A stretch of DNA of 15,136 nt from Candidatus Bipolaricaulia bacterium (lineage in GTDB: Bacteria > Bipolaricaulota > Bipolaricaulia > JBHIAT01): NCBI GenBank assembly GCA_046758705.1, contig JBHIAT010000083.1, positions 1 to 15,136 of the forward strand, written 5' to 3'. Each line of letters begins with the position of its first letter. The first letter of the stretch is position 1. The notes under the pieces are model-generated. The model searched no databases. It saw nothing but the letters and a program-made list of their open reading frames with translations, and was not told where the DNA came from. Positions 1 through 15,136 of the stretch are shown one piece after another. The position numbers were made by a program, and so were the translations under genes.

Positions 1-1
1 A

Positions 2-130
2 GCGATCAACGGTGGGATGACCCCCTTCATCGAGGATGGCCTGCGCAAGGTCATCAGCGGGGTCACCTCTCTGGAAGAGGTGCTATGTCATAAAGGTACC
101 GGGCATCCGAATATCAGGGAGGGAGAGTAG
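2..130 (+). CDS. C-terminal fragment of a PilB/GspE-family pilus assembly ATPase (5' truncated by window)
   Basis: My translation of frame +2 gives AINGGMTPFIEDGLRKVISGVTSLEEVLCHKGTGHPNIREGE*. This matches the GspE/PilB C-terminal signature GM.T...DG..KV..G.TS.EEV. TAG at 128-130. Not in the ORF track. Confidence 0.85.
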   Translation, partial: AINGGMTPFIEDGLRKVISGVTSLEEVLCHKGTGHPNIREGE

Positions 131-568
131 ATGTACGAGCCCAAGGACCACTATGAGATAGTTGAGATTGTCATGCAGGATGACCGACTCACCGGGAAGG
201 TTCACATGCGCGGCTACCATCGGCTCTCCGACCTGCTCAACAGGGCAAAACGCCCGTTCCTTGCTGTCATCGATGAGGATGATCGGTTGATCATCCTCAA
301 CAAGGAGACGATTCACTACATTGTCCCCCAGAATCAAACGACTCGCCGGGTCGAGAAGCGGAGGGAGCGGATGGGGTTTGTCAAGGTGGAGATCCATGGC
401 GATGGCTTCCAGGTTATCGGCGACGTAAGCTTACGAGGCTTCAGGCGAATATCGGATTTGATGAACGATGAGCGTTACTCGTTCCTCCCGGTCATCGACG
501 ACCAGGGCCAGGTGATGATCGTTAACAAGAGCACGGTCGAATACGTGATCCCTCTGGAGGAGGAGTGA
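131..568 (+). CDS. Hypothetical protein made of two homologous ~65-aa domains (DUF6812-like by recollection; possible Sm/Hfq-like fold)
   Basis: ATG directly follows the ATPase TAG, with GGAG upstream. Internal repeat: GKVHMRGYHRLSDLLN..PFLAV..LIILNKETIHYIVP vs GDVSLRGFRRISDLMN..SFLPV..VMIVNKSTVEYVIP. Confidence 0.8.
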   Translation: MYEPKDHYEIVEIVMQDDRLTGKVHMRGYHRLSDLLNRAKRPFLAVIDEDDRLIILNKETIHYIVPQNQTTRRVEKRRERMGFVKVEIHGDGFQVIGDVSLRGFRRISDLMNDERYSFLPVIDDQGQVMIVNKSTVEYVIPLEEE

Positions 569-613
569 TGGCTTTGAAGGGACGTTTAGACTCCATAGCA
601 GGTTTTCCCGGAG

Positions 614-1114
614 ATGAGATCTGAGAACGGATTTACCCTGTTTGAGTTGCTGACTGTCATCGCGATCATCGGGATCTTGGCTGCCTCGTTGCCGTCGCTG
701 CGGCCCTTGTATCTCTTCTACCAGATGCGGTCGACCGCCAACGGCCTCGTCTCCGACATCAACTGGGCTCAGGGCTTCGCCCTTAAGGAGCGGGAGACGT
801 TATGCGTGGACTTTCCGCAGACCGGCTACCGCATCCGTATCTCGGATGGCACAGACCCACAAACGGCCGTCCAGGTGCGGTACATCCCCAAGGAGTTCGT
901 GCTCATCGATCGCGGGTTCTTCGTCTCCAGTGACGATTGCAGCAATGATGCGAACCTGTTGATCATCGAGCCACGGACATTGTCAAACGGCAGTGTGGTC
1001 GTCGCCCCCAGCGATTTCCAGTCGGGCACCCAGGGCCGGGGAGCGGTGACCAGTCTATTCAGGGTGACCGACCAATGTTACCAATACGACGGAGCTGCTT
1101 GGCAAACATGCTGA
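614..1114 (+). CDS. FimT/FimU/GspH-like minor pilin
   Basis: Class III signal ENG|FTLFELLTVIAIIGILAA with E5, followed by ..STANGLVSDINWAQGFA.., which resembles the FimT/GspH helix. Four Cys in the globular part. Confidence 0.85.
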   Translation: MRSENGFTLFELLTVIAIIGILAASLPSLRPLYLFYQMRSTANGLVSDINWAQGFALKERETLCVDFPQTGYRIRISDGTDPQTAVQVRYIPKEFVLIDRGFFVSSDDCSNDANLLIIEPRTLSNGSVVVAPSDFQSGTQGRGAVTSLFRVTDQCYQYDGAAWQTC

Positions 1115-1545
1115 AGAACGAACGAGGCGTAGGGTTGATAGAGGTGATGGCCTCTCTGGTGATCTTCCTGCTGATCACCATCGGCCTGATCAACTTCTTC
1201 CTCAACGGCATCCGATCGAACGCCGATGCCGAGCACCGTGCCCAGGCGACCGGGCTGGCGAAGGGGAAGATGGAGGCGATCGAGACCATGAACTTCGACG
1301 ACATCACCCCTGCTGGCCTTCAGACCCAGTGGTTCAGGTATTCACCTGACAGACGCCTGACATGGGGACAGACCGGAGACCGATTCACGGTGGCCACCAC
1401 CATCCCGCAGTCGTGGGACACGGACAGCGACGGGGAGGTCGATCTGAAGCAGGTGGTGGTGACCGTCTCATGGATCGAGGGAAACTCGTTTAGGGAGGTG
1501 GAGGTTGAAACGATCATTGCCGATGTTACGACGATCTCGAGCTGA
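1108..1545 (+). CDS. PilV-like minor pilin
   Basis: MLKNERG|VGLIEVMASLVIFLLITIGL; 'AT.LA..KME.I' and 'LKQVVVTVSW' are typical of PilV/GspI-like pilins. ATG 1108 overlaps the upstream stop (ATGCTGA), so it is preferred over 1075. Confidence 0.85.
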   Translation: MLKNERGVGLIEVMASLVIFLLITIGLINFFLNGIRSNADAEHRAQATGLAKGKMEAIETMNFDDITPAGLQTQWFRYSPDRRLTWGQTGDRFTVATTIPQSWDTDSDGEVDLKQVVVTVSWIEGNSFREVEVETIIADVTTISS

Positions 1546-2383
1546 ACCCGAGCACGGCGAACGGGGCTTCACCCTGCTCGAGCTGATGCTGTCCGTTGCC
1601 ATCTTCAGTATTTTGGCACTCGGGCTCTATGAATTCCTGATCCGCAGTGGGATCCAGACGTGGGAACGGAATCTGATCCGGAACAAGCTGATCCGCAACG
1701 GCAATTACGATGTCGAACTTCTGGTCCGGGACCTCCGCGAGGCGCGCAACCTCAAGATGGGCGATGACGACGGGTCGGTTCAAAGTCCATTCACCACCAC
1801 CTTCGAGGTCACCCATGAGATCGAAGTGGCAAACGGCGTCGGACCGGACGGCGCCGGCTGGGTTGAGGTGCTCGGCGGGATGGGAACGGAGGGCGCCAAC
1901 TACGATCGAACCTGGTGTTTGGAGTATGATGACCCGCCCGGGCGGTTCGACGTCTACAGCTTCGTGGAAGATGCGTCCCAAGCCGGAGGCTGCGATTCAG
2001 GCACCGCCGAGGGGTGGATTTTGATCAACCAGACGTTCGATTCCGGCGGCCTGCGTTTCGTCGTCCGCAGCGGAACCCAGACCTTCGGGGACGGTGATCG
2101 ATTCGCTATCTCCCCGCAGACCACCTTCCGGACCAGCGACACCACCCCGCAGACGGGATCGGTCCGGTTCCGGATCCGGGATACTGGGGTTCCGCTCTTA
2201 CTGAAGATACAGGAGAACAGCGGAGGAAACGGCAACCCGATCATGGAGGAGAGCATCCTGAAAAGCATCGCGTTCATCCAGTACAACAAGAGGATCGAGA
2301 TTCAGCTGCTCCTGGCGGAGAACGGCCAGACGGTCTCGATGTGGACCCTCGTCGTCCCAAGGATATGGGCCAGCCAGATATGA
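1505..2383 (+). CDS. PilW/PulJ-like minor pilin with inserted beta domain
   Basis: ERG|FTLLELMLSVAIFSILALGLY and the 'LVRDLREA' motif typical of PilW/GspJ. TTG start has GGAGG at 1494-1498; alternative ATG at 1523. Confidence 0.82.
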   Translation: MKRSLPMLRRSRAEPEHGERGFTLLELMLSVAIFSILALGLYEFLIRSGIQTWERNLIRNKLIRNGNYDVELLVRDLREARNLKMGDDDGSVQSPFTTTFEVTHEIEVANGVGPDGAGWVEVLGGMGTEGANYDRTWCLEYDDPPGRFDVYSFVEDASQAGGCDSGTAEGWILINQTFDSGGLRFVVRSGTQTFGDGDRFAISPQTTFRTSDTTPQTGSVRFRIRDTGVPLLLKIQENSGGNGNPIMEESILKSIAFIQYNKRIEIQLLLAENGQTVSMWTLVVPRIWASQI

Positions 2384-2409
2384 TAGAGATGGGCAATCAG
2401 CCCGCGATT

Positions 2410-2439
2410 TTGACAGAGATGTATGATAAGTGTTACCCT
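2410..2439 (+). promoter_or_regulatory. Putative sigma70 promoter upstream of pilM (TTGACA-18 nt-TACCCT, with extended-10 TG)
   Basis: TTGACA 2410-2415, TG 2431-2432, TACCCT 2434-2439 in an AT-richer intergenic gap. Confidence 0.4.
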
Positions 2440-2502
2440 CAATCGGGCCGATGTGCACTCGATGCTTGGCCTACCACAAAGTCTGCCCTAGCTGGATGCG
2501 CT

Positions 2503-2557
2503 AAAATGGCAAAATGGGGGTATAATGCCAAAATGGGAGACATCATAATAACTTATG
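2503..2557 (+). promoter_or_regulatory. Second candidate pilM promoter/operator region (TATAAT flanked by repeats)
   Basis: TATAAT 2521-2526; AAAATGG at 2503, 2511 and 2530; inverted TGGCA (2507-2511) / TGCCA (2526-2530); CATAA-N4-TTATG 2544-2557. No good -35. Confidence 0.4.
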
Positions 2558-2590
2558 TTATAAGGTTAAAACACAAGAGGTGGAAAAGAG

Positions 2591-3697
2591 ATGGCCTTCT
2601 CAGAATGGATTAGTAAGCTCGGTGGGAATGTCAAGCATAATACAGCCATCGATATCGAAGGTTCCAGCCTGAAGCTGGTTCAACTGAAGTATACCCGGGA
2701 GCAGCGCAAGCTGATCAATTTCGATATCGAGCGACTCGAGACCGGTGGTCTCGAAGGGGCGGAGATCGCCGACGAGGCCCAGGTGATCGGGGCCCTCAGA
2801 GAGTTGAAACAACGCAACGGCTTGCGGGACGGGGAAGAAGTGATCTCGTGTCTGCCGGGTGAGAAGGTCACCGTCCGGTATACCTTGGTTCCGAACATGT
2901 CCGATAAAGACATTCGGGAGGCGGCCCGGTGGATCTTTCAAGATGAATTGCCGTTTTCGATCGAAGACGTCGAGAAGAACTATCTTCGGGCCGGTACCTC
3001 CGCCGATGCAGACGGCGTGGAGAAGGTCAAAGTCCTGATCGTCGCCAGCCCTAAAGAGTTTGTATGGAAATGGATTGAACTCTTCGATGCCGCCGGACTG
3101 CGCATGGGGCCGCTCGATGCTCAGCCTTTTTGCCTGATGAACCTGCTCGAGGGTCGCCTGCGCAGGAACGCCCGGACCATCATCGTCAGGCTGGGCCAGC
3201 AGTCATCCGATATGGGCATCCTCGACGGGGATCAGATCCAATTCACCCGGAATATATCGGTCGGCTGGGACGACCTGATCGAACGGGCGGTCACCCAGTA
3301 CAACCTCCCGATCGGCGATGCCCGAAAGCGGCTGGCTGACCTTGCCGCACGGTATCCTTTGCAAGAGGCGACGGAGGACTCCCAGGAGGAAGGGATACAA
3401 AATCTGATCACCAGCTTCATCGAGAAACTCGTCTGGGAGATCCAGCGATCGACTCGCTTCTACTACGATGAGAGCCCCTCTGGTGGAGAGATCTCCAAGG
3501 TGTTTCTCACCGGTCCGGGCTGCTCCATCAACGGGATCGAAGAGGAGTTCGGACAACGGTTGGAGTTAAGTGCCGAAGAGATCTCTGCGCTAGAGTCTGT
3601 CGACCTATCCAGCCTCGATGATGTCCGACGGGAGCGCCTGAAAGTCCAGGCGCGGGACTACACCACCGCGATCAGTCTGGCGATGCGAGATATGTAA
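2591..3697 (+). CDS. pilM: Type IV pilus assembly protein PilM (actin/FtsA-like)
   Basis: AIDIEGSSLKLVQL N-terminal motif, 'LPFSIEDV', 'VLIVASPK', 'EIQRSTRFY', 'VFLTGPG' and C-terminal 'AISLAMR'. Sits first in a pilMNO(P)Q gene order. Confidence 0.92.
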   Translation: MAFSEWISKLGGNVKHNTAIDIEGSSLKLVQLKYTREQRKLINFDIERLETGGLEGAEIADEAQVIGALRELKQRNGLRDGEEVISCLPGEKVTVRYTLVPNMSDKDIREAARWIFQDELPFSIEDVEKNYLRAGTSADADGVEKVKVLIVASPKEFVWKWIELFDAAGLRMGPLDAQPFCLMNLLEGRLRRNARTIIVRLGQQSSDMGILDGDQIQFTRNISVGWDDLIERAVTQYNLPIGDARKRLADLAARYPLQEATEDSQEEGIQNLITSFIEKLVWEIQRSTRFYYDESPSGGEISKVFLTGPGCSINGIEEEFGQRLELSAEEISALESVDLSSLDDVRRERLKVQARDYTTAISLAMRDM

Positions 3698-3747
3698 GGT
3701 TTTCCTCTTTCCGTTGTGGATTGAGTCGGGATTAAAGGAAACAAACG

Positions 3748-4353
3748 ATGGCAGCAACAATGACACGGGGCCAGATCGATCTCAGACCGGCAGGTTATAG
3801 CCGGCGTGGGATCAGGCTACAGCTGAACTACAGCACGGCGTTGGTCGGGGGGGTGATCCTCGTGGCTCTGCTGATGGGCGCTGTCTACACCCTCAATAAC
3901 ATGGAGATCAACAGTTTGAATGTGGATATTCAGAAGGTCGACAAGGACATCAGAAAGCTTCAGGAGCTCGAGAGGAAAGTGAGAGAAGCCCAACGAAGAC
4001 GGGATCAGATCAACGATCGGATCGCGGTGATCAATCAGCTGGAGGGTCTACAAATCGAGTGGGCCAGGGTCCTAAACGAGCTGGTCTGGGCGCTTCCCTC
4101 CGAGGTGAAGATTGATCGGATCCAGACGATTCGAACGGCTGACGCGGGCGGAACGAGTCTCATCGTGGACGGCAGCGGAAGCTCAATCAACAGGATCATC
4201 GGAGGATTCATGGCCAACCTCGAGCGCTCCGATCTCTTTGAAGCGGTGAACTTGCGGAGCGATATCAAGGCAACCGGACGGCAACGGTTTCCGTTCTCGA
4301 TAGAGATTCTGCTCGCTGAAGATAGCGCCAGAGCCAGAGGTGGAAGAGGGTAG
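3748..4353 (+). CDS. pilN: Type IV pilus assembly protein PilN
   Basis: N-terminal IDLRP (variant of INLLP), one TM segment, coiled coil, 'WARVLNELVWALPSEV' and 'FMANLERSDLF' PilN motifs. Confidence 0.9.
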   Translation: MAATMTRGQIDLRPAGYSRRGIRLQLNYSTALVGGVILVALLMGAVYTLNNMEINSLNVDIQKVDKDIRKLQELERKVREAQRRRDQINDRIAVINQLEGLQIEWARVLNELVWALPSEVKIDRIQTIRTADAGGTSLIVDGSGSSINRIIGGFMANLERSDLFEAVNLRSDIKATGRQRFPFSIEILLAEDSARARGGRG

Positions 4354-4362
4354 GGATCGGAC

Positions 4363-5436
4363 ATGCAAATCCCGTTTTTGGAGAACCTCGCAACCCGGGA
4401 GAGAGCGCTCGTCGCCATCATCGTGCTGGGAGTCATCCTTTTCGGTTTGTACTCGTTCATCTACACCCCCCAACAAGAGGAGCTCCAAACACTGGATAAG
4501 AAACTGGCGGAGAAACGTCTGGCCAGGAAGAGCTTGGAAAGAGACAATACCCCGGAGAAGATCCAAGAGTTGGAGCGGCAGATCGTCGATCGGGAGCAGG
4601 AGTTGATCCGGTTAAATGAACGGATCCCTCAGCGTGAGGAGCTTCCCTTGCTGGTGAGGAATATCTCGACCTACGGAGAACAGGCAGGCGTCAGCATCAC
4701 CCAACTCAAGGAATCTGATTTTAAACAGGGCGAGAAGTTCTGGACGAAACCCTACACGCTGGCGAGCGAAGGGGGCTACCTGGGCATGGTCCGCATGCTT
4801 TATGCGGTTCAACGCGGACGCAGGATACTCAATGTTGACGGTTTCACCATCGTCGGCGACGATCCCAACAACCTGCACGTGACTTCGGTGATCCATTCCT
4901 ACGTCATCCCATCGGAGGACCCAATCCTCATGAGCACACCCGCGCAAACCGGGCCGGTAGTCGACGAGGTCGATATCGAACCCGACTTTGAACTGGTGCT
5001 GCAGAACCCGTTTGAGGATTACTTTATCCCCGAACCGGAGCCGGAGATCGTGGCGGAACCCGAGGAGGAACTGATTGTGGTGACTTTGGAGCCAGATCTG
5101 GTGCTTCAGGATAACGCGTTGACCTTCCAGGGGCTCCGGAATGATTTCGCCCTGCAGGACTTGGCTACACAGGTTATCCCCCCGGCACTGTCGGAGTTGG
5201 CGGATGCCCCGCCGTTCATCCCGTTGAAGCAACTCCAGCTGGAGGATCGTTACAGCTATAATGGGTTCTTCGCATCGGACGGCCTGACGACTGCAATCAT
5301 CATCAAGGACGGTAGGGAGCAGCTGGTCAACGAGGGGGATCTGATGGATGGTTATGAGCTCGTGGAGATCGATCACGGGAAGGTCCTGTTTAAGAAGGAT
5401 GGTAGAGACTACATCCTATTAAAAGAGGAAAGATGA
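4363..5436 (+). CDS. pilO: PilO protein with fused C-terminal PilP/GspC-HR-like domain
   Basis: N-terminal 'RERAL..' plus TM, coiled coil, 'RIPQREELPLLVRNI' and 'G.Y..M..ML..V....RILNV' PilO motifs. Then an acidic/Pro linker with NPF, and a C-terminal 'YNGFF....TAII..DG...LVNEGD..DGYELVEID...VLF' domain. Confidence 0.8.
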   Translation: MQIPFLENLATRERALVAIIVLGVILFGLYSFIYTPQQEELQTLDKKLAEKRLARKSLERDNTPEKIQELERQIVDREQELIRLNERIPQREELPLLVRNISTYGEQAGVSITQLKESDFKQGEKFWTKPYTLASEGGYLGMVRMLYAVQRGRRILNVDGFTIVGDDPNNLHVTSVIHSYVIPSEDPILMSTPAQTGPVVDEVDIEPDFELVLQNPFEDYFIPEPEPEIVAEPEEELIVVTLEPDLVLQDNALTFQGLRNDFALQDLATQVIPPALSELADAPPFIPLKQLQLEDRYSYNGFFASDGLTTAIIIKDGREQLVNEGDLMDGYELVEIDHGKVLFKKDGRDYILLKEER

Positions 5437-8400
5437 AATCGCTCGCTCGCTGCCCGCATATACCGGTATCTCTCACTCTGTTCATCTCCGCCCTGCTCCT
5501 CTGGTTGTGCCTTTTGTTGGCACTTTCGCCATCGACCTTAGGACAGACCGTTCCCAGCCCGATCGAAGCGATCCAGGCGGTGGAGATGCCAGGGGGGGTG
5601 GAGGTCACCATCCAGGCCGATGGAAAGATCTCCAGGGAGAATCTCGTGGAGATCCGCACGAGTGAGGCGCGCGACACGCTGATCTTCCTCCTCAACGGCC
5701 TCACGATGGAGCGCAGACATCTGGTGACCGTTCCCCCAGGGTTGATCCTTGCCGTGGTCGCTGAGATGGAGGACGAGCTGGTCAAACTGTCGGTCGATTT
5801 GGTCGATCCGGTTCCCTTCGATGTGATCGAGACCGAGGCGGGCCTGTCGATCCTCATCGGTGATGTGGAGGCCGTCCGGACATCGGTCTTGAAACGGACC
5901 GCTCGCAGCCCGATCGAAGCGATCCAGGTGGTGGAGATGCCAGGGGGGGTGGAGGTCACCATCCAGGCCGATGGAAAGATCTCCAGGGAGAATCTCGTGG
6001 AGATCCGCACGAGTGAGGCGCGCGACACGCTGATCTTCCTCCTCAACGGCCTCACGATGGAGCGCAGACATCTGGTGACCGTTCCCCCAGGGTTGATCCT
6101 TGCCGTGGTCGCTGAGATGGAGGACGAGTTGGTCAAGCTGTCGGTCGATTTGGTCGATCCGGTTCCTTTCGATGTGGTCGAGACCGAGGCGGGCCTGTCG
6201 ATCCTCATCGGTGATGTGGAGGCAGTTGCCGAGGAACGGGAACGGATCCGAAGAGAACAGACCCGGCAAGCGATCGCCGAGCTCAAGGAGGCTCGGACCA
6301 CTCCCCAGCAGACCCAGATCACAGAGACCGAGACTGCCCTCCAGGAGATCGAGACCCCAGAGACCCCAACCACGCTCCACGAGACTCAGAATGCCTTGGG
6401 CGATAATCACGAAGAGGTGATCAGTACTGCGATCCTCACAGTCGCCACGGTGGAGTCATCTGAGATCATCCGGACATCGGCCCAGGAACAGACCGCTTCC
6501 AGCCCGATCGTAGCGATCCAGGTGGTGAAGGTGCCAAGGAAGGTGGCGATCACCATTCAGGCCGATGGAAAGATCTCCAGGGAGAATCTCGTGGAGATCC
6601 GCACGAGTGAGGCGCGCGACACGCTGATCTTCCTCCTCAACGGCCTCACGGTGGCACGCAGACATGTGGTGGCTGTCACTCGAGGGTCGATCCTCGCCCT
6701 GGCCGCTGAGATGGAGAACGGGCTGGTCAAGTTGTCGGTCGATTTGGTCGGTCCGGTTCCCTTCGATGTGATCGAGACCGAGACGGGGGAGCTTTCGATC
6801 CTCATCGATGATGCAGAGGCGATTGCCGAGGAACGGGAACGGATCCGACGAGAACGGGCCCGGCAAGCGATCGCCCTGGCCGAGACCGAGGTCGACCTGG
6901 CATCTGCCAGCCTGAAACAGGCGAGGGCAAACGGGCTCGCCGATGATCCGTTCGCCGAGGCGACGGCCAAGATCGGAGAGGCCCAGGACACCCTTCAGAA
7001 GGCTCGGAATGCCTTTGCGCGCGGTGACTACGAGGAGACGATCGGCGCCGCGATCCTCACAGCCGTCTCGGCACAATCATCCTTCAAGATCGCCCGGACG
7101 GTGCTCACTACCCCGGTACCCGTACCTATCGTGGAACTGCCCATCCCTCCTGAACCCGGACCCGAACCCGAACTGATACCCGAGGAGACGATCCTGGAGA
7201 TCGTCGAGTTTACCGATATACCGCTCCATCAGGTGATCAGCACCCTAAGCCGCGCCACCCGGAAGAACATCATCATCGACGATGTGATCCGAGATATCCT
7301 GATCACCCTGTCCCTGCAAAATGTCACCTTCCAGGAGATGCTGGAGAGCATCCGGTCCACTCACGAGCAGGTTGACTTCATCGAACGAACCGACGGATTC
7401 TTCATCTCCACACCGGAGAGGATCCTGTCACTCCAGACTCAACCCCAACCGCAACCCGAACCGATACCCGAGGAGACGATCTTGGAGACCGTCGAGTTTA
7501 CCGATATACCGCTCCATCAGGTGATCAGCACCCTAAGCCGCGCCACCCGGAAGAACATCATCATCGACGATGTGATCCGAGATATCCTGATCACCCTGTC
7601 CCTGCAAAATGTCACCTTCCAGGAGGTGCTAGAGAGCATCCGGTCCACTCACGAGCAGGTTGACTTCATTGAACGAACCGACGAATTCTTCATCTCCACA
7701 CCGGAGAGGATCCTGTCACTCCAGCCCCAACCCCAACCTATAGTCGTGCCGCAGCCTGAGCCTGGACCCGAACCGACGCCTGATGAGACGATCCTGGAGA
7801 CCGTCGAGTTGAGTGATATGCCGCTCCACCAGGCGATCCGCACCTTAGGCCGCGTCACCCAGAAGAATGTCATCATCGACACCGCGGTCCAGAACATCCC
7901 GATCACGATCTCCCTCAGGAACGTCACCTTCAGAGAGATCCTGAGGAACATTGCGTTCATTTACGAAAGCATCGACTTCATCGAACGGTCCGACGGATTC
8001 TTCATCTCCACACCGGAGAAGATCGAGGATTTGCGGGGCGGGGTCGCGGATCCGCTGTCCCAAGTCCATGTCTTCGATCTTCGCGGGTTCCAACCCACCC
8101 AGGTGCGCTCGATCCTGATCTTCTACATCCCCGAACTCACGGAGAAGCACGTCGGGGTTATCGGAGATCAACTGCTCGTCCGCGGCACTCCAGAGACCCT
8201 CGTCCGTGTTGATGCATTGATCGAGGATCTGCAACGCCGGGCCGGACAACCTACTGAAGAAGGAGGGACCCCGTTCAGCCTGAAGGTCGATGCGGGGGGG
8301 ATCTCGGCCAACTTGCGTGAGGCCGATCTCGTCTCCGTCCTCAATCAAATCGCCCAACAGAGTGACCAGAACGTCGCTATCGCCCCCGAGGTCAACGGGA

Positions 8401-10010
8401 CCACCACCGCCAACTTCAAGGACCTTAACTTCGAGGAGGCCCTGGAGATCCTCCTGTTCGCCACCGACTTCCAGTTTGTCAAACTCAACACCACCTACAT
8501 CATCGCCTCGTCTCAGTACATCCAGGGGCTGAGTCTGGAACCCGCAAGGGGAGCGGAAGAGGAGGGAGGGGAAGAGAAAGTTCTAAGAAGATTCCCGCTG
8601 ACCCACATCTCCCCCGAGGACGCCCGGGCACTTCTCGCCACGTTCGTGACCCTCGAGACGGCCGCGATCGATGCCCGCACGAATGCGCTGTTGATCAGGG
8701 ACACACCGTCCAAGTTGGAACAGGTCGAAGAGATTCTGAAGTCGATCGACCTACCGTCTGAGCAATCGGTGGGACCGGAAGTCATGGAACTCATACCGAC
8801 GGAACCGGGATCGAAGCTGGATATCGAGATCGATACGTCCGTTGACCCGATGTTGGTCTCGGTCAAGCTCAACGATGCCGAGCTGTCTCAGGTCCTGGCC
8901 ATCCTGGTACAGGAGTCTGGGATCAACATCTTCTTCGATCAGCAGTGCAGCGGCACGGTGACGGCCGATTTTGAGGTTATACCATTCGACGTGGCCTTGG
9001 ATCTCATCCTCAAGCCATCCGGATGCAGTTTCACCACGCAGACCTCCTCCGAGCCGACCTACATTATCTCCTCAGAGACCCGGATCAAGGAGGTCTTCCA
9101 GGAGCGCGCCACGCAGAAGTTCCCGGTCGACTTCGCCGATGCCGAGGCGCTGGCATCGGTGTTGGGTTCTGCGTTCTCCGATGCCAGCCTCACGGTTGTC
9201 CAGGCAGGGACCGGACTGTTAGTGCGGGCGACCCCGGATGAACTGGAGGAGATTGGGCAGCTGATCGTCGACCTCGATACCAAGTTGCCCGAGGTGATGA
9301 TTCAGGCTCAGATGGTCGATCTCAGCCGGAACGCCTCCCGGCAGCTGGGGTTGAACTTCACCGGGACCGATACCGGGGCTGGGGATGATCCCGTCTTCCT
9401 GGGCGAGGATCCCGCGGGAGCGGGAGGTTTAATTGACATCGGCCTCCAATTCGATTTCGCGGCCGGAGTATGGGGACTGACCACCACGATAGACCGGCTG
9501 ACCTCAGCCCTGAGAGCCCTAGAGCAGCAGGACGAGGCGTCGGTGCTCTCGAGCCCCCGGGTCGCCACCATCTCGGGCCAGCAGGCCATCATCGTCTCAG
9601 GGCAGACAATCTTCTTCAAGATCCGGGAGGAGACCGATTCGGGCATCACCGAGAGGTTCGAGTCGATCGAGGTCGGCATCCAGTTGACCATCACGCCGAT
9701 CGTGAATCCGTCGGGGTTCATCACCGTCGAGCTCACTGTCACCGAGAGCCAGCCGATCGGCGCGATCCCCGCCGAGAGCACACAACCCCCGAACACCCAG
9801 ACCCGGACGATCAATACCACGATCCGGGTTCGGGACGGGGAGACGATCGTCATCGGCGGGCTGCTGCAGAACTTCTCCGAGGAGACACTGAATAAGGTCC
9901 CGCTGCTCGGCGATATCCCGGTGCTCGGCGAGCTGTTCAAGAGCCGTAGCACCAGTCAACAGGAGCGAGAGTTGACGATCTTCATTACCCCCCGGATCCT
10001 CAACAGTTAG
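5433..10010 (+). CDS. pilQ: Giant PilQ-type outer-membrane secretin (signal peptide, 3 AMIN-like, 5 N0/STN-like and 3 Secretin_N-like domains, C-terminal secretin domain)
   Basis: ATGA overlap with pilO. Secretin motifs: EVMIQAQMVD, VLSSPRVATISGQQA, VGIQLTITP, TTIRVRDGETIVIGGL, KVPLLGDIPVLGELFKS, ELTIFITPRI. Confidence 0.93.
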   Translation: MKSLARCPHIPVSLTLFISALLLWLCLLLALSPSTLGQTVPSPIEAIQAVEMPGGVEVTIQADGKISRENLVEIRTSEARDTLIFLLNGLTMERRHLVTVPPGLILAVVAEMEDELVKLSVDLVDPVPFDVIETEAGLSILIGDVEAVRTSVLKRTARSPIEAIQVVEMPGGVEVTIQADGKISRENLVEIRTSEARDTLIFLLNGLTMERRHLVTVPPGLILAVVAEMEDELVKLSVDLVDPVPFDVVETEAGLSILIGDVEAVAEERERIRREQTRQAIAELKEARTTPQQTQITETETALQEIETPETPTTLHETQNALGDNHEEVISTAILTVATVESSEIIRTSAQEQTASSPIVAIQVVKVPRKVAITIQADGKISRENLVEIRTSEARDTLIFLLNGLTVARRHVVAVTRGSILALAAEMENGLVKLSVDLVGPVPFDVIETETGELSILIDDAEAIAEERERIRRERARQAIALAETEVDLASASLKQARANGLADDPFAEATAKIGEAQDTLQKARNAFARGDYEETIGAAILTAVSAQSSFKIARTVLTTPVPVPIVELPIPPEPGPEPELIPEETILEIVEFTDIPLHQVISTLSRATRKNIIIDDVIRDILITLSLQNVTFQEMLESIRSTHEQVDFIERTDGFFISTPERILSLQTQPQPQPEPIPEETILETVEFTDIPLHQVISTLSRATRKNIIIDDVIRDILITLSLQNVTFQEVLESIRSTHEQVDFIERTDEFFISTPERILSLQPQPQPIVVPQPEPGPEPTPDETILETVELSDMPLHQAIRTLGRVTQKNVIIDTAVQNIPITISLRNVTFREILRNIAFIYESIDFIERSDGFFISTPEKIEDLRGGVADPLSQVHVFDLRGFQPTQVRSILIFYIPELTEKHVGVIGDQLLVRGTPETLVRVDALIEDLQRRAGQPTEEGGTPFSLKVDAGGISANLREADLVSVLNQIAQQSDQNVAIAPEVNGTTTANFKDLNFEEALEILLFATDFQFVKLNTTYIIASSQYIQGLSLEPARGAEEEGGEEKVLRRFPLTHISPEDARALLATFVTLETAAIDARTNALLIRDTPSKLEQVEEILKSIDLPSEQSVGPEVMELIPTEPGSKLDIEIDTSVDPMLVSVKLNDAELSQVLAILVQESGINIFFDQQCSGTVTADFEVIPFDVALDLILKPSGCSFTTQTSSEPTYIISSETRIKEVFQERATQKFPVDFADAEALASVLGSAFSDASLTVVQAGTGLLVRATPDELEEIGQLIVDLDTKLPEVMIQAQMVDLSRNASRQLGLNFTGTDTGAGDDPVFLGEDPAGAGGLIDIGLQFDFAAGVWGLTTTIDRLTSALRALEQQDEASVLSSPRVATISGQQAIIVSGQTIFFKIREETDSGITERFESIEVGIQLTITPIVNPSGFITVELTVTESQPIGAIPAESTQPPNTQTRTINTTIRVRDGETIVIGGLLQNFSEETLNKVPLLGDIPVLGELFKSRSTSQQERELTIFITPRILNS
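5555..6223 (+). repeat. Near-identical 318-bp in-frame duplication (5555-5872 and 5906-6223; period 351 bp) of an AMIN-like domain
   Basis: Compared by eye: 5 mismatches, all transitions. Confidence 0.95.
6500..6875 (+). repeat. Third, more diverged AMIN-like copy, which also shares the downstream AEERERIRRE..RQAIA helix with copy 2
   Basis: Identical core GCCGATGGAAAGATCTCCAGGGAGAATCTC...CTCAACGGCCTCACG with diverged flanks. Confidence 0.9.
7175..7724 (+). repeat. Near-identical 262-bp in-frame duplication (7175-7436 and 7463-7724; period 288 bp) of an N0/STN-like domain
   Basis: Compared by eye: 6 mismatches. Copies are separated by a PQPQPEP linker. Confidence 0.95.
7785..8024 (+). repeat. 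Third, diverged N0/STN-like copy
   Basis: ETILETVELSDMPLHQAIRTLGRVTQKNVIID...DFIERSDGFFISTPEKI aligns with copies 1 and 2. Confidence 0.9.
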
Positions 10011-12296
10011 TTATTTGCTATCTTCCTCTGCGGTCGGGATCGGGATTCGGTGACCACAGTTCCGCTGGCTGCATCTCAGCTCATCCTTGAACGCCATCAG
10101 GACACCGGCTTGGCACTCCGGACAGATCCCAGTCGGTCTCCGGTTCACCGCGAACGTACAATCGGGGTAGCGATTACAACCGTAGAACGGCTTGCCGGTC
10201 TTCCTGGAGAACCGCTCGACGAGCTCCCCGTCCCCACAGCTAGGACAGGAGACCCCGGTGGGTAGGGGTTGTGTATGGCCACAGCTCTGATTGGTACAGG
10301 CCTGGTACCGACCATATCTTCCGTGCCGGACCTCCATGGCCGCCCCGCATTTCGGACATCGGGCCGCGGTCGATTCGAGCCGCTCCGCGTACTGCTCCAG
10401 GCGCTCCCGCACCATCACCTCTCCGGCATGGTATTCGAACCCAACATCCAACGGGAATTCCTTCTTCTCCTGACATTCCGGATAGCGGGAACATCCTAAG
10501 AAGCGATTCCCCTTCCAGTATCGAATCTCCATCGGACTCCCACACGCAGGGCAGGGTACGTCCGTCAACACCTGGAAGGCGCCGCCGTCTTCGATGTTTC
10601 GCTGAACCTGGTGGAGTTGCTTCTCGAACGGGACATAGAACGCTTGTAACAGTTGGGTCCTGGAGAACCCCCCGTCACTGATCCGGTCCAGGTTTTCCTC
10701 CATGTCGGCGGTGAAGTCGGTGCGCACGATCTCGGGGAAGAATCTTTGCAGAAAGTCGGTGACGATGAATCCCAACAGGGTGGGATGGAGGAGGCCGCGT
10801 TCCTTGTGCACATACCCGCGGTCCTGGATCGTGGAGACGATGGTGGCATAGGTGCTCGGCCGTCCGATCCCTCTCTGCTCCAGAGCCTTGATCAAGCTTG
10901 CTTCAGAGTAGCGATTCGGTGGCTCGGTAAACCGCTGGTCGAGGAGAATCTCCCGCAGTTCCAACCGATCCCCCACGGCGAGTTCGGGAATCTCCACCCC
11001 TTCGTCGCGCAGCGGTTTGAGCTTCAGCACCTTCAAGAAGCCGGCGAAGATCTGGATGGACCCTGAGATCTGGAAGGTATAATCCCCTGCCGCGATCACC
11101 AACTTCCGCTGCCGGTACCGGGCCTCGGCCATCTGAGTGGCCACAAATCGTTCCCAGATGAGCTTGTAGAGTTTATACTGATCCCCAGTGAGGTACTGCT
11201 GAACCCGATCTGGAGTCCGCCCCACCTCCGTCGCTCGGATGGCTTCATGTGCATCCTGTGCCGTCTTCTTATTTCTGAAGATCCGAGGCTCGGGAGCGAG
11301 GTGGTCCTCTCCCCAACGGTCCGTAATATAGCTTCGCAATTCCTCCTGGGCCCTCTCCGCCACTCGGGTGGAATCGGTCCGCATATAGGTGATCAATCCC
11401 ACCGTCTCCCGATCGAGTTCGATCCCCTCGTAGAGCTGTTGGGCGATCCGCATCGTCCGCTTCGGGGAGAACCGCAGGATCGAGGACGCCGCTCGCTGGA
11501 GGGTGCTGGTGATGAACGGAGGCGGTGGTGTCCGAGTCCGGTCACGCGCTTCGACGTGTGCCACAGCGAACGTCTCGTTTGCCACCGCTCGCTCGATCCG
11601 CCTCGCCGCCTTCTCGGTCTCGATGCTCAGCCGCTCGCCCCGATACGCCTTGAGCTGCGCCACGAACTCCGACCCCCCTGAGTCAGGGGCAAGCCGAGCG
11701 GCGATCTCCCAGTACTCCTCTGGCTGGAACGCCTGGATCTCGCTCTCCCGGTCGCAGATGAACCGGAGTGCAACCGATTGCACCCGGCCAGCGCTCAGTC
11801 CCGCATACTTACTCCCGCTCACCGACTTGGAGAGCAGCGGGCTGATCTGGTAACCCACCAACCGGTCCAGGATGCGCCGAGCCCGCTGTGCCTCGACCTT
11901 GTTCGTGTCGATCTCCACCGGATGCCCGATCGCCTTCAGGATGACATCCCGGGTGATCTCGTTGAAGATGACCCGTCGGAAGGGAAGGTTTCCGTCCCTT
12001 CCCTTCAGCACCTCGTAGAGATCGTAGGCGATCGCCTCTCCCTCGCGATCGTTGTCGGTCGCCAGATAGATCGCCTCCGCCCCCTTCGCCTCGTCGCGCA
12101 ACTCCTTGATCAGTTTTCTGTTCCTAAGAAGGAGGCGCGGGGTAAAATCGTGCTCGATATCGACCCCGAGTTCCTTCTTGGGCAGATCACGCACGTGTCC
12201 TTTGGAAGAGAGCGCTTTAAAGCCCCGGCCTAGATATCTTCCGATGGTGTTCGCTTTGGTTGGGGACTCGACGATAACCAACCGCTTCCCGCTCAT
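10011..12296 (-). CDS. topA: DNA topoisomerase I (type IA) with four C-terminal C4 zinc ribbons
   Basis: TOPRIM LVIVESPTKA, GHVRDLP, ATDNDREGEAI, SAGRVQS, catalytic GLITYMRTDS, QDAHEAIR, GIGRPSTY; ribbons CPAC, CPKC, CPSC, CPEC. ATG 12296 is preferred because GGAGG lies 5 nt upstream. Confidence 0.97.
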   Translation of the reverse strand: MSGKRLVIVESPTKANTIGRYLGRGFKALSSKGHVRDLPKKELGVDIEHDFTPRLLLRNRKLIKELRDEAKGAEAIYLATDNDREGEAIAYDLYEVLKGRDGNLPFRRVIFNEITRDVILKAIGHPVEIDTNKVEAQRARRILDRLVGYQISPLLSKSVSGSKYAGLSAGRVQSVALRFICDRESEIQAFQPEEYWEIAARLAPDSGGSEFVAQLKAYRGERLSIETEKAARRIERAVANETFAVAHVEARDRTRTPPPPFITSTLQRAASSILRFSPKRTMRIAQQLYEGIELDRETVGLITYMRTDSTRVAERAQEELRSYITDRWGEDHLAPEPRIFRNKKTAQDAHEAIRATEVGRTPDRVQQYLTGDQYKLYKLIWERFVATQMAEARYRQRKLVIAAGDYTFQISGSIQIFAGFLKVLKLKPLRDEGVEIPELAVGDRLELREILLDQRFTEPPNRYSEASLIKALEQRGIGRPSTYATIVSTIQDRGYVHKERGLLHPTLLGFIVTDFLQRFFPEIVRTDFTADMEENLDRISDGGFSRTQLLQAFYVPFEKQLHQVQRNIEDGGAFQVLTDVPCPACGSPMEIRYWKGNRFLGCSRYPECQEKKEFPLDVGFEYHAGEVMVRERLEQYAERLESTAARCPKCGAAMEVRHGRYGRYQACTNQSCGHTQPLPTGVSCPSCGDGELVERFSRKTGKPFYGCNRYPDCTFAVNRRPTGICPECQAGVLMAFKDELRCSQRNCGHRIPIPTAEEDSK

Positions 12297-12344
12297 CCGC
12301 ACCTCCCTTGTCTTAGTATTCCCGTGCTCTGAGTCATTTAGAAG

Positions 12345-12373
12345 AGTATAAGAGCCGTTGAAGAACCTGTCAA
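12345..12373 (-). promoter_or_regulatory. Sigma70 promoter for topA (TTGACA-17 nt-TATACT)
   Basis: The + strand reads AGTATA 12345-12350 and TGTCAA 12368-12373: near-consensus boxes with a 17-nt spacer. Confidence 0.75.
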
Positions 12374-12405
12374 GGGACGCTGTCTTGATGGCATCGGAAC
12401 TTGCT

Positions 12406-12445
12406 TTGACTCATTCTCAATAGTTATGGTATGATTGGGTATAAT
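12406..12445 (+). promoter_or_regulatory. Putative sigma70 promoter(s) for the polysaccharide genes
   Basis: TTGACT 12406-12411, 18 nt, TATGAT 12430-12435 (preceded by TGG). A second TATAAT at 12440-12445. Confidence 0.55.
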
Positions 12446-12457
12446 AGATACAATCAC

Positions 12458-13777
12458 ATGGAAGAGTACGAAGTCTCTTTGCGAGAGTATATCGAGGTCC
12501 TCTGGCAGAAGAAGTGGATCATCCTGATCGTCCTGGTCGCCGCGGTGGCGACCGCCGCCGTCTTCTCCTCCAGAGCCCCGGAGCAGTACGAGACGCAGAC
12601 GAAGCTGTTGATCAGCCCCCGGATCGCTGAGCAGTTGACCGACGACCAGGAGAATCCGCTCCCTCCGATCCTCGGGGCTTTCTCAGCGGGAACTTATCGC
12701 AGCCTGGCGATGGCAAGTGATCTGCTCCAGGAGATCATTACCTCCCTGGATCTGAGAGGCAACCCGGATGGGAAGCTCTGGTCGGTCGAGCAACTCGTCG
12801 GGATGATGGACCCCAGGGTCGAGGAGACCAACCAGAGACGGGAGGCGAGGTCTCTGCCGCTGTTGACGATGGTCGTCCGCGGCGGGGATCCGAAGATGAT
12901 CCAGCGGATTGCCGACAAATGGGCAGCGCTGTTCATCGCAAAGAACACGGAACTGCTCTCGACGGCTTCGACTCAATCGTTCCAGTTCATCGAGGATCAA
13001 TACCAAAAGACGAGTCAGGCGCTCCAGACGAAAGAGGAGGAGAGGAAGCGGTCTCAGGTAGGGGGCTCGCTGGAGACCCTGGAGAGCGAGTTCAGGGTGC
13101 TACGAATTCAATACGAAAGTTCTCTTGTCCAACTCCTCAGCAACCGGTTGAAGTTGGTCGAGAAGGAGGCAGAGGTCCAAAACCTGGAACAGGAACTCGA
13201 GACGGAGCCCGAGTTCCTGAGTTTCGAACGTGCGGTCCCAAACGAGGTGATCTGGAGCCTGCTGAGGGAAAACCCCGACGTGAGCCAGCTCAATGCGCTG
13301 GCGGATCTGGTCCTGATCGACCAGGAGCGGAACGAGATCTTCTTCTCACTGCGGGAGCAGTTGGTACAGGCGCGGATCACCGTCAACATCCTGAAAAGTG
13401 AGATCGCTTATCTGGAGGATCAGACCGTAGCGGTTCGTGATATGATCGATGAGCAGGCGGACGGAATCACAGAAACCCGGCTCACGCTGGATCAGCTCGA
13501 CCGGGAGATCTCCGCGTTGAAGAGCACGTTCTCCCTGCTGTCGACCAAACTGCAAGAGGCGCGGATCGCTAAGGAAGAGCAACTCAACACAATCCGTGTC
13601 GTCGAGGCAGCGATTGTCCCGCAAGTCCCGATCGGGTCTAATCAACGACTGAATGTGCTGATCGCCGGTGTGCTGGGACTGTTCCTCGGTGTCCTGCTTG
13701 CCTTCTTCACCCACTATATGGAGGCCCCGAAGGACGTCGCCGCTGATCCCGATTCCAAAGAGGCGACCAAAGAGTGA
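12458..13777 (+). CDS. Polysaccharide co-polymerase / chain-length determinant (Wzz/GumC/Wzc-N type, no kinase domain)
   Basis: EVSLREYIEVLWQKKWII + TM1 + PEQYE....LLI; long coiled coil; C-terminal IRVVEAAIVPQVP + TM2 (IAGVLGLFLGVLLAF). Start 12458 is chosen by alignment with the paralog's start. Confidence 0.88.
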   Translation: MEEYEVSLREYIEVLWQKKWIILIVLVAAVATAAVFSSRAPEQYETQTKLLISPRIAEQLTDDQENPLPPILGAFSAGTYRSLAMASDLLQEIITSLDLRGNPDGKLWSVEQLVGMMDPRVEETNQRREARSLPLLTMVVRGGDPKMIQRIADKWAALFIAKNTELLSTASTQSFQFIEDQYQKTSQALQTKEEERKRSQVGGSLETLESEFRVLRIQYESSLVQLLSNRLKLVEKEAEVQNLEQELETEPEFLSFERAVPNEVIWSLLRENPDVSQLNALADLVLIDQERNEIFFSLREQLVQARITVNILKSEIAYLEDQTVAVRDMIDEQADGITETRLTLDQLDREISALKSTFSLLSTKLQEARIAKEEQLNTIRVVEAAIVPQVPIGSNQRLNVLIAGVLGLFLGVLLAFFTHYMEAPKDVAADPDSKEATKE

Positions 13778-13781
13778 CGGC

Positions 13782-13810
13782 TTGACCGGGTGGAGAACGA
13801 GGATCATAAT
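13782..13810 (+). promoter_or_regulatory. Putative internal promoter for the second co-polymerase (TTGACC-17 nt-CATAAT)
   Basis: TTGACC 13782-13787 and CATAAT 13805-13810 in the 54-bp gap. Confidence 0.5.
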
Positions 13811-13831
13811 TTGTAGAACGGGGTAAGAGCA

Positions 13832-15136
13832 GTGGAAGAGAATGAAGTCCCTTTGCGAGAATATATCGAGATCCTCTGGAAGGGGAAGTGGATCATCCTG
13901 ATCGCCCTGGTCGCCACGGTGGTGAGCGCCGCCCTCTTCTCCGCTAGACTCCCGGAGCAGTACGAGACGCGGACAAAGCTGCTGATCACCCCCCCGATTG
14001 CTGAGCGGTTGACGACGACCGGGGAAGAGGGAAATCTCTCCTCCAGTGCCAGTACCAGGGAAGGAACATTCTCGGTTGAGACCTACCGAAGTTTGGCCAC
14101 GGCCAACGATCTGCTCCAGCAGATCATCGACGCCCTCCATCTCACCAGGGGGAACCCTGATGGGGAGAAACTGCCCGTGGAATCCCTGGCACGGATGATG
14201 AGCTCCAGCGTCGAGATGGCCGAGGGGGGAAGGGAAGCGAGACCCCTACCGCTGTTGACGATGGTCGTCCGCGGTAAAGATCCTGAGCGGATCAGGCAAA
14301 TCGCTGATAACTGGGCAGCGCTGTTCATAGAAAGGAACGTGGAACTGCTCACCGCTGAGTCAACCCTGTCCTTCGACTTCATTGAGACCCAATACCACAA
14401 CAACCAGGGGGCTCTCGAGGCGAAGGAGGATGAACGGGAACGCTACAAGGCGGAGAACCCTCTCGATATTCTGAAGGACGAGCTGGGGGTCAACCGGACC
14501 AAGCTGAAGGGTTATCGCATCAGTCTCGCTGACACGACCACCCAACTCGCGCTGAACCAGGGGGAGCTTGCTCAACTCCTACGACAGATCGACGAGCTGA
14601 GCATCGCGGGACGATGGGCGGGGTTGTGGTTGAACGATGGCGAGGAACTGACGTTGCTACCTGAGGAGAGCCTGGCACAGCGATCTTTGAACCAGGCCAA
14701 GATCCAGTTCTTCCAGGCCCAGGAGGCGAGCCAACAGTTCCAGATCCAAAGCGACCTCACTCAGCTCAAACAGCAACTCCAGATCCAGCGTGACAAGCTC
14801 TCCAGTGCCCGTTCCCAGCTCCAGGACACCACCACCCAACTCAACCAGCAGCAAAAGCTCTTCGATACCTACCAGGGCCAACTGGCCGAACTCACCCAGA
14901 ACGATCGCTGGATTGGCATCATCGCCGTCGGTGACGTCGAGTCCCAACAGCAGGAACTCACCTCGTTCCTCCAAAATGAGATCGCCTTAGCCAAAACGCA
15001 ACTTCAGGAGGCCGAGCAGCAACTGCGCACCTTCCAGCGCGACAGCGGCCTCACCCAGCTCAAACAACAACTCCAGATCCAGCGTGACAAGCTCGCCAGC
15101 GCCCGCTCCCAGCTCCAGGACACCACCACCCAGCTC
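13832..15136 (+). CDS. Second Wzz/GumC-type co-polymerase paralog with expanded coiled-coil repeats (3' truncated by window)
   Basis: GTG start; my translation (M)EENEVPLREYIEILWKGKWIILIALVATVVSAALFSARLPEQYETRTKLLI... stays open for 435 codons to the window end. Clearly paralogous to 12458-13777. Missing from the ORF track. Confidence 0.88.
   Translation, partial: MEENEVPLREYIEILWKGKWIILIALVATVVSAALFSARLPEQYETRTKLLITPPIAERLTTTGEEGNLSSSASTREGTFSVETYRSLATANDLLQQIIDALHLTRGNPDGEKLPVESLARMMSSSVEMAEGGREARPLPLLTMVVRGKDPERIRQIADNWAALFIERNVELLTAESTLSFDFIETQYHNNQGALEAKEDERERYKAENPLDILKDELGVNRTKLKGYRISLADTTTQLALNQGELAQLLRQIDELSIAGRWAGLWLNDGEELTLLPEESLAQRSLNQAKIQFFQAQEASQQFQIQSDLTQLKQQLQIQRDKLSSARSQLQDTTTQLNQQQKLFDTYQGQLAELTQNDRWIGIIAVGDVESQQQELTSFLQNEIALAKTQLQEAEQQLRTFQRDSGLTQLKQQLQIQRDKLASARSQLQDTTTQL
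14402..15136 (+). repeat. 294-bp (98-aa) tandem repeat: units start at 14402, 14696 and 14990 (last is partial)
   Basis: DTTTQL codons at 14531, 14825 and 15119 (exactly 294 apart). 14755-14842 and 15049-15136 are nearly identical in DNA. Confidence 0.88.

Follow-up and report, generated by a model that had tools for sequence, protein, structure and literature searches.

Long secretins and long tethers are already known from bacteria with wide envelopes. In Thermus thermophilus, PilQ is reported to form six rings over 35 nm in a periplasm of 70 nm (PMC4463427, PMC5745081), and the pilus machine (PilQ N0-N5, PilW) includes a PilW of 292 aa, about 60% longer than PilP (PMC13039148). In Deinococcus radiodurans, the coil of SlpA is given as 28 nm and the measured wall-to-membrane distance as 30 nm (PMC9388160), and the secretin complex as 35 nm versus 22 nm (PMC10828601). 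Omp-alpha of Thermotoga maritima is 45 nm long in one account (PMC9388160) and about 50 nm in another, which puts the lateral periplasm at about 70 nm (PMC10160955). Tether length alone need not fix the width of the periplasm, as described for Lpp in Proteobacteria (PMC8824477). No stated link between the tether stalk and the number of secretin N domains was found in the literature, where coverage was thin for subscription journals. Proteobacterial type IVa PilQ has the order AMIN, N0, N3 and secretin, with 0-3 AMIN domains, which bind peptidoglycan (PMC7545093).

The window analysed here is the entire contig JBHIAT010000083.1 (15,136 nt; C83) of genome GCA_046758705.1 (G000), which has 3.7 Mb in 319 contigs, is 93.9% complete with 4.7% contamination and is the sole member of its family among 184 Bipolaricaulota genomes. 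The runs containing its DNA came from one study, labelled hydrothermal vent metagenome. The window encodes three minor pilins, PilM, PilN, a PilO-PilP fusion, PilQ, TopA and two Wzz-type proteins. The topA gene, on the opposite strand (10011..12302, -), lies between the pilus operon and the wzz pair and assigns the contig to the Bipolaricaulota. Among the 80 loci listed, TopA shared 55-58% identity with named Bipolaricaulota but no more than 50% with any other; its nearest records were named Bipolaricaulota or Acetothermia, and a tree grouped it with the phylum. Elsewhere in the genome, lpxD and lpxA sit inside the bamA-skp-fabZ...murD order common to four of the nine relatives examined, and lpxC is located on the rpoC contig. 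Therefore, a foreign origin of the contig was rejected. This check of phylum membership covered the topA, lpxD/lpxA and lpxC contigs.

The order of the pilus genes, pilMNO-(P/W)-Q, is that of Thermus. Three minor pilins come first: a GspH/FimT-like protein with an N-methyl motif (614..1114, +; 166 aa), a PilV-like protein matched below the family cut-off (1075..1545, +; 156 aa) and a GspJ/PilW-like protein (1505..2383, +; 292 aa). They are followed by pilM (2591..3697, +; 368 aa; TIGR01175, 162.5 bits at a cut-off of 133) and by pilN (3748..4353, +; PF05137), which has a standard length of 201 aa. Only G000 gave a full-length PilM match among the 184 genomes. In 11 others, the profile matched over just 70-80 of 340 positions, and these partial matches are probably FtsA.

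The PilO-PilP fusion is a single 357-aa frame (4363-5436, +). Its PilO part (4363..4908; aa 1-182, with the PF04350 match at aa 48-180) has standard length and aligns with Myxococcus xanthus PilO 3jc8 (205 aa). The initial annotation had described an acidic, Pro-rich spacer of about 110 aa behind PilO, and this was borne out by a linker of 112 aa (4909..5244, +) with 25 D/E, 16 P and 2 K/R. The linker ends in a PilP/GspC-HR-like beta domain (5245..5436, +), which was recognized from atlas features (score 0.89 to PilP clusters, at lead level) and from structure (TM 0.75-0.84 to T2SSC-type models); PF23862 matched weakly, and neither Pfam profiles nor PDB sequences gave a PilP match. A flexible Pro-rich tether ending in such a domain is also seen in Thermus. 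There, it belongs to the separate 292-aa protein, whereas the PilP-like part in G000 is about 175 aa and is fused to PilO instead of being a separate inner-membrane lipoprotein. Since PilW is so much longer than PilP, the G000 part is ordinary in total size. The domain would be expected to work like PilP without being a canonical member. A second fusion, TPR-PilN-PilO-PilP on contig C116, has the same central linker motif, and a search among proteins of 196-625 aa for relatives of the window fusion returned only itself.

The final gene of the cluster, pilQ (5433..10010, +; TIGR02515, 287.2 bits at a cut-off of 284.35), encodes a type IVa pilus secretin of 1525 aa. It begins with three AMIN domains (aa 42-145, 159-262 and 357-461; 5556..6815, +), predicted to be peptidoglycan anchors, and a three-helix segment (aa 461-560; 6816..7112, +) that links these to the N domains. 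Three tandem, recently duplicated N0/STN domains on Pro/Gln-rich linkers follow (aa 586-657, 682-753 and 786-857; 7188..8003, +), then five more N domains in the series N1-N0-N1-N0-N1(N3) (8046..9308, +), and the secretin domain (PF00263; 9516..10001, +). The eight N domains, five N0 and three N1, thus run N0-N0-N0-N1-N0-N1-N0-N1, in contrast to N0-N5 of Thermus; the three AMIN domains are a further difference. The N-terminal AMIN repeats and the N0-N3-secretin core are shared with proteobacterial type IVa PilQ, but six further N domains and the helical segment are added between them. The C-terminal secretin domain behind N0 and N3, the position at the end of pilM-N-O-P-Q and a genome with pilins and PilB/PilT-type ATPases (not typed singly) all fit PilQ, and the protein is predicted to form the ring through which the pilus is extruded.

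The AMIN domains were identified with our own profile, for which 38 other secretins supplied 90 AMIN stretches and from which the G000 PilQ was left out. It found all three (E values of 1.5e-7, 3.9e-8 and 3e-3; hhalign 92.6%), the first at 25.7 bits compared to at most 5.7 bits in 200 shuffles. The atlas agreed at lead level, and the Pfam model PF11741 gave no match to PilQ. A single-sequence model of aa 37-568 had a mean pLDDT of 43 and was confident only in the helical segment. By analogy with other AMIN domains, those of G000 are putative wall-binding modules that take no part in forming the channel.

Stacked duplicated modules in PilQ had been proposed in the initial annotation, and two repeat sets were found. 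The first consists of three copies of about 300 nt at 5530, 5881 and 6475 (96% and 88% identical to the first copy) and the second of three 288-nt copies at 7137, 7425 and 7737 (94% and 74%). The sets differ in kind. The second corresponds to the N0/STN domains and could lengthen the span as had been suggested; the first corresponds to the wall-binding AMIN domains, to which that suggestion does not extend. Synonymous and non-synonymous codon differences between copies numbered 5 and 4 in 110 codons and 3 and 3 in 80 codons, and contigs from three runs of one study matched the unique flanks of the repeats. Therefore, the repeats are not an assembly artefact. In run X4, which contains related strains, nothing covered window positions 7482-7961, and one 214-nt contig from a related strain (depth 4.7) joined 7373 to 7974. 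This junction weakly suggests either the loss of one or two N0 domains or a gene conversion. It follows that the N0 number may vary harmlessly, a faint argument for slack, and the idea that repeat number acts as an exact ruler is weakened.

Few proteins resemble this PilQ. Its C-terminal 476 aa had best identities of 23-39%, no close relative was present among proteins of 838-2669 aa in the collection, a metagenome scan gave just three loci at 25%, and a search of the representative library with the N-terminal repeat returned only itself. Secretins were found in 2 of the 184 phylum genomes, G000 and G132. The latter is 69% complete, has no PilM match and carries a gapped secretin frame of 694 aa next to aroC that looks foreign by inspection. 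Thus, none of the relatives has a native PilQ.

An Omp-alpha-type tether is encoded outside the window, at C31:12680-13807. It resembles the Omp-alpha/Omp-beta split tether of Thermotogota and Bipolaricaulota in its N-terminal SLH domain, long coiled coil, C-terminal hydrophobic helix and downstream genes for beta-rich exported proteins. The stalk, measured from the SLH domain to the C-terminal helix, is 236 aa and shows heptad periodicity. In 44 relatives, a set that takes in the best-scoring loci, all long frames and members of nine families, the stalk is 54-133 aa (median 82.5); that of G000 is 1.8 times the longest of these and about three times their typical length. At 0.15 nm per residue, about 35 nm is predicted for G000 and 8-20 nm for the relatives, placing G000 nearer to Thermotoga than to its own phylum. 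The count omits G049 (chimeric frame), the first match of G032 (barrel-fused and foreign-looking), G146 (contig end), G116 (gapped frame, with a readable part of about 156 aa) and the second match of G115 (a non-homolog). The longest unmeasured SLH frame is 273 aa from stop to stop, compared to 310 aa from SLH to stop in G000, so no unmeasured frame can equal the G000 stalk. SLH matches occurred in 124 of 184 genomes, and the tether is the only clear one in G000. Its predicted helix covers aa 63-310 with one break (mean pLDDT 66), and its C-terminal helix falls below those of relatives in both length and hydrophobicity (the latter 1.45 compared to 2.0-2.8). By analogy with the Thermotoga protein, the tether is predicted to connect the wall with the outer membrane.

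Because the same genome encodes this 236-residue stalk, we predict a distance of about 35 nm between the wall and the outer membrane, and we lean towards the view that this wide gap is matched by the long PilQ, which would guide the pilus across it. Judging from Thermotoga Omp-alpha and Deinococcus SlpA, the SLH domain would bind the wall, the C-terminal helix would sit in the outer membrane and the coiled coil would set the distance. The AMIN domains of PilQ would then grip the wall, with the N domains filling the interval up to the barrel, and the flexible linker could let the PilP-like domain reach from PilN/PilO up to an N0 domain. If each N domain adds roughly 4 nm, a value estimated from the Thermus dimensions, a stack of eight fits the tether interval. 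The ruler would be the tether and not the repeat count, and the three outermost N0 copies on their Pro-rich linkers could provide tolerant slack. The initial annotation had proposed an unusually wide envelope gap from the window, and this now draws its support from the tether and the PilQ N domains, and none from Wzz2. Domain anatomy, stalk length and distribution in the phylum are direct observations. The wide gap and its match to PilQ rest on one genome, its relatives having no native PilQ, and bending or tilting of the stalk could shorten the distance, the outer-membrane place of its C-terminal helix being taken from Thermotoga. Even so, for an uncultured bacterium, whose periplasm is out of reach of imaging, two proteins give a testable number, about 35 nm compared to 8-20 nm predicted in relatives. 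If the lengths of tether and secretin prove to be matched, envelope dimensions could be read from genomes.

Another possible explanation, which we consider rather unlikely, is that the repeats are independent, tolerated duplications and the long tether a separate quirk of the lineage, with no lengths matched. Duplication comes easily to the N domains of secretins, to AMIN domains and to the coiled coils of Wzz. Secretins elsewhere have 2 to 28 N domains, with up to 28 N1-type domains in P0069 and five N0 each in P0013 and P0014, and AMIN number varies within proteobacterial PilQ, as already cited. Relatives duplicate Wzz segments independently, and the related strain has possibly lost N0 domains. 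Recent in-frame duplications (at least 90 nt at 80% identity or more) were detected in 12 distinct G000 genes, two of them inside the window; the search gave 15 rows among 2144 frames of at least 300 aa, counting antisense shadows. However, chance duplication leaves it a coincidence that one genome combines the most extreme tether among all SLH matches in the phylum with a secretin of eight N domains, and that the two have similar predicted lengths. In the literature cited above, Thermus, Deinococcus and Thermotoga likewise pair long tethers with long secretin-type channels.

The other envelope-spanning proteins of G000 count against a wide gap. Omp85 proteins occur in 173 of 184 genomes, and the BamA frame of G000, at 777 aa, has an ordinary length. 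It has five POTRA domains, the same as all eight relatives examined, compared to six reported for Thermus and Deinococcus (PMC2878562). TolC-type proteins were found in 49 of 184 genomes; the G000 frame has 460 aa, where 433-525 aa is typical, and both TolC and its adaptor can be aligned over their whole lengths with the proteins of short-tether relatives. TolC and an adaptor of standard size must still bridge both membranes. A barrel-less TolC-like partner was considered as an extension tube; the region upstream of tolC showed none in 12 relatives, but the short-tether genome G066 has a similar protein. MlaD, TamB and LptD_2, chosen as rigid-span controls, gave no match in G000. These standard lengths would be explained if the gap were wide only locally, in toga-like polar extensions that house the pilus machine, with Bam, Lpt and TolC working where the membranes are closer. 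Toga-like poles with pili have been described in a cultured Bipolaricaulota member (10.1101/2025.11.21.689855), and the periplasm of Thermotoga is given as about 450 nm at the poles (PMC10160955). We regard a local gap as improbable. The long tether is the sole clear SLH protein of G000 and so should fix the spacing around the entire cell. At the poles of Thermotoga, moreover, the membrane that separates from the wall is the inner one, leaving a gap far beyond any secretin.

The wzz pair lies beyond topA. Wzz1 (12431..13777, +) is a polysaccharide co-polymerase of 448 aa, standard for the phylum, with 396 aa between its membrane anchors; it ends after the second helix and has no kinase domain. 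Its paralog Wzz2 (13832..15136, +) is cut by the contig end. PF02706 gave the family match; a PCP-1-like chain-length regulator would have a two-helix membrane anchor, a helical periplasmic domain and a Wzy/ligase pathway. Like other short and long Wzz/PCP pairs, of which WzzB and FepE are an example, Wzz1 and Wzz2 are adjacent paralogs with a Wzz N-terminal domain and a helical periplasmic part, and no Wza was found. Wzz2 differs in being enlarged by serial 98-aa helical modules, two whole and one partial (14447..15136, +), and in missing its end. The contig stops within copy 3, making the repeat number and the length of at least 435 aa lower bounds, and variant letters at 14977-15048 in the runs hint at more copies. 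An exact 98-aa repeat had been noted at the start. The period is exactly 98 aa, but the copies are imperfect: copies 2 and 3 share 30 of 35 residues (90% over 105 nt), and copies 1 and 2 differ in residue at 68 of 97 codons.

Wzz-like genes occur in 86 of 184 genomes. Among 29 relatives' loci, the span between the two anchors was 219-507 aa in the 22 measurable frames; G150 and G002 carry separate internal duplications, and the 98-aa modules of Wzz2 matched no relative examined. A search for longer relatives gave one weak match only. Wzz length thus varies in relatives with short tethers and no native secretin, which partly contradicts the shared signature proposed at the start. Wza (PF02563), the outer-membrane partner that defines PCP-2a, gave no match in this 94% complete genome, and the same profile matched in 4 of 14 controls; its absence is not proven. 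Across seven relatives, Wzz span and tether stalk gave a rho of -0.68 (p 0.09), with kin not independent. Since no Wza was found, Wzz span does not rise with the tether and the relatives' Wzz vary alone, Wzz2 likely regulates the chain length of a long surface polysaccharide and stands outside the trans-envelope span. Periplasmic size of the co-polymerase has been linked to chain length (PMC13161533). An O-antigen-ligase-like gene, below the cut-off, lies two genes from lpxB. The initial proposal of one signature, with repeat number as the ruler and with lengthening of PilQ, of the linker between PilO and PilP and of the coiled coil in Wzz2 to span from inner to outer membrane, is now highly improbable: all three features exist, the long tether makes a wide gap plausible and recent repeats also occur in a membrane-anchored coiled-coil protein with a terminal LysM domain (C7:13881-15308; no clear ortholog), but Wza is unmatched, Wzz1, PilN, PilO, BamA, TolC and the adaptor are standard, and the PilP part falls short of Thermus PilW.

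G000 also differs from Thermus in having lipid A genes. Its lpxA, lpxC, lpxD and lpxB all exceed the NCBIfam cut-offs, and LpxA, the one enzyme surveyed phylum-wide, was over the cut-off only in G000 among the 184 genomes. The genome has an LptA-like gene (227-aa frame) and one LptF/G gene with an adjacent LptB-like ATPase; profiles for WaaA (PF04413), a Kdo transferase, and LptD (PF19838) gave no match. No report of LPS or pilus genes in Bipolaricaulota was found in the literature, again with thin coverage of subscription journals; gene-presence tables in supplements, such as that of 10.1101/2021.05.31.446380, could record lpx genes. A paper on one closed Bipolaricaulota genome describes it as having neither (PMC6092417), and PMC8871954 yielded nothing on the phylum. 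The lpx and pilus genes may have been retained or acquired, so what appears as lengthening in G000 may equally be shortening in its relatives.

RpoC trees placed G000 near an unstable base, and the best trees nested it inside the phylum. A position as sister to all others was not rejected by an AU test of this one gene (p 0.34; 2000 replicates on 22 relatives with 6 outgroups that included no Thermotogota). It is possible, if doubtful, that G000 is the earliest-branching lineage and keeps an ancestral envelope with lipid A, a type IVa pilus and a tether of Thermotoga length, the number of N domains still being tuned to the tether by gain and loss of repeats, and that lipid A and pili disappeared in all other members of the phylum, whose gap narrowed to 8-20 nm. 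Were this true, stalk length would predict secretin length across diderm Terrabacteria. The Thermotogota, neighbours of the Bipolaricaulota, have no lipid A genes, and the presence of lpxA/C/D/B and a full pilus operon on phylum contigs bears on the timing of LPS loss toward a toga-type envelope. In G000, a UDP-GlcNAc 3-dehydrogenase-like gene lies between lpxD and lpxA. The fabZ–murD slot that these genes occupy holds a different gene, which we take to be a formiminotransferase, in three relatives and nothing in one.

The genome under study (G000) encodes an Omp-alpha-type tether, a protein predicted to run from wall to outer membrane, at C31:12680-13807 (L196). Its stalk of 236 aa exceeds that of every other SLH match in the phylum sample. 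Downstream of the tether gene are two beta-rich exported proteins that are related to each other, one of which contains a 49-aa internal repeat. The longer stalks among relatives, 96-133 aa, were seen in families f7, f10, f11, and f4 (L207-L216, L187, and L254-L265), and MlaD is carried by largely the same relatives. A membrane-anchored coiled coil of ~370 aa with a C-terminal LysM domain was found at C7:13881-15308 (L168), with rpoC immediately downstream. It has recent repeats of 36 and 21 aa, and a search for a clear ortholog found none. This protein is a candidate inner-membrane-to-wall tether.

The lipid A genes lpxD and lpxA, together with a UDP-GlcNAc 3-dehydrogenase-like gene, lie within the bamA-skp-fabZ...murD operon (C11:22869-32897; L014), whereas lpxC (C7:7303-8166; L168) and lpxB (C234; L169) are apart from it. 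LpxA scored above the cut-off only in G000 (1 of 184 phylum genomes), and WaaA had no match in G000. At C92:6218-9757 (L016), a 373-aa TolC-like protein, from which the barrel strands seem to be absent, is directly followed by a full TolC and adaptor. Another phylum genome, G109, has a double TolC-type frame of 820 aa. Three peptidase-like/beta-propeller paralogs (C6:45692-48526, C92:769-3684, and C18:6849-9656) end in a partial Omp85-type C terminus without POTRA domains.

On a related-strain contig from sequencing run X4, pilQ N0 repeats between window positions 7373 and 7974 are missing, and the N0 copy number may be polymorphic. The sole other secretin in the phylum sample, adjoining aroC (G132:C1:79982-82066; L013), comes from a gap-patched assembly and has the look of a foreign AMIN-N0-N3 PilQ. 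Six secretins of 2100-2700 aa (P0069, P0075, P0037, P0041, P0088, and P0033) have 21-28 N1-type domains each; the source names for two of them are Verrucomicrobia and Planctomycetota.

A second and larger PilO-PilP-type fusion in G000, a single frame of 743 aa (C116:6188-8419; L018), is composed of a membrane anchor, a TPR-like region, PilN, PilO, a linker, and a PilP-like domain, and is adjoined by neither pilM nor pilQ. PilB/PilT-type ATPase loci number at least five in this genome. Window positions 1-112 match the ends of several such genes (C97, C60, C139, C55, C91, and C271), and the contig probably breaks inside one. The row of pilin genes begins with a 145-aa protein of two DUF6812 copies (window 131-568).
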